The notes: generated by a model from the sequence alone, not told the origin. A stretch of 64,000 nt of DNA from an uncultured Gammaproteobacteria bacterium (GCA_964448725.1 CAYVAJ010000005.1:2137-66136), one strand, 5' to 3'; counted from the first letter of the stretch, positions 1 to 64,000 are shown. Numbers and translations: made by a program.

Positions 1-36
1 ATTGAGGTAATTACGGCGTTATTAACAGTACCTGTC

Positions 37-513
37 ATGATAACAGTCCTCATTACAAATTTAAATAATCTCAGTTCAAAAAAGGAAGAACACAGTACTC
101 CAGCACCTCAACCAAAGCAAGAAATTATAATCAAAGAAGTGCCTTCTGGAGATTCTGCACCACAAGCAGGGGCTTCTGCAAAACAACTCACGCCTGATAG
201 CTGTAAGAAAGAAGTTGGACCGGTTACTATTTCTTATCCAAAAGAGGGACAAGCAGTTGATGAAAACCCGCTGAATATTATTGTGAATTATGATGATGAC
301 ACCTACTGCTCTGTTGTCTGGTCATACCGAATCAATAACGGTCCATGGTCAGAATATAATAGTAGTTCTATTTCTTTTTATGATATGCCAAGCGGAGAGA
401 AAAAATTAGACCTGCGAATTCAAAGTACAGTGTCTCAAGACCAAGAAATGATTTCACGGACATTTACCTACACGAACTCTTCTACTCCGGTTGCAACCCA
501 ATCGGCTGAATAA
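37..513 (+). CDS. hypothetical Cys-containing exported/surface protein; may extend upstream of the window
   Basis: ORF-track ORF with no recognisable family. Pro/Ser-rich N-terminal region. Confident genes flank it. Confidence 0.3.
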   Translation: MITVLITNLNNLSSKKEEHSTPAPQPKQEIIIKEVPSGDSAPQAGASAKQLTPDSCKKEVGPVTISYPKEGQAVDENPLNIIVNYDDDTYCSVVWSYRINNGPWSEYNSSSISFYDMPSGEKKLDLRIQSTVSQDQEMISRTFTYTNSSTPVATQSAE

Positions 514-538
514 GTCTACATGAACAAATACAAGCCAT

Positions 539-2200
539 CTATTTACTTCTTTTCTTCTTCGTCTTAGGATCTAACTCAAACCATAAAAATCGATGTCCTG
601 TAAGGGTAAAAAGATATGGACGCTCTTTTATTCTGGGAAATAATACGTCACCGATCATTTCTTTCGGTTTGATTCCAAAATATTCTGACAAATCAAGCTG
701 AAAATATTGAGGTTTACGTGATAGATTGAACACACACAGTACATCTTTTTCTTTATATGTTCGGATAAATGCTAGAATACTTTCATTTTCAGGTGAGAGG
801 ATCTTAATTCCTCCTCTTCCAAATGCTTTTGTTTTTTTACGCAGCTTAATAAGTCCCCGAGTCCAATTTAATAACGAATATGGAAGACGTTCCAGAGTCT
901 TTACATTAACTGATTGATAATGAAACATTGGGTTTTCAATTATGGGTAAGTATAACTGTTCTGGATCAGCCTGCGAAAAGCCCGCGTTTCGATCAGGAGA
1001 CCATTGCATAGGAGTCCGTACTCCATTTCGATCACCTAGAAATACATTATCACCCATACCTAATTCATCTCCATAATAAATAACTGGTGTACCAGGCAAT
1101 GCAAAAAGCAATGCATTTAATAACTCCAATGTCATACGGTCATTATCAACAAGTGGAGCTAGTCTGCGCCTAATTCCTACGTTAATTCTCATTTTTGGAT
1201 GCTTTGCATACTCGTTATACATATAATCCCGCTCATCATCAGTTACCATTTCAAGCGTCAGTTCATCATGATTGCGTAGAAACTTTGCCCACTGGCAACT
1301 GGGAGGAATATTTACTGTCTGTTGTAAAATGTCGACCACAGGATTACGATCTGCTTTTCTGATTGCAATAAATATTCGTGGCATTAGTGGAAAATTAAAT
1401 GCCATGTGAAACTCATCTCCTTGCCCAAAATATGGAATTGCTTCAGTCGGCCATTGATTTGCTTCAGCCAGTAGGATTGCTTCAGGATAATCGCGGTCTA
1501 ACATTGCGCGTACTTCCCGTAAGTATGCATGGGTCTCTGGAAGGTTTTCACCAGTAGTTCCTTCTTTTTCAAAAAGATATGGCACTGCATCACACCGAAA
1601 TCCATCCAGCCCCATATCAAGCCAAAATCGGACGATATTTTCCATCTCTTCACGGACATCTGGATTTTCATAATTCAGATCAGGCTGATGACTGAAGAAA
1701 CGGTGCCAATAATATTGCTTGGCAATCGGGTCCCATGTCCAATTAGAGATTTCAGTATCAACAAATATGATCCGTGCATCCTGATATTTTTTATCAGTAT
1801 CAGACCATACGAACCAATCACGTTTAGGTGAATTAGGATCCTGTCTTGCTTCCTGAAACCAAGCATGATCTGATGAGACGTGATTAAAAACCATATCTGC
1901 AATCACCCGTATACCCCGTCTGTGTGCCTGCTTTATAAAGCGTTTAAAGTCGTCCAACGTTCCATAATCAGGATGGATATTATAAAAATCAGCCACATCA
2001 TACCCATCATCGCGTAATGGAGAAGGATAAAACGGGAGCAGCCAAATACAATCTACTCCCAGATTTTTCAAATAGTCGAGACGTTGAGTGAGCCCAGCAA
2101 AGTCTCCAACTCCATCGTTATTACTATCAAAGAATGATTTGACATGCACCTCGTATATGATTGCATCTTTATACCACAAAGGGTCTTGCTGTTTTGCCAT
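539..2200 (-). CDS. treS: trehalose synthase / maltose alpha-D-glucosyltransferase (GH13 alpha-amylase family)
   Basis: N-terminus [29 protein letters not shown]...[23 protein letters not shown] plus the GH13 catalytic regions (MVFNHVS, GFRCDAV, EANQWP) are typical of TreS. ATG start and TAA stop. Confidence 0.8.
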
Positions 2201-2330
2201 GAATATACGATATTATCAGAGAAAATTAAGATCAACGTAAGAATTGGTTGGCATGATTATTACATGAATCTTATCTCATCCATACAGCTTCTATATAGTA
2301 ATTAACCATTATCAAACTAGTTTTGATTGT

Positions 2331-2822
2331 ATGGCAAAAAGTACTACGAAAACCACAATACAGTTAGATGAGGATCTCAATCTCCAATCATTATTTTGGA
2401 AAACACAACGATTTGGCTGGATCATTTTTGCATTTATTCTTGCAGCCGCCTTTCTCGGTTTTACCGGTACAGGTCCGCTCAATAATACAACAGCTGAAAA
2501 CCAGAGTTTACGTATATCCTATCACCCATTTGCACGTCAACTCACCGCAACTGACTTAACAATACAGATAAAGAACTTGCAAAAGGATCAGGCAAGTTTT
2601 TGGATTGATCAAGATTTTTTAAATAAATACCAAATACAAGGTATTACTCCTGAACCTGATGAAGTAACTATTGATGGAACAAAACTGCAGTATCAGTTTA
2701 AGCAAAGGAGTACTCCTGTTGAGATCACTTTACATCTCCAACCCCAGCAATTTAGTTTTATTCAGGGAAAAATCGGACAAGCAAATGAAGAACTAACAGT
2801 TCGTCAATTTGTATATCCTTAA
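2331..2822 (+). CDS. hypothetical membrane-anchored protein
   Basis: One N-terminal TM helix (WIIFAFILAAAFLGF). No family recognised. Divergent from treS. Confidence 0.4.
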   Translation: MAKSTTKTTIQLDEDLNLQSLFWKTQRFGWIIFAFILAAAFLGFTGTGPLNNTTAENQSLRISYHPFARQLTATDLTIQIKNLQKDQASFWIDQDFLNKYQIQGITPEPDEVTIDGTKLQYQFKQRSTPVEITLHLQPQQFSFIQGKIGQANEELTVRQFVYP

Positions 2823-2828
2823 AAACTT

Positions 2829-3281
2829 ATGGATTCAATACTACGTGCTCTTACAATTTATTTTTTTGTACTGATTATCTTTCGCATCTCTGGTAAACGA
2901 ACACTTGCTGACGTGACTACATTTGATTTTGTACTTCTCCTCATTGTCGGAGAAGCAACACAACAGGCATTACTTGGAGATGACTTTTCTATCATAAATG
3001 CTGTCATCGTCATTACAACCCTTATCTCTGGAGAAATCATATTATCGCTTGTTACGAGAAAATCAAAAATGATTGACAAATGGATTAATGGAGTACCTCT
3101 CATTCTCCTTGAAAATGGCAAACCTTTAAAAGACAGAATGACGAATGAACGAGTAGAAGAATCAGATATTCTAGAAGCTGCCCGACGTCTCCACGGGCTT
3201 GAAAGAATAGATCAGATCAAATATGCAATATTAGAAAGAAACGGTGGCATAACAATTATTCCATACGATCAATATCGGTAA
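2829..3281 (+). CDS. DUF421 (YetF-like) membrane protein
   Basis: Two N-terminal TM helices followed by a conserved C-terminal segment (GEIILSLVTRKS...ILLENGKPLKDRMTNERVEESDILEAARRLHGLERIDQIKYAILERNGGITIIPY), as in the YetF/DUF421 family. Confidence 0.6.
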   Translation: MDSILRALTIYFFVLIIFRISGKRTLADVTTFDFVLLLIVGEATQQALLGDDFSIINAVIVITTLISGEIILSLVTRKSKMIDKWINGVPLILLENGKPLKDRMTNERVEESDILEAARRLHGLERIDQIKYAILERNGGITIIPYDQYR

Positions 3282-3297
3282 CAAAATTTTATACAAG

Positions 3298-3783
3298 TTA
3301 TTCTGATGCAAGGTATTTTTTGGTAATGAGAGGGAGTTGCTTTTTTACCCATTCTGCCATTTCTTCTTCTTCATGTAAAAAACCTTCACATACTTTTGCT
3401 GTTTCTTCATCTCCAAGTTCTTCTGCAGCAGTAATAAGTGACAGGTATGAGGCAATTTCAAAATGCTCTGTTGCAAAAATAGCAAGTGCATCTTTTACCA
3501 TTTTGTCATCTGCAATTGCAGTAGACATTCCTTGTATAGCTCCCATAATATTGGCACCAGCTGATTTAACTTGAGATACATCTCCTCCTAAACGCTCAAT
3601 ACATTTTTTAACCTTATCTGCTTGATTTTTAGTTATTTCAATATGCTCTTGTACTTTTTCTTTTACTTCTGACATCTCATCTAATTGATCCACTTGACGC
3701 TCCAAAGTTTCGACAATACTCTCTTCCATTGCGTACGCATTATTTAACCATCGGATTAATATATCTTTTTCTGTGTTATCCAT
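3298..3783 (-). CDS. ferritin-like DUF892 (YciE/YciF-type) protein
   Basis: Helical acidic protein. The pattern NAYAMEESIVETLERQ...ATEHFEIASY resembles YciE/YciF-type ferritin-like stress proteins. Confidence 0.5.
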   Translation of the reverse strand: MDNTEKDILIRWLNNAYAMEESIVETLERQVDQLDEMSEVKEKVQEHIEITKNQADKVKKCIERLGGDVSQVKSAGANIMGAIQGMSTAIADDKMVKDALAIFATEHFEIASYLSLITAAEELGDEETAKVCEGFLHEEEEMAEWVKKQLPLITKKYLASE

Positions 3784-3861
3784 CTGATATAGATAATATA
3801 GATATTGGGTAAGAAAGGAAAATAAGTGGGGTAAGAGCTTTGTGAGGCTTTAGAAATCTTT

Positions 3862-5214
3862 CTATCCGGCTGTTACTGCAACCGTTGTTTCCTCTGTTGT
3901 CTGAGTATGCTCAATGTTATAAAATTTCATCTTGTCTCCCTTAAATAGCAATTCTTTCTCGCCTGTTGCACCATTTCTGTGTTTTGCTACAAGAACACGA
4001 ATAATGCGCTGCGGAGTCATCTCTTCATCAGGGGAATACAAAAACATTACTACATCTGCATCCTGCTCGATTGCACCAGATTCACGAAGATCAGCAAGTT
4101 GTGGTTTTTTGTCTCCTCCACGATGCTCAACTGCACGTGATAGCTGAGAGAGCGCCAGTACTGGAATACGAAGTTCACGAGCAAGATTTTTCATGCTTTG
4201 GGATATATATGAAACTTCCTGATTTCGATTTTCAAGCCGCTTGCCTGGATTTGCCAGCTGTAAATAGTCGATTACGACCATTTTAAGTCCATGTTCAAGA
4301 TGAAGACGCCGTGCTTTTGTCCGAATTTCAGCAACTGAAATTCCAGGTGTGTCATCAATAAAAATTGGATACTCAGCAAGTTCTCCCATTGCAAGAGATA
4401 ATTTCTCAAAATCCTGCTCATTTAACCGTCCTGTTTTTAATTTCCATGCATCAATTTCAGATTTGCATACTAATAAACGGTCTACTAACTCTTCTTTACT
4501 CATCTCCAATGAAAAGATAGCAACTGGATTTTTTTGAGAAGCTACAAACATTGAGGAATTAATAACAAATGCAGTTTTACCAGTACCAGGTCTTGCAGCT
4601 AAAATAAGTAAATTTGAAGGTTGCATACCAGATAATAAATTATCAAGATCTACAAACCCTGTCTCTACTCCACGAAATCTTCCACCGCTCTTATGCAAGG
4701 TATCAAGTCTATCAAAACTTTCAGCAAGCGTTTCCTTAATATGAATAAATCCTTGCTGCACGTGCTCTTGACTAACTCGAAAAATACTCTGTTCTACTTC
4801 ATCTAAAATTTCAGATGCAGCTTTTTCTTCTTGAAACGCACTATCAGTCATCTGAGCACCCAATGCAATCATTGACCGTCTGATATACCGCTCACGGACA
4901 ATTCCTGCATAATGTTCAACATTTGCTGCAGTTGGTACGACATTTGCCAGTGAAGAAAGAAATGCTGATCCGCCTACTTTTTCAAGTTGTTTTTTCTTTT
5001 TGAGAGTGCTGGTAAGTGTCAAAAGATCAATAGGCTTACGCTCATCCCACAATGCCAACATTGCTTCATAAATCATTCTATTAATATCTGAATAAAAATT
5101 ATCAGGTTTGATAAGTTCTGAGACAATCGTAATTGCTTCACGATCAATAAGAAGCGCTCCCAGAACAGCAAGTTCTGCATCGTTATCATGTGGAGGAATT
5201 CGGGTTATTGCCAT
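3862..5214 (-). CDS. dnaB: replicative DNA helicase DnaB
   Basis: DnaB N-domain (AELAVLGALLID), Walker A (ARPGTGKTAF), DnaB motifs (IDYLQL, LSQLSR). ATG start, TAG stop. Confidence 0.9.
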   Translation of the reverse strand: MAITRIPPHDNDAELAVLGALLIDREAITIVSELIKPDNFYSDINRMIYEAMLALWDERKPIDLLTLTSTLKKKKQLEKVGGSAFLSSLANVVPTAANVEHYAGIVRERYIRRSMIALGAQMTDSAFQEEKAASEILDEVEQSIFRVSQEHVQQGFIHIKETLAESFDRLDTLHKSGGRFRGVETGFVDLDNLLSGMQPSNLLILAARPGTGKTAFVINSSMFVASQKNPVAIFSLEMSKEELVDRLLVCKSEIDAWKLKTGRLNEQDFEKLSLAMGELAEYPIFIDDTPGISVAEIRTKARRLHLEHGLKMVVIDYLQLANPGKRLENRNQEVSYISQSMKNLARELRIPVLALSQLSRAVEHRGGDKKPQLADLRESGAIEQDADVVMFLYSPDEEMTPQRIIRVLVAKHRNGATGEKELLFKGDKMKFYNIEHTQTTEETTVAVTAG

Positions 5215-5326
5215 ACTATTTCTTGTAAGGTAGGATATAGGACTTAGGAGACAGGATTAAAGCTTAAAACCGTAACATGAGACCTTCTGTCTTATATCAC
5301 ATCTCTTACGTCTTAAGTCTATTCTT

Positions 5327-5830
5327 TTATTCTTTTCTCAAAACAACTACCTGCCCTTTGAGTGTTTCGTCTATCCTGCGTACATTAATTTTTGTAAGCT
5401 TTTTGCTCTCTGCTGCATGGTCAAGTAACATCGGGTCACCCAGAACCAAACAAATATCTTGTGCAAATGATGAAATTTTTTCAATATCAACCGCATCAAC
5501 TGCCTTAATAATGAGTGCAGCAAATCCTTCTTCATCTTTTATTTTCTCAAATGCAGATGAGGGACCAACAAGTACTTTGAGATTACCATCATCTATGATA
5601 TATCCCATGAAATTTCCGTAGGCAACACCAGTGATGGCTACATCCATAACTTCATAATCTCCTGGTCCGTCAATCACTATACGTTTGTTTGATACAAGAG
5701 TATCTCCTTTTTCAAATGGAGTAATATACAGAACTACTTCTGCATCAGTTTTTACATCAGGATCAAGAACCAATGTAGCTGTTTTAGTTTTAATTTTTAT
5801 ACTGGTATCAGAAAGTCGAGAAATTTCCAT
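5327..5830 (-). CDS. hypothetical protein
   Basis: 167-aa ORF with globular-looking composition. No family recognised. An antisense ORF on the opposite strand was rejected. Confidence 0.35.
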   Translation of the reverse strand: MEISRLSDTSIKIKTKTATLVLDPDVKTDAEVVLYITPFEKGDTLVSNKRIVIDGPGDYEVMDVAITGVAYGNFMGYIIDDGNLKVLVGPSSAFEKIKDEEGFAALIIKAVDAVDIEKISSFAQDICLVLGDPMLLDHAAESKKLTKINVRRIDETLKGQVVVLRKE

Positions 5831-6005
5831 AATAATTACCTTTACATTCTCTCAAACAACCGCTTGTATGCAGTCGTTACTTATGCTATCAGAAACGCGC
5901 TTCCTTGACAAGTCTTTCCTTTTGATTTAATATATGCCTTACTAACCAATCAAAAATTTCAGAAAATACTGATATTTCAAGATAAACAACACCTGCTCTG
6001 TTTAT

Positions 6006-6443
6006 ATGAAGGAACGCTTAATTATTGTTTTTGTTGCTGTCGTAATCGGACTTGTACTCACCACAGTCGGCTATTTAGTATATCAATCTACCCAAATGCC
6101 ACCAGAACCAGGAGAAACTACACAGCCCACTACTCAATCAGCTACTACTCCAACACCTGCTCCCGACACTAACTCTTTTCATGTTATAATAACAGAACCA
6201 AAGCCAGAAGCGATCACTGATAAGCGCACGATAACCGTTAAAGGAACAACAAATCCAGGAAATACCGTTGTCATATCAACCAATCAAGCTGATGTGATAG
6301 CTCAACCAAAAGAAGATGGTTCATTTTCCACTACGGTTACTATTAATGCTGGTACCAATATACTCATAGCACGCGCAATTGATACACATGGCAACACAAC
6401 AGAAGATAGAAGAGTTATAACTTTTGTTGCAGAAGAATTTTAA
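6006..6443 (+). CDS. hypothetical exported protein with Thr/Pro-rich linker and Ig-like beta domain
   Basis: N-terminal TM/signal anchor, then low-complexity TTQPTTQSATTPTPAP, then a beta-rich domain. Confidence 0.4.
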   Translation: MKERLIIVFVAVVIGLVLTTVGYLVYQSTQMPPEPGETTQPTTQSATTPTPAPDTNSFHVIITEPKPEAITDKRTITVKGTTNPGNTVVISTNQADVIAQPKEDGSFSTTVTINAGTNILIARAIDTHGNTTEDRRVITFVAEEF

Positions 6444-6452
6444 TAATTATCT

Positions 6453-7160
6453 ATGAAACAGATTCTTTCAATAATCACACTTCTTACCCTGCTCATCGCA
6501 CATACAGGGACAATTTTTGCTACAAGCGGAGAATCACAAGCGTCTGACTCAGCAGAGATGAAAACTATAGAAAAGATTAAAGAAATGGTTGCAGATAAAG
6601 TATCAAAACTCAATATTATTGAAAAAAGAGGCTTTATTGGAACCGTACAGGATACCTCAAACACACAGATCACTGTACAAGATTTACATGGGAAAAAAAG
6701 ATTTATTGATATTGATGAGTTGACCAAATTTCAAGAGTCAATCGGATCTTCAAAGACTTTTGGAATATCAGATGTTCAAAAAGGGGATCGGCTTGCATTT
6801 GTCGGTCAGTATAATACAGAGACAGAGCGCCTACTCGCACGATTTGTCACGAAAACAGATTCTATTCCTCAGCACATAGATGGAATTGTCACCAGTATTG
6901 ATGATGATGAATTCATAATTACGGTTACTACAGAAAAAAAGGAAAAGATACTAATAGATATAGAGCGATCAACAGATACCCGATCTTACGATGCTAAAGA
7001 AGGCATGCAGGATTCTGGATTCTCTCAAATTAAAACAGGTGAAAAAGTACTTATTGTTGGATTTCCTGATGAAAAAGAAGAGAATCGCTTCTCTGCCTCA
7101 CGTGTACTTCATTTCTTAAGTCCTCAACCAGATACCCCATCCCCAACGGAAAAAGAATAA
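6453..7160 (+). CDS. hypothetical secreted protein
   Basis: Clear signal peptide (MKQILSIITLLTLLIAHTGTIFA). No family recognised. A 13-bp gap separates it from the previous gene, so the two are probably co-transcribed. Confidence 0.4.
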   Translation: MKQILSIITLLTLLIAHTGTIFATSGESQASDSAEMKTIEKIKEMVADKVSKLNIIEKRGFIGTVQDTSNTQITVQDLHGKKRFIDIDELTKFQESIGSSKTFGISDVQKGDRLAFVGQYNTETERLLARFVTKTDSIPQHIDGIVTSIDDDEFIITVTTEKKEKILIDIERSTDTRSYDAKEGMQDSGFSQIKTGEKVLIVGFPDEKEENRFSASRVLHFLSPQPDTPSPTEKE

Positions 7161-7251
7161 GCCTAAAAGGCAAATTCCAAACACCAACTAGCAAAAAGTA
7201 AGGAAATGATATTTTTGGAATATGGTATTATGAACTGGAATTTAAAGACCC

Positions 7252-8640
7252 TTAGATTTTCTTCAGTATCTGCGTTTTTCCGCCTTCACGATCCTTTATG
7301 GTATATCCCATTTCCTCGATCTTTTTACGAAGCTGATCTGATTGGGAGTACAATTTTTGTCTACGCATCTCTTCTCGTTCACGTACCAATTCTTGTACTG
7401 ATTCAGGAATTGAACGCATTGCCTCTACTTGTTCACGAATTTTAAGCCCGAGTACTTCATCCATTGCATACAATGATGCTGCTTTATCTCTATCCGGATT
7501 CTTTGAGCGTAGCATCTCCCACATCACTGCAATTGCTTTTGGCATATTTAAGTCAGTGCTTATAGCATCCTGAAAATCCCTGTCATACTCAATGCATCCA
7601 TCCCCTACTATTTCTGGAAACCCTTGGGCTATCTCATAAATACGTTCAAGTGCCTGCTGTGCTGCAGTTAAACTCTTCCAAGTAAAATTCATCTCCGTCC
7701 GATAATGAGTCTGAAAAGTAAGATATCGAAATGCCAAGGGTGAGATATTTTTTGCAACTACATCATTAATTCTGTAAAAATTTTCTTTAGATTTTGACAT
7801 TTTTTGGTCATTGACCATTAAATGCTCGTGGTGTACCCAATATTTTACAAACTCGACCCCACTGGCTGCTTCAGATTGTGCTCGTTCATTGGTGTGATGT
7901 ACTGGAATATGATCAATTCCACCGGTATGGATATCAAGTGTCGCACCTAAATATTTCATTGACATTGCTGAGCATTCTATATGCCAACCAGGAAAACCTT
8001 CTCCCCAAGGTGACTCCCATCTCAATGCGTGATCAGCAAAACGACCTTTTGTAAAAAACCAAAGTGCAAAATCCTGTGGGTTTCTTTTTTTTGAATCTAC
8101 CACTACATCATCACGGGCTCCTACTATTTTATCTTCTAAATCCTGACCAGATAGCGCAGTGTAGCTCGGAAATTTAGAAATATCAAAATATACTGCTTGT
8201 CCTGTTTTGTATGTATACCCTTTTTCTTGTAGTATCTCAATCAACTCTATTTGATCTGCAATATGCTCTGTTGCTCGTGCAACAATTGTAGGGCGTTTAA
8301 TATTAACGCTATCAGTTGAGACAAAAAAATCTTCTTCAAAAAAGTGAGCTACTTCCAGCACGCTTTTCCCAAATTTTCTTGCTCCTTTCTCAAGCTTATC
8401 TTCTCCAGCATCTGCATCTGATGCTAAATGCCCTACATCTGTTATATTCATAACATGACGAACAGTATACCCATTCGATTCTAATACTCTTCGCAAAATA
8501 TCATCGTTTATGTATTTGCGCATGTGACCAATGTGAGCATAATCATACACAGTTGGACCACAGGCATACATCCTAATTTCATCAGGATCTTGCGGAATAA
8601 ACTCTTCAATAGTGCGCGAAAGTGTATTATAAAGCTGCAT
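7252..8640 (-). CDS. cysS: cysteinyl-tRNA synthetase
   Basis: Class I HIGH (AHIGHMR) and KMSKS motifs. Zn-binding residues conserved. ATG start, TAA stop. Confidence 0.9.
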
Positions 8641-8682
8641 AGGAGTGATTGTATCAGATAATGAACAGAAATTCGAATATAT

Positions 8683-9282
8683 TTAGCATGATCCTACTGG
8701 CACATTAACAGTTACTGATTCAAATCCGAATGAGCGCAAAATAGGAGTAAGTTGCTTTTTCCCATTCTCTGTAGCTTCAGTCAAAATTCCTGATTCGCAT
8801 GCTGCTTGTCTTATGGTTTCCTCTGCTTCAAGTCGAGCCGCAGATTCTAGATCTTTATCACCACGATTTAGCAATCCTTGCTGACGGTCATACACGCGTG
8901 ATTGTGCACTATCCAGTCTGACAAAAAATATCTCAGGCTGGGGAAGCATGATTGTTACTGCAGAACCTGAGATAGATATATCATCTTGCGTAAGTTGTGA
9001 TAAATCAAATCCAGCAATTACTTGACCATGTGCGATAAAAAGCAAACGATCCCCAAACAATAGATTTTGGAAGGCATTCCCTGACGTACCTGCATCTATA
9101 ATTTTTTCAATTGTAAACTGTGCAGTTTCCAATCGGTTAAGAGACTTCATTTCTTTGACAACTGCTGCCCCACTACGGAACTCATACTGATCACTAATTC
9201 TTGACCAAATAAAAAAACTAATAGCACCAATTGCAATAACAATTGCCAGCGTAAGAATAGGCTTGGAATATTTCAGAAGCAT
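8683..9282 (-). CDS. DUF4230-like membrane-anchored protein
   Basis: N-terminal TM anchor plus a domain with TAQFTIEKI...HGQVIAGFDLSQL, which resembles DUF4230. ATG start. Confidence 0.45.
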   Translation of the reverse strand: MLLKYSKPILTLAIVIAIGAISFFIWSRISDQYEFRSGAAVVKEMKSLNRLETAQFTIEKIIDAGTSGNAFQNLLFGDRLLFIAHGQVIAGFDLSQLTQDDISISGSAVTIMLPQPEIFFVRLDSAQSRVYDRQQGLLNRGDKDLESAARLEAEETIRQAACESGILTEATENGKKQLTPILRSFGFESVTVNVPVGSC

Positions 9283-9300
9283 ATGGATATTGTAACAGGT

Positions 9301-9376
9301 CAGTAATCAGTAGTCAGTAATCAATAATCTATAATCTATAATCTATAATCTATAATCTATAATCTATAATCTATAA
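9301..9376. repeat. intergenic heptamer tandem repeat, about 11 units (CAGTAAT-like decaying into 7-8 perfect CTATAAT copies)
   Basis: Directly visible: cagtaat cagtagt cagtaat caataat, then (ctataat)x7-8. Each perfect unit contains a TATAAT hexamer. It lies between the S41 protease stop and the DUF4230/cysS upstream region. Confidence 0.85.
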
Positions 9377-9398
9377 AATTATATCTAATACTGTGAAA

Positions 9399-10679
9399 TT
9401 AATTATTTAGGAGTTCTTGAATTGCACGCTGGAGTTGATTATCGTAAGTTTTACCTTCACTCTGTTCTTGGTTGAACTCAACTTTTATATCAGGCTCCAA
9501 CCCTTTTTCATGTACCCATGTGCCATCTGGAGTGAGCCATTTCGCAATCGTCAAATGCACACTTGCACCAGCATCAACATCTAGTGCTTGTTGAATCGTA
9601 CCTTTTCCAAATGATGTTTCACCGATTAATACTGCTCTGTCATGATCACGCAGAGCACCTGAGACTATCTCTGATGCAGAAGCTGACCCTTTATTGATCA
9701 GTACCACTAGTGGTGTATCAAGTAATAACCCTTTTCGTGAGACAGAAAGCGCTGCTTCACGTCCCGCACCGTCTTCCTGTCGTACAATCACCCCTGAGTC
9801 AATAAATTCTGAAGCAATAAATACTGCATCAGTTAGATAACCACCTGGATTATTTCGTACATCAAGAATTACCCCTTTAACGTTCTGGTTTTTTTTCATC
9901 TGACTATACACTTCATTTATTTTTTCAATCCATTCATCATTTGTACGATCACCAAACTGTGAAACTCGCATATAGGCAACAGATGGACAGGTATCACATT
10001 CAGGAGCAGGATTGCATTGATTATTGTTACATTGTACTTTTTGTACCCATGCAGTAACACTGTCAATAGTAATCGTGTCACGGGTTACTGTTATTACTTC
10101 TTGTTTTTTGTCTTGTTCATGCAATACAGTAAGCTTTACCTGTGTTCCTTTTTGTCCCCGTATTTTTTCCACTGCTTGAGATATTGTCCATCCAGCAGTT
10201 GTTTCATCATTTACTTGTAAGATAATGTCACCACTCCGTATCCCTGCTTTTTTTGCAGGAGAGTCATCAAGTGGAGAAATAACAGTAATTCTTTTATCAG
10301 ACGTCATCCCCAGTTCTGCACCAATACCTGAAAATTCACCTGCCATTTGTGTTTTAAATTCTTCATTTTCTTTTGGTGGGAAAAATGATGTGTATGGATC
10401 ATCAAGACTCTCAAGCATTCCTGAAACAGCCCCATATATCATTTTTTGCGCATCAACTTTTGATTTATCATAATAATCGCGATTAACCTGCTCTATTACG
10501 TTATATAGGAGAGAAAAATCAATTGATTGTGCCTCAGGGGGAGCTTTCGATTCAATACCGATAACGGGTCTATAATTTGCCCATGCAAGTTCAACATTAC
10601 GAGTACCATATGCATATCCTGCGAGTACACATACAACCATGAGAAGTATAATCTGAAAACGTTTTAAGTTATTTTTCAT
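9399..10679 (-). CDS. ctpA: S41 family C-terminal processing peptidase with PDZ domain
   Basis: PDZ segment (GIRSGDIILQVND) and the S41 catalytic region (GVILDVRNNPGGYL, LINKGSASASEIV...GETSFGKGT). The track start at 10691 is a TTG; I used the ATG five codons in. An unusual Cys-rich insert is present (CNNNQCNPAPECDTCPS). Confidence 0.8.
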   Translation of the reverse strand: MKNNLKRFQIILLMVVCVLAGYAYGTRNVELAWANYRPVIGIESKAPPEAQSIDFSLLYNVIEQVNRDYYDKSKVDAQKMIYGAVSGMLESLDDPYTSFFPPKENEEFKTQMAGEFSGIGAELGMTSDKRITVISPLDDSPAKKAGIRSGDIILQVNDETTAGWTISQAVEKIRGQKGTQVKLTVLHEQDKKQEVITVTRDTITIDSVTAWVQKVQCNNNQCNPAPECDTCPSVAYMRVSQFGDRTNDEWIEKINEVYSQMKKNQNVKGVILDVRNNPGGYLTDAVFIASEFIDSGVIVRQEDGAGREAALSVSRKGLLLDTPLVVLINKGSASASEIVSGALRDHDRAVLIGETSFGKGTIQQALDVDAGASVHLTIAKWLTPDGTWVHEKGLEPDIKVEFNQEQSEGKTYDNQLQRAIQELLNN

Positions 10680-10828
10680 GAGGTCACTCAATTCTAAATG
10701 AAAGTATGTATGAAATCAATTATGGAAATTAATAGAAATAATAATTTATAAATAACAAATCCCAAATAAATATCAATTTACAAATTTCAACTTATTTTAT
10801 ACTTGGTGTTGGTATTTTGGAATTTACC

Positions 10829-11059
10829 TTATTCAGGTTTGACAGTAAAAGGAAGAATTGCAAGATACCGAGCACGTTTGATTGCATCAGTAATCTTACG
10901 TTGATGTTTTGCACAAAGACTTGTTCTGCTTCGTGGATGAATTTTACCACGCTCAGATAAAAACTTATTCAGTTCATTCACATTCATAAAATCAGGAGCT
11001 TTTTTTTCCTTACAATATGAACAGTTTGTTACAATTTGTATTTTCTTTGGTTGTGCCAT
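10829..11059 (-). CDS. rpsR: 30S ribosomal protein S18
   Basis: Typical S18 core (RARYLAILPF) in the canonical rpsF-ssb-rpsR order. Confidence 0.85.
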   Translation of the reverse strand: MAQPKKIQIVTNCSYCKEKKAPDFMNVNELNKFLSERGKIHPRSRTSLCAKHQRKITDAIKRARYLAILPFTVKPE

Positions 11060-11140
11060 AATTTCCTTTCAGTTAAATTAAAATGCAAAAATCAAAATTT
11101 CAATTTTGCTTTTACTTCTCACTTTTGCCTTTTAACTATC

Positions 11141-11620
11141 TTAGAACGGTATATCGTCAGGATTAATATCTTCTTCTACCTGTACTGGTTCTTTTTTACT
11201 TGCTGTTTTCTTTGGAGCAGCTTCTTCTGGTTTTTCAGCTTGTTCATCTACTGCTCCTGAATCTTGATACCCTTCATCTGCTGTTCTTTTTGAATCAAGA
11301 ATAAGCATATCGCTAATTACAATTTCTGTAATTGTTCGCTGTGCACCATCTTGCCCTGTCCAGCTTCTTGTTTGCAGTCTGCCCTCAACATATACTTTTC
11401 GCCCTTTTGTTAAGAGCTGTGAACACAGTTCTGCTAATTTATTCCATGCAATAATGCGATGAAACTCTGTATCTTCTTTTTTTTCACCATTCTCGGTCTG
11501 CCACGTGCGGTTTGTCGCAATTCCCAATGTACACACAGCAGTGCCCTGAGGCGTATACCGCAATTCAGGATCGCGTGTCAAATTTCCGATCAACTCTACT
11601 CTATTTAAACTACGTGCCAT
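11141..11620 (-). CDS. ssb: single-stranded DNA-binding protein
   Basis: OB-fold SSB N-terminus (VELIGNLTRDPELRYTPQG), acidic tail ending DDIPF. Confidence 0.85.
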   Translation of the reverse strand: MARSLNRVELIGNLTRDPELRYTPQGTAVCTLGIATNRTWQTENGEKKEDTEFHRIIAWNKLAELCSQLLTKGRKVYVEGRLQTRSWTGQDGAQRTITEIVISDMLILDSKRTADEGYQDSGAVDEQAEKPEEAAPKKTASKKEPVQVEEDINPDDIPF

Positions 11621-11692
11621 ACTTTAGTTTTAAAGTTTATAATGTCCTTTTCTTTATGAACTTTTATAAACTTTCTACTTTAAAAACTTATG

Positions 11693-11965
11693 TTAGTTTC
11701 TCACTAGCAAATATCTTAAAACATCTTCTTGCATACGCATTTTAGCATCAACATCTGTTGGGATAGTCTCTGCCGAAAAATTCATTACCACATATTCACC
11801 AGTTCTCGCATTTTTAATAGGATACGCAAGTTTACGATCTCCCAGTGTATCTGTCTTTGGAGAATCAATCTTTCCAATCCAGTTTTGTACATCTGATAAG
11901 ATTTGGTCACGTCTATCTTTTTTTAAATCACTTTTTAAAATAACAACTAATTTATAATCTCGCAT
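11693..11965 (-). CDS. rpsF: 30S ribosomal protein S6
   Basis: S6-like sequence (MRDYKLVVILKSDL...). Start moved to the internal ATG (track 11980). First gene of the rpsF-ssb-rpsR operon. Confidence 0.8.
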   Translation of the reverse strand: MRDYKLVVILKSDLKKDRRDQILSDVQNWIGKIDSPKTDTLGDRKLAYPIKNARTGEYVVMNFSAETIPTDVDAKMRMQEDVLRYLLVRN

Positions 11966-12113
11966 AGTTTGTGCAAACAAATAGATTTCCGCTCAGGGAA
12001 ATTATTCCTCTAATGATACTAAACAGATCATAAATTTACAAGTGCCAAACGAGAAATAAGCAAGAAGAGGTGATTGGTTATTATCCATTGACAGTCTGCG
12101 TTATAATAGATAT

Positions 12114-13250
12114 ATGAAACGGCTCCTTATCCTTCTCGTTGTGTTAGTCGGAATAGCAGTTGTCTGGGAAGTTGCTTCCCGATACTTTCCTCAAATTCGT
12201 GAATTAACTGAAAGAACAGAACTTGTTCCTCCAACAGAAAATACCAGAATACTCAGAGAAGAGAATTTAGTAATAGATGTTGTAAAAGAAGTGGGCCCAT
12301 CTGTCATAACTATTGGAGTACATGCACCCCAAAATTCTCGATCTAGAGATCCATTTTCATTTTTCTTTGGTCAACCACCAGAACCAGAGAGTGATACAGG
12401 CGATGATATTCAATATATTGGTTCAGGTTTTGTGGTTGATCGTAATGGAATGATTGTCACGAACAAGCATGTTGTTTCTGATATACAAAGTAGTTATGTA
12501 GTTGTCAATGACCAGGGGGAATCTTTTGAAGTTGAGCGCATCTATCGCGATCCCCTTAATGATATTGCAATTTTACGTATTCAAAACGGAAATCTTCCAC
12601 CAGTCGAGCTAGGTGACTCGTCACAATTACAAGTAGGACAATTTGTGATTGCGATAGGAACTGCTTTAGGAGAATTCCGTAATACTGTTACAACTGGAGT
12701 TATTTCAGGTCTTGGCCGTGGAATTACTGCAGGAAGTCCATTTGAGGGATTTGTGGAGCGGCTTGATAACGTAATCCAAACAGACGCAGCAGTAAATCCT
12801 GGCAATTCAGGAGGACCTCTTCTCAATTCTGCAGGACAAGTTATTGGTGTAAATACTGCTGTTGCTGCAGGCGGACAAAATATTGCATTTACAATCCCTA
12901 TTAATGTTGTTAAGGATTCATTGCAAAATTTCAATGAGACAGGACAATTTAATCGACCATTTATTGGGGTCGCCTATACTATGGTTAGCCGTCAATCTGC
13001 ACTTGCCAATGATGTACCGCAAGGCGCATTTGTACAAGAAGTTGTTGCAAACTCTCCTGCTCAAGCTGCAGGAATTCAGGAAGGAGATATTATCACAAAA
13101 ATTGATGGTAAAGCAGTAACCGATGAAAATGGCGGACTGGCTGGTGCAATAGCAAATAACCAGGTCAACGATACTATCACAATTGAATATTTCCGTAATG
13201 GACAAACAGAACAAATACAATTAACTCTAGGAAACGCAACTGAGCAATAA
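12114..13250 (+). CDS. htrA: HtrA/DegP-family trypsin-like serine protease with C-terminal PDZ
   Basis: Catalytic triad context (TNKHVV, DIAILR, GNSGGPLLN) plus a PDZ segment. N-terminal TM anchor. Confidence 0.85.
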   Translation: MKRLLILLVVLVGIAVVWEVASRYFPQIRELTERTELVPPTENTRILREENLVIDVVKEVGPSVITIGVHAPQNSRSRDPFSFFFGQPPEPESDTGDDIQYIGSGFVVDRNGMIVTNKHVVSDIQSSYVVVNDQGESFEVERIYRDPLNDIAILRIQNGNLPPVELGDSSQLQVGQFVIAIGTALGEFRNTVTTGVISGLGRGITAGSPFEGFVERLDNVIQTDAAVNPGNSGGPLLNSAGQVIGVNTAVAAGGQNIAFTIPINVVKDSLQNFNETGQFNRPFIGVAYTMVSRQSALANDVPQGAFVQEVVANSPAQAAGIQEGDIITKIDGKAVTDENGGLAGAIANNQVNDTITIEYFRNGQTEQIQLTLGNATEQ

Positions 13251-13289
13251 ATGGCATACATTAATTGTGGCAGTTAGCTCTTATACACT

Positions 13290-14342
13290 CTATCCTGCAA
13301 GCATTGCACCACCGATAATTGAATCATCATCAACTTTTATAAATCCTACAGAGTATTTTGTCAGCATTGAAATATATGTCTCAACAAGAGTTTTGTAATT
13401 ATCAGCTTTCCAAAAGAGACTTCCTTCCATAGCTCCAATCATATCTTGCTTTTTATACTCTAAAATTCCGGCAATCTGACAGGCAACAAGACTTGCTGAG
13501 CGATCAAAAAGTTTCCGTGCTTCCTGCCCTTGTGTACTATCTTCTTGAGATAACTGAGCAAGTGTCCCTGTGTCCGGAATCAGTTTGTCTGTATGATGGA
13601 GATTGTAGTGTTGGTATAAATACGCACCAGAAACCTCTTTTTCAAATAGAGCTTTTCCTCTATGCACAGACATACCGTCTATTGTTTTTGCTTCAAGAGA
13701 TACGGGGAACTTATCAAAATTTGCTGATTCTAAATTGATTGCTTCATATTGATTATTAAAATACGCAAAATTCACACCTGTACCGATAATTCCTCCAAAT
13801 ATTTTTTCTTTTGGAAACTGGGAAAGACCTGAGAGTAATAAACAAATTGCATCATTTGCAGTTGTTACTGTTATATTTTTTCCAGTTAATTCATACGCAT
13901 TCTTTGTAATCTCTTCACCTATCTCTTGTCCTACAAGGCCGAGAAATTCATTTTCTTTTGTTCCTGAAAGAAGGATCCCATCAAGATGTGTACTCTTAAA
14001 TACTGGCTGTAATGGATACGCAAGATTGAGTGTGAGAAGGTTAATCTTCTGATCTAAATGCTCATTAATATATAATAGAAAATCATCTTTTGTTATAAAT
14101 TTAGGAGGGTGTGATTTTTTCTTTGAGAGAACTATGATTGATCCATTTACTTTTTTACACAGCGCAGATCGGAACACTGTCCCTCCAATAACCATTACCT
14201 GAAAAAGTTCACCATCACCAATAAGTGGTTTATCTGGCAAGGTATGACGAATATATGGTAGACTACTCTGCTCATTGTTTTCAGCTCGGGTAAGTTCTGA
14301 AACAAAGTTATCTTTTATTGTAGTGAGTAACTTTAAATCCAT
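13290..14342 (-). CDS. hexokinase-family sugar kinase
   Basis: Hexokinase-like phosphate-1 (VIGGTVFRSAL) and connect/adenosine motifs (IIGTGVNFAYF, GSLFW). Start placed at the internal MDLKLL; the track start at 14444 adds 34 residues. Confidence 0.55.
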   Translation of the reverse strand: MDLKLLTTIKDNFVSELTRAENNEQSSLPYIRHTLPDKPLIGDGELFQVMVIGGTVFRSALCKKVNGSIIVLSKKKSHPPKFITKDDFLLYINEHLDQKINLLTLNLAYPLQPVFKSTHLDGILLSGTKENEFLGLVGQEIGEEITKNAYELTGKNITVTTANDAICLLLSGLSQFPKEKIFGGIIGTGVNFAYFNNQYEAINLESANFDKFPVSLEAKTIDGMSVHRGKALFEKEVSGAYLYQHYNLHHTDKLIPDTGTLAQLSQEDSTQGQEARKLFDRSASLVACQIAGILEYKKQDMIGAMEGSLFWKADNYKTLVETYISMLTKYSVGFIKVDDDSIIGGAMLAG

Positions 14343-14528
14343 GGTAACAGTAATAATGTGAAAATTAGTTATACTCGTGCCATACTTTATTGCTGACAAG
14401 AGATACCTACTATTCATAGTACAGAGAAAAATCATATACTGCAATTCATGCGTGCGTTTCGGAATATTCCAGACATTAATTTAATACAATAACCAATTGA
14501 AAAAAGTATTGATTTAGCAGTATAATCA

Positions 14529-15827
14529 ATGTGCATGATTCCTCCGAATTTAGCGGAAATAGCATACCCAATATCATTCCGCAAAACAGATGCCACTACT
14601 CTTGGGGAGCATTTACGACTCCGTCAGAGCGTTGAGCTCATCGGAATGAAACGAGTTGGTATTAGTAATTTTTTGCGATTTTTTTTATATCACCAAGATA
14701 TTGTTAGTACATACATCAGTAAAGATGAACACCATATATTTATTCCAGTCGATCTTAATGATCTTGTCGAACGAGAATTAAAACCATTTTGGATTTTAAC
14801 GCTCAAAAGAATTGCTGATGCAACTGAGGAATCAACAGTATCCACTGAGACAAAACACAAAATTTCAGCACTTTTTCTGCAAAGTATTCAATTACAAAAT
14901 AATTTTTTAACAATTGAAAACATAAAAAAAGCAGTATTGTTACTTATATCAGAGAATATGGTTCCTACTCTGTTTTTTCTCCGTTTCGACCGTATGAGAG
15001 AAACAGTTACCCATGAATCATTTACCAATATTCAAGGCCTGATTGAATCAACTAATAGACAACTTGCATGTGTATTCACCAGTGAGAGACCGCTTGATCA
15101 AATACGGCCAGATGTATTTACCCGTGAAGAACTTACCACATTCTCACATCTCATGTATCTAAAACCTGCCCGTGTTGCAGATAGCTATATCATGCACTCA
15201 ACAATACTTGATCGATACAACATTACCCAACCTGAAAAAATCAAACAAGCAGTTATATCGTGCACGGGTGGTCATATGCAATATATATATCTTGCCAATA
15301 TTATTCTATACGAAAAATTTAATGGAAAACCCGATCCCAAATTCATAAAAAATGAGTTACTAGATCTACTTTTAAAGGATGAACGGATAAAATTACAGTC
15401 GGAGGAAATATATGAGAGTTTTACCAAAAATGAGCAAAATACTATTCGTAAAATTGCACAGCAAAAAATTACTATTATTCCTGATGACTCAAATTATCTA
15501 CGCGATACAGGCGTAGTTGAGAAAACAAAAATTTTCAGCCCGCTCTTTGAGGCATATTTATTACAAAATAAGCACACATCTCCAGAGACAGTCGAGTTTA
15601 GTAAAAAAGAACACAAGCTTTATACCCTTTTACTTGAAAATATAAACAACATTTGTGAAAGAGATACAATAATCTCAGCTGTTTGGCCAGAATCAGAAGA
15701 AATTGGTGTATCAGACTGGACAATTGATCGCCTTATCGCTCGACTTAGACATAAACTCTCTGTACAAAAAAGCAATTATTCTATAATTACCGTTAAAACA
15801 AGAGGATACAAGCTCGTGCAGAGCTAA
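14529..15827 (+). CDS. regulator with N-terminal ATPase-like domain (degenerate P-loop) and C-terminal OmpR/PhoB-type winged-helix DNA-binding domain
   Basis: The C-terminus (LYTLLLENINNICERDTIISAVWPE...TIDRLIARLRHKL...ITVKTRGYKLV) matches the trans_reg_C fold. N-terminal GMKRVGISNF looks like a Walker A that has lost the Lys-Ser/Thr. Confidence 0.5.
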   Translation: MCMIPPNLAEIAYPISFRKTDATTLGEHLRLRQSVELIGMKRVGISNFLRFFLYHQDIVSTYISKDEHHIFIPVDLNDLVERELKPFWILTLKRIADATEESTVSTETKHKISALFLQSIQLQNNFLTIENIKKAVLLLISENMVPTLFFLRFDRMRETVTHESFTNIQGLIESTNRQLACVFTSERPLDQIRPDVFTREELTTFSHLMYLKPARVADSYIMHSTILDRYNITQPEKIKQAVISCTGGHMQYIYLANIILYEKFNGKPDPKFIKNELLDLLLKDERIKLQSEEIYESFTKNEQNTIRKIAQQKITIIPDDSNYLRDTGVVEKTKIFSPLFEAYLLQNKHTSPETVEFSKKEHKLYTLLLENINNICERDTIISAVWPESEEIGVSDWTIDRLIARLRHKLSVQKSNYSIITVKTRGYKLVQS

Positions 15828-15942
15828 CTGCTAAGATACTCCCTTTCTTAACATTATTTATTCGAGTAATTACAGCAAAGATAATTCTAACTCTTGGTTC
15901 GTTATTCTTTATACTGCCTATTCAATACTGTATACTAACATT

Positions 15943-16356
15943 ATGAGCGATAACCAAAAAGGGATTGGTGAGAAACTTATAGAAGCAGGTATTTCATCAG
16001 TCAAAGCAGGAAGTGATGAAATAAAAACAACTGTCTCGACTGCTATTGGACAAGTTACTGGACAGCCGATAAAGACAGATCAAGAACTCCAACAAATTGC
16101 AGCACATGATAAAGAGTCTTCAGGAAAGCGAATAGATGAAATTCAGCAAGAACTTGCAAAACAAAAGATGAGACGTTTTCAAGAAGTCTCTAATTGGCAA
16201 ACCCCTTCTGTTCCTGCGCCTGAGCCAAATGGTCCTGAAATTCCTCAATCCCGACAAGCTCAACTACATCAATCATCTCCATCTGCTCCACAACCTGCTG
16301 AATCAGTACGACAGGCAGTCGGAAAATCCGAGCTCGGCCGCAATTTTAAAGGTTAA
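15943..16356 (+). CDS. hypothetical low-complexity protein
   Basis: ATG start, Gln/Pro/Ser-rich, probably disordered. No family. Confidence 0.3.
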   Translation: MSDNQKGIGEKLIEAGISSVKAGSDEIKTTVSTAIGQVTGQPIKTDQELQQIAAHDKESSGKRIDEIQQELAKQKMRRFQEVSNWQTPSVPAPEPNGPEIPQSRQAQLHQSSPSAPQPAESVRQAVGKSELGRNFKG

Positions 16357-16372
16357 TATCTGATATAATTGG

Positions 16373-17578
16373 ATGATTATGATCGAACCAAGAACACTCA
16401 AAGGTTTTCGTGACTTTTTGCCTCAAGAAGCACGAAAAAGACAGTATGTTATAAAAACCCTGCGAAAGGTGTTTGAGTCATATGGTTTTGAACCACTTGA
16501 GACTCCTACTCTAGAATATGAAGAAATATTAGCAGGGAAATATGGTGAGGAAGGAGAAAAATTGATGTATCGATTTACCGATCAAGGAGGACGTGCTGTT
16601 GCAATGCGATACGACCAAACAGTGCCACTTGCACGCGTTATTGCACAATACCGTCAAGAACTTCCTACTCCCTTTAAACGGTACCAAATTCAAAACGTAT
16701 GGCGAGCTGAAAATACACAAAGAGGTCGGTACCGCGAATTTTTTCAGGCAGATATTGATACGGTTGGTTCAACATCAGCTCTATCTGACGCAGAAACACT
16801 TGCAGTAATTTATGATTCCTACTCCGCACTTGGATTTACCAACTTTTCTTTACGAATCAATGACCGAAAAGTATTTGGAGATTTATCAACATCTGCCATT
16901 ATTATTATCGATAAATTAAAAAAAATTGGAGAAGAAGCAGTTATTGCAGAACTTGATAAAATAGGAGTATCCAAAGAATCGTTTGAAACCATGAAGAATG
17001 CTTCCCCTACTGAAAATCTTCAAAGTATTATCTCCTCAGCAAAACGCCTCGGAGTCCCAGAAAAAGCTCTGCTGTTTGACCCAACTCTTGCTCGAGGACT
17101 TGACTACTATACCGGAATTATTATTGAAGCTGAAGTTGCAGAATTTAAGGCAGGATCAGTTGGTGGCGGCGGACGATATGATAATTTGATCGGCATGTTT
17201 GGAAAAGATTCAGTCCCAGCAATAGGCTTTGCTTTTGGGTTTGATCGAACGATTGAGGCTATGCAAACGCTCAATCTTTTCCCAGACAATTTATACACTA
17301 CACAAGTCCTGGTAACTATTTTTTCAGAAGAATTTCTAGACCGCTCACTTTCTATTACCTCCCAGCTCCGGTCAAAAAATATCAAAGCAGAAATCTATCT
17401 TGATCCTGTCGCTAAAATGGAAAAACAACTCAAATATGCTGATAAAAAAAATATTCCCTATGTTGTCATTATAGGACCTGAAGAAGCAGCACAAAATAAA
17501 GTAACGGTGAAAAACTTAACTACTGGTGAGCAAAAAATAATCGATCAATCTACTCTTATTGAGGCAATTAAATTCTAA
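16373..17578 (+). CDS. hisS: histidyl-tRNA synthetase
   Basis: Class II motifs (RYDQTVPLARV, QIQNVWRAE..RGRYREFFQADID, GGGGRYDNL) and a C-terminal anticodon-binding domain. Confidence 0.85.
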   Translation: MIMIEPRTLKGFRDFLPQEARKRQYVIKTLRKVFESYGFEPLETPTLEYEEILAGKYGEEGEKLMYRFTDQGGRAVAMRYDQTVPLARVIAQYRQELPTPFKRYQIQNVWRAENTQRGRYREFFQADIDTVGSTSALSDAETLAVIYDSYSALGFTNFSLRINDRKVFGDLSTSAIIIIDKLKKIGEEAVIAELDKIGVSKESFETMKNASPTENLQSIISSAKRLGVPEKALLFDPTLARGLDYYTGIIIEAEVAEFKAGSVGGGGRYDNLIGMFGKDSVPAIGFAFGFDRTIEAMQTLNLFPDNLYTTQVLVTIFSEEFLDRSLSITSQLRSKNIKAEIYLDPVAKMEKQLKYADKKNIPYVVIIGPEEAAQNKVTVKNLTTGEQKIIDQSTLIEAIKF

Positions 17579-17621
17579 TACATCTCTTAATAATCCCATA
17601 AATGAGACTTAGCTAATATTT

Positions 17622-18572
17622 TTATGTTAAAAGGATTTCTCGATCCTGATCGAATATTTTCCTTAATTTACGTTGAGCTAAATTACAACGTGTCTTTATT
17701 GTACCAAGACTAATATCTAATTCTTGTGCAATCTCTGACTGTGATTTATCTTCTAAGCGTAATAACATTACCTCTCTTTGCGGCTCAGGAAGCTCATCAA
17801 TTGCTTTTCTTACCAGATACTGTGTTTCCTTTCTCATAACCTGCTCTTCCGTGCCTTCTTGCTGCTCTTCTATTGAATGTCTTACCATCACTTCATCGTC
17901 ATTTTCTCTCTCATACTGAAAATCAGAAGTATTAGCTATTTTTACTCTGCGCTGAAATTTTCTCCACTCATCAATTCCTTGCTTCATTAGGCTACCATAA
18001 AAATAGCTAAAAGGATTTTGATCAAAATCAATGTCATTACGTTTTCTCCAAAATTTTAATATCATATCTTGTAACACATCTTCTGGCACAATATGCTGTA
18101 TGTGATCGCCCATTCCTACCTGCTTTGTATAAGCTATTCCTTTAAATATTTTGTAATTTTCTTCTAAAAATTGTACAGTTATTCGATCAATGTCTTCTTG
18201 CTCAGTTTTTGATAACTCGATATCTTCTTCTACTATTTGTTCCTCAGAATGATTGGTATCAGAGCTATTAACTTCTGTCTCATGAATTTTATGAGATCCA
18301 TTTCTGATTTCATCCCAACTATATCCCTGTTCATGAGCTTGTAAGGTTTCTTGCCACGATGCTTTAAACCTATTGTGGAAATTAATAATACGTTGCTGAA
18401 TTTTTTGTTGTAGAATTTCTTCTTCACTATACACAGTGGGATCATCAACAGAAGGTAAAAGAGCAAGAGTATCATCATCATACTCTTCTTCCCATGTTTG
18501 CACATTTTCCACTAACATGGGTAATTTTTGTGTTTCGTATATTTCTAATGATTCTCTTCTTTCTGCTGACAT
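17622..18572 (-). CDS. sigma-70 family (ECF-like) RNA polymerase sigma factor with a long acidic N-terminal extension
   Basis: Region 4 HTH (PEPQREVMLLRLEDKSQSEIAQELDISLGTIKTRCNLAQRKLRK) and a region-2-like segment (DMILKFWRKRNDIDFDQNPFSYFYG), preceded by about 130 acidic residues. Confidence 0.6.
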   Translation of the reverse strand: MSAERRESLEIYETQKLPMLVENVQTWEEEYDDDTLALLPSVDDPTVYSEEEILQQKIQQRIINFHNRFKASWQETLQAHEQGYSWDEIRNGSHKIHETEVNSSDTNHSEEQIVEEDIELSKTEQEDIDRITVQFLEENYKIFKGIAYTKQVGMGDHIQHIVPEDVLQDMILKFWRKRNDIDFDQNPFSYFYGSLMKQGIDEWRKFQRRVKIANTSDFQYERENDDEVMVRHSIEEQQEGTEEQVMRKETQYLVRKAIDELPEPQREVMLLRLEDKSQSEIAQELDISLGTIKTRCNLAQRKLRKIFDQDREILLT

Positions 18573-18872
18573 ACTAATTTTAATACAAAAAAACCCCCCT
18601 TTTTTTCTGGGAGGTTGATGAGCATATATACTACTCTTCTAATCTCCCTCACCACATAATAATCACAGCGAGGTGAGAGGAATTTTGCTTAGTTGTAAAA
18701 GTTTTTGCGTTCATATGGCTTAATTGTAATCCTTGCTGCGTTATTGTCAAGAGGACTGCGTTAATACGTCACTTTACCGAAATCATACTGTCCCATAAAG
18801 AGGAGTATTCATTATCTAATTGTTTTGTGGTTAAATTAATAAGTACGTCAATACACGATAAACTTTATTTAT

Positions 18873-19772
18873 ATGAGAACTGCCTATCTTTCGCTTTTTA
18901 TTGCAGCAACTATTTGGGGTATTACCATCCCTGCCATGAAATATGCCCTTGAGTATGTACCTGTATTTGTTCTTGCCTTTATTCGATTTGCAGGTGCTTC
19001 TTTGATCTTATATCCATTTGTCAGAAAAAATCTTGCGATTAAGCCTCAACATTTTCTACTAATCATAGCTGCAGGACTTACTGGGATATCGTTCCATATT
19101 GCGTTTTTCTTTTATGGACTTACGTATACTTCAGCATCAAATGCAGGTGTCTTATTTGCATCAGCTCCACTTTTTACCTTATTATTTGCAGCACTCTTTT
19201 TAAGAGAAAAGATCTCCAAACGAATGATCTTTGGCGCACTGGTAGGATTTATTGGAATTATTGTGGTTACAATACCCCATGCACACGGTACTGTTACATT
19301 TGCTCCTATTGGCGACATACTCATTTTAGCAAGTACATTTTCACTTGTTCTCTACCAGATTTTTAGTAAAAAATTGTTTGCTCATTACACAGCATCTGTG
19401 GTGACCTTTTACTCGTTTCTCATTGGATCAATTACATTTGCTCCCATGGCATTGCAATATTTTGTGCAAAAACCAACATTTTTTACAGAATTACCAACAA
19501 ATTCACTTCTTGCAATAGGATTTGGAATTGTTTTCTCATCTTTTATTGCATACTCTCTCTGGCAAAAAGGATTAACGAAAGTAAGTGCTTCACGTGTTGG
19601 ATTTTTTCTCTATCTTGATCCTATTATCGCCACTGTAACAGCAGTAATTTTGCTTAATGAAACTATCACTCCTCTATTTGTGATTGGATCTTTTCTCATT
19701 TTTGGGGGTATCTTGATCGCACATAGTCATATCAAACAAACTCGCAAAAAATCTAAAAAACGAAGACACTAA
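18873..19772 (+). CDS. EamA/DMT-family transporter
   Basis: Ten predicted TM helices in two EamA-like halves. Confidence 0.75.
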   Translation: MRTAYLSLFIAATIWGITIPAMKYALEYVPVFVLAFIRFAGASLILYPFVRKNLAIKPQHFLLIIAAGLTGISFHIAFFFYGLTYTSASNAGVLFASAPLFTLLFAALFLREKISKRMIFGALVGFIGIIVVTIPHAHGTVTFAPIGDILILASTFSLVLYQIFSKKLFAHYTASVVTFYSFLIGSITFAPMALQYFVQKPTFFTELPTNSLLAIGFGIVFSSFIAYSLWQKGLTKVSASRVGFFLYLDPIIATVTAVILLNETITPLFVIGSFLIFGGILIAHSHIKQTRKKSKKRRH

Positions 19773-19811
19773 CTTGAATTCACACGCATATTCAGGTATA
19801 ATGCAGTAGAT

Positions 19812-20102
19812 ATGAAAGCAAATATTCATCCTAGATACAATGAAATGACTTCAGTTACCTGCTCTTGCGGGAATTCATTTACTGTGGGATCAACAGTTGA
19901 CTCAATTCACGTTGAGCTGTGCAGCAACTGTCATCCGTTTTATACTGGTCAGCAAAAGTTTGTGGACACAGCATCTCGTATTGAAAAATTCCAGAAAAAA
20001 ATGGATCGCAAGCAAGAAGATTATCGAAAGAAAACAGTAGAGAAAAAAGAAGAAGCTCGTCCGCTGACTCTCCGAGAAATGCTCCAGGCACTCAAAAAAT
20101 AA
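19812..20102 (+). CDS. rpmE: 50S ribosomal protein L31
   Basis: MKANIHP...CSCGNSF...[17 protein letters not shown] is the L31 Zn-ribbon signature. Confidence 0.85.
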
Positions 20103-20180
20103 CAATATTTGCACATAGCGTGTAGCTTGTGGCAAATAAAACTTTTTCCCACCCGCTATCTGCTATAATTCCAAGATAGT

Positions 20181-21083
20181 ATGGATAGATCAGTTATTCT
20201 CTCACAAATTTCATTTATAGACTCTAAAATTTCCGAAACCGAAGAATTACTTAGTGATCCGGAAATGTCCGTATTAGCACAAGAGGAACTTGACAGTCTT
20301 AAAAAAGACAAAGCCGCATTACAACAGCAATTAGATGAGATCACTCAATCGTCAGCAAGCGCTGATAATGGAATGCAGCTTAATAATAAAAATATTATTC
20401 TTGAGGTAAAAGGAGCTGCTGGTGGTGATGAGGCAAAAATTTGGGCAAGGGAACTACTCCGCATGTATATGCGTTATGCAGAACGCCGTGGGTTAAAGTA
20501 TGAGATGCTTGATGAATCGACAATTAAAATTATTGGCCGAAATGCTTTTGCTGAATTTAAATATGAAACAGGAGTACATCGAGTACAACGCATTCCAGAG
20601 ACAGAGAAACGGGGCCGTGTACATACATCAACTGCCATTGTGTCAGTACTGCCCGAACTAGAAGATATTGATTTACACATTAAAGATGAAGATATTCAGT
20701 TTGAAGCCTTCAGAAGCGGAGGACATGGCGGACAAAATGTAAATAAAGTATCAACGGCAGTCCGCTTGATTCACACTCCAACGGGACTTATGGTAACCTG
20801 CTCAAATGAGCGGACACAAAACCAAAACCGCGAGATAGCTATGCAAATGCTCCGTGCAAAGCTCTGGGAAATAGAAGTTACCAAAAGACAGGAAACAATG
20901 TCAGAACTTAAAAGTACTCAAGTAGGAAGCGGATCCAGAGCTGAAAAAATCAGAACATATAATTTTCCTCAGGACCGGGTAACTGATCATCGTATTAATA
21001 AATCATTCCATAATCTTCCGCTCGTAATGGATGGAGATATCGGAAAAATCATCGAAGCAATGAAAGAATTGGAAAGCGAATAA
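20181..21083 (+). CDS. prfA: peptide chain release factor 1
   Basis: GGQ motif (FRSGGHGGQNVNKVSTAVRL), a PxT-type tripeptide (PET) and an RF1-like N-terminus (DPEM..LAQEEL, LEVKGAAGGDEA). Confidence 0.8.
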   Translation: MDRSVILSQISFIDSKISETEELLSDPEMSVLAQEELDSLKKDKAALQQQLDEITQSSASADNGMQLNNKNIILEVKGAAGGDEAKIWARELLRMYMRYAERRGLKYEMLDESTIKIIGRNAFAEFKYETGVHRVQRIPETEKRGRVHTSTAIVSVLPELEDIDLHIKDEDIQFEAFRSGGHGGQNVNKVSTAVRLIHTPTGLMVTCSNERTQNQNREIAMQMLRAKLWEIEVTKRQETMSELKSTQVGSGSRAEKIRTYNFPQDRVTDHRINKSFHNLPLVMDGDIGKIIEAMKELESE

Positions 21084-21157
21084 AATATTTATTATTGGCT
21101 AATTTCAGAATACAGCTTGTTTAATATAATATATAATCAATAATCTCTCATAAATAA

Positions 21158-21781
21158 TCATTGCACTTCTACTCGTTTTAGAGAATCATTTTGGCAGGTA
21201 GTAAGTTTGTCCCATGTTCCTCTATATCGTGCATCTCTATCAATAAATTCCGTTATTGGATTTACTGTTTCTTTTTTATATAAATATAACTGCCCATCCC
21301 ACGTACACATTAAATCACCTGATCTGAACTCTCCATACGCACCTTGTAGCTGAAAAATTGCAGCCATAAAGTACCCTGATTCCTGAGCAGTATAATATGC
21401 ATTTCCAATATTTGATCCTTGAGCAATTACTGTCATCATATGTTTTTCATAGGGATGAGATACCACTGGATACGTAGGTGAAAAATATACAATACTCCAG
21501 TTCGCATTTGTTGCAATAGTTTTTAGTTGAACGGTCTCTCCTTTCCTAATAGGAGTTGCAGATAATTCAAGATTTATTGTAGGAGGACTTGCAAATGAAA
21601 CAGGGGAAAAAGAGGCAGTAGAAATCTGGTCTTGATTTGATTTCAACATCAATACAGTAACAGGGATAGATAAGACTATGAGAAGAGAGGTTGCGTAAAA
21701 AAAAAGAGACCCGACACCAACTTGCCCATACTGGGATCGGAATATCTTGTGCCAATAGATAAATAAAGACAATTTTGGCAT
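21158..21781 (-). CDS. hypothetical membrane-anchored protein
   Basis: N-terminal TM helix. No family recognised. Confidence 0.35.
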   Translation of the reverse strand: MPKLSLFIYWHKIFRSQYGQVGVGSLFFYATSLLIVLSIPVTVLMLKSNQDQISTASFSPVSFASPPTINLELSATPIRKGETVQLKTIATNANWSIVYFSPTYPVVSHPYEKHMMTVIAQGSNIGNAYYTAQESGYFMAAIFQLQGAYGEFRSGDLMCTWDGQLYLYKKETVNPITEFIDRDARYRGTWDKLTTCQNDSLKRVEVQ

Positions 21782-21867
21782 GTTTAACAGACAATACCCA
21801 CACGTAAAAACGTGGTATATTTCTCACTATAGAAAATTTTGAAGAGGAATACAAGCAGGATGATACC

Positions 21868-22791
21868 TTAATCAACAGATTTTAGAATCTCAATTACTTC
21901 ATCGAGTGTGAACTTTGTTGGTACTGTATGAGGATTTTTAGAACTTCCGTTTAAAAGCATCCGTTTTGATGCATGCAAAAACCATGAGGCATACGGATCT
22001 TTTTCTTTTACAATCGTATACACTGGTGTTAAATCAATATCTCGTTCTTTTTGTCCGTCACCAGTATATTTTTTATCTTTACGCATTCGTGGCTGAGCTT
22101 TGATACGCAGCAAATGATTAGCAGGATCTTGCCGAACTACCACTGCATATCCCTTAATTTGAGCTATTTTCATCACTGTATCATTGACTGTTTCAAACGC
22201 AATTGCATCTCCCCATTTTGTTTTGAACTTCTTTCCTTTATTCTCAAACTCTTCTTCAGCCTCTACTCTGCTTATAAATGAAAGGAGTAATGCATCAAGG
22301 CAAAGCATACCTATTTCAAGAATTTTTTCATCATATACTGGTTGCTGTAATTTAAGCCCATCAAGTACCCCAATTAAGGTAAATTCGCGTAAATATGATG
22401 CACTATCAGCATAGAATACCTGCTGGAAATGGTCTTCATCTATTACCAAATCAATAATTTTTTCTAGCGCAGATTCTGTCGCAGTATTTGTATCAATTGT
22501 GTTATCAGATTGATTACGTACATAATCAAAGACAAGACTTGCAGCACAGATTGTCTCATCTTGGAATTGGTGATGATCAAGCACTCCAAGCCCAGTATCT
22601 ACATGAATCACCTCATTACTGCCAATTACCTCAATTGCTTCACCTTCTTTTTTATAATGTCCTGAAAGCTTTTGACCTGCAGGAACAAAATCAACTTTCG
22701 CATCCTTCCACTCAGGAAGAAACCGTTTCAATAACCATACAGAAGTAACTGCATCAAGGTCAGGGGATTTATGAGTGACGATAATCTTCAT
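21868..22791 (-). CDS. DHH-superfamily phosphoesterase (NrnA-like)
   Basis: N-terminal HKSPDLDAVTS resembles DHH motif I/II of NrnA-type nanoRNases / pAp phosphatases. About 300 aa, two-domain. Confidence 0.55.
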   Translation of the reverse strand: MKIIVTHKSPDLDAVTSVWLLKRFLPEWKDAKVDFVPAGQKLSGHYKKEGEAIEVIGSNEVIHVDTGLGVLDHHQFQDETICAASLVFDYVRNQSDNTIDTNTATESALEKIIDLVIDEDHFQQVFYADSASYLREFTLIGVLDGLKLQQPVYDEKILEIGMLCLDALLLSFISRVEAEEEFENKGKKFKTKWGDAIAFETVNDTVMKIAQIKGYAVVVRQDPANHLLRIKAQPRMRKDKKYTGDGQKERDIDLTPVYTIVKEKDPYASWFLHASKRMLLNGSSKNPHTVPTKFTLDEVIEILKSVD

Positions 22792-22968
22792 AATAATAAG
22801 TGGAAAACTGAGAGCTGAAAACGGAAAGTTATAAATTAAAGCTGAAAATTTTTACGTTATAGTTCTACACTCCACACTCTACACTTTTCACTCTGAGTAT
22901 ACATTTTTTGAACTCTCCAAGCAAGTAATTTACTTGACATTCCTTTCACCATTTCCATATCATGATGT

Positions 22969-23367
22969 ATGGACTCAAAAAAAACTCTCAAGCCTGAGCT
23001 TAAAGAAATCTATGAGCGAGTAATGAATACGAAAGCTGCTCCCCGGCAACAGTCAAATACGCCACAAGCCGCACCAAAAACCGAACCTACTGCTCATGCT
23101 CCTCAAGCAAAAACAGAGGAGCCGTATCTTGCCTCTTCTGCACCACGTCCAGTTACTCAAGATACGGGGACATTTGTTTTTTCCAGTAATAGCAAGAATA
23201 AAGGAAATGCATCAAAAGAAGAGGAAAAATCAAAAAGTTCATCTAACCACTCAACTTCTAAGAAACAAGAGGAAAACAGTAATTTGTTTCCTATTCTAGG
23301 GGTGATTGCAGTCGTATTCCTTATTATTTACGCAGTATTCTGGGCAATTTACTTTAATATCTTATAG
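22969..23367 (+). CDS. hypothetical protein, disordered with C-terminal TM helix
   Basis: Low-complexity sequence with a C-terminal hydrophobic helix. Confidence 0.3.
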   Translation: MDSKKTLKPELKEIYERVMNTKAAPRQQSNTPQAAPKTEPTAHAPQAKTEEPYLASSAPRPVTQDTGTFVFSSNSKNKGNASKEEEKSKSSSNHSTSKKQEENSNLFPILGVIAVVFLIIYAVFWAIYFNIL

Positions 23368-23378
23368 CGGATACTTAG

Positions 23379-24596
23379 CTACTCTTTGTAATACGTTTTA
23401 ACAAATTCTATTACCTTATCTATAGATAGCAACTGTGCATCTTTTTCATTTCTCATTTTAATTTCGGCCTGATCTCCTGTTTTTGCCGAGACAACAACAC
23501 GGACTGGAATACCAACTAAATCACAATCTGAAAATTTTTCACCTGCACCACGATCAGTTCTATCATCATATAAAACCTCAATTCCGACATCTTGCAGCTT
23601 CTCATATACATTCTCTGCTGTTTCGCTTAACCCCACCAAATGTACCTGAAAAGGAGCAACTGATTTAGGCCAAATAATACCACGGTCATCATGTGATACC
23701 TCAACAATAGTGCCCATTACCCGTGTTGGTCCAATTCCATAACTTGCAAACCACACTGGTTTTCTTGATCCATCACGATCAGTAAATAAAGCTCCCATTT
23801 TTTCTGCATACCATGTACCAAGCGGGAAAATATTACCTACCTCAATTGATTTTTCTGATCGTAAATTACTTCGTTTTTTATCTTCCTCTGTCATAACCTC
23901 ATCATTTTTTGCATACTTCCAATCATCTGCAAAGTAGATAGTATCTTCACCGCTTGGGGCAATTACTTGGAATTCATGCGTATGATGATCGGTAAACACT
24001 CCGCCTGATGCTTCAGTAATATGCACATCAAGTCCTATGCGCTTGAATGCATTTAGATAACTGTCAGCAACTTTCCAATAATACTCAAACATGTCTTCTT
24101 GTGAAACATGTGCACTATAAAGATCTTTCATCAAAAACTCCCGCCCTCGAAGAATTCCTGATTTTGCACGAAGTTCATTCCGGAACTTTGTTGAGAAATG
24201 ATAGAGTTTTACGGGTAAATCTTTGTAACTTGTGATGTGTTTTCGAATAAGATCCATGACTATCTCTTCATGGGTAAAAGAAAGAGCATATTCTCTACTC
24301 TCTTTTTCAAATTGGTACATTACTTCACGTGCGCTATCCCACCGTCCTGTTTCATTCCATATTTCTTTAGGATGAAGCAATGGCATAAGAACTTCTTGAG
24401 CTCCTGTAGCATTCATCTCTTCCCGAACAATTTGCTCAATTTTACGTTCTACTCGCCGCCCTAATGGCATAAGTGTGTATGAACCAGCCATAAGCTTATC
24501 AATAAATCCACCTTGGAGTAGATACTTTGCATTAACCGCTACTTCATCACGAGGAATATCTTTACTTGATTTGCCAAAAAGTTCTGAATATCGCAT
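23379..24596 (-). CDS. proS: prolyl-tRNA synthetase (short bacterial form)
   Basis: Class II aaRS motifs and a ProRS-like N-terminus (MRYSELFGKSSKDIP). C-terminal anticodon-binding domain. Start placed at the internal ATG. Confidence 0.85.
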   Translation of the reverse strand: MRYSELFGKSSKDIPRDEVAVNAKYLLQGGFIDKLMAGSYTLMPLGRRVERKIEQIVREEMNATGAQEVLMPLLHPKEIWNETGRWDSAREVMYQFEKESREYALSFTHEEIVMDLIRKHITSYKDLPVKLYHFSTKFRNELRAKSGILRGREFLMKDLYSAHVSQEDMFEYYWKVADSYLNAFKRIGLDVHITEASGGVFTDHHTHEFQVIAPSGEDTIYFADDWKYAKNDEVMTEEDKKRSNLRSEKSIEVGNIFPLGTWYAEKMGALFTDRDGSRKPVWFASYGIGPTRVMGTIVEVSHDDRGIIWPKSVAPFQVHLVGLSETAENVYEKLQDVGIEVLYDDRTDRGAGEKFSDCDLVGIPVRVVVSAKTGDQAEIKMRNEKDAQLLSIDKVIEFVKTYYKE

Positions 24597-24681
24597 ATCT
24601 GCAGTATACCAAAATTTTAAGCACATTTTAAGGCAGGTTATATCTGTTATTATAGATTCTAATAAAATCTATAAAGTTGTT

Positions 24682-25686
24682 TTATGCTGATTTTTGATTA
24701 AATGGCACAGTAGAAAAATCACTCTTTCCTTTTGATACAGATTCTTTTTTCACTGTGATTTTTGGCAATTGTATCTCCTGCTGTTTTTTTGAGATTCCAC
24801 CTGGCTGTTGTCCCTGTTGATTTTTCCCATTCTGTCCCTCGTACTTTACCATTTCCTGCAGAAGAACACCCATAAGTTTGACGAGTAGTTCAAATAAAGT
24901 TATTTTTTCTTTCTCATCATCCTCTTCTTTATGCAGTTTTTTTGCCATTTCAAGTAATGCTAACGCCATTGTATTCATTGTCTCTGACTGCTGCTTAACA
25001 AGCTCTTTAAATTCTTGTAATTCTTTTTTCAGCTCATCATTTTCTTCCAACAATCGAGCAAATTCTTCTTCAATAGCTGAAATTTTTCCTTCAATACTCT
25101 CTGGAAGACCTGCATTTTTTTCTGCCAGGAACCGATTCATTGCCTCATCTCTTAATACCTGAGGATCAATATCTTCTCCATTAGCAATCATCTCACTCGC
25201 TACTTCGCCAAGTTTTTGTTTGTACAGTGGATCATCACTTACTTCTGCAGCAATATATTCAACGATTTCTTGTTTTTTAGACAAAGTATTTTCTCTCTGC
25301 TTTCCTTCAAAATCAACTGATGTATTTTCATCAGTTACTATACTTTTCTCAGTTCCAAAATTATTTAATACATCTCTTTCTTGTTGTACTTCTTCAGCAT
25401 ATTGTTCTTGATCTGAAAAATCATCACCACTGGCAAGTTTTTTAAATGTATCTGCAATTCCATGTTCTTTTGCATACTTTAATACATTGTCTGGGTCCAG
25501 CCTATTCTGTGATACTACCTCTTGATGATCACTTTCCCGTGTTTGTACAACAGGGGTTTCTACTTCCGAGCTCATTATTACTTCACCACTTATCGGCATT
25601 GGCGCTTGTACAGATGGTGTATATGTATTAGCCACTGGTGCTACCTGCATTGTTGATCCTCCTCCTTCAAAACTTCCTTTATCCAT
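24682..25686 (-). CDS. hypothetical acidic coiled-coil protein
   Basis: Glu/Lys-rich heptad-like segments. No family. Confidence 0.35.
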   Translation of the reverse strand: MDKGSFEGGGSTMQVAPVANTYTPSVQAPMPISGEVIMSSEVETPVVQTRESDHQEVVSQNRLDPDNVLKYAKEHGIADTFKKLASGDDFSDQEQYAEEVQQERDVLNNFGTEKSIVTDENTSVDFEGKQRENTLSKKQEIVEYIAAEVSDDPLYKQKLGEVASEMIANGEDIDPQVLRDEAMNRFLAEKNAGLPESIEGKISAIEEEFARLLEENDELKKELQEFKELVKQQSETMNTMALALLEMAKKLHKEEDDEKEKITLFELLVKLMGVLLQEMVKYEGQNGKNQQGQQPGGISKKQQEIQLPKITVKKESVSKGKSDFSTVPFNQKSA

Positions 25687-25735
25687 AATAAATATTGAGA
25701 AATGAGAGTTGAGATTTAAAAATTTTCTATTCCTC

Positions 25736-26071
25736 TCAGTTCAATCCTCCTTTCTGTAAAACAGTTACTGCATGTTCATACTGTGCTGTCTGCATGTATT
25801 TTCGCGCTTCAGACAACACATATTCTTTTTTCTGATTAAAATATTCTGATGCTGTTTTTATATATACCTCAAGCATTTCAGCATATTTTTCTATCAATTT
25901 TCCCATACATTCAAATAATTCATCGGTATTTTTCGCACTCATTAATACTAGATATTCTTGTGCAATTGTCTGTGCTTTTTTTTGCGAGAGACTTCCATGT
26001 CGTAAACCCATGATAATCTTTACCATCAGCTCTCGTTCAATATCTTTTTTATATGTTTCAAAATTTTTCAT
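25736..26071 (-). CDS. hypothetical helical protein
   Basis: Internal start MKNFETYKK falls 1 nt after the upstream ORF's stop, so the two are probably translationally coupled. Confidence 0.3.
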   Translation of the reverse strand: MKNFETYKKDIERELMVKIIMGLRHGSLSQKKAQTIAQEYLVLMSAKNTDELFECMGKLIEKYAEMLEVYIKTASEYFNQKKEYVLSEARKYMQTAQYEHAVTVLQKGGLN

Positions 26072-26072
26072 A

Positions 26073-26318
26073 TTATTCCTCTGTTGCACGATCAATTTGT
26101 TCTTTTTTCTCTTCTGCTTCTTGCCGAGCATCTTCACGTTCTTGTGCTGCTATTTGTGCTTGCATTAATTCTTGTTCGAGCTGCTGTACTTCGTGATCCA
26201 TTTCTTCTGCCTCCATTCGCACATCACTCACTTCAGTTTGTGCAACTCTGTGTATTTCCTGAATTTCGATTAACTGTTCCTTATTCATGATGCTAGTATA
26301 CTGCCGATACATATACAC
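26073..26318 (-). CDS. hypothetical small coiled-coil protein
   Basis: Highly charged heptad repeats (QLEQELMQAQIAAQEREDARQEAEEKKEQ). Confidence 0.3.
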   Translation of the reverse strand: MYMYRQYTSIMNKEQLIEIQEIHRVAQTEVSDVRMEAEEMDHEVQQLEQELMQAQIAAQEREDARQEAEEKKEQIDRATEE

Positions 26319-26364
26319 AACTTGATATAATACTCACAAATAAATCACAAAAAGGGATATTCGT

Positions 26365-27105
26365 ATGCCTGAAAAGTTTACTAATCTAGCAGTACAAGAG
26401 GTTCTTTCACGATCAATGCGTGATTTTGAGTCATGGCAGGAAGAATTTAATGCGTTACAAACTGTTGCAATTCCTTCTCATATATCAGGTGTATTTATTC
26501 CTGAAAGAATTTTAGAGTTAGCAGATGATCCATTTGCTGTTCGTTGTGAAATAATACCTCATGATATTAGTGTAAATAACTCGTCTTCACTTAATTTCCT
26601 TATTATTGAAAGAAAAAAAGATCCTATTTCTGATCCTGATAGATTTGAATCGTTTAAAAGGGGAGAAATTGATCCTCAGTGGAAGGAGAAACGTACATCA
26701 TATTATCTGGGAACGGAAGCACCTGAAGGAATAGATTTCAGACATGCATCACATGAAAAATTACTCCATAGCACCAATATTAATGCATATGACAAAATTT
26801 ATATCGACTATTCATCTTCTGTCCCAAAAACACACCCAGAGATACTACAGACAAATAGTTATCTTGATCGTCCTGATATGCATGGTCTGGGAATTGCAAC
26901 TAGTTTTCTTGATCGGAGTGATGAAATATGGAAAAAACTAGGTTTTACCTATCGCATAGGAGTTACTTGGAGTCCTAATCCTTCTTTTTTTCTTAAACGG
27001 GGAGTGGACATACGAGAACTTCCTGATAACGAACGTAAGTACCTCTCTCCACTATATCAAGGTTATATTAACCATGGAGATCCGGTAATTGTGAAAAAAT
27101 TATAA
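26365..27105 (+). CDS. hypothetical protein (weak GNAT-like motif)
   Basis: HGLGIATSFL...LGF loosely resembles the GNAT motif A. Low confidence. Confidence 0.3.
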   Translation: MPEKFTNLAVQEVLSRSMRDFESWQEEFNALQTVAIPSHISGVFIPERILELADDPFAVRCEIIPHDISVNNSSSLNFLIIERKKDPISDPDRFESFKRGEIDPQWKEKRTSYYLGTEAPEGIDFRHASHEKLLHSTNINAYDKIYIDYSSSVPKTHPEILQTNSYLDRPDMHGLGIATSFLDRSDEIWKKLGFTYRIGVTWSPNPSFFLKRGVDIRELPDNERKYLSPLYQGYINHGDPVIVKKL

Positions 27106-27117
27106 CAATTTATTTCG

Positions 27118-27396
27118 TTATTTACCTAAAAGACCTCCAAGTCCTCCACCCATTTCCTGCATTTTTTGCGCAGCTTTCTTTTGAGCTTTATTGATTGCTT
27201 CGTTGAGTGCTTCTTTCACATCATTCATCTCTTCACCATTAATGGTAAACTCTTTGATTTTCATATCTCCAGTCATAACGATATGTGCACGTCCACGATC
27301 TTCAGTTACTTCTAATTTTTTTAGTTCGTTCTGTAATTTTTGTGCTTCTTGTCGTAATTTATTAAGATCACCTAATCCTTTTAATGGATTAATCAT
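27118..27396 (-). CDS. ybaB: YbaB/EbfC nucleoid-associated protein
   Basis: Typical YbaB sequence (LNKLRQEAQKLQNELKKLEV...TINGEEMND). Start moved to the ATG that follows a strong GAGGTGA Shine-Dalgarno sequence (the track start is GTG). Sits beside dnaX, as in the usual dnaX-ybaB-recR arrangement. Confidence 0.8.
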   Translation of the reverse strand: MINPLKGLGDLNKLRQEAQKLQNELKKLEVTEDRGRAHIVMTGDMKIKEFTINGEEMNDVKEALNEAINKAQKKAAQKMQEMGGGLGGLLGK

Positions 27397-27480
27397 ATAT
27401 ATCACCTCGCTTTCAAAGCCTGGCACTAACCAGGATAAAACTGTCTATTTATTATACTGATTCTGCCAATCTTTACAACA

Positions 27481-28941
27481 TTAACTAACAATTGTTATCT
27501 CTACTTTTGTTGCATCTCCTAGTATCTCTGTGGCACATTTCTCAAGCAATTTTTTGACTGTAGGGTCAGACAAGCGTTCCCCATGAAATTTAAATTTCGA
27601 TCCTATTGTCATGACACCTTTTTTCACTTCTACAATCGTACATCCTCGTAAAATTCCTGCTACTGAATGATTTTCTTTTTTCACTGTATCAATAAGCTTT
27701 CCAAGCATATGATTATCATCGGTAGATGATTTTGTATGCACTGTCTCGGTCACTGGTTCTGCCACTATCTCTGTTCCTTTTGCTACTGATACAACAGCTT
27801 TTACGTTCTGAACAGAAATGTCTTGAGTATTCTCTGTAAGATATTCTAATAAAGCTATTTCCAGAGGTAACTGCGCGAGTACTGAGAACCTCAATTGACC
27901 ATATGACACATTCAAAAGTTCCAAGAGTCGTTTTATTTGGGTGATAGATAGATCTGATACCTCTACTCCCTTGGCAAGATTAGATTTAATAAGTAACTGA
28001 TCATGTAATAGATTTACTAGTTTTTCATATACAATTTTAAAGTCCACACCGCCTTCAGCAATTTTCTGAATGATTTGCAGCGCACTTGATGCATCATGCA
28101 CTGCTATACTCGTCAAAAGTGCAGAGACATGTTGATCAGTACTGCCTGTTTTAAATACTTCCTCAAGAGTATTCGCTGTTATTTTTTTTCGTTGTGCATG
28201 AAATGCAAGTTCTTCAAGTGTTTTTGCCGCATTACGAAATGCACCATCTGATAATGCATAAATTTGTTCAATCACCTCTTCATCTATCTGTAAATTTTCT
28301 CCCTCAACAATTCGTTTGAGTGACCGCACTAACTCTTCTTTATTTGGTTTCTCAAATCGTACATGAAAAGTACGGGAAGTAATGGTAGTAGGAATCTTCC
28401 ACTCTTCTGTAGTGCATAGAATAAATACCACATGGTTCGGCGGTTCCTCAAGTGTTTTGAGTAGGGCATTAAATGCTTCTGTCGTTAACATATGCACTTC
28501 ATCAATAATATAAATCTTGCGTTTAAGTTGTGCTGGAGAGAATTTAATACGCTCACGTAACTCTCGGATCTCATCAATTCCCCGATTTGAAGCTGCATCA
28601 ATTTCAAGCACATCAACATGAGATCCTTTTGTTATCGCTTCACATATATCACATGCGTTACAAGGCTCTATGCCTAATTGAGAGTTGAGAGTTGAGGATT
28701 GAGAATTATCTTTTTCACTTTTGTTTTTCAATTCTTCATTCTCACTTTTCAACTTACTCTTACAATTTATTGCTTTTGCTAAAATTCTTGCACTTGAAGT
28801 CTTACCAAGTCCTTTAGGTCCAGTAAATAGGAAAGCATGCGGCAAGTCATCTGAATTAAGAAGGTGAGTGAACTTATCTCTCACAATTGTCAGATCGAGT
28901 TCAGCTATTGTTTGCGGACGGTATTTTCGATAAAAAACCAT
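27481..28941 (-). CDS. dnaX: DNA polymerase III subunit gamma/tau
   Basis: Walker A (GPKGLGKTS), Zn module (C..CNACDIC), sensor motifs and DEVHML. A roughly 30-aa low-complexity insertion (SENEELKNKSEKDNSQSSTLNSQL) sits between the Cys residues; it is encoded by a heptamer repeat. Confidence 0.85.
   Translation of the reverse strand: MVFYRKYRPQTIAELDLTIVRDKFTHLLNSDDLPHAFLFTGPKGLGKTSSARILAKAINCKSKLKSENEELKNKSEKDNSQSSTLNSQLGIEPCNACDICEAITKGSHVDVLEIDAASNRGIDEIRELRERIKFSPAQLKRKIYIIDEVHMLTTEAFNALLKTLEEPPNHVVFILCTTEEWKIPTTITSRTFHVRFEKPNKEELVRSLKRIVEGENLQIDEEVIEQIYALSDGAFRNAAKTLEELAFHAQRKKITANTLEEVFKTGSTDQHVSALLTSIAVHDASSALQIIQKIAEGGVDFKIVYEKLVNLLHDQLLIKSNLAKGVEVSDLSITQIKRLLELLNVSYGQLRFSVLAQLPLEIALLEYLTENTQDISVQNVKAVVSVAKGTEIVAEPVTETVHTKSSTDDNHMLGKLIDTVKKENHSVAGILRGCTIVEVKKGVMTIGSKFKFHGERLSDPTVKKLLEKCATEILGDATKVEITIVS
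28676..28708. repeat. heptamer (RRTTGAG) tandem repeat inside the dnaX 5' coding region
   Basis: aattgag agttgag agttgag gattgag aatt. An inverted copy of the same heptamer array lies just upstream of the dnaX start. Confidence 0.75.
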
Positions 28942-28950
28942 AATATAAAT

Positions 28951-29017
28951 TGAAAATAGAAAATTGAAAATGGAGAATTAATTTTTATTTCAACTCTCAA
29001 CTTTCAATTCTCAATTT
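28951..29017. repeat. repeat-rich intergenic tract: GAAAAT repeats plus an inverted copy of the TTGAGAR heptamer array
   Basis: atttcaactctcaactttcaattctcaattt is the reverse complement of a (aattgag/agttgaa) array, and is preceded by gaaaatagaaaattgaaaatggagaatt. Confidence 0.7.
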
Positions 29018-29018
29018 A

Positions 29019-29408
29019 CTAATGGTGTTCTCCTAGTAGATGAAGCAATCCATGCTCTACCAGCTCAGCTATTTTACGATCAACCAGCATATTATCTCGT
29101 GCAGCATCTTCAACAGCAATAGGATAGCACACGATCACGTCTCCTAATATAAGGAAATCTGTGGGCATCACTGTTGCTGCTCCCTCCATCTGAGAAAAAG
29201 ACAGTACGTTTGTTGCACGGTCAATATTACGATACTTATTATTGAGATCGCGCATCTTACGGCTCCCTACAATCGCAATTGACACTTCTGTTGGTCCAAC
29301 AATACCTTTTGCTTTTAACACTGATTCTACTGTTTGCTTAATTCTTTTACGGTCAACCTTATAGCGACTCTCAACATATATCTGGATGGAAAAATTATTT
29401 TCTGCCAT
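29019..29408 (-). CDS. ybeY: rRNA maturation endoribonuclease YbeY
   Basis: The C-terminus HGLLHLLGEHH is the YbeY metal-binding H3xH5xH-type motif. About 130 aa. Confidence 0.75.
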   Translation of the reverse strand: MAENNFSIQIYVESRYKVDRKRIKQTVESVLKAKGIVGPTEVSIAIVGSRKMRDLNNKYRNIDRATNVLSFSQMEGAATVMPTDFLILGDVIVCYPIAVEDAARDNMLVDRKIAELVEHGLLHLLGEHH

Positions 29409-29556
29409 ATAAAACCTTACCTGCAGATTGTATCATCGTGTCAATACTATTGCAAAGAATAATCAATGAGATTAAGACACTTTTTGCGCATACAGGAATT
29501 TCCACAGTATAAATAGATACTATGGAATAACTTTCAATGATAGCGGGTAAAAAGTA

Positions 29557-29745
29557 TTATCCGTTGTGTTGCTTTACAGCAAATTTACGAGTAAGCTCCT
29601 TTTTAAATTTTTTCGCAAGAGAAGGCTTGAGATAAAACTCTCTTTTTTTCATTTCTTGGATAATACCTTCATTCATCACTTTTCGTGAGAACTTCCGAAT
29701 CATTGCATCTGGTGAGTCACCTGGACCTTTTTTTACATATACCAT
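29557..29745 (-). CDS. rpsU: 30S ribosomal protein S21
   Basis: 62-aa basic protein (MVYVKKGPGDSPDAMIRKFSRKV...KREFYLKPS). Strong GGGGGTG Shine-Dalgarno sequence upstream. Confidence 0.8.
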   Translation of the reverse strand: MVYVKKGPGDSPDAMIRKFSRKVMNEGIIQEMKKREFYLKPSLAKKFKKELTRKFAVKQHNG

Positions 29746-29856
29746 ATTAAAAACACCCCCCTTCGCTAAGATTTAATGAGGCAAACCCTCTCGTCTTAGC
29801 ATAATGGATACACTTATTATACTCCATTCACATCTAAAGTTCAAAAAAGGAAGCAG

Positions 29857-31017
29857 TTATTTTCTAGAATTTATCATTTGAATAAGTCTCAAATTTTCTT
29901 TATGATCATGTGTCAGCGTATCCTCAATTTTCTTTTTGGCATAGCGCTCAAATCCCCAGAGCCTGATCACTCCTCCACTGTGAGGAAGTATAGTTGTAGC
30001 ACACCGTGCAAGTAAATATTTTGCCTCATGAAATGAATTGCCCGGTGAGAGATGTGTTCTTCCCCATTGCTCAAACTGTGCCTCAGTTACTTCAATGCCA
30101 TATCCCATTTTTTGTGCCGTACGTATATTCATAAAGTTTGTTTTGCGTTGGATAAAGTTCGAGAGAGTAATGTAATCAATTGGACCAATTTTGGGAAGAT
30201 GTATAAAATGAGGCAGGTTATAATAGTAGTTAATTCCACAAATAAAAGTGCTTGGTAAAATTCCTTCATTTTTCTCTAACTCTTTTATAACTTGGATAAT
30301 CGATGGTGTATCCTTTGTTTCTGATGAGCTCAGTAGAATTTTTTTGTCAGGAAACACTCGGTACACTCTCTTTACTACTTCCTCAACATACTCAGTACAT
30401 AATTGAAGTTGTAACTTTCCAAATTTATTAAATGATTCGTTTTCAGGCTGGATAATGACAAGATGTTGGAGTTGATTTCGAGTATAGGAACTAACTAAAT
30501 ACTGCAATAACCTTTCAAGATATGCATATGCCTCATGTGCAATGGCTGAATCTTTATTAACCATTGTATTTGGATATAGCTTACATTTCTTAATAATTTT
30601 TCTGGGAATATATTCTTCTGGCCACCCAAATGTTTTTATTGGTCCGATATTTAAACACACATTGACCTGTTGTGAGAGACAGTAATCAAAATAGGGTTTA
30701 TAATACGAAAAATCAAAATTCCCTTGTGAGTCAACTGCCTTATCCCACTTTACACCGAGTCGTATGTCGTACATCCCGAAATCATGAATTAATATCTTTA
30801 GTACTGCAAGTTTTTGTTCAGCTGTTGCTATCATCGCTCCATTATTTTCTAGCTGATACATCTTCTCCACTAAATCAGGTGCAAAAGAACAACCTATTGT
30901 GACTTTTTTAAATTTATTATGATATTTACTCCAATATTCATCCAATGACAAATCAGCATCCTGATGGGCGCGATACTGTTTGTAAATATGGGTAAACCAC
31001 CCTTTAAAATCAATCAT
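29857..31017 (-). CDS. hypothetical protein, possibly a TIM-barrel glycoside-hydrolase-like enzyme
   Basis: 386 aa, no TM. A QPENES segment resembles the clan GH-A acid/base NEP region. Low confidence. Confidence 0.3.
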   Translation of the reverse strand: MIDFKGWFTHIYKQYRAHQDADLSLDEYWSKYHNKFKKVTIGCSFAPDLVEKMYQLENNGAMIATAEQKLAVLKILIHDFGMYDIRLGVKWDKAVDSQGNFDFSYYKPYFDYCLSQQVNVCLNIGPIKTFGWPEEYIPRKIIKKCKLYPNTMVNKDSAIAHEAYAYLERLLQYLVSSYTRNQLQHLVIIQPENESFNKFGKLQLQLCTEYVEEVVKRVYRVFPDKKILLSSSETKDTPSIIQVIKELEKNEGILPSTFICGINYYYNLPHFIHLPKIGPIDYITLSNFIQRKTNFMNIRTAQKMGYGIEVTEAQFEQWGRTHLSPGNSFHEAKYLLARCATTILPHSGGVIRLWGFERYAKKKIEDTLTHDHKENLRLIQMINSRK

Positions 31018-31131
31018 AAAATAAGTATACTCCCAAAAGTTTATACTTCAATTACTCGAATAAACGATGTAATAAAACTATTTAATTACGTTTGTATACC
31101 TAAATAACTACCATTAAAATTGGAACAAATT

Positions 31132-31458
31132 TTAAACAGATGGTTTGCTCATTGGTCCCATGAGGTGGAAATGAAGGTGATCAACAAATTGTGAACCGCC
31201 GCCATTTACTTCGATACGATATCCATTATTTTGTAAATTGTTCTCTGAAATTAATTGCTGTAATGCTGATCGGACACTCGGCAATATTACGTCCTCGTTT
31301 AGCTCATAAAACTCTTTTACATGTACTTTGGGTATGACTAGCAAATGTATTGGCTTTTGGGGATGAATATCTTTAAATGCTACAACATGTTCATCTTCGT
31401 ACAAAAATTCAGTCCCCATCTCACCTGCAGCAATTTTGCAAAATATACAATTATCCAT
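31132..31458 (-). CDS. HIT-family (histidine triad) nucleotide hydrolase
   Basis: N-terminal CIFCKI and C-terminal HLHFHL histidine triad. Confidence 0.8.
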   Translation of the reverse strand: MDNCIFCKIAAGEMGTEFLYEDEHVVAFKDIHPQKPIHLLVIPKVHVKEFYELNEDVILPSVRSALQQLISENNLQNNGYRIEVNGGGSQFVDHLHFHLMGPMSKPSV

Positions 31459-31550
31459 AATTCAAAACTACCATAATAATGTAAGAATAACAATTGAGAT
31501 CTGATAATAAATGATATGCTTCTGTAATATATGGCAATATTAGGAATTAT

Positions 31551-32549
31551 TTGGTAATATTAGGTAATATGCTGATTCCACCAAAGTATATTTTGACCCC
31601 TGCAATTACTGAATCACTCCAACGGATTGAAGCAAACCGCCAAGTCATTACAGCGATACAAATTCCAACCGAAGTAGAAACCAACATCCGTCGTCAGTCA
31701 GTCCTTAAAAGCTCACTTTTTTCAGCGCGTATAGAAGGAAATCCATTAACACTTGATGAAGTTGGTCATAACCCCTCAAAGGATCAAAAAAAGCAAGAAG
31801 TATATCAGATTTTAAAGGCACTTGAGGAAGTACGCAAAAGAGGAGCACGAGATATTAGTACTTCATTTATCCTTCGCCTTCATGAAATAGTCATGAAAAA
31901 CCTTACAGATACACCTGGAAAATACCGGCACGAAGTCAGTGCCATTTTTAACAGTGCTGGGATTGCCATTTACATGCCTCCCCCACCTCGGCAAGTACCA
32001 GGCATGATCGAGCGTCTGATCAAATACTGCAACGCATACCGCGAACAATTTATTCCTATTAGAGCAGTACTCGCTCACTACTCTTTTGAGAAGATTCATC
32101 CATTTTTAGACGGAAATGGCAGAGTTGGCAGGCTCTTATTACAATCAATTTTAGAAAAAAATAATTATGGAATGAAAGGACTCTTAACTATTGAAGAATA
32201 TCTTGATACTCACCGAAGTGAATATTACTCAAGCCTCGAAGAATCAGAACGAGATGTAACAGGATATATTGAATTTATGCTTGAAGCCTTGGCTCAAGTT
32301 TCAGAGCAAGCAAAAGAAATTGTACTTTCAAAACAACAAGGAGATATTCATGATTTTTTGCTTCCCAGAAGGTCTGAAATACTCAGAATAATTGAAGAAC
32401 ACCATCTGGTGAATTTTGATATGATCAGGCGCCGTTTTCTAGCAGTCAATGAACGGACACTACGATACGATCTGAAAAAGTTACAAGATGCAGGACATAT
32501 TAGAAAGCGAGGGACAACTAAAGGAGTGTATTATGAAAGAAGTAAGTAA
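31551..32549 (+). CDS. Fic/DOC-family protein (class II, with N-terminal inhibitory motif) and a C-terminal winged-helix domain
   Basis: Canonical Fic motif HPFLDGNGRVGRLL. N-terminal SARIEGN matches the [ST]xxxE[GN] inhibition motif. The track start is TTG; an ATG lies at 31569. Confidence 0.8.
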   Translation: MVILGNMLIPPKYILTPAITESLQRIEANRQVITAIQIPTEVETNIRRQSVLKSSLFSARIEGNPLTLDEVGHNPSKDQKKQEVYQILKALEEVRKRGARDISTSFILRLHEIVMKNLTDTPGKYRHEVSAIFNSAGIAIYMPPPPRQVPGMIERLIKYCNAYREQFIPIRAVLAHYSFEKIHPFLDGNGRVGRLLLQSILEKNNYGMKGLLTIEEYLDTHRSEYYSSLEESERDVTGYIEFMLEALAQVSEQAKEIVLSKQQGDIHDFLLPRRSEILRIIEEHHLVNFDMIRRRFLAVNERTLRYDLKKLQDAGHIRKRGTTKGVYYERSK

Positions 32550-32874
32550 GAATACTACACTTCTTACTATATCTCTTGTAATGAAATTCACAACATGCAT
32601 ATAATAGTTTATGGCAGAGAGAAGACGACCACGGATCGTACATGTACCTTCTGCATCTGTTGGTCCCTCTCGACTCAAACAAACAACACCTGCTCATACC
32701 GCTACCCCCGTATATTACCCACGAGTAAAAGAATGGAATTCTACCGGTCAACGCTTACATGAAATTGGAAATTATCTTTCACCAACTGAGGAAGTATATA
32801 TTCAAACCCCGACAGACCAATCATCGATTGAGAACTCTATGGGGAACCAGACAGACATCATTCCTGAAAAATAA

Positions 32875-33975
32875 TTACCTGCCTATCTTAAACTCTGTAA
32901 CATCGCCATCTTGCATAATATAGTCTCTTCCTTCATTACGCGCTTTTCCATTTTCCCGTGCGCCTTTCCATCCGTTGTACTCTACAAAATCAGCAAATGA
33001 TACAACTTCAGCTTTTATAAATTTTTGCATAAAATCAGTATGGATCTCACCAGCTGCTTCAACTGCATTAGCACCTTTTCTGGTAGTCCATGCACGCACT
33101 TCTTTTTCACCTGCGGTTAAAAATGAAATAAGCACAAGATTTTCATAGGCTTTTTGGATAAGCCGCTCAAGACCAGATTTTTCAACTCCTAGTTCTGTTA
33201 AGTACTCTTTTGCTTCATCATCTCCTAGTTCTGCAAGCTCTGATTCAATTTTAGCTGAAATTACCACAAATTTTTCTTTCGGCATTTGCATAAGATCAGC
33301 GTATTGAGCAATAATATTCGGAATTTTTTCATCATTGTATGAATCTTCATTTACATTCAGTACAATAATTTCATTTTTAGATGAAAGCAAATTTAAATCC
33401 CGAATTGCCTCTCTTTCCTCATCATTTAAAGATACCTCAAATGCATTTCTGCCTGCGCTCAACTCTTTTGTAAGTTTTTCCACAGCAGCTTTCTTAACAG
33501 GGTCAGTTCTTAATGATTTTTCATTTATATTGGTAAGTGTTTGCAGATCAGCAAGCAATAATTCATATCGAATTGTTTCATAGTCTGATTTTGGATCGAC
33601 TGCTCCTTCTTTAATAACATCAGCATCTTCAAACACTCGTACTACATGAGCCACGATCCGCACCTCTCGAATATGTGCTAAAAATTTATTTCCAAGCCCT
33701 GCTCCTTCTGATGCGCCTTTTACTAAACCTGCGATATCCACAAACTCGACAAGCGCCTGTTTAACTGGGGGCAGTTCACTCATACCTTCTTCTATCTTTG
33801 TGATCTCAGCAAGCTTAACTAATCGTTCATCAGGAACTGGAACTACACCAGTATTCGGCTCTATCGTTGCAAATGGATAGTTCGCAGCAAGTGCCGCCTG
33901 TTTTTTGAGTAATGCGTTAAAAAGTGTCGACTTCCCAACATTTGGAAGACCAACAATTCCGATAGATAAATTCAT
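32875..33975 (-). CDS. ychF: ribosome-binding ATPase YchF (Obg-family GTPase)
   Basis: G1 (GLPNVGKSTLFNAL), coiled-coil insert and a TGS-like C-terminus. 366 aa. Confidence 0.85.
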   Translation of the reverse strand: MNLSIGIVGLPNVGKSTLFNALLKKQAALAANYPFATIEPNTGVVPVPDERLVKLAEITKIEEGMSELPPVKQALVEFVDIAGLVKGASEGAGLGNKFLAHIREVRIVAHVVRVFEDADVIKEGAVDPKSDYETIRYELLLADLQTLTNINEKSLRTDPVKKAAVEKLTKELSAGRNAFEVSLNDEEREAIRDLNLLSSKNEIIVLNVNEDSYNDEKIPNIIAQYADLMQMPKEKFVVISAKIESELAELGDDEAKEYLTELGVEKSGLERLIQKAYENLVLISFLTAGEKEVRAWTTRKGANAVEAAGEIHTDFMQKFIKAEVVSFADFVEYNGWKGARENGKARNEGRDYIMQDGDVTEFKIGR

Positions 33976-34041
33976 AGCTTAGAGATTATACCAATTGAAA
34001 CAAGAAAACAGAAGAATACGAGACAATTCATTCATTATGCT

Positions 34042-36231
34042 CTAGAAAGCAACGTACTGTTGGATCATAGCAATAATCCTTGATAGAAAGCTTTGATAGT
34101 ATCTATGACCATCAACACTCCCTTGTTTAGCCGTTGTAAATTTCATCTCATTGCCCCAATCACCTGCTGCACAATCATTCCCTCCTCTGACTTTGATGTA
34201 ATAAGTAGTATTTGGTGATAACTCATTGATTGTAAGTGACATAACACCGGTACTATTCCCAGAAATTTGAGTCCCAAACCGCATATCGCCTGATGTGTAT
34301 CCATAGCTAATAACATAGTTATTAGTATTACTGTGAATTGGCGCAAAATAAATTTTTGCTTTTGTACTTGTCGTATCTATCTGAAAAAGATCAGGGACAC
34401 TATCAGGAGCAATAGCTGAGCATTGTGGAGCCGTAGAACTACTATTTTTCTGTCCCACTCTTGATGAGGAACGTGTAGTAGTGGTCGGTGTGGGGGTTAA
34501 GGTAGGGGTAGGTGTCGGAGTTGGTGAGGGCGTAATAATAAACTCATACGCGCCAATATCAGGAGATACACCTTGAGGAATCGCTGTTCCAATGTGGTCT
34601 GAATCAAGACCAACATCAGTCCCTGCATTGATTGCAGGACTGCTTTCCTGAAGCGTAAAGTCAAAATCAAATAAATCGGTGAATAATGGATCTGCAGAAA
34701 TGCTATGTTCATCAAGACCAGTTGCTGCTTGCCACTCTGAGAGATCAAGATAATAACCTCCTTTATGATAATAGTTATAGTCAGTTCTATTGTTATAGAA
34801 AAGATTATAATCAGAAGTTATAGTACCAGTAACGCTTGCAGGCAACCCGTTATAATTATTATCACCGTCATTTGCAATATTCATAATATTTCCATCTGTT
34901 CCTGCTGGTTCATACAAGATATTGTTTACAAAAACTGGATTAGAAACATTCAAAAAATTCACTAAATTTCCATACTCTGTTGAACCCATATAGAGCGTGT
35001 TATTATAAAATGTAGGACTTATCGATCCTGTGGCAACCCCACCCTGTGTTTGAGTTGCAATGAGGTCTCCTCCGCCAGATTCAGTTGAATAGATAATATT
35101 ATGTGAATACACACTATTTTCTCCTTCTTCTTCAACTGTTATTGAAAGCCCTGGAACATTATTTACGATGACATTACCTGAAATAACCGTTCCTATTGGT
35201 TTTGCTACGTCAGCCTGATCTTCATGTTCTACCATCAAGACATATCCTTTATATACATCATGAATATAGGAGTCTTTGACAAAATTATTCACCGCATCAA
35301 CCCCCACAATGAGTCCTCCACTGTCTACCGTGTTATACCCTTTTGAGACATTATCTTTTCCACCATTGTACAGTTCACAGCGGATACAACCATTATTCTC
35401 CCCTCCTCCAATCCAAATCCCTTCTCCGATATTGTCATGAGCTACAGAATCAATAATAACGTTATTATCTCCTGCTAATGTTCCATATCCAATAACGCCA
35501 ATTCGAAAACCTCTTTGTCCATGCCAAGAAGCAGTGCTATTTGAAACAGTCACATTATCTGATCCAGTAACTACTCCCCACTCAAAACCAGTCTGAATAG
35601 CTTTCGTAGTGTCTATTGAATCAACAGTGATGTAGGATTGTCCATTAAAATCAACACCTCGAAAACGAGTACTGACTTCAATCGTGTGTGAAGATGGATC
35701 TGCTGAATCTGTCGTCCAAATATAAACCGTTTCTGTTTCTGAATCCCAGTAAAACGACCCTGCAACCATTGCAGCTTTACTGCTCTTAACCATTAGACGA
35801 ACATTATCTTCAAATACCTGCCTCGGGTTATAGGGAAATCCTGCCTTCATGTAAATATTCTCACCATCAGGGGTAAAACCAGTTACAATATCTGTACCGA
35901 TAAATAATGGATTATCCCCCGATCCATACGCACCATACTTAATTGGATTTCCTTCTACACCCGATTGATTTACATCAAGTTGTTCTCTCCAGGTACTCCC
36001 TTTTTTGAATAACACTTCATCACCTGGAGATAGTACTGTACTGTCTACTTTTGAAATCGTCTTCCAAGCCTGGTCTGTGGATATACCGCTATTGCTGTCA
36101 TTTCCGCCTACACTATCTACATAATAGGTAGCAGCATAGGACGCTGATGGTTTTATTAAAAGAAAAGAGATTGCGAAAAAAAGTGAAAGAATAAAATAAA
36201 AAACTGGACTTTTATACTTACTCATGAACAT
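34042..36231 (-). CDS. large secreted right-handed beta-helix (pectate-lyase-like) protein with Pro/Thr linker and a C-terminal FN3-like domain
   Basis: Signal peptide. Many NxxxN/GxxV beta-helix repeat signatures. TPSPTPTPTPTLTPTPTTTT linker. C-terminal beta-sandwich (KIYFAPIHSNTNNYVISYG...YYIKVRG). Confidence 0.55.
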   Translation of the reverse strand: MFMSKYKSPVFYFILSLFFAISFLLIKPSASYAATYYVDSVGGNDSNSGISTDQAWKTISKVDSTVLSPGDEVLFKKGSTWREQLDVNQSGVEGNPIKYGAYGSGDNPLFIGTDIVTGFTPDGENIYMKAGFPYNPRQVFEDNVRLMVKSSKAAMVAGSFYWDSETETVYIWTTDSADPSSHTIEVSTRFRGVDFNGQSYITVDSIDTTKAIQTGFEWGVVTGSDNVTVSNSTASWHGQRGFRIGVIGYGTLAGDNNVIIDSVAHDNIGEGIWIGGGENNGCIRCELYNGGKDNVSKGYNTVDSGGLIVGVDAVNNFVKDSYIHDVYKGYVLMVEHEDQADVAKPIGTVISGNVIVNNVPGLSITVEEEGENSVYSHNIIYSTESGGGDLIATQTQGGVATGSISPTFYNNTLYMGSTEYGNLVNFLNVSNPVFVNNILYEPAGTDGNIMNIANDGDNNYNGLPASVTGTITSDYNLFYNNRTDYNYYHKGGYYLDLSEWQAATGLDEHSISADPLFTDLFDFDFTLQESSPAINAGTDVGLDSDHIGTAIPQGVSPDIGAYEFIITPSPTPTPTPTLTPTPTTTTRSSSRVGQKNSSSTAPQCSAIAPDSVPDLFQIDTTSTKAKIYFAPIHSNTNNYVISYGYTSGDMRFGTQISGNSTGVMSLTINELSPNTTYYIKVRGGNDCAAGDWGNEMKFTTAKQGSVDGHRYYQSFLSRIIAMIQQYVAF

Positions 36232-36434
36232 ATGTATCTGTCTGCAATATAGACAAAAAATATTACGTCAAAAACGTATACATATCTATCATATTGATTT
36301 TTTGAGAATAGGTCAAGATATGAGAAACAGAGATTTCATAAATAACTTTTTGGTAACGAAAAACTTTCACTTAGTGGAATATCTGTTTATATTTCAACAA
36401 TATCGGAACTGGAAAGAACTTGACTGATAATTAT

Positions 36435-37070
36435 CTAACTCCAAGGAATTTTTTGGGGAAAATGTTCTTTTATAAATGCTGTATGTGCACTATCTCCATC
36501 ATCGAATAAATCAATTTCTGTTTCTTGACCCTCTGAATCAAAATAACTTGTCTTATTCATAAAATCAGGCATTAGTGCAGATTCTTCCTTCTCCAGCAGT
36601 ATAAGTACCTCCTCATCTGCTTCTATACTTACCACTGGTCCGTGTACGAGTCGATACTCTTTCCTATATGCATCACGCACCACTGGACTAGATTTTATTT
36701 TCCCATCACTTCTATTAACTAAGTCGACATATGCTTTGTCTGATTCTGCTGGTATCCAAACAGCAGCGTAATCAAAACTAATTGGTAAGGATCTTTTGTC
36801 TTTATTAATTTTAGTCCCTGTAACTTCTATTACCATTTCTCGACCAGATTCTGTGGTCTGGTAAAAATATGACGTAAAAAATCTTAAGTCCATATTTCCT
36901 ACACCTACATTCTTAACTTTTTCCAATAACCGTTCTTTCAAATACACATACTTAGTTTCATTCGTATTTTCCTGAATTCTAGTGATAAGCCCTTGTGAAT
37001 TTCTCTCAATAATTTGCTTCCCCTCATTTTCGGCCTGATGTCTTGGGTGATCAGATTCAAGTCGTGTCAT
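36435..37070 (-). CDS. hypothetical protein
   Basis: 211-aa soluble ORF. No family recognised. Confidence 0.3.
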   Translation of the reverse strand: MTRLESDHPRHQAENEGKQIIERNSQGLITRIQENTNETKYVYLKERLLEKVKNVGVGNMDLRFFTSYFYQTTESGREMVIEVTGTKINKDKRSLPISFDYAAVWIPAESDKAYVDLVNRSDGKIKSSPVVRDAYRKEYRLVHGPVVSIEADEEVLILLEKEESALMPDFMNKTSYFDSEGQETEIDLFDDGDSAHTAFIKEHFPQKIPWS

Positions 37071-37184
37071 ACTCGGGATTATAGCACAGGATTACTTCAG
37101 GTTTAACAATAAGATATTCTGATATTCGTAGTGAGATAAAGGTATCTGAGAAAAGTATGGACCGACAATGAGGCCTCCTATAGG

Positions 37185-37658
37185 TTAATTCTTTATTCTT
37201 TTCCTAGTGTCTCTGTCCTCTGAATATGTTTCACTCGCTTCAGGACTTCTTCTATTAATATGAGGAATACGAGGAGTTATCGCAACGGCAACTGTTACAA
37301 TCAGCCCGATGATATTAAAATCAAATCCAAATGCCATACCAATCGCACCTGATACCCAGAGACTTGCCGCAGTAGTTAAATTTCTGACATTAGCACCCTC
37401 TTTTAAGATTAAACCTGCACCTAAAAATCCAATACCTGAGACAATTTGTGCTGCAATTCTGGATTTTGAGGCAGGATCTACAACTGATGACATAAACGTA
37501 AAAAGCATCGCACCTGTAATAACAAGAATATGCGTACTAATTCCTGCATCCTTGCCTCTTGACTCTCTTTCTGCACCAATAATAAAACCAGCCGCCATAC
37601 TCAGGAGTAAGCCTGCAATTAAACGTATTTCGTTTTGGGTAATCAATTCACTTAACAT
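37185..37658 (-). CDS. MgtC/SapB-family membrane protein
   Basis: AGFIIGAERE...GISTHILV...IVSGIGFLGAGLIL is typical of the MgtC family. Confidence 0.7.
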   Translation of the reverse strand: MLSELITQNEIRLIAGLLLSMAAGFIIGAERESRGKDAGISTHILVITGAMLFTFMSSVVDPASKSRIAAQIVSGIGFLGAGLILKEGANVRNLTTAASLWVSGAIGMAFGFDFNIIGLIVTVAVAITPRIPHINRRSPEASETYSEDRDTRKRIKN

Positions 37659-37681
37659 AGAATATATCTTTATATTATTCT

Positions 37682-38179
37682 CTAACTACGAACTTCTATA
37701 CTTCCAAATATTGAAGCTCCGTCTATTAACAACTTTACTGAATTTTGCTTTTTTTTATGGGTACGGTCTTTTACCTCACCAAGGATTCCAACAGCCTCAG
37801 ACTGAACCGTCCAGCCTTCAGGTATTCTAATATTAAGATCGGAAAATACTGCTACTAATTCCATTTTAATTTCTTTCCTCTTCGTCTTAACCTTTGAAAG
37901 GTCAATATCTGAGTCAGAAAAAATAGAAATCACTTTTCCTCCACTGAAATTTTTACTTTCAAGAACTCTATTTGCATCGGAAAATATCTGTACATCGTTT
38001 ACAACATCCTCCTCTGAAGATGATTGAGATCCTCCAAAAGGAGTTCTCTTTCCCCGCAATAGAATTACTCCGAAGGTGATCAGAACCAATGGGAAAATTA
38101 ATCGTCCGATATTTAGACCAAACAATGCAGAAAGACCAATGACTATAAGAATCAAACCAATTATATTTCTCATCTTCAT
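37682..38179 (-). CDS. LiaF-like (DUF2154) membrane protein
   Basis: Two TM helices plus a C-terminal beta domain (ELVAVFSDLNIRIPEGW...ASIFGSIEV) like the LiaF C-terminal domain. ATGA overlap with the upstream gene. Confidence 0.5.
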   Translation of the reverse strand: MKMRNIIGLILIVIGLSALFGLNIGRLIFPLVLITFGVILLRGKRTPFGGSQSSSEEDVVNDVQIFSDANRVLESKNFSGGKVISIFSDSDIDLSKVKTKRKEIKMELVAVFSDLNIRIPEGWTVQSEAVGILGEVKDRTHKKKQNSVKLLIDGASIFGSIEVRS

Positions 38180-38583
38180 CTTTGTTGTATCCTATCCATT
38201 ATACTAAATATTTGGTCAAACTCAGGCGGTAGACTTTGTAATAATGAAGAATTTGTCTGATAAATCACAAAAAGTATTACAAATCCGACTAGAATAAAAC
38301 CTACGATAGTTACTAACCAATGTGTTGCACGGTTTGAACTAAAAATTATCTGAAATCCCCAAAATATCAGAAATAACGGCCAAAATTTCCATAAGCTACC
38401 CCATACCTCCCATGGCACAAGATCAAGTGTATTAAGAAAAAATAGCACTCCTACACCGATCAGAATAAGACCGTAGACAGTATTGCTCTGTTTATTTCCT
38501 GATTGATCATCTGAACTGCCAAAAATAGTGACTCGTTCTTTTGGCAAACTACTTTTCTTGTTCTTTTGCTCCTTTTCTGTCAT
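38176..38583 (-). CDS. hypothetical polytopic membrane protein, co-transcribed with the LiaF-like gene
   Basis: Three to four TM helices. Overlaps the downstream gene by 4 nt. Confidence 0.4.
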   Translation of the reverse strand: MTEKEQKNKKSSLPKERVTIFGSSDDQSGNKQSNTVYGLILIGVGVLFFLNTLDLVPWEVWGSLWKFWPLFLIFWGFQIIFSSNRATHWLVTIVGFILVGFVILFVIYQTNSSLLQSLPPEFDQIFSIMDRIQQR

Positions 38584-38674
38584 ATATCAATTATATAAAA
38601 TTTAGTGATTTTTTACATAGTTACATAACTACTTATCTCACTTAAGAAAAGAGAAACTTGTATAATAGCTACGA

Positions 38675-38908
38675 ATGAAAATACAAATTATTACCCATCC
38701 TAACTCAAAAAACCCACGTATTGAAAAAGATCTTCTAGGAACCATTCATGTATATGTAAATCAACCTCCGCTTGAAGGAAAAGCAAACAAAGCAGTTATC
38801 GAAGCTTTAGCAAATTATTTCAAGGTAAAAAAAAGAAATATCTTGCTCTTATCCGGGCACAAGTCTAAAAATAAGCTTTTTGAAATAATCATTTCATCAA
38901 CTGCATAA
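38675..38908 (+). CDS. DUF167 (YggU-like) protein
   Basis: VNQPPLEGKANKAVIEALANYFKVKKRNILLLSGHKSKNK matches the DUF167/UPF0235 pattern. Confidence 0.7.
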   Translation: MKIQIITHPNSKNPRIEKDLLGTIHVYVNQPPLEGKANKAVIEALANYFKVKKRNILLLSGHKSKNKLFEIIISSTA

Positions 38909-38924
38909 TATCTGCAGGAGTAAA

Positions 38925-39560
38925 TTAAGGCTGAGATCTAATTTTCAAAAGTAATTGTAATACTTCACTATCAGAAACTTGGTCAAAATTGCGGTAGTAC
39001 AAACCGATCGCGCGCAGATCATAAGGACAATGTAAACAGATAAAATCATCAACCAATGTTTTTATTATTTTCCCAGTTTCCCAGTCACATACAGGTACGG
39101 CAAAGATAAGTTCTTTAGGTTCTTGTTTTTTAATTACTTCAATTGCAGCTCGTGCTGTAACACCTGTTGCCAGTCCGTCATCAACAAGAATAACTGTTCT
39201 ATTTTCGAGCTTTGGCAGTGAATTTCCGTTACGATATATGGTAATACGTCTTTGCATTTCCTTAAATTCTTTCTTTTTTACACGCTGTATTTCATCTTGT
39301 GTAATCCCAAGCATAGAAATAGTAGTCTCATCAAGAAATTGAAAACCTCCCTCTGCAATAGCACCTATGCCAAATTCAGGATTACCTGGTGCTCCTAACT
39401 TTCGTACAATAACTACATCAAGCGGTGCAGAGAGATGATTTGCCACCTCATATCCAATTGGGACACCACCCCGAGGCAGCGCCAAAACTATCGCAGAATC
39501 TGTAAATATCTTCAGCTTTTCTCCAAGCTGTCTGCCTGCATCTTCTCTATCTTTAAACAT
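38925..39560 (-). CDS. phosphoribosyltransferase-family protein
   Basis: PRPP-binding loop (VILVDDGLATGVT) and an N-terminal FKDREDAGRQL typical of stand-alone PRTase-like proteins. Confidence 0.65.
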   Translation of the reverse strand: MFKDREDAGRQLGEKLKIFTDSAIVLALPRGGVPIGYEVANHLSAPLDVVIVRKLGAPGNPEFGIGAIAEGGFQFLDETTISMLGITQDEIQRVKKKEFKEMQRRITIYRNGNSLPKLENRTVILVDDGLATGVTARAAIEVIKKQEPKELIFAVPVCDWETGKIIKTLVDDFICLHCPYDLRAIGLYYRNFDQVSDSEVLQLLLKIRSQP

Positions 39561-39652
39561 ATACTCAATATAGTATAACTTTCAGACTTTAAGCACTATT
39601 AAGAAATGGGTAAAAGGTCATTAAATAATGCGAATAATTATAAATAAAAATA

Positions 39653-39922
39653 CTATCGTGTACTATTTTTTAGTCTATTAAGTGCATTGCCCAACTCATC
39701 ATCGCTTGGTTCTACCAACACATCACCGTTGGGGAATACAATAGTTGGTACAGATCGCATGCCATTATTTATTTTCAGAACTTTCTCTGCCGCATCAGGC
39801 ACTTCATCAATATTTATATACTCGTATGATACTCCACGGGAATCTAAAAAATGTTTTGATCGTGCACAATCATGACACCATGTTGTTGCATAAAATTTTA
39901 TTTTTCTGTTTGTATTATTCAT
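39653..39922 (-). CDS. glutaredoxin-like (NrdH/YruB-type) thioredoxin-fold protein
   Basis: CHDC active site in KIKFYATTWCHDCARSK, and a cis-Pro region (VPTIVF). Confidence 0.65.
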   Translation of the reverse strand: MNNTNRKIKFYATTWCHDCARSKHFLDSRGVSYEYINIDEVPDAAEKVLKINNGMRSVPTIVFPNGDVLVEPSDDELGNALNRLKNSTR

Positions 39923-39924
39923 AG

Positions 39925-40776
39925 TCAGGTTTGCAAAAAGGGCAGAATGTATTTTGGTGGCGCAATACCTTTTTCATATTCTTCTTGAAGCTTGGAATAT
40001 TTGTCTATTCGTTGCGGATACCAGTCCTGTCCTTCAAGAATAGTGTCATTTTTATGTTTTTGATATACATATTCAAATGCGATTACCGTATTTTTGTATG
40101 TATCATTAGAAACACGTCCATCTGTACCAAACCGTTGATGATAATGATATAGTACTTCTGGTACGAAGAGTAATCCTTGCGGATATTTCTCACTCAGCTG
40201 CAGTGCAAACTCCCAATCTTCCAATGCACCAAGATCAACATGCTCATCAAAACGAATTCCATCCTCAATAACTTTCCGAGAATGCATAAAGCCAATATTA
40301 TCAAAATGAAATGTTTTTAAACCAATATCTTTTGTCGTAATTTGTTCAGGAAAATGGTCAGAGTTATCTATTTCTCGTACTAAAAAATTTTCTACATATA
40401 ATTCTAATGTTTTTTTACCACGGGGAATTGCAAAAACAATGTCTTCTGCACGAGTAATATACTGCATCATTACTTCCAGATGATTTAGAAATAACTCATC
40501 ATCATCGTCAAGATAGGTTATCCACTCACCTTTTGCCATATCTAAGGCAGTATTACGAGCGGCTGATGGTCCTTTATTTATATCATGTCGAATATATCGT
40601 ATTCTCTTATCTGAGTACTCCTTTACTTTATCAGATGTATCGTCTGTGGAAGCATCATCGACAATAATGTATTCAAAATAAGGATATGTTTGTGATAATA
40701 CACTTTCGATCGCATTACCAAGCATATATGCGCGATTATGTGTAGGAGTAATAACAGTCACTAAAGGAGTATTCAT
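39925..40776 (-). CDS. family 2 glycosyltransferase
   Basis: VTVITPTHNRAYMLGNAIESVLSQTY..EYIIVDDASTDDT, and a DDD-type motif (YLDDDDE). Confidence 0.75.
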   Translation of the reverse strand: MNTPLVTVITPTHNRAYMLGNAIESVLSQTYPYFEYIIVDDASTDDTSDKVKEYSDKRIRYIRHDINKGPSAARNTALDMAKGEWITYLDDDDELFLNHLEVMMQYITRAEDIVFAIPRGKKTLELYVENFLVREIDNSDHFPEQITTKDIGLKTFHFDNIGFMHSRKVIEDGIRFDEHVDLGALEDWEFALQLSEKYPQGLLFVPEVLYHYHQRFGTDGRVSNDTYKNTVIAFEYVYQKHKNDTILEGQDWYPQRIDKYSKLQEEYEKGIAPPKYILPFLQT

Positions 40777-40785
40777 AGCAGTTAC

Positions 40786-41430
40786 TTAAACGTGAGATAA
40801 TGTGTGGGACATTTTCTTCTTTTTTGTTTTTAGGTATCCTTTATTCACGGTATTTGGAGCAATCTCAATTTGTACCCGTTCCTCAACTTCTATACCGTAC
40901 TGTCTCAACTGTTCAACTTTATCAGGGTTATTCGTCAATAAACGTATTTTGTGTATTCCTAGATCGTGCAGAATGTCTACTCCATCTTTGTAATCACGCG
41001 CATCAACCGGAAGGCCTAACATCTCATTTGCTTCGACAGTATCATACCCTTTTTCCTGTAACGCATAGGCTTTTATTTTATTTGTAAGCCCGATCCCTCT
41101 CCCTTCTTGGTTGAGATAGAGGATAATACCAGAGCCATTTTTTTGTATTTGCTTCATGCTCTGTTCTAGCTGATCACCGCAATCACATTTTAAGGATGAA
41201 AAAATATCCCCAGTCACACACGATGAATGAATACGCACAAGAGGGGTTTCTTGTATTTTTCCCATAACCAAAGCAACATGCTCTCTGTGTTCTTGCGACA
41301 TATATACAAGTAACTGAAATATGCCATAGGAAGTTGGAAGAGATGTTTGTGCAGTGCGTACCAACTTATCATCTATCGCTTGTTTCGGGGTATCAAAAGA
41401 TGTGTCAAAAGTTGTCTTAATTACATTCAT
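40786..41430 (-). CDS. ribA: GTP cyclohydrolase II
   Basis: Zn-binding CVTGDIFSSLKCDCG, and the catalytic region LNQEGRGIGLTNKIKAYALQEKGYDTVEAN. Its start overlaps the upstream stop as TAATG. Confidence 0.8.
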   Translation of the reverse strand: MNVIKTTFDTSFDTPKQAIDDKLVRTAQTSLPTSYGIFQLLVYMSQEHREHVALVMGKIQETPLVRIHSSCVTGDIFSSLKCDCGDQLEQSMKQIQKNGSGIILYLNQEGRGIGLTNKIKAYALQEKGYDTVEANEMLGLPVDARDYKDGVDILHDLGIHKIRLLTNNPDKVEQLRQYGIEVEERVQIEIAPNTVNKGYLKTKKKKMSHTLSHV

Positions 41431-42152
41431 TATTTATATTCACCAAAATCTTCGGATTTTACAAACAGTGATTCTACTCCAAGTGCAGTAAGAACCTGTG
41501 TCACACCCTTCACAAGCCCTGCAGGACCTGCCATATAAAAGATAGTGTTATTTACGTCAGAAATATATTTGCGAATCAGGTCCTCTGTAAAATGTCCTTG
41601 CTCTCCTTCCCAACCGCTTTGGACATCTTCTTGCGTCATAGTTGGAATAAAAGTAAAGTTACTATTTTGCTCTGCAAGCGCTGATAATTCGTCTAAAAAT
41701 GCTGCCTCTTCTCGTGTTTTGTTTGAGTAAAATAAATAAACTTTTTGAGGATAATTTTCGTGTGCTGCTTGCTTTGCCATACTCATAAAAGGAGTAATTC
41801 CAATCCCCCCTGCTAAAAATGCCACTGGCCGTTTCGCATCAGATGGCAATACCATTGATCCACGTGGGTCTCTTATTTCAATTTCTGTACCCTCTGACAT
41901 ATTCTTCAGATTGCGTTTAAACGCTGAATCCCGCATTTTAGTTGTAAATCCAATAGTTGGATCAGATGGAATCGTAATGAATGAAAATGTCCGTTCATTT
42001 CCTTCACTATCAGTATCAACTGGATTGAGTAATTTTAGCGAAGCATGTTGTCCAGGAATGTACTCAAAGCCTTCCGGCTTTTCAAAATAAAAAGCCATTT
42101 TGTCCTGTGCAACTGCTTGTGATTTTATAAATTTTGTCGTAAATGTTGCCAT
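41430..42152 (-). CDS. ferredoxin-NADP-reductase-like FAD/NAD(P)-binding oxidoreductase
   Basis: RxYS/T FAD motif (RTFSF), NAD(P) motif (GGIGITP) and an FR-type beta-barrel N-terminus. No Fe-S domain. Confidence 0.7.
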   Translation of the reverse strand: MATFTTKFIKSQAVAQDKMAFYFEKPEGFEYIPGQHASLKLLNPVDTDSEGNERTFSFITIPSDPTIGFTTKMRDSAFKRNLKNMSEGTEIEIRDPRGSMVLPSDAKRPVAFLAGGIGITPFMSMAKQAAHENYPQKVYLFYSNKTREEAAFLDELSALAEQNSNFTFIPTMTQEDVQSGWEGEQGHFTEDLIRKYISDVNNTIFYMAGPAGLVKGVTQVLTALGVESLFVKSEDFGEYK

Positions 42153-42154
42153 AA

Positions 42155-42490
42155 TTATCGTTCGTGTTCCTCCTCAATTATTTTTACAATTGATGTAACA
42201 AGCGGGTCATCATTTTTCACTTTATACAATACCGTCTGACCAACTTTTTCGCGTGTAACAAGCCCTGATTGTTCGAGGATTTTTAATTGCTGAGAAATTG
42301 CAGGAACTGTCATACCCATGATATGTGCTATATCTGACACTTTTACATCTTCTCCATGAGTCACCATCAATAAGCGAAACACCCGACACCGAGTCGGATC
42401 GCTTACGGCATTAAAAATAATCGGCAGTCTATCCTGGCCGGTTACAACAGTCTTTTTTATAGTGTCAATTTGTGTATTTGTTAAAGCCAT
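42155..42490 (-). CDS. ArsR/SmtB-family transcriptional regulator
   Basis: HTH (SDPTRCRVFRLL...VSDIAHIMGMTVPAISQQLKILEQSGLV). Confidence 0.8.
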   Translation of the reverse strand: MALTNTQIDTIKKTVVTGQDRLPIIFNAVSDPTRCRVFRLLMVTHGEDVKVSDIAHIMGMTVPAISQQLKILEQSGLVTREKVGQTVLYKVKNDDPLVTSIVKIIEEEHER

Positions 42491-42565
42491 AGTTTCTTAT
42501 TTGTTTGTTTAATTAACTATTTAAGTATAGCACGGAAAATTTATATGTCAAGATGATATGCAAAA

Positions 42566-42913
42566 CTATTTTGAAGTAAGAAGATTATGCAAAACTACTG
42601 CTTCGTTGTGTTGGATATCTTTTGCACCATATAACAAAGTAACCATCTGGTGTTCTTCCTCAAGTTTTTTTATCTGATGCAATAATTCTTTTTGTTTGGC
42701 AATTTCCTGGGTATATTTTGTAACAAAACCCTCCCATTTTCCAGGATCATGCCCAAACCATTTGCGAAGTTCAGTACTTGGAGCAATATCTTTTAACCAA
42801 AGATCTAGATGTGCTTTTTCTTTTGATACACCTCTAGGCCATAATCGATCAACCAAAATTCGAAAACCATCCTCTTCTTCACAAGCATCATAAATACGTT
42901 TTAACTTTATCAT
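42566..42913 (-). CDS. DUF488 (YeaO-like) protein
   Basis: IKLKRIYD...[15 protein letters not shown]...[19 protein letters not shown] is a canonical DUF488 sequence. Confidence 0.75.
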
Positions 42914-42919
42914 ACTGAT

Positions 42920-43528
42920 CTAGGTAATGGATTCATTCGTAAAATGTTTGTGGTCTTTATGCTTACTATTATAAATCCAGTACGGCACTACTCCAATTAA
43001 ATTTACAATACTGGAAAGTATAAATAGGGTTTTAAAACCAAATTTACTCGCGATAATTCCGCCTAACGCAATAGCAATTCCCATTCCTGTAAATGTAATT
43101 GCATCATACGTACTCCATGTTCTTGATGCTTGTTGTCTGGTGAGATTTAGTGAAAACATTGGATATTTTGCAGGTGAAGAAATACCAAAACTCATCCCTG
43201 CAATGGTAAAGAATATATAAAATGATAAAAGATTTGGTACAAATGCGATAAGTAGATAGCAACTGGAGAGAAGAATCATTCCAATTGCATCAGTAAGCAT
43301 TCTTTTTCTGTCTGAAGGAAATTTTACATAATTACTAATAAATAACCCTGTTATTACTCTCACTAACAAATACAGAGTAAAACCAAAAGATGCCGATTGC
43401 ACATTACCATTTGGTAGTGTGCTTACAACAAACACCGCAAGTATCGGAGAGACCAAATTCCACGCCGACCAGAAGAATGCTTCTGAGAAAATAAAAGCAA
43501 TGACAATTGGATTCATTTTCGGGAACAT
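42920..43528 (-). CDS. half-size MFS-like membrane protein (possible gene remnant)
   Basis: Six TM helices resembling one MFS half. Lies next to the sensor kinase. Confidence 0.4.
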   Translation of the reverse strand: MFPKMNPIVIAFIFSEAFFWSAWNLVSPILAVFVVSTLPNGNVQSASFGFTLYLLVRVITGLFISNYVKFPSDRKRMLTDAIGMILLSSCYLLIAFVPNLLSFYIFFTIAGMSFGISSPAKYPMFSLNLTRQQASRTWSTYDAITFTGMGIAIALGGIIASKFGFKTLFILSSIVNLIGVVPYWIYNSKHKDHKHFTNESIT

Positions 43529-43568
43529 ACAATTTAGTATATCTATTTGTTACTGAGTTATCAATTCA

Positions 43569-44750
43569 CTACTCTGTTGGTAATTGTACAAAAAACGTTG
43601 AGCCCTTCTTCAGAGTACTTTCCACCCACATCTTACCCTTATGTCTTTTTATAATCTGTGAAGAAATGAATAACCCAATACCAGTTCCTTTTGTACTCCC
43701 GCTATTTCCTGCCCTAACGTATGGTTTGAATATTCTTGTTTGGTCTTGTTTTGCTATCCCTTGACCAAAATCCTGTACGCTTACTATTATACTATTTTTC
43801 TTGTTATATACTTTGACGATTACTTGTGCTGCATGTGGCGAGTATTTAATTGCATTACTTATAAGATTTATAATTACTTGGCCAATTCTATATCTATCAC
43901 CAACGATAGATTTTTTTGAATCACCAGAAAAGTAAATAGTGTGTGTATCAGTGGTTACCTGCTGATCTGCTATCACTTCCTTCACAAGATCAGTAATAAG
44001 AAATGATTCACTGCGATACGTAAATCTTCCAGTTTCAATTTTTGTTACATCAAGCATCTCATTAACCATGTTTATAACTTGGTTAATTTGCCGATCAATT
44101 CTCACCGAAAAACCTGCAAGCTTTTTATCTTTATTTTTATCTGCAAGTTTTTGGATAATATGTGCATATCCTTTTATCGAGGTTAACGGGTTTTTCAATT
44201 CATGTGATACTACTCCAATAAACTCACTCTTTTGTCTGTCATTTTTTCTATAAGACTCACTTAATATACTGATAAAAAGTCCTTCAATGAAGAAGATAAT
44301 GAGAACAAATAAGTTTGAAAAATTTGCCGCACCTAAGAGCGTTTGTTTAGGTTCCAAAAAGAAATAATAGGTAATAATTCCTGATAAAATTGTGGCCAGA
44401 ATACCAGGCCCAAAACCGCCATACCACGCACCGATAATCACAATAAATAACGAAAAAATAAAAGGGACATCTTTCCCTAATACTGTTATGAGCGTAAATT
44501 TAAAAATAAAAAAAAGAGTAACAACTATAAATACAAATCCATATCGCTTCCAACTATTTTCGTTTTCATGAATATATAACTTATTTACGTATTGATGGAT
44601 TACTGACCAGACATCTTTCATAGCAAGCCTATTATAATATGCATATACCAGTATTGATAGAGAAAGGCTAATTTCACAGTATGGAGTATAATAAAGGCAT
44701 GATTTCGAGTACTCAATCATTGACCGTAGCGTATCATCCGCCTTTTGCAT
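43569..44750 (-). CDS. membrane sensor histidine kinase
   Basis: HisKA H-box (VSHELKNPLTSIKGY) and HATPase N, G1 and G2 boxes. Several N-terminal TM helices. The start is uncertain: the track start 44759 is GTG. ATG at 44750 would overlap alkA head-to-head by 70 nt; ATG at 44621 would not. Confidence 0.75.
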   Translation of the reverse strand: MQKADDTLRSMIEYSKSCLYYTPYCEISLSLSILVYAYYNRLAMKDVWSVIHQYVNKLYIHENENSWKRYGFVFIVVTLFFIFKFTLITVLGKDVPFIFSLFIVIIGAWYGGFGPGILATILSGIITYYFFLEPKQTLLGAANFSNLFVLIIFFIEGLFISILSESYRKNDRQKSEFIGVVSHELKNPLTSIKGYAHIIQKLADKNKDKKLAGFSVRIDRQINQVINMVNEMLDVTKIETGRFTYRSESFLITDLVKEVIADQQVTTDTHTIYFSGDSKKSIVGDRYRIGQVIINLISNAIKYSPHAAQVIVKVYNKKNSIIVSVQDFGQGIAKQDQTRIFKPYVRAGNSGSTKGTGIGLFISSQIIKRHKGKMWVESTLKKGSTFFVQLPTE

Positions 44751-45583
44751 GGAATGCACATTTGCGTTTTCTTAAAAGACGTGCAATAGCAGGTGTTGAA
44801 AAAATTACTAATGAGCAATATGCACGGACTGTATCTCTTATTCATGAGAATAAAAGATATGTTGGATGGATTACTGTACGTAATGACAAAAAAAACTCAG
44901 AGCTGGTAGTAACAATATCACAAAATTTGATACCAGTTACCGAACAAGTACTTACCCGTGTACGCCAGCTTTTTGATACTTCCTGTTCACCGAGTAGAAT
45001 TTCAGAACAACTTGGACCACTGGCTACCTCTCTTCCTGGACTTAGGGTGCCCGGTGCATTTAATGGGTTTGAGATGGCAGTACGCGCGATTTTAGGACAA
45101 CAGATTACTGTTACTGGGGCACGTACACTGGCTGGACGCATTGTACAAGCCTTTGGATATCAAATCTCAACCCCTATACAGAATGTTGATAGCATTTTCC
45201 CATCTCCAGAAGAAATTGTAGATACTGGACCAGTAGCTCTCACATCGCTTGGTATTACAAGAAAAAGAGCACAAACAATATATGACCTCGCAAAAGCGCT
45301 TGCTGAAAAAAAATTAACACTCAATCCAAATGGAGACAGTATAACTACACTTAACCAACTTCGTGCAATCAAAGGAATTGGTGAATGGACAACGCAATAC
45401 ATCGCGATGCGTGTATTATCTCTGCCAGATGCGTTTGTTCATACTGATTATGGTGTACAAAAAGCCCTTTCTGAGAAACGACCTGCAGCAATACTGAAAA
45501 TTGCAGAAAAATGGCAGCCTTGGCGTGCCTATGCAACGATGTATTTATGGAATTCATTAGCTGAAAAGGAGATGCATGTATGA
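44681..45583 (+). CDS. alkA: DNA-3-methyladenine glycosylase II (AlkA; HhH-GPD)
   Basis: AlkA N-terminal domain plus HhH-GPD (LRAIKGIGEWTTQYIAMR, catalytic Asp region DAFVHTD). Confidence 0.75.
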   Translation: MEYNKGMISSTQSLTVAYHPPFAWNAHLRFLKRRAIAGVEKITNEQYARTVSLIHENKRYVGWITVRNDKKNSELVVTISQNLIPVTEQVLTRVRQLFDTSCSPSRISEQLGPLATSLPGLRVPGAFNGFEMAVRAILGQQITVTGARTLAGRIVQAFGYQISTPIQNVDSIFPSPEEIVDTGPVALTSLGITRKRAQTIYDLAKALAEKKLTLNPNGDSITTLNQLRAIKGIGEWTTQYIAMRVLSLPDAFVHTDYGVQKALSEKRPAAILKIAEKWQPWRAYATMYLWNSLAEKEMHV

Positions 45584-46059
45584 TGTATGATTTTTTTCTA
45601 TCACCACTTGGTAGAATTATTATCAGTACCGATGGGGCAAGCATAACTTCATTTCTGTTTGAAGAACAAAAATATTTTACCCCTATCTCACCTGATTGGA
45701 TATGCAAGCCAGATCACCCACTGCTGCAAGAATCAAAGAAGCAACTTAACGAGTATTTTAATGGGACACGAATGAGCTTTAATCTTCCACTATCACCTAT
45801 AGGAACCAAATTCCAGCAAGAAGTATGGAGCGCTTTGGAACAAATTCCGTGCGGGCGTGTAACTACTTATAGAGAAATTGCACATACAATAGGCAGACCA
45901 AAAGCAGTACGAGCAGTAGGAACGGCAATTGGACGAAATCCGCTCTGCATTGTTGTACCGTGCCACCGCGTCATTGGTGTAGATGGAAAATTAACTGGTT
46001 ATAGCGGTGGTCTTAAACGAAAACAATGGCTTCTGAGACATGAACAGAAGAACCACTGA
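45580..46059 (+). CDS. ogt: methylated-DNA-protein-cysteine methyltransferase
   Basis: PCHRV active site (VPCHRVIG) and the HTH region. ATGA overlap with alkA. Confidence 0.85.
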   Translation: MMYDFFLSPLGRIIISTDGASITSFLFEEQKYFTPISPDWICKPDHPLLQESKKQLNEYFNGTRMSFNLPLSPIGTKFQQEVWSALEQIPCGRVTTYREIAHTIGRPKAVRAVGTAIGRNPLCIVVPCHRVIGVDGKLTGYSGGLKRKQWLLRHEQKNH

Positions 46060-46073
46060 TAATTCATTCTTCT

Positions 46074-47369
46074 CTATTTTTGTCGATACTGTTTAGACAG
46101 CAATCTGTATGCTTTTGTACGCATTGCAAGTAAAGTTAATACAAGTCCAATAATTCCCACAACGCTAAAAACTAACGCAATACCTCTTCCATCACCTACA
46201 CCAAACCAACTTCCAATTAAATTGGCCCCTAATCCTCCCTCTTGCATTAATGGTATAAAGAAAAATTGTGCAATTGGTCCGATCGCAAAGGCAGTGATCG
46301 GCGATGCTGACATTTCTACGCTTTGTGCAAATCCAAACACTCTTCCCTGCCGTGCTACTGGTACTACTTTTTGGATAATTGTTTGCTCGGATGCCTCAAT
46401 AAATGGTACAAGACATGTGTATGTTAAAAATCCAAGCGCAAGCAAAATTATCCACGGTTGAATCGTAAAGAAAATAGTAATGACCCACATAATAATATTT
46501 GCAAAAAATAACGTTTTGAGAGGATTTGTGCCTAAACCTTTCTTTGCAATAAATAACCCACCGAGAATAAAACCCACACTTAATACACCAGAAATAACTC
46601 CCCATGTCTGTTGATTAACCAATGATAAGCCGTATGGGTCAATAAGCGGCATAAAAACACCTCCTAAAAAATTATTAATTGTATTAAAAATAATAAGCGC
46701 CAAAAGACCTGGGATTGTTTTAACAACTTTAAAAGTACCTATAAGGTCAATCTTTTTTTGCTGCTCTCCTGTGTGAACAACTCCTTTTTCTGTGATATTG
46801 GTAAAATATAAATGAATAATAACCAGTATCATAAGTAATATCGATAGAATTAGTACCCAGTACATACCAGATGCAGCAAGTAAAAAACCACCGACAATTG
46901 GAGCAACCAAATATGACACTCCATTGATCATTCCCACCAATCCATTGGCATTATCTCTATTTTTTTCAGGAACCATAAGAGTTACCAATGTTGGCAGTGC
47001 AATAGCTCGGATATTTCCTGCAATTACACCAACAAAAAGAAGAACAGCCATCACCCACAACTGTATGCTTGCAGAATCATGAAACACTTCTGCAGGCGTA
47101 TTTATATAAATTAGAAAGCCCGCTATAAATGCACAGAAAGATATACTACTTGAAAGAATCATCACGGTCTTTTTTTTGTAATGATCTACAAGTGAGCCAA
47201 ACCAGATACCAGTTGTCGCCCATGCAACTAATATAATCCCTGATAATACTCCTGTTGCAAGAACAGACCGAGTTTCTAAATATATCCAGATACTTAAAGC
47301 AAACCAGACAAGTGAGGTAGTAATTGTCGCAACAAGCGAATTGATAACAATTGTATAAAAAGATTTCAT
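46074..47369 (-). CDS. MFS transporter
   Basis: Twelve TM helices. The track start is TTG; an ATG lies at 47369. Confidence 0.7.
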   Translation of the reverse strand: MKSFYTIVINSLVATITTSLVWFALSIWIYLETRSVLATGVLSGIILVAWATTGIWFGSLVDHYKKKTVMILSSSISFCAFIAGFLIYINTPAEVFHDSASIQLWVMAVLLFVGVIAGNIRAIALPTLVTLMVPEKNRDNANGLVGMINGVSYLVAPIVGGFLLAASGMYWVLILSILLMILVIIHLYFTNITEKGVVHTGEQQKKIDLIGTFKVVKTIPGLLALIIFNTINNFLGGVFMPLIDPYGLSLVNQQTWGVISGVLSVGFILGGLFIAKKGLGTNPLKTLFFANIIMWVITIFFTIQPWIILLALGFLTYTCLVPFIEASEQTIIQKVVPVARQGRVFGFAQSVEMSASPITAFAIGPIAQFFFIPLMQEGGLGANLIGSWFGVGDGRGIALVFSVVGIIGLVLTLLAMRTKAYRLLSKQYRQK

Positions 47370-47436
47370 CGTAATTTTTGAAAATGGATTATTTTTGGAC
47401 AAAAATAATTATACATATTCTGGTATACTATTTTTT

Positions 47437-48141
47437 ATGGAATTATTTGACTTTTTCCTTCACTTAGATGAGCATCTTGCCAATATTATTAATACCTTTG
47501 GTAACTTCACCTATGTTATTTTATTTCTTATTATCTTTGCTGAGACAGGACTTGTGGTAACTCCATTCCTTCCTGGTGATTCTCTCCTCTTTGTTGTCGG
47601 TACTCTTTCCGGAAGCGGTTTTCTAAAAATCTGGGTTGTATATATCACGCTACTTGCAGCAGCTATATTGGGAGATACGGTAAATTACTGGATTGGCCAC
47701 CATATAGGACCTCGTGTATTCGCAAAAGAAAATTCCAAGATATTTAAAAAAGCATATCTTGAAAAAACCCGCGAGTTTTATGAGAAGCACGGCGGAAAGA
47801 CTATTATTCTTGCCCGTTTTCTTCCGATCATCCGAACTTTTGCTCCATTCGTAGCGGGAGTAGGAAAAATGCACTACAACACTTTTCTCTTTTACAATGT
47901 TCTTGGAGCATTTATCTGGGTAACATCATTAACATTTGCAGGATATTTCTTTGGAGGACTACCAATCATAAAAGAAAATTTTGAATATGCTGTTATTGGA
48001 ATTATTCTTGTCTCCCTACTCCCGATGATAATTGAGTACATTAATCATAAAAGAGGTCCTAAGCTTTCCAAAAAACAGCTCGAAAAGGCATCATATAAAA
48101 ACATAAAAAAGACATTTGAAAAAGAAAACCTTAGTAATTAA
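47437..48141 (+). CDS. DedA-family membrane protein
   Basis: DedA signature (LFLIIFAETGLVVTPFLPGDSLLFVVG). The track start 47395 is TTG. Confidence 0.75.
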   Translation: MELFDFFLHLDEHLANIINTFGNFTYVILFLIIFAETGLVVTPFLPGDSLLFVVGTLSGSGFLKIWVVYITLLAAAILGDTVNYWIGHHIGPRVFAKENSKIFKKAYLEKTREFYEKHGGKTIILARFLPIIRTFAPFVAGVGKMHYNTFLFYNVLGAFIWVTSLTFAGYFFGGLPIIKENFEYAVIGIILVSLLPMIIEYINHKRGPKLSKKQLEKASYKNIKKTFEKENLSN

Positions 48142-48164
48142 AATTCTCTATCAATCATCAGGCT

Positions 48165-48395
48165 TTATTTTTTCTCCACCCATTCACCGCTTTCATTTTT
48201 TTTATATACATTTTCAACTGCTGACCACGCAACAGCATGTGCTGTTTCTTCTCTCGTCCTACCCTCCTGTCTTTCTTCAGGATTATCATACTGATCCCAG
48301 GCACTATTAAATGCTTCGCGGTAGATATCTTGTCCATGCTCAGGTAAATGATCTTGTACGCTTTCTGGTAGATCAGTGTTTTTTTGATATGGCAT
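48165..48395 (-). CDS. chaB: ChaB-family protein
   Basis: MPYQKNTDLPESVQDHLPEHGQDIYREAFNSAWDQY...ETAHAVAWSAV closely parallels E. coli ChaB. The track start 48500 adds 35 unrelated residues. Confidence 0.7.
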   Translation of the reverse strand: MPYQKNTDLPESVQDHLPEHGQDIYREAFNSAWDQYDNPEERQEGRTREETAHAVAWSAVENVYKKNESGEWVEKK

Positions 48396-48494
48396 AGAAC
48401 ACATTTTATGCTTCCATTTTAAGAGAAAATTGAGATATGCGTAAGTAATGAGTGATGTTTTATCTACCTTATATTCTCTGTTAGAATAAGACCA

Positions 48495-49268
48495 ATGCAA
48501 TATAAAGCACTCTTTTCAGATGTAGACGGTACACTTGTGCCATATAACTATATGGCACTACCTTCAGATACAGTTGTTGAGGCTGTAAAAAAAGCCCAAG
48601 AAAAAGTTATCGTATGTTTGGTAACCGCGAGATCATACGGATTTATTGAACAGATACTCTCGAAACTAGAACTCCATACAGGATATGCCGTAGTGAACAC
48701 TAGCGCACATATTATCGATCTATCTGATGGAAAAGTCATTCATGATCAGCCAATCGAACACGATGACGCACTTGAGATGATCAATATACTCAATAAAGAA
48801 AATATTGACTTTTACCTCAAACAGGATGCTCATGAACTCTCCTACCAAAAAGGATATTTTAAAGACGTAAGCTCCCTTAAATATGCTTATATGGTCTTCA
48901 CAGACGAAATATATTCTTCAGAAAAAGTGGATGATGTGCTGAGAAAACTTTCTCATCTTCCCCTACTAAATGCTCATAAATCACATCATAAAAATCCACA
49001 CAAATTTGGTATTAATATTGGACACATTAATGCTACAAAACTACATGGTGTAGAATTTTTATTAAAAAAACTCAATATATCAAAAGATGAAGTAATTGGT
49101 GTCGGAGATAGTTATAATGATTTTCCACTTTTGATGGCGTCAGGACTGAAAGTAGCAATGGGAAATGCGATAGATGACTTGAAAGCTATTGCTGACTATG
49201 TTGCTCCTTCTGTTACACACGATGGTGTCGCAGATGTTATCGAAAAGTTTATTCTTAAAAATAAATAA
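48495..49268 (+). CDS. Cof-type HAD-IIB phosphatase
   Basis: Motif I (FSDVDGTL) and motif IV (GVGDSYNDFPLL). Confidence 0.8.
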   Translation: MQYKALFSDVDGTLVPYNYMALPSDTVVEAVKKAQEKVIVCLVTARSYGFIEQILSKLELHTGYAVVNTSAHIIDLSDGKVIHDQPIEHDDALEMINILNKENIDFYLKQDAHELSYQKGYFKDVSSLKYAYMVFTDEIYSSEKVDDVLRKLSHLPLLNAHKSHHKNPHKFGINIGHINATKLHGVEFLLKKLNISKDEVIGVGDSYNDFPLLMASGLKVAMGNAIDDLKAIADYVAPSVTHDGVADVIEKFILKNK

Positions 49269-49324
49269 AACTAACATTCCTACCTTTCCCAAACGCTACA
49301 GGCAGCAATCTAATATAGTATACA

Positions 49325-49361
49325 AATAAAAATGCGCCTCCTCCATTTCTGGAAAAGGCGC
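49325..49361 (-). terminator. candidate rho-independent terminator downstream of the GC-rich NTPase-CYTH gene
   Basis: On the minus strand: GCGCCTTTTCCAGAAATGGAGGAGGCGC stem-loop followed by ATTTTTATTTGTATA. Confidence 0.5.
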
Positions 49362-49373
49362 TATAAAGACTAC

Positions 49374-50438
49374 TTACCTACAAGGTAAAACCGGCAACCC
49401 ACGTATTGCAAGATTTTTATTCTTGAACTGTAGATCATCGGTAACCTCCATAGCATCCGCCGCCCAGTATGGAAGTCCAAAAGCAGCAGCTTCTGATTCA
49501 CTCGCGAACTCGCACTCGAGCGTGACGAGCCCTCTGTGTGCCCCTTGATAGACATCCAACTCAAGCATGTATTTCCCGTAGGGGATGAAGTACCGCGTCT
49601 TCGTAACCTGTGCCCCACTTGTTTTTTGCCAGAGTCGATCAAAAGTATCACGAGGAAGCGGCCGCTCCCATTCATCACGTCTAATCGCTCCATCACCCTT
49701 GGAGGCGATAAAAGCCGCATCACCAATGCGGCGAATCCGCAACTCACCAGGATCAGTGGCAAGATATCCCTGCTGCACGAGAACTTTCCGGTCATACGCT
49801 GGAAATTCAGGAACATCTCTGAGTACAAACTTTCGTTCAATCTCAACGTCCACGTATGAACTGACGATTGAAAGTGCGCGAGCAATGACTTGGGCAATTC
49901 CTCCTTCACCAGAGATAAATGTCCAGTTAGGATGTTCTTGCCATACCTTCCTGATACGATGCTCTAGAGCAATCGCTTCATCCAGATTTTCATACCTGCT
50001 TTCATTACCTGTTTTTCCGTAAAGAGACGGATTACAGGTAGCTGTACTCTCAAAATGCACGACTTGTGTGTATCTGCTGTAACAATCATGCAGATCAAGC
50101 CCATACTCAGAGAGAAATGCAGGAATACCACCGGTAACATATGCCGCGCCGTCAAGAATGCCTCTGTCACAAATGACAAGCCGAGCACCCTTTTGCTTTG
50201 CGATACGAATATTCATATCTTCAATGCCTTGCTGAGTACACAGAACTGCAGGTTGAAAAGCCTCCTGCCACTCCTGAGAATAAGGCATATCTTTGTTAGG
50301 AATTGGAAATCCTCCTTCCATAAGCATCGTTGCTACTTCAGGGACTAAGATTACTTTATCTCCATACTCATCTTTGATTGCGCGAAGTGACGTTGACTTC
50401 CCGCCTGCCGGTCCTCCGGTAAACACAATAGTATGCAT
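49374..50438 (-). CDS. AAA_28/NadR-kinase-like P-loop NTPase fused to a C-terminal CYTH (triphosphate tunnel metalloenzyme) domain
   Basis: Walker A (VFTGGPAGGKSTSL), DRGILDGAAYV as in AAA_28. C-terminal EIERKFVL and a YWAADAMEVTDDLQFKNKNLA tail typical of CyaB/ThTPase CYTH. GC about 55% against a 30-35% genome. Start set at the internal ATG 50438 (the track ORF continues to 50597). Confidence 0.7.
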   Translation of the reverse strand: MHTIVFTGGPAGGKSTSLRAIKDEYGDKVILVPEVATMLMEGGFPIPNKDMPYSQEWQEAFQPAVLCTQQGIEDMNIRIAKQKGARLVICDRGILDGAAYVTGGIPAFLSEYGLDLHDCYSRYTQVVHFESTATCNPSLYGKTGNESRYENLDEAIALEHRIRKVWQEHPNWTFISGEGGIAQVIARALSIVSSYVDVEIERKFVLRDVPEFPAYDRKVLVQQGYLATDPGELRIRRIGDAAFIASKGDGAIRRDEWERPLPRDTFDRLWQKTSGAQVTKTRYFIPYGKYMLELDVYQGAHRGLVTLECEFASESEAAAFGLPYWAADAMEVTDDLQFKNKNLAIRGLPVLPCR

Positions 50439-50818
50439 TGAAGCCCTTTCTACTGATAATGTGCAAGCCAGTACTTCTGGCGTTAGTATTGTATCAAAAG
50501 AAAAACAAGCAAACAATATTATAGGATTTATTTTAATACTTTGACAAATTGCCTGATATTCTATACAATCTGCCTCTATTGTTGATATCATAGACATTCG
50601 GTAATTTTTTGCCGGTCTGCACTATTCGCAGATAGAACATTAACACATAATTGTACATACCTAACCAAGCAAGGGCGACAGGAGGTGAAGAAAATTTCTT
50701 CTCTTCCTTTGGTCCTTGCTTACTATGCTGCGAAAGCGGTAGTTCATCCCGATATCATGTCGGAATGGGGCGAAAAGCTGTAGGACACATTATTCCGCAC
50801 TCAAGGAAGGGTCATACA

Positions 50819-51250
50819 ATGGCTATTACTGCTGAAGATCTAGCTATCCAGCAACTCGAGAACGAAAGCCCGGCAGTAGGACAACGACCCAGAAGATTTA
50901 CCTATGATGAAGTAGATCTTGCTCGTGCGGTCTATGCCCACAATCATCGACATCCGGGCAACAAGCTTAGGAAAGAACTAGTCGAGTATGTCAGGGACCT
51001 GATCCTTGATGGGTGTGATGCCAAAGGGATTGTAAATGTGGATTCATTCACAGAGATCCAGATGGCATCAATGCTCTGTGATATCAGAGTGGTCACACAG
51101 ACGACTTCCGGTCATGCTGAATCCGTCCGGGCAATCATCGTGAATGAATGTGCGGACAACGATGTAGTGAGTGTTGCACATCTCTGTGCGGAACAGACAG
51201 TCCGCATGGTCGGCAATATTCAAGCAGAAGCAAGTATCGCCCATCGTTAG
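50819..51250 (+). CDS. hypothetical protein on the GC-rich islet, divergent from the NTPase-CYTH gene
   Basis: 143 aa from MAITAEDL, preceded by AAGGAAGGG Shine-Dalgarno sequence. About 48% GC. No family recognised. Confidence 0.45.
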   Translation: MAITAEDLAIQQLENESPAVGQRPRRFTYDEVDLARAVYAHNHRHPGNKLRKELVEYVRDLILDGCDAKGIVNVDSFTEIQMASMLCDIRVVTQTTSGHAESVRAIIVNECADNDVVSVAHLCAEQTVRMVGNIQAEASIAHR

Positions 51251-51442
51251 ATGCGCATGCATCAAGTTCATGGATTTTAGAGAGGATCGCCCCTTCTCTG
51301 AGATCCGCACGTACTTGTCTGTACAGTTGCCAATATAAGGCACCAATGGAAATAATAAATAGTGTATTTCACCCTTGTCCATCGCGGACATATATTGTGG
51401 GACACACGTATATCCTGCGGTGCCTTTTTTTATTCCTCTCCC

Positions 51443-51471
51443 TTGAATTGTTCACTCAAAACAAGTAGTAT
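51443..51471 (+). promoter_or_regulatory. candidate sigma70-type promoter (TTGAAT-17-TAGTAT) ending about 7 nt before the ATG, so a possible leaderless transcript
   Basis: cTTGAATtgttcactcaaaacaagTAGTATagagttcATG. Confidence 0.3.
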
Positions 51472-51478
51472 AGAGTTC

Positions 51479-52039
51479 ATGGCAAAAATAGACGAAAAAG
51501 ATCCAGCAAATGAAATATGTCCAAAATGTGGACAACCGCTTGGTGAAATAACTACTACAAAAACAGGCCGAAAACTCCAGCGTTGTTCCCGTGGCTCATG
51601 GGATCCAGAAGCTAAAAAAAATGTGGGATGTGAGTATGTAAAATGGTTAGAAATGGAACCACAGCAACTCGATGAAAAGTGTCCAAAATGCGGAGAGCCA
51701 CTAGTCATTGCATTTACTCGTTTTGGTAAAAAAATGAAGAAATGTTCTACAGGAGGTTGGGATCGCGAAGCTAAAAAAGCAACCGGGTGTGATTTTGTTG
51801 AATGGATTAACGGGACAACTGAACCACTTGATGAAATCTGTCCTGAATGCGGTGAAAAATTAATTCTCTTTACTACTGCAACAGGGAAAAAAATGAAGAA
51901 ATGTTCTACTGCTGGCTGGGACCGTGAAGCAAAAAAAGCAACTGGCTGTCCATATGTCTACTGGTTCAAGCCTGGTGAATATGAAAGTGTGTATGATAGT
52001 GGCGGAGAAGAATTTTTACCTCCTGAACCTGCTGAGTAA
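51479..52039 (+). CDS. stand-alone protein of three topoisomerase-I-type C4 zinc-ribbon repeats
   Basis: Three repeats of CP(K/E)CG(E/Q)(P/K)L...KKMKKCSTxGWDREAKKATGC..V.W. They resemble the Topo I C-terminal Zn-ribbon (CPxCG...G.F.GCS.YP.C). Confidence 0.6.
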   Translation: MAKIDEKDPANEICPKCGQPLGEITTTKTGRKLQRCSRGSWDPEAKKNVGCEYVKWLEMEPQQLDEKCPKCGEPLVIAFTRFGKKMKKCSTGGWDREAKKATGCDFVEWINGTTEPLDEICPECGEKLILFTTATGKKMKKCSTAGWDREAKKATGCPYVYWFKPGEYESVYDSGGEEFLPPEPAE

Positions 52040-52062
52040 TCTGCCACGCATATTTTTCCTTT

Positions 52063-53178
52063 TTACTTTCCATCTAGATTTACGCGATAAAATTCTACTG
52101 TCCTCTGCATTGCCCGCACAAAACTTTCTCCATCTATATTATGTCCTCCAGTCGGATATTCATGCAGCTCGTGTGTAATAGATGTTGTATCAAGTACTGA
52201 ATTCAGATTACGACTATACCCAATATTCACAACATCATCATTGACCGCATGATGTAACTGAATTGCCCCTTTCACATCAGATAAAAAGTTTGTTGGTACT
52301 ACCTGTCTCCAAAATTCACTCTTTGAATTATACGATCCATGCGTATCAAATAATACGTTACGCCTTCTTTGCCTCGGTGTGTTATCAGGTGGCCGCTGGT
52401 AACTCGAATCTTGGATACCAAACTCTTGCATGTCACTATAAGTATATACTGCCCCTGCCCAAACAACTATTGCAGGAATTTCAGGACGAGCTGCAATACT
52501 CCGAAGTGCGATATTTCCCGCCATACTATGCCCCCATATTCCAACTGCCCTAGGGTTTACCATATTTGAAACTTGTAGTGCTGCACGAGCATTCAGTGTA
52601 TCAATAACATAATCCGAAGCATAATATCCTCCACCAGCTTCACCCTCAGACTCTCCATGTCCACGTAAATCAATTTTAAAGACTACAAATCCGTTACGGG
52701 CAAGATAATCTACATAGTCACTATACTTCTCAAGCGTCTGATATTGAGCTGGAGGAATATATCCATGTACGAATACAATTGCTGGAAATCCTTGTGCTGG
52801 TACTTCTCCTGCAGGAATTGTAAGTAGACCATTAATTGTTAATCCGTCAGATTCGTATGAAGTGAGATATGCCGTATAATTAGGATGATCATAGGCAAAC
52901 TCACGATTCCCCAAGGTACTCGTATACTCGCGTTCTCGTAAATACGGAATCGTCAGTTCCTGAAAAGGCATTGGTGTAGGAGTTATTGCATCTTTTTCTG
53001 CAACAGAGATAACAGACGGGTTATTATTTCCGCTTGTATTGGTACTGATAAAATATGCCACTGATACTACCAAAAGGATACACAGCGAAACAACTCCTCT
53101 GCCCAACCACTTTCTTTTAGAATTTGATTCAACAACAGGTTCGCTTTCAAGTAATGATTCTTGAACAGTGTGATTCAT
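52063..53178 (-). CDS. membrane-anchored alpha/beta hydrolase (S9 peptidase-like catalytic domain)
   Basis: N-terminal TM. Nucleophile elbow GIWGHSMAG. A C-terminal Asp...His region (AVNDDVV, GGHN). Confidence 0.7.
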   Translation of the reverse strand: MNHTVQESLLESEPVVESNSKRKWLGRGVVSLCILLVVSVAYFISTNTSGNNNPSVISVAEKDAITPTPMPFQELTIPYLREREYTSTLGNREFAYDHPNYTAYLTSYESDGLTINGLLTIPAGEVPAQGFPAIVFVHGYIPPAQYQTLEKYSDYVDYLARNGFVVFKIDLRGHGESEGEAGGGYYASDYVIDTLNARAALQVSNMVNPRAVGIWGHSMAGNIALRSIAARPEIPAIVVWAGAVYTYSDMQEFGIQDSSYQRPPDNTPRQRRRNVLFDTHGSYNSKSEFWRQVVPTNFLSDVKGAIQLHHAVNDDVVNIGYSRNLNSVLDTTSITHELHEYPTGGHNIDGESFVRAMQRTVEFYRVNLDGK

Positions 53179-53415
53179 ATGATACGTATGGAGAACTAAG
53201 TTTACAACTATACCAAATAATTGTAAGAAGAACCGTATTGTTCTTGTTCAACCTTTGTAAATTTCATGAGAAATAGTATTGGTAAGATAATCGGATACAA
53301 TTGCGAAAATTATCCTGGCGGAATAATTCATTACACCTAAATTCACCCAATTATTGCATGAGGTCATCAATGATTTCAGAAAGTTTTCCGCCAGAATTTT
53401 TATGAATACGAGAAA

Positions 53416-53670
53416 TTATCGGTCTTCACGTGGTCGTGCAACTGATACTGCAATTGATCGTCCACCTACGTCTTTCCCATTCATTTCTTCAATAGCTTTT
53501 TGTGCCTGTGCATCATCTTCAAGTTCAACAAATCCAAATCCTTTACTTTGTCCGGTATTGCGATCAGTAATAACAACTGCGGAAACAACAGTTCCATATT
53601 CAGCGAAAAGATCAGTTAATTCCTGATTATTTACTGCGTATGGAAGTCCTCCTACAAATAGTTTTGTCAT
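53416..53670 (-). CDS. RRM-type RNA-binding protein
   Basis: RNP-2 (LFVGGL) and RNP-1 (KGFGFVEL). 84 aa. Confidence 0.85.
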   Translation of the reverse strand: MTKLFVGGLPYAVNNQELTDLFAEYGTVVSAVVITDRNTGQSKGFGFVELEDDAQAQKAIEEMNGKDVGGRSIAVSVARPREDR

Positions 53671-53896
53671 TTTTTTTCACCTCCCCTCCTGTCTGCAATA
53701 TAATGCAGACGAGCGCCCCTCGTAACCTCCTGTTGGATATAACGAAGTTGGGTTTCTTTGCGAATAGTAAAATAATTCAGAGTTCTCATTGAAGGCTCGG
53801 AGAGATAAGCCTCCAATTCCTGATAGTATTATAGCAATATTTATAAAAAAACAACGAAGAAAATTATATTTTAAAAAAGAATAAAAAGATATCATG

Positions 53897-54259
53897 TTAT
53901 GGGGATTTTGGCAAATGTTTTTTAATTTTTGCTACCATATCATTAATATCAAATGGCTTAATGAGAAAATCACTTACCTTTGTATCTTTTGCTATTTTCT
54001 CAATATCATGATTTGCTGAAAATAAAATAATAGGAATATGTTTTGTTATGGCATTTTCCAGCAATCCTTGTGCAATTTCTATCCCATTCGTTCCAGAAAG
54101 CCAAATATCGAGCAATATTAAGTCAGGAAGGTTATCATGAAGCTTTTTGACCATCTCACCATCTGAAGCAGTTACTACTTCGTATCCTTCATATTCAAGC
54201 AGCAATTTTGTTGAATCCAAAATTGCTTGATCATCATCTGCAATAAGTATCTTGGCCAT
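53897..54259 (-). CDS. stand-alone response regulator receiver domain
   Basis: ADDD...D(LILLDIWL)...K fold. No output domain. Confidence 0.8.
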   Translation of the reverse strand: MAKILIADDDQAILDSTKLLLEYEGYEVVTASDGEMVKKLHDNLPDLILLDIWLSGTNGIEIAQGLLENAITKHIPIILFSANHDIEKIAKDTKVSDFLIKPFDINDMVAKIKKHLPKSP

Positions 54260-54284
54260 AGTGTATTAAGTAAGTATACACAAA

Positions 54285-55385
54285 TTATTGCAAAATAATA
54301 TTTTTATCTTTTAATAAGATTAAGCTTTCATTCAGCATATCTTGTAAAATTCTTTCTTTGTCTTGAAGATTGGTAATAAATTGCGCCTGACCATAATCTA
54401 CAATTCTAATGGGAAGATATTCAGCGTCAATTAATGTATTATTATAAAAATAGTATTTCCCAATAACTCCCTCCTGTGTTTTTTGCGACCACATTTGGTC
54501 GAATATAAAATTCCCATGTGCATAAGTAATTAATGTATTGTTGTATATTTCAATTGGTTGAATCCAATGAGGATGATTCCCAATTATCAGATCTGCCCCT
54601 GCATCAACTGCAAGCTTCCCAAGTTCCCGCTGTCTGGTACTTGGCTGACTCACATACTCTACTCCCCAATGAAATTGGACAATAACTACATCGGCATTTT
54701 GCCGAGCATTCTGTATCTCATGTTGTAATATTTCTGTATCAGCACGTGACACCCCATCCTGCTGCTCAATATCATCGTATCCAAGAAACGCAAATGTCAC
54801 TCCTCGAACATCTATATATTGTGGATTATTTTTTACTCCAACAGTAGTAATCCCATGAGCATCAAGAAGTGACAACGTCTGATTAATACCAACTGTCCCA
54901 TGATTACCTGCATGGTTATTCCCCATATTTGCAACATCAACACCAGCAAAGGTCAACCCTTGAATATGGCGAGCATCACCGCAAAATATCATCCCTTCAT
55001 TTGTCACCGGACAATTCTCAAAAATAGGTGCTTCAAGATTTACAAAAGTTATATCAGCGTCTCGCAAATATTCAGCCGTTGGTTCAAACGCCCAATGAAA
55101 ATTATTGTACGTAATCGTTTTATAATTTACACTTCGGGCAGGAATAATGTCACCAGTCACAATCAATGTCCTGATTGATTCAGAAGGATACTGATGAGTA
55201 ATTGATGTGTCTGAATCAAAGAATTGTTCGAGTTTAAGATGTGCAACCGTAGGAGTCTGTATCTGTGCACGTGTAGGACTTGGAGGCTCATTAATAATTT
55301 CCTGTGGTGAAGCTGCAAGAAAATACCAGCCTACAGAGGCAACTATAAGGACGGAAAAGACAGTCAATAAAATCCAGTATCGCAT
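54285..55385 (-). CDS. CapA/PgsA-family metallophosphatase
   Basis: N-terminal TM. Calcineurin-like motifs (GDIIPAR, VNLEAP, GNNHAGNHG, GNHPH). Confidence 0.75.
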   Translation of the reverse strand: MRYWILLTVFSVLIVASVGWYFLAASPQEIINEPPSPTRAQIQTPTVAHLKLEQFFDSDTSITHQYPSESIRTLIVTGDIIPARSVNYKTITYNNFHWAFEPTAEYLRDADITFVNLEAPIFENCPVTNEGMIFCGDARHIQGLTFAGVDVANMGNNHAGNHGTVGINQTLSLLDAHGITTVGVKNNPQYIDVRGVTFAFLGYDDIEQQDGVSRADTEILQHEIQNARQNADVVIVQFHWGVEYVSQPSTRQRELGKLAVDAGADLIIGNHPHWIQPIEIYNNTLITYAHGNFIFDQMWSQKTQEGVIGKYYFYNNTLIDAEYLPIRIVDYGQAQFITNLQDKERILQDMLNESLILLKDKNIILQ

Positions 55386-55399
55386 GCCCTCATTATACG

Positions 55400-55930
55400 C
55401 TATTGTCTTACAATCTCTGCAATTGAATCTGCTATGACAACTGGCTTCCCTTCAAATACTCGAAAAGTTTCATCATCAAGATTAATACCTAATTCTTGCT
55501 CAATTTGGGCAATACGAAACTCTCGCACCACTCCAGACACCCGCACATCGTCATTTTGACTATAGAAAATCTCTCCAGGCCCACCACCGACTCCTACTAA
55601 TGCCTCACGGCTTATCACCAATAACATATCATCTACAAGCCCAACTGATTCAATAGTAATTCCTCGTGTACCGATATTCTGACCTACTTCTCCCCGGACA
55701 GAAATTGTCTTTCCATAGTAGTCATCAGGTTTATGTGCAACTTCTTCTAAATTCACATTTTGTCCACGCTCATCTCCAAATATTTCTACTTTATTAGCCT
55801 TTTGTTGCAGATCTCTGATTGATGAGCTATCTGAATTATAAAATGAAATCATGAGTAAAATTGTAAATACAATCAATAATCCGCCAAGTGCAACTCGTCC
55901 TAAAACTGTATTCTTCTGTTTATTCTTCAT
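55400..55930 (-). CDS. hypothetical membrane-anchored protein
   Basis: N-terminal TM. No family recognised. Confidence 0.35.
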   Translation of the reverse strand: MKNKQKNTVLGRVALGGLLIVFTILLMISFYNSDSSSIRDLQQKANKVEIFGDERGQNVNLEEVAHKPDDYYGKTISVRGEVGQNIGTRGITIESVGLVDDMLLVISREALVGVGGGPGEIFYSQNDDVRVSGVVREFRIAQIEQELGINLDDETFRVFEGKPVVIADSIAEIVRQ

Positions 55931-55997
55931 ACCCTGTACTATACGCAGACTGCATTAAAAATTAAGGAGATAATAGTAAGAATTAGACAAGAGGTTA

Positions 55998-56606
55998 TTA
56001 TTCTGAATCAGAAGCAATACTCTCTGCAATAGTAAAAAGAATTTTTTGCTGCACTTGGCCAGTATGAGGGGGAAGAATAAATAGAGATGTCAAGTCATTC
56101 AAATGAAACACAAAAAATGGCCCTATTTCCTCCATCTGAGTGATAGTATCCGTATACATATTCTTCTCTTCTTTCATTATCTGTATTCGTAGCCCTTTAA
56201 TACCGTTTATCGATTTAAAAGGTCTGATATCTACTGCATCAGTGCAGGTAATTGATATTCCAGGCCCATCGGCTGCACACATATTTTTAATCTGTCCAAG
56301 AGCAAACTCTTCAAAAGAATCCTGTTGAGTATTTTCAAGTACGCGTATTTCAGCTACTGAGAAAACTTCTTCCCCAGATACTGTAGCAATACTCATACTT
56401 TCAGGTGTATATGCAATTACGTCAAACTCCTGAGGATATGAAAATGAAAATTTGTGAGTTGAGTTCGTATATTGATCATATATAAGAGGCGATGATGGGT
56501 TATAAAGTCCTTTCTTCTGATAATCAATCTTTATGGTTTGAATAAAAAAATACCCAATAGTAAGAAGAACTATTCCGACAAAAAATGAAATTATTATTTT
56601 TTTCAT
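55998..56606 (-). CDS. hypothetical membrane-anchored protein (paralog of the next gene)
   Basis: N-terminal TM, then a domain that begins FSFSYPQEF. Confidence 0.4.
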   Translation of the reverse strand: MKKIIISFFVGIVLLTIGYFFIQTIKIDYQKKGLYNPSSPLIYDQYTNSTHKFSFSYPQEFDVIAYTPESMSIATVSGEEVFSVAEIRVLENTQQDSFEEFALGQIKNMCAADGPGISITCTDAVDIRPFKSINGIKGLRIQIMKEEKNMYTDTITQMEEIGPFFVFHLNDLTSLFILPPHTGQVQQKILFTIAESIASDSE

Positions 56607-56607
56607 A

Positions 56608-57279
56608 TTAGATAACTATCTGAAATGTCTGAAATATTTGGAGGACCAAGTCATGCAGCTCATCTTGCTGTTCTCCGGCACTAATCAATACCCGAGCACG
56701 TATTATTTGATCACCATTTTTGGTTGTCAAAGTTATGCTCATCATACCATCATTACGTATTGTTGATGCTTTTTTGTATATGGTATTTTTAATGCGAACA
56801 TTCTCACATGTTACTGTCTTTTGATTACAATCGACTAACTGCTCAAGCGAATAATTCCTTTCATTACTCGATATCACAAATTCAATCTCTACGCTATTTT
56901 CTGGCATACTCTTTTCACCATTGTTACGCTCAGATGTTTGTGTACTATCTGATACTGTATTGTTTTGTACCGTCCAACTTTGTAGTACTGTACCAAATGC
57001 ATTCCGATTATCACCTGCAGGCGTATTCATTATTTTCCACTCAGACGGATATTGAAATTGAAAGCTCCCGTCATGACTTTGAAAAGTACTACCATTTTCT
57101 ACTTCATCTGTCTGACCCCTCACAGAAAAACCCATAGCAGCACTTGGAGAAGCATTCTCTTTTGATACATGTTGATACTGCGGTTTGTCAGGAACCACCC
57201 GAAGAGCAATAGCAGTTACAGCCAAGATGGTCAAGATTACAAGGGAAATAACAAGTCTCACAAGTATAAAGAATACCAT
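56608..57279 (-). CDS. hypothetical membrane-anchored protein (paralog of the previous gene)
   Basis: N-terminal TM, then a domain that begins FQFQYPSEW. A 1-nt gap separates it from the downstream paralog. Confidence 0.4.
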   Translation of the reverse strand: MVFFILVRLVISLVILTILAVTAIALRVVPDKPQYQHVSKENASPSAAMGFSVRGQTDEVENGSTFQSHDGSFQFQYPSEWKIMNTPAGDNRNAFGTVLQSWTVQNNTVSDSTQTSERNNGEKSMPENSVEIEFVISSNERNYSLEQLVDCNQKTVTCENVRIKNTIYKKASTIRNDGMMSITLTTKNGDQIIRARVLISAGEQQDELHDLVLQIFQTFQIVI

Positions 57280-57341
57280 ACATTCTCATCATTTGCATTG
57301 AAAACATACTCATATTTACAAAAATCAGATATACTCACAAT

Positions 57342-57797
57342 ATGGCTCGAAAAAATAAAGTACTCATCCATGTACCTTATGTCCCCAGTACCTGGCATAA
57401 AATAAATGTCATGCTTGAACTAGCTGATCCACAGTTTAATGATAAAATGGCAGATTTAGGATCTGGAGATGGAAGAATTGTTATCTCATTTGCTAAAAAA
57501 GGGGTTGAGTCACATGGATATGAAATTAATAGTGAGTTAGCACTCCTTGCAGAAAGTAAAATTCTTGATGAAAATTTAGATGAGAAAGCATTCATCCACA
57601 TTGCTGACTTTTGGGAAGAAGATTTATCAGATTTTTCAATTGTTACTATTTATGGGATGACCAGTATCATGGAGCACTTAGAAAAAAAACTTAAAAGAGA
57701 ATTAAAATCAGGCTCAAGAGTTCTATCAGCAATTTTTCATTTTCCAAACTGGACTCCAATAAAACAAAAGGATAATGTATACCTTTATCAGATCTGA
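57342..57797 (+). CDS. class I SAM-dependent methyltransferase
   Basis: Motif I (MADLGSGDGRIVISFA) and acidic motif II. Confidence 0.7.
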   Translation: MARKNKVLIHVPYVPSTWHKINVMLELADPQFNDKMADLGSGDGRIVISFAKKGVESHGYEINSELALLAESKILDENLDEKAFIHIADFWEEDLSDFSIVTIYGMTSIMEHLEKKLKRELKSGSRVLSAIFHFPNWTPIKQKDNVYLYQI

Positions 57798-57830
57798 GAT
57801 TCTGTAACAAATACGGGTATTATTATTATT

Positions 57831-58001
57831 TTACTCATTAACAATTTTTTCAAATGGGATTGAATGTACTGGATCTTGTAAGTCATGTATATCACTATTC
57901 TCCCCTAATGGATATTGCTTATGAGCAAGGTCTTTATGTCCTTCCATTTCAAGCAAGTTTTTAAACTCTATTCCACAAACATTACAATAGTGACTTTCCA
58001 T
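57831..58001 (-). CDS. unannotated small ORF: 56-aa C2H2-type zinc-finger-like protein
   Basis: MESHYCNVCGIEFKNLLEMEGHKDLAHKQY... fits C-x2-C-x3-F-x5-hydrophobic-x2-H-x4-H. AAAGGGGGTG Shine-Dalgarno sequence 9 nt upstream of the ATG. Below the 60-aa cutoff of the ORF track. Confidence 0.45.
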   Translation of the reverse strand: MESHYCNVCGIEFKNLLEMEGHKDLAHKQYPLGENSDIHDLQDPVHSIPFEKIVNE

Positions 58002-58176
58002 ACAAATTTACACCCCCTTTATTCTTCGTAACTATATACTGAGATACATATCAACAGCCATTACATTAGGTACCCAAAACTCTCTATACCATAGAATATA
58101 TGTACACAAATGGCAACAAAAATAGGTAAGAATACTGAAATGAAATTAGAATATTCCCATGCTATACTGTACCTTC

Positions 58177-58938
58177 ATGAAAAAGTTGCTCCTTGTCTTC
58201 TTGATCAGTATATTGTCTATCGGAGCTGCTGTTATATTCTATTTACAATCACTCAACCAGATCATCACTCCCCAACCACAAAAAACTCCTAACACAATAT
58301 TTCCTAATATTGTTGAGCGATTTCCTGAATTACTTGAGTGGAAACGGCCAGATGGCCCACCAAAAGTTGCGCTACAAGTTGGCCACTGGAGGAATGATCA
58401 AGTACCTGAAGAATTGGATAGAATCAGAAATAATACTGGTGCTTCATGGGGAAATATCTCTGAGTGGGAGGTTAATTATGAGATAGCTACTCGAGCTGAA
58501 AAGATTCTTGAACAAGAAGGTATACAAGTAGAACTATTGCCTGCAACAATTCCCCCCTCATACTGGGCAGATGCATTTGTAGCAATTCATGCAGATGGTA
58601 ATACCGATACAAACAAGTCAGGCTTTAAAGTTGCTGCACCACGCCGCGACTATTCTGGAAAATCAAATATGCTTGCGTCATATATTGAAAAAGAATACAA
58701 AGCAGTAACTGATATGAAAATTGATCCTATCATTACCCGTAATATGACCGGTTACTATGCATTCTCTTGGTGGCGATTTGATCATGCAATACACCCAATG
58801 ACTGCTGGAATAATTTTAGAAACAGGATTTCTAACTAGTTTCACTGATAGATTAACTATTCTTGATAACCCTGATGCTTCAGCACAAGGTCTTGCATCGG
58901 GGATTATTGAATATTTGAAAGCTGAAAAATTAATTTAA
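58177..58938 (+). CDS. N-acetylmuramoyl-L-alanine amidase (Amidase_3 family)
   Basis: Signal peptide from MKKLLLVFL. VAIHADGN and GIILETGFLT motifs of the Amidase_3 Zn site. TATACT -10 upstream. Confidence 0.7.
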   Translation: MKKLLLVFLISILSIGAAVIFYLQSLNQIITPQPQKTPNTIFPNIVERFPELLEWKRPDGPPKVALQVGHWRNDQVPEELDRIRNNTGASWGNISEWEVNYEIATRAEKILEQEGIQVELLPATIPPSYWADAFVAIHADGNTDTNKSGFKVAAPRRDYSGKSNMLASYIEKEYKAVTDMKIDPIITRNMTGYYAFSWWRFDHAIHPMTAGIILETGFLTSFTDRLTILDNPDASAQGLASGIIEYLKAEKLI

Positions 58939-60128
58939 GGATCAGAAGAAGAAACCACGTCTTCATAGTAGTCATACGCTGCACCTTTTATCGCATTGAC
59001 TTCAGAATCTAAATCATTCCATTTTCGAATAGCAAAATCAATTGCTTTATCATTACCGCGCATATATCCCCAGCGAAATCCGTCTGGACCTGGCGCAACT
59101 CTCTCATGACATGCCACAAAAGTCCATGCCATTTTAATTGATTGGAGCGGATCAAAGATATTCCCATCTTCACCAGCTTCTTTAAATAAATTGTAATAAT
59201 CGAGCGCACGGCCTGGCATAAATTGAATACCAATTGCACCACCACTTTCATTAACCGTAAAATCGACAACATCAGACCCCGGAACATTATTTGGATCAAA
59301 GTTGAGTCCCGTGTCGTCTGATAATAACTCACAAAGCTTTGTAAGTGCAGCTGTATTATTCTGTGCTTCTGGTCCAAAAAGTTGGGTTATTGCTTTTTTA
59401 CTACCAATTGTTTTAAAACCACTCGTCTCTTCCATAATAAGCTTTGCCATTCCCCCTGGATTTATCATCAATTTTTCAGGATCAACAAGTTTTCCTTCCT
59501 CGTCAGCTCTAATTTTAGGCTGCACTTTACGGATAATAGCTTTTGCATCCTCATATGCATCAAGACACATCCCCAAAATTTCCTCATCAACACCATTTTC
59601 TGCACAAAAAGCTTTCTGTACATCTGTAAGCTGTATCATTCCCTCAGTTCCCTTTGCGCGTATTTCAGCCCGTTTTTCAAGCAAACGAATCCGTGCCCCC
59701 AACTCTGCGCACACTGATAATCCCAGATCTATATCTTTGAGAGATTGTACATTTTCAGCAAATTCCATTTCTGCCTCATTTCGCTCATATATAAATAAAT
59801 CCTGCTTCAGAATTGTATTAAGCTTTTCTATAGTCTTGATTTGGCTATCAGACTCAAATGCAGTCTGGTGAATATGTTCACTATTAGAGAGAGTATCGTC
59901 TGTGTGTTGAGTAGATGCTTCAGTATACTGGGGTGATGTTTGATCAACGATCTTTAATGGAGGCACAGTATCAGGAGCCGAGGATACTTTTTTTTCTTCT
60001 CTCCCAAATCCTAACCGACTTGCAGCAACTGCGAATACTCCTGCAGCAAGAGTTTTATTAAATACCCGTCTGGTTACAGGTTTTTGAAGAAGATCAGGAT
60101 TACCTTCGTTTTCACCAAATTCAGACAT
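58935..60128 (-). CDS. MltB-like lytic murein transglycosylase with a Tat-like signal peptide
   Basis: C-terminal GGAIGIQFMPGRALDY...DGNIFDPLQSIKMAWTF parallels the MltB/SLT_2 region (GAMGQTQFMP...DALAS). N-terminal TRRVFNKTLAAGVFAVAA. Overlaps the amidase stop by 4 nt. Confidence 0.6.
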   Translation of the reverse strand: MSEFGENEGNPDLLQKPVTRRVFNKTLAAGVFAVAASRLGFGREEKKVSSAPDTVPPLKIVDQTSPQYTEASTQHTDDTLSNSEHIHQTAFESDSQIKTIEKLNTILKQDLFIYERNEAEMEFAENVQSLKDIDLGLSVCAELGARIRLLEKRAEIRAKGTEGMIQLTDVQKAFCAENGVDEEILGMCLDAYEDAKAIIRKVQPKIRADEEGKLVDPEKLMINPGGMAKLIMEETSGFKTIGSKKAITQLFGPEAQNNTAALTKLCELLSDDTGLNFDPNNVPGSDVVDFTVNESGGAIGIQFMPGRALDYYNLFKEAGEDGNIFDPLQSIKMAWTFVACHERVAPGPDGFRWGYMRGNDKAIDFAIRKWNDLDSEVNAIKGAAYDYYEDVVSSSDP

Positions 60129-60190
60129 GTCTTAATACTACCAAAATTGAGCACAAGTTCAAAGAGAAATAGTAAATAAGAGAGAGATTT

Positions 60191-60523
60191 TTATTCAGTA
60201 CCATTGAGAAGTTTTGTATTATGCGTGCGTCCCCATTTATGCATCATATCGAGTATTGTCTGTACTGATTTACCATACTCGGTTAATGAATACTCCACTT
60301 TTGGAGGGACCACCGGATACACATTGCGCGCAACAAGACCATCTCTCTCAAGTTCACGCAATTGCTGACTCAACATTTTTTGAGTAACACCATCAATACT
60401 CTTATACAGTTCATTAAACCGCATTACCCTATCATCCAACAACCACAGTATGAGTGGCTTCCATTTTCCGCCTATTACCTTAAGTGTTGTTTTTACTGTC
60501 GTACATTCCGAATGAATATTCAT
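60191..60523 (-). CDS. HxlR-family transcriptional regulator
   Basis: Conserved Cys, and [16 protein letters not shown]...RFNEL...[20 protein letters not shown]. Confidence 0.8.
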
Positions 60524-60641
60524 GCTATCATTTATGTTTGTATGGCACTTTTAGGTACATACTTGCTTATATTATAGTTCCATTATAAAGTATAGTTACA
60601 AATTTAACAAACACTAGTTTTTTCTGTGTTGAAGCATAATT

Positions 60642-61250
60642 ATGGCATACGATACACTTCCTGAAAAAAATATAATTGAAAAAACAGCAGCTGCACTCAA
60701 AGAGCATAATTTTGATGTGCATATAGTTGAAACAGGCGCACAAGCAAAAGAAAAAGCACTTTCTCTTATTCCTAAAAAGGCAGAAGTTATGACTGCGACA
60801 TCAGTTACTCTTGATACGATTGGACTCACTGATATATTAAATGAATCCGGAGACTATAATTCTGTGAAATCAGAACTTGCTGCTTTGGACCGAACAACCC
60901 AACACCGAGAAATGCAACGAATCGGTGCAGCACCAGAATATGTGATCGGTAGTGTTCATGCAATAACACAAGGTGGAAAAGTAATTATTGCTTCAAATAG
61001 CGGCAGTCAACTTCCTGCATACTCCTATGGCGCAGATCATGTTATCTGGGTCGTTGGTGCACAAAAAATAGCTAAAGACTTTGATGAAGCATCAAAACGT
61101 ATCTATGAACGGAGTCTTCCCCTGGAATCTAAACGAGCACAAGAAGCGTATGGGGTGGATGGAAGTTTTGTCAGTAAATTGCTGATATTTAACAAAGAGA
61201 TAAAAGGTAGAATTACTATTATTCTCGTCAATGAAGTGCTTGGATTCTAA
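60642..61250 (+). CDS. LUD-domain (LutC/YkgG-like) protein
   Basis: About 200 aa, a fold related to DUF162/LUD. Divergent from the HxlR gene, which is a common pairing. Confidence 0.6.
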   Translation: MAYDTLPEKNIIEKTAAALKEHNFDVHIVETGAQAKEKALSLIPKKAEVMTATSVTLDTIGLTDILNESGDYNSVKSELAALDRTTQHREMQRIGAAPEYVIGSVHAITQGGKVIIASNSGSQLPAYSYGADHVIWVVGAQKIAKDFDEASKRIYERSLPLESKRAQEAYGVDGSFVSKLLIFNKEIKGRITIILVNEVLGF

Positions 61251-61639
61251 TTATCTCCTGGTTGAGGATCAGGAATAGATTCTGCATACTTTATCACTTT
61301 TTTTTGAAGATCTTCTAACAAAATATCCCCTTTTACCATATATTCACTTGCACCTTCAGAGATAAATTCCTGCTTTCTTTGAGGTCCTGTATTTGTAAGT
61401 ACTATAACTGGTGTTTTCTTCAGTTGTTGATCTTTTTTTATTGTTTTAAGAATCTGTAACCCATCGACTTCTCCCAGAATATCAATATCCAATATAATGA
61501 CATCAAACCTTCCGGAATTAATTTGGCTTAAGGCAGAAATCCCATCTACAGTTTTCTCAACCTCAAGTTGATCCTTAAATAGCTGTTCTAACTCAAAACT
61601 ATATGCTGGGTCATCTTCAACAATCAATAGTTTCTTCAT
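61247..61639 (-). CDS. stand-alone response regulator receiver domain
   Basis: LLIVEDD...DVIILDIDI...K. Confidence 0.8.
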   Translation of the reverse strand: MKKLLIVEDDPAYSFELEQLFKDQLEVEKTVDGISALSQINSGRFDVIILDIDILGEVDGLQILKTIKKDQQLKKTPVIVLTNTGPQRKQEFISEGASEYMVKGDILLEDLQKKVIKYAESIPDPQPGDN

Positions 61640-61773
61640 CTCAAGTTATAGTAACGCGCTTATATAAAAAATGCAATACTTTTTATCTGATTCTTACTAA
61701 ACTATCACAAAAAATGCATGCTTCGCTCATATGATAATACAGTATGAGCATTAGTAAAGGAGGTGAACAGACT

Positions 61774-61917
61774 ATGACATTGGGAACTATTGGACTAAAT
61801 CCACTTGTTGCTTTGTTATTTGGAATCTTAATTCTTATTTTTCCAAGATTTCTTAACTATTTTGTTGCAGCGTATTTAATAATAATCGGTATTTTAGGTC
61901 TGGGAATTTTAGGTTAA
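61774..61917 (+). CDS. unannotated small ORF: 47-aa DUF3096-like membrane protein
   Basis: MTLGTIGLNPLVALLFGILILIFPRFLNYFVAAYLIIIGILGLGILG. Perfect AAGGAGGTG Shine-Dalgarno sequence 8 nt upstream. Below the ORF-track size cutoff. Confidence 0.6.
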   Translation: MTLGTIGLNPLVALLFGILILIFPRFLNYFVAAYLIIIGILGLGILG

Positions 61918-61921
61918 AACC

Positions 61922-62839
61922 TTACTGGGCATCCAATACTGCTTTAAATTCTTCATACGGATGAGCACCGAGTATGTCATCACCTATTATAAAAGTAGGA
62001 GCACCTGGTATTCCTCTTCCTTTTCCATCTTCTTTATCTTTTTCTATATAACTTATAAATTTGTTATTTTCGATGCATGACGCAAATACATCTTTATTCA
62101 GTCCCAATGCTGCCGAATATGATTTCATGAGTGCTCTTGCCTCTTCTTCATTTTTTCCGCTCCATTCACTTTGTTTTACAAATAATGCATCATGGAACGG
62201 CCAGAACTTCCCCTGATCTGCTGCACACATAGCAGCATTATGAGCAATAGGTGCAGTCTTATGCGTACTCAAAGGATAATTTTTAAATATCATTTTCACT
62301 TTACCGGTATCAATATACTCAGCTTTTAGCTGAGGCAGTGTATCTGCAATAAATGAGGCACATTTTAAACACTCAAAATCATAATAAGCAAGTATTGCAA
62401 TCTGCGCATTCGGATCACCTAATACAAAATGAACTGCTGAAAGTGAAGCAGATGGAGTAGCCGTGGCACTAGGCGTAGCAATATTTACAGGAGTTGTTGG
62501 TGTGACAGTTACAGTCGGTAAAAGAGTTGGAGTAATAGTTTCACCTGCTTGACCACCTATATTTTTTTCAATAGTCTGCTCTGTCTCTTCTGATGACTGT
62601 TCTGGTTCTACACTCTCCTGCATCATATCACTCTCATACGCTTCTGATGATTCATTCATCTGAATACGTGCTATTCGCTGCTGTTCTTCTGCCTCATTGA
62701 CTATATTCTGTCCAAAAAAATAAAAACCAGAGAACGCAAGCAAACCAAGCAGGATGGCTACCATTGCAAGTGATGTTTTATAATGTACTCGCAAAAGAAT
62801 TGATTGAAGTAATGATTTCTTTTTTTCCATAAGCGTCAA
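61922..62839 (-). CDS. DsbA-like thiol:disulfide oxidoreductase (BdbD-type), membrane-anchored
   Basis: N-terminal TM, a Thr/Pro linker, a CxxC motif (CLKC) inside a thioredoxin fold (GDPNAQIAILAYYDFEC). Confidence 0.7.
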   Translation of the reverse strand: MTLMEKKKSLLQSILLRVHYKTSLAMVAILLGLLAFSGFYFFGQNIVNEAEEQQRIARIQMNESSEAYESDMMQESVEPEQSSEETEQTIEKNIGGQAGETITPTLLPTVTVTPTTPVNIATPSATATPSASLSAVHFVLGDPNAQIAILAYYDFECLKCASFIADTLPQLKAEYIDTGKVKMIFKNYPLSTHKTAPIAHNAAMCAADQGKFWPFHDALFVKQSEWSGKNEEEARALMKSYSAALGLNKDVFASCIENNKFISYIEKDKEDGKGRGIPGAPTFIIGDDILGAHPYEEFKAVLDAQ

Positions 62840-63259
62840 ATTATAGGTTCAAATAGCTGTGTTGTCAATGAGTAACTGAATAAGTATTTCTGTTATATCT
62901 AAAATGCCAAACATGGATAACTATTGGCACCTCAATCTTACTCCTCAAATGTAAGTTTCGCAACAGAAGAGATGTAAGCATATGCCACTTATTTTGAAAT
63001 CTTCAATAAAGGCAATTACTTATTCTCAAATCAACATAATGATTTAGGTTTTGTATTAAATCCTCATAACATCTCTTATGCTGTAATTTGTGGAATAGGT
63101 AAAAAAAACATTACAAATAGTGCAACTAATAATAAACCTACAAGCCCTGCCACAACTAAGATTCCTTCACGTATTAAATCTTTCTCTTCCATAAACCACA
63201 CTTATATACACACCGCATCTGAAAGATATAAATATGAGGTAAGTATTATTTAAGAAAAG

Positions 63260-63475
63260 TTATTCGATGACAGACGAAGTGTAACCAAGCTTCTCAATAG
63301 CTTTCTGTAGTTGTTTGGTTTCTACTAATTTTTCATCAAATTCAACTATTGTTAACTGTTTAGCATAGTTTGTCGCAGCACTCTTTACTCCTTTGGTATC
63401 TTCCAATTCTCCATCAATAGAAAATGCACAACTCGTACAGTGCATGCCGTCTATTTTGAACTTTGCTTTTATCAT
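63260..63475 (-). CDS. copZ: heavy-metal-associated (HMA) copper chaperone
   Basis: GMHCTSC metal-binding motif. About 71 aa from the internal ATG. Confidence 0.75.
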   Translation of the reverse strand: MIKAKFKIDGMHCTSCAFSIDGELEDTKGVKSAATNYAKQLTIVEFDEKLVETKQLQKAIEKLGYTSSVIE

Positions 63476-63975
63476 ATAACGTAAATCACCCCCCGATACA
63501 TACCCATACTGCACATAAATGGAATTTCCATAGGTTCATTTGGCATAGTTACCGTTAGTGAATCAGTTTGTCCAACCCGTATGATCTTTTGATAATTATA
63601 GTAGGGAATTGCAAACGCTGAGGCACAGCCATATGCGCCGTCATTTGTAAGTTTTAAGGTAACTGTAGAACCTCTTTTAACAGTAAAAGATGCAGGGGTA
63701 TATCCAGTATCAAGGATTGAAATAGTCATACTATCACGTGTTATTGTCTGGGATATGTTCACGGCTGATTTAGAAAATGGTAAACGGACTTGAATACCAG
63801 TGAGCGCAAGTGCATTATTTAAGTTAAAGAGCGCAAGTACTGCAATGACCACAGCTGCAAATCTTATAAATCGAGCGTGTAACACGCTACTTAATTTTGT
63901 AGTAAAGTAACCAAGTAAGAAAAATACGGGTGAGGTTCCTATCGTAAACGCTGCTAAAATCGTTGCGCCAAGCAA
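63472..63975 (-). CDS. cupredoxin-like copper-binding membrane protein (may extend beyond the window end)
   Basis: N-terminal TM helices, and a C-terminal cupredoxin-like domain with a C...H...CSMGMY-type region (PFMCSMGMYRGVIYV). Confidence 0.55.
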   Translation of the reverse strand: MLGATILAAFTIGTSPVFFLLGYFTTKLSSVLHARFIRFAAVVIAVLALFNLNNALALTGIQVRLPFSKSAVNISQTITRDSMTISILDTGYTPASFTVKRGSTVTLKLTNDGAYGCASAFAIPYYNYQKIIRVGQTDSLTVTMPNEPMEIPFMCSMGMYRGVIYVI

Positions 63976-64000
63976 AGGATTACCTGATGCAATTGCCAGC

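What the first reader, a model, noticed from the sequence alone, without database searches (positions are those of the whole stretch)
39653..42490. ArsR-regulated operon coupling an orphan GTP cyclohydrolase II to an FNR-like reductase, a GT2 glycosyltransferase and a glutaredoxin-like protein
Five minus-strand genes are packed with 1-9 nt spacers: arsR-family regulator, then a 2-nt gap, then the FNR-like FAD/NAD(P) oxidoreductase, then a TAATG stop/start overlap, then ribA (GTP cyclohydrolase II), then a 9-nt gap, then GT2, then a 2-nt gap, then the NrdH/glutaredoxin-like protein. A PRTase-family gene lies 92 bp downstream. No ribD/ribH/ribE/ribF is nearby, and reduced-genome bacteria commonly lack riboflavin synthesis. 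An isolated GTP cyclohydrolase II, which converts GTP to a diaminopyrimidinone ribotide, translationally coupled to a reductase and a glycosyltransferase therefore looks like a small pathway for something other than riboflavin. Candidates include a modified pyrimidine/pterin-like nucleotide, a glycosylated product or a redox cofactor, under metal/redox (ArsR) control.
Basis: partly seen in the sequence, partly recalled or inferred. Interest (0 to 1): 0.55.

Follow-up and report, generated by a model that had tools for sequence, protein, structure and literature searches.

The report
ArsR-controlled reductase–RibA–glycosyltransferase operon in CPR
A small, tightly packed operon in an uncultured ultra-small (CPR/Patescibacteria) bacterium places the first enzyme of vitamin B2 synthesis under its own repressor, together with a flavin-dependent reductase and a sugar transferase. 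The gene order is real and conserved in relatives, but the enzyme looks like an ordinary riboflavin enzyme, not the start of a new pathway.

Summary
Five minus-strand genes (arsR, FNR-like, ribA, GT2, grx-like) have spacers of +2, -1 (TAATG), +9 and +2 nt, and a PRTase gene lies 92 nt downstream.

New findings:
- A near-consensus sigma-70 promoter sits upstream of arsR, followed by a 16-bp palindromic operator. The operator is unique in the window and recurs at the same place in relatives.
- ArsR–FNR–RibA is conserved in six sequenced CPR lineages. GT2 follows RibA in three of them, and is inferred in three more. Grx occurs in only two.

The "non-riboflavin pathway" reading is weakly supported:
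- RibA passes the curated RibA cutoffs and keeps every catalytic residue, including the Tyr that distinguishes true RibA from FAPy-forming paralogs.
- Its clade has only one diagnostic column.
- Its sister CPR clade sits in ribE-ribH-ribA-ribD operons.
- In one relative the triad lies next to ribH-flavokinase-ribE.

The FNR-like protein is a standalone flavohemoglobin-reductase-type electron transferase from a large multi-phylum family.

Best reading: an autorepressed module that couples flavin supply to a NAD(P)H-dependent flavoreductase, analogous to ribA+fpr in the E. coli SoxRS regulon.

Open questions are the role of GT2, the ArsR signal, and whether this genome has the other rib genes.

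The parts
42524..42551 (-). sigma-70-type promoter of the operon (TTGACA, 16-nt spacer, TGcTATACT)
   Evidence: It matches 11 of 12 consensus positions and has an extended -10 TG. It is the best promoter-like site in 38600-44900. The same TTGACA / TATA(C/A)T architecture lies upstream of arsR in L005, L006, L007, L175 and L178.
42509..42524 (-). Putative ArsR operator: 16-bp palindrome TTAAATAGTTAATTAA (consensus TTAAnnA-GT-TnnTTAA) abutting the -10 box
   Evidence: It is the only match in the 64-kb window, against 0.06 expected. There is one copy per subclade locus, always at the arsR promoter (L005 4877, L006 4901, L175 8899, L178 9629), and L007 has a one-mismatch version. No copy occurs in 1.95 Mb of wider-family loci. 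Binding by ArsR is inferred.
42155..42490 (-). ArsR/SmtB-family winged-helix repressor (111 aa), first gene of the operon
   Evidence: NF033788 scores 72.3 bits against a cutoff of 55, and PF01022 gives E=6e-11. It is 71-81% identical across subclade loci, more conserved than the enzymes. It has a single conserved Cys35, no CVC motif and no alpha5 His ligands.
41430..42152 (-). Standalone FNR-family FAD/NAD(P)H oxidoreductase (240 aa)
   Evidence: PF00175 gives E=1.8e-20. The R54-x-F-S57 motif, the GGIGITP loop and the C-terminal Tyr239 are conserved. The AF2 model has pLDDT 93. The best fold matches are the flavohemoglobin reductase domain (1GVH, TM 0.85), then 4EH1, NqrF and the SpNOX DH domain.
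40786..41430 (-). ribA, GTP cyclohydrolase II (214 aa); its start overlaps the FNR stop (TAATG)
   Evidence: TIGR00505 scores 250.6 against 205.85, and NF001591 263 against 148. The alignment to E. coli RibA 2BZ0 gives E=1e-54, with C71/C82/C84, Y122 and R145 conserved. It belongs to a 26-member clade linked to FNR.
39925..40776 (-). Soluble GT2-family glycosyltransferase (283 aa), 9 nt after ribA
   Evidence: PF00535 gives E=5.5e-37, and the DxD residues D90/D92 are invariant. It belongs to a tight CPR family of about 60 proteins of roughly 280 aa. It follows ribA in L006 and in L179/L181, where it overlaps ribA by 8 nt. The AF2 model has pLDDT 96.6. The acceptor is unknown.
39653..39922 (-). 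Glutaredoxin/mycoredoxin-like thiol-disulfide protein (89 aa, C-H-D-C motif), last gene of the operon
   Evidence: PF00462 gives E=2.8e-13. TIGR02200 (mycoredoxin) scores 74.8 against a cutoff of 89.5. It is present only in the window and L006.
42566..42913 (-). DUF488 protein (115 aa) directly upstream of the operon promoter; probably an associated gene, not under the operator
   Evidence: PF22752 gives E=4.8e-40. DUF488 is the commonest neighbour of this FNR family, within 5 kb in 22 of 160 wider-family loci. It also follows ArsR-FNR in L177.
38925..39560 (-). Type-I phosphoribosyltransferase-family gene, 92 nt downstream; probably not part of the unit
   Evidence: PF00156 gives E=1.5e-18. 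No terminator-like site is predicted between grx and this gene. In L006 its homolog (54% identical) lies 3.4 kb upstream of arsR, with other genes in between.

Best explanation
This is an autoregulated operon found in one lineage of Microgenomates-like CPR bacteria.

**Regulation.** An ArsR-family repressor dimer binds a 16-bp palindrome that abuts the -10 box of a strong promoter. This shuts off its own gene and the genes behind it. An unidentified signal releases it. That signal is not a classical thiophilic or alpha5 metal. It may be thiol oxidation at the single conserved Cys35.

**Products.** Derepression yields three things:
1. A standalone flavohemoglobin-reductase-type flavoprotein. 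It passes electrons from NAD(P)H, probably NADPH, through bound flavin to a separate acceptor.
2. Translationally coupled to it, canonical GTP cyclohydrolase II. This opens the committed step from GTP into riboflavin, FMN and FAD, so flavin supply rises together with flavoprotein demand.
3. Lineage-variable cargo: a GT2 glycosyltransferase (probably ancestral), a glutaredoxin-like protein, or FMN-type enzymes.

The remaining rib genes are expected elsewhere in the genome.

**Analogy.** The logic parallels the E. coli SoxRS regulon, which co-induces ribA and fpr. zwf is also a SoxRS member, from my own knowledge.

**Shown:** gene identities, spacing, promoter and operator, conservation, canonical RibA chemistry, and the FNR fold.

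**Inferred:** repressor-operator binding, the signal, NADPH use, the acceptor, and the flavin supply-demand purpose.
For: - **Operon.** Spacers are +2, -1, +9 and +2. The promoter matches 11 of 12 positions. The palindrome is unique in the window (0.06 expected), sits at the same position in 5 related loci, and is absent from 1.95 Mb of other loci.
- **Conservation.** ArsR-FNR-RibA occurs in the window, L005, L006, L007, L175 and L179/L181 with differing flanks. All 11 FNR-linked RibAs fall in one 26-member clade.
- **RibA is canonical.** It passes the curated cutoffs, its catalytic residues are invariant, and only 1 clade-specific column exists.
- **Riboflavin context.**
  - The sister clade lies in ribE-ribH-ribA-ribD operons.
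  - In L007 the triad is divergent to ribH-flavokinase-ribE.
  - In L005 ribA is followed by PNPOx/luciferase-like flavoenzyme genes.
- **FNR-like is an electron transferase.** This follows from the fold matches and from family fusions to Rieske and b-heme ferric-reductase domains.
- **NADPH theme.** G6PD lies within 5 kb in 11 of 160 wider-family loci, and malic enzyme lies beside the operon in L175.
- **Precedents.** E. coli ribA and fpr are both SoxRS members (PMC6092379). The ArsR-family thiol sensors RexT and CyeR control a thioredoxin and an OYE flavoreductase (PMC8960804).
Against: - The other rib genes were not found in the 64-kb window, and the genome could not be searched. Riboflavin synthesis in this organism is therefore not demonstrated.
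- RibB was not seen in any CPR rib locus.
- The model does not explain why GT2 is so persistently coupled to ribA.
- It does not explain why one relative has GTP cyclohydrolase I in place of ribA behind the same ArsR-FNR pair.
- Cys35 aligns with a buried hydrophobic position in other ArsR proteins, so it may not be a sensor.
- In the wider FNR family, RibA is adjacent in only 1 of 160 loci. The coupling is therefore lineage-specific and could reflect inherited gene order.
Confidence: 0.5

Rival explanations
1. One reading: this is a specialised small-molecule pathway. RibA makes the diaminopyrimidinone ribotide (DARP) from GTP. The product, or a derivative, is reduced with help from the FNR-like enzyme and glycosylated by GT2. 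The result is a modified pyrimidine, pteridine or flavin-like glycoside, produced under ArsR control and independent of normal riboflavin synthesis.
For: - GT2 follows ribA in 3 of 6 sequenced lineages, and its start overlaps the ribA stop in one.
- GT2-bearing operons include the most basal branch of the clade.
- GT2 is soluble and belongs to a dedicated CPR family of about 280-aa proteins.
- Its best Foldseek match is the nucleoside glucosyltransferase AvpGT (PMC11959488).
- A relative has GTP cyclohydrolase I in the ribA position.
- No other rib genes lie in the window.
Against: - RibA shows no sign of neofunctionalisation.
- In L007 the triad sits beside ribH-flavokinase-ribE.
- GT2 is absent from L005, L007 and L175.
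- With the family profile, the best PDB matches are polymer-forming GT2s and AvpGT ranks only fourth. The TM-score of 0.64-0.70 is barely above that of other GT2s.
- The FNR-like family is a generic electron transferase spread over many phyla without RibA.
Confidence: 0.15
2. This is a free flavin/pterin reductase system for iron or redox chemistry. The FNR-like enzyme reduces diffusible GTP-derived heterocycles: riboflavin/FMN where ribA is present, or pterins where GTP cyclohydrolase I is present. These reduced carriers then reduce Fe(III) or quench oxidants. RibA supplies the substrate, not a cofactor.
For: - This reading explains why either GCH II or GCH I can follow the same ArsR-FNR pair. 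It also explains why GCH I recurs near the wider family, in 5 of 160 loci.
- The closest fold is the E. coli Hmp reductase domain. From my own knowledge, Hmp has reported dihydropteridine and ferric reductase activities.
- One family member is fused to a transmembrane ferric-reductase domain.
- ZIP and P-type ATPase genes lie near some loci.
Against: - The protein keeps the RxFS motif and the C-terminal aromatic residue typical of enzymes with tightly bound FAD.
- It scores far below the Fre and LuxG cutoffs: 69.7 against 230, and 66.4 against 340.
- No iron regulator or iron-uptake gene lies in the operon.
- In L178, RibD_C is separated from GCH I by a tRNA gene on the opposite strand.
Confidence: 0.12
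3. This is a nucleotide-pool sanitation and oxidative-stress operon. RibA is kept for its side activity on oxidised guanine nucleotides (8-oxo-dGTP/8-oxo-GTP), not for riboflavin. It is co-expressed with a reductase and a glutaredoxin-like protein as part of an oxidative stress response.
For: - E. coli RibA hydrolyses 8-oxo-dGTP and is SoxRS-induced (PMC6092379, citing Kobayashi 1998 and Koh 1996).
- The operon ends with a Grx-like gene in two lineages.
- The DNA-repair genes alkA and ogt lie 2.2 kb upstream, transcribed divergently, and ogt-like genes lie near L179/L181.
- A NUDIX gene lies in L182.
Against: - There is no direct evidence for this role.
- The residues specific to riboflavin-type catalysis are under full conservation.
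- L007 is linked to ribH, flavokinase and ribE.
- Grx is absent from most lineages.
Confidence: 0.08
4. The genes have no functional coupling. The order is inherited, compact genome architecture within one CPR lineage. Unrelated genes (a reductase, ribA, a cell-envelope GT2, a redoxin) happen to share a promoter.
For: - CPR genomes are compact. Downstream cargo varies between lineages: GT2, Grx, PNPOx/LLM, malic enzyme, GCH I or DUF488.
- The RibA link is confined to one subclade of the FNR family.
- JGI annotates GT2 homologs as cell-wall glycosyltransferases.
Against: - The triad is retained while flanking genes differ in every lineage.
- Stop/start overlaps or 0-22 nt gaps are maintained at RibA identities of 66-73%.
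- The dedicated repressor and operator are more conserved than the enzymes.
Confidence: 0.1

Closest known systems
Canonical monofunctional GTP cyclohydrolase II (E. coli RibA, PDB 2BZ0; TIGR00505/NF001591)
   Same: - The alignment is full length (E=1e-54).
- The Zn cysteines, catalytic Tyr and Arg are identical.
- The protein scores above the curated cutoffs.
- E. coli ribA is also monocistronic or unlinked to other rib genes, and is stress-regulated by SoxRS (PMC6092379).
   Different: - Here ribA is translationally coupled to an FNR-type reductase and a GT2.
- It is controlled by an ArsR-type autorepressor.
- No FMN riboswitch is present.
E. coli SoxRS regulon (ribA, fpr; zwf from my own knowledge)
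   Same: It co-expresses GTP cyclohydrolase II with an FNR-family NADPH oxidoreductase. In the wider FNR family the gene also sits next to G6PD (zwf) in 11 of 160 loci (PMC6092379).
   Different: - In E. coli this is a dispersed regulon run by a [2Fe-2S] MerR-type sensor plus an AraC-type activator. Here it is a single operon run by an ArsR-type repressor.
- The FNR-like protein is not an Fpr ortholog: NF008178 scores 23.9 against a cutoff of 390.
- Stress responsiveness has not been tested here.
Non-metal, thiol-based ArsR/SmtB regulators (RexT of Nostoc controlling trxA2; CyeR of Corynebacterium controlling the OYE reductase cye1)
   Same: The regulator is an ArsR-family repressor lacking the canonical metal sites. 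It sits next to a flavin oxidoreductase and a thiol redoxin gene, and it has few cysteines (PMC8960804).
   Different: - No detectable specific sequence relationship exists, since RexT is not among the PDB hits at E<=1e-3.
- The single Cys35 lies in the DPxR(L/C)R helix and aligns with a hydrophobic residue in other ArsR proteins.
- Redox sensing is only an inference.
CPR (Daviesbacteria/Levybacteria-type) riboflavin operons ribE-ribH-ribA-ribD
   Same: Their RibA proteins are 58-61% identical to this one and form the sister group in the tree. They come from the same broad taxon.
   Different: Those operons have no ArsR, FNR or GT2. In the window clade ribA has left the rib operon and joined the ArsR-FNR pair. 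In L007 the remaining rib genes sit divergently next to it.
Nucleoside-specific GT2 glucosyltransferases AvpGT/NucGT/ScaGT (PDB 9JMA/9JN3)
   Same: Both are soluble single-domain GT2 enzymes of about 290 aa. AvpGT is the best Foldseek match, with E=1.7e-16, TM-score up to 0.70 and a full-length alignment. AvpGT acts on tubercidin (PMC11959488), which from my own knowledge is a GTP-derived nucleoside.
   Different: - Identity is only 23-26%.
- With the family profile, polymer GT2s score higher.
- The acceptor-side residues are family-specific.
- No tubercidin or 7-deazapurine genes are present.
RibA-like paralogs with altered chemistry (Streptomyces SCO6655-type FAPy-forming GCH II; toxoflavin ToxB)
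   Same: Like this gene, they are a GCH II homolog located outside a rib operon and next to tailoring enzymes.
   Different: From my own knowledge, the FAPy-forming type replaces the catalytic Tyr with Met. Here Tyr122 is invariant in all 26 clade members. No toxA, toxC, toxD or toxE-like genes are present.

Membership tests
GTP cyclohydrolase II (RibA) | Profile score above the curated family cutoffs | tested here: met
   TIGR00505 scores 250.6 against 205.85, NF001591 263 against 148, and PF00925 gives E=5e-69.
GTP cyclohydrolase II (RibA) | Zn-binding Cys triad plus the catalytic Tyr and Arg (Ec C54/C65/C67, Y105, R128) | tested here: met
   C71/C82/C84, Y122 and R145 align to the E. coli residues. 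They are invariant in 119 of 119 aligned homologs.
GTP cyclohydrolase II (RibA) | Operates with ribD, ribH and ribE in the same genome (riboflavin pathway) | not testable with these tools
In relative L007, ribH, flavokinase and ribE are adjacent.
FAPy-forming / altered-product GCH II paralogs | Substitution of the catalytic Tyr (Tyr to Met) | tested here: not met
   Tyr is retained in all 26 clade members.
FNR superfamily (FAD/NAD(P)H two-domain reductase) | NAD-binding domain profile, RxYS-type flavin motif, GxGxxP loop and the two-domain fold | tested here: met
   PF00175 scores 74 bits against a cutoff of 22. R54-T-F-S57 and G115-GIGITP are conserved. The AF2 model has pLDDT 93, and the TM-score is 0.85 to 1GVH.
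Fre/LuxG NAD(P)H:flavin reductase | Score above the family cutoff | tested here: not met
   NF005963 scores 69.7 against 230, and LuxG 66.4 against 340.
Fpr-type ferredoxin/flavodoxin-NADP+ reductase | Score above the family cutoff | tested here: not met
   NF008178 scores 23.9 against a cutoff of 390.
ArsR/SmtB transcription factors | Winged-helix profile above the cutoff | tested here: met
   NF033788 scores 72.3 against 55, and PF01022 42.4 against 22.
ArsR/SmtB transcription factors | Palindromic operator at its own promoter (autoregulation) | tested here: met
   The palindrome TTAAnnAGTTnnTTAA abuts the -10 box and is conserved in 5 loci. It is unique in the window, against 0.06 expected. 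Binding itself was not tested.
ArsR/SmtB metal sensors | alpha3(N) CXC site or alpha5 Asp/His site | tested here: not met
   The CVC position reads V-K-V-S. The CzrA His86 and His97 equivalents are absent. The only Cys is C35.
Glycosyltransferase family 2 | GT-A profile and DxD motif | tested here: met
   PF00535 scores 127.7 bits against a cutoff of 23.3. D90 and D92 are invariant. The fold matches GT2 structures.
Nucleoside-specific GT2 (AvpGT type) | Specific similarity in the acceptor half beyond the generic GT2 fold | tested here: inconclusive
   AvpGT is the top Foldseek hit, but the TM-score is only 0.64-0.70 and identity 23-26%. It ranks fourth behind polymer GT2s in the profile search.
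Mycoredoxin / NrdH glutaredoxin-like proteins | Score above the family cutoff; CxxC motif | tested here: inconclusive
   TIGR02200 scores 74.8 against 89.5, and NrdH 40.1 against 85.75, both below cutoff. A C-H-D-C motif is present, and PF00462 is met.
FMN-riboswitch-controlled rib genes | RFN element upstream | tested here: not met
   There is no Rfam hit in the window at the gathering threshold, or in the region at E<=1. None is found in 9 related loci either.

The most novel reading that the evidence does not exclude
The ancestral four-gene unit ArsR-FNR-RibA-GT2 may be a dedicated CPR pathway. It would divert the GTP cyclohydrolase II product, or a flavin or ribityl intermediate, into a glycosylated redox-active small molecule. 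This would be a flavin-like or pyrimidine glycoside cofactor or exported mediator. The FNR-type enzyme would keep it reduced, and the ArsR-type repressor would sense the molecule or its redox state. The relative that has GTP cyclohydrolase I in the ribA position would make a pterin counterpart.
Probability: 0.13. Interest if true: 0.75.

Novelty: new variant of a known kind. Interest (0 to 1): 0.4.

Why it matters
CPR/Patescibacteria are thought to be metabolically minimal, and how they obtain and regulate cofactors is poorly known.

This locus shows that one CPR lineage pulled the committed riboflavin enzyme out of the rib operon. It then wired that enzyme to an NAD(P)H flavoreductase under a protein repressor with a clearly definable operator, where an FMN riboswitch would be the usual control.

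That yields several directly testable items:
- a regulator-operator pair (EMSA and effector screening);
- a candidate stress-to-flavin supply circuit analogous to SoxRS in bacteria that lack SoxRS;
- an unexplained but persistent ribA-GT2 coupling.

If the GT2 acts on a RibA-derived molecule, this would be a new cofactor-like metabolite. If it does not, the finding is an ordinary though tidy example of operon remodelling.

Tried and rejected
1. **Other rib genes in the window.** tblastn and phmmer with CPR RibH, RibE, flavokinase, RibD and RibB-domain queries found nothing. The exact look-up returned only Logan contigs of 7 kb or less, and cluster members carried no accession.
2. **Genome and metagenome scans with FNR alignments.** They missed the RibA-linked subclade but gave useful negative adjacency statistics.
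3. **FMN riboswitch.** None was found in the window or in 9 related loci.
4. **Fusion (Rosetta-stone) search with the FNR profile.** No RibA, GCH or DUF488 fusions turned up. The only fusions were to Rieske domains, b-heme ferric-reductase domains and membrane anchors.
5. **FNR-like as a replacement for the RibD reductase.** Rejected as unlikely. The family is an electron-transferase type, is spread over many phyla without RibA, and has metal-centre fusions.
6. **ArsR as a metal sensor.** Rejected for the canonical sites. Homology to RexT or CyeR was not detectable.
7. **GT2 as a nucleoside GT.** The structural hint from AvpGT was not upheld by the profile search.
8. **DUF488 function.** No PDB relative and no usable literature were found.
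9. **Unannotated ORFs in the L007 rib operon.** No family hits were found.
10. **Literature on an ArsR-ribA or FNR-ribA operon, or on CPR GCH II.** Nothing relevant was found.

Full report
**1. Observation**

The spacers are +2 (arsR to FNR-like), -1 (FNR-like to ribA, sequence TAATG), +9 (ribA to GT2) and +2 (GT2 to grx-like). A phosphoribosyltransferase-family gene follows 92 nt further on.

Profile searches confirm every family call:
- ArsR/SmtB: NF033788 72.3 bits against a cutoff of 55.
- FNR-type NAD-binding domain: PF00175 E=1.8e-20.
- GTP cyclohydrolase II: PF00925 E=5e-69, TIGR00505 250.6 against 205.85, NF001591 263 against 148.
- GT2: PF00535 E=5.5e-37.
- Glutaredoxin fold: PF00462 E=2.8e-13. 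The nearest NCBIfam family is mycoredoxin, below its cutoff.

Base composition is uniform with the rest of the window. The closest named relatives of the RibA, FNR and GT2 proteins are Patescibacteria/CPR, namely Daviesbacteria, Levybacteria, Roizmanbacteria and Doudnabacteria.

**2. It is a real, autoregulated operon**

The 75-nt gap upstream of arsR holds the best sigma-70-like promoter in 38600-44900. It reads TTGACA, a 16-nt spacer, then TGcTATACT, matching 11 of 12 consensus positions.

A 16-bp palindrome, TTAAATAGTTAATTAA (42509-42524), abuts the -10 box. The pattern TTAAnnAGTTnnTTAA occurs once in the 64-kb window, against 0.06 expected. It occurs once in each of L005, L006, L175 and L178, always at the same position behind the -10 box upstream of arsR. 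L007 has a one-mismatch version. It never occurs in 1.95 Mb of loci from the wider FNR family.

The ArsR protein is the most conserved gene product of the unit, at 71-81% identity. RibA is 66-73% identical and FNR 54-60%.

The ArsR lacks the CVC (alpha3) and Asp/His (alpha5) metal sites of characterised family members. It carries one conserved cysteine, C35 in the motif DPTRCR. That residue aligns with a hydrophobic residue in CzrA, ArsR and CadC-like structures. The signal is therefore unknown. A thiol switch of the RexT or CyeR kind (PMC8960804) is possible but unproven.

**3. Conservation**

Exact look-ups of RibA and FNR relatives show the following arrangements:

| Locus | Arrangement | RibA identity to window |
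|---|---|---|
| L005 | ArsR-FNR-RibA, then PNPOx, luciferase-like and PNPOx flavoenzyme genes | 73% |
| L006 | ArsR-FNR-RibA-GT2-Grx | 72% |
| L007/L008 | ArsR-FNR-RibA, divergent to ribH-flavokinase-ribE | 68% |
| L175/L176 | ArsR-FNR-RibA, then malic enzyme | 70% |
| L179-L182 | ArsR-FNR-RibA-GT2, with the GT2 start overlapping the ribA stop by 8 nt | 66-67% |
| L178 | ArsR-FNR followed by GTP cyclohydrolase I | not applicable |
| L177 | ArsR-FNR followed by DUF488 | not applicable |

L179-L182 count as one lineage, because their RibA proteins are 99% identical. Flanking genes differ between lineages.

In a neighbour-joining tree, all 11 RibAs with evidence of FNR linkage fall in one 26-member clade. 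The clade excludes the rib-operon RibAs. GT2-bearing operons are scattered over this clade and include its basal branch. GT2 is therefore probably ancestral and was lost several times. Grx is confined to the window and L006. The PRTase is not positionally conserved.

**4. What the RibA is**

It aligns end to end with E. coli RibA (2BZ0, E=1e-54). The zinc cysteines are C71/C82/C84, the catalytic tyrosine is Y122 and the nucleophile arginine is R145. These positions are invariant in 119 homologs, and only one alignment column distinguishes the FNR-linked clade.

The next-closest clade, at 58-61% identity, lies in canonical CPR riboflavin operons: ribE-ribH-ribA-ribD, ribE-ribH-ribA and ribH-ribA-ribD. 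In L007 the remaining rib genes, which have no ribA of their own, sit beside the triad.

The literature also reports riboflavin pathways in groundwater CPR (PMC11188291). The evidence therefore favours an ordinary riboflavin-pathway GCH II that has been relocated, not an enzyme with new chemistry.

The window itself contains no other rib gene and no FMN riboswitch. The rest of the genome could not be examined.

**5. What the FNR-like protein is**

It belongs to a large family, with 2,505 representatives at E<=1e-30. Members are about 240 aa long and occur in CPR, Acidobacteriota, Nitrospirota, Proteobacteria, Bacilli and Actinobacteria.

Conserved features are R-x-F-S, GGIGITP and a C-terminal aromatic residue. 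The AF2 model has pLDDT 93. It is closest to flavohemoglobin reductase domains (1GVH, TM 0.85; 4EH1), NqrF and the SpNOX dehydrogenase domain. The protein falls far below the Fre, LuxG and Fpr cutoffs.

Family fusions carry a Rieske domain, a transmembrane b-heme ferric-reductase domain, or membrane anchors. That is typical of an NAD(P)H-to-metal-centre electron transferase.

In 160 wider-family loci, the neighbours within 5 kb are as follows:

| Neighbour | Loci (of 160) |
|---|---|
| DUF488 | 22 |
| Glucose-6-phosphate dehydrogenase | 11 |
| GTP cyclohydrolase I | 5 |
| ArsR | 2 |
| RibA | 1 |

The RibA and ArsR link is thus a lineage-specific innovation. The recurring NADPH-generating neighbours suggest NADPH as the donor, which is an inference.

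**6. GT2**

This is a soluble GT-A enzyme with an invariant DxD. It belongs to a tight family of about 60 proteins of roughly 280 aa, almost all from CPR.

The model has pLDDT 96.6. Its best Foldseek hit is AvpGT, a nucleoside 3'-O-glucosyltransferase (PMC11959488). However, the TM-score is only 0.64-0.70. A family-profile search ranks chondroitin polymerase and GalT1 above AvpGT. The acceptor is unresolved.

**7. Interpretation**

The best-supported model has confidence of about 0.5. It is an ArsR-type autorepressor operon that co-expresses a NAD(P)H flavoreductase with the committed enzyme of flavin biosynthesis. This couples cofactor supply to flavoprotein demand.

The closest functional analogy is E. 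coli SoxRS, which co-induces ribA and fpr (PMC6092379). zwf is also a SoxRS member, from my own knowledge.

The rivals are:
- a free flavin/pterin reductase system, which would also explain the GCH I variant (0.12);
- an 8-oxo-guanine nucleotide sanitation role (0.08);
- inherited gene order without functional coupling (0.10).

**8. Novelty and verdict**

No description of an ArsR-FNR-ribA(-GT2) operon, or of ArsR-type control of ribA, was found in the searchable literature.

All components are known families. The arrangement and its regulation are new, so I rate it a new variant of a known kind, with interest 0.4.

The persistent ribA-GT2 coupling and the GCH I swap keep a more novel reading alive, at probability about 0.13.

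Noticed in passing
window 42566-42913 (-); L177 4914-5258; L014, L023, L028, L049, L051 and others: DUF488 (the 'inactive N3' subclade, 115 aa) is the commonest neighbour of this FNR-like family across phyla. It lies within 5 kb in 22 of 160 loci and is often directly adjacent on the same strand. It also sits immediately upstream of the operon here. It has no PDB relative and no known function. The FNR-DUF488 pair looks like a conserved, unexplained two-gene unit.
   Followed up: partly
L178 9663-12128: The same ArsR-FNR pair, with the same operator, is followed 4 nt later by GTP cyclohydrolase I (PF01227), not by RibA. A standalone RibD_C-type reductase lies 261 nt further on, separated from GCH I by a tRNA gene on the opposite strand (11297-11367).
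   Followed up: partly
window 42920-43528 (-); L006 4244-4834: A half-size (about 200 aa, roughly 6-TM) MFS_1 protein is conserved next to the operon in both the window and L006. It could be a split or truncated transporter, and its substrate is unknown.
   Followed up: no
L089-L094 (Daviesbacteria/Levybacteria-type loci): CPR riboflavin operons show ribE-ribH-ribA-ribD. None has a RibB (DHBP synthase) nearby, and none has an FMN riboswitch. The Levybacteria operon ends with an EamA/DMT transporter (L091 7618-8580), which could be a flavin transporter.
   Followed up: partly
L005 6732-12618: A relative with 73-76% identical RibA carries PNPOx, a luciferase-like monooxygenase and a second PNPOx directly after ribA. 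Genes for heme-copper oxidase subunits (COX1, COX3, COX4) and UbiA lie nearby. That is unusual if this organism is a CPR bacterium.
   Followed up: no
L007 1100-2422 (-): Two ORFs with no family assignment (260 and 179 aa) follow ribH-flavokinase-ribE on the same strand. They are candidates for missing riboflavin-pathway steps in CPR (a RibB or RibD analog, or the phosphatase). No Pfam hit was found.
   Followed up: partly
window 43569-44759 (-) and 44681-45583 (+): The longest ORF for the DUF4118-HisKA-HATPase histidine kinase (GTG start, 396 aa) overlaps the divergent alkA start by 79 nt. The public gene call is 350 aa, so the true start is probably downstream. alkA-ogt (44681-46059) form a DNA alkylation-repair pair transcribed divergently from the cluster.
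   Followed up: no
window 37682-38583 (-) and 37185-37658 (-): A pair of LiaF-like membrane proteins and an MgtC-family gene lie just downstream of the cluster. MgtC, VTT-domain and PRTase genes are also near the operon in L006, which indicates residual synteny between the two genomes.
   Followed up: no
P0453, P0413, P0367/P0369/P0395/P0396/P0484/P0503: Members of the FNR-like family occur fused to a C-terminal Rieske [2Fe-2S] domain, to an N-terminal transmembrane ferric-reductase (b-heme) domain, or to C-terminal membrane anchors. These fusions hint at the kinds of electron acceptor the family serves.
   Followed up: yes
window 1-64000: No tRNA, rRNA or other Rfam-recognised RNA gene occurs anywhere in the 64 kb at the gathering thresholds.
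   Followed up: yes
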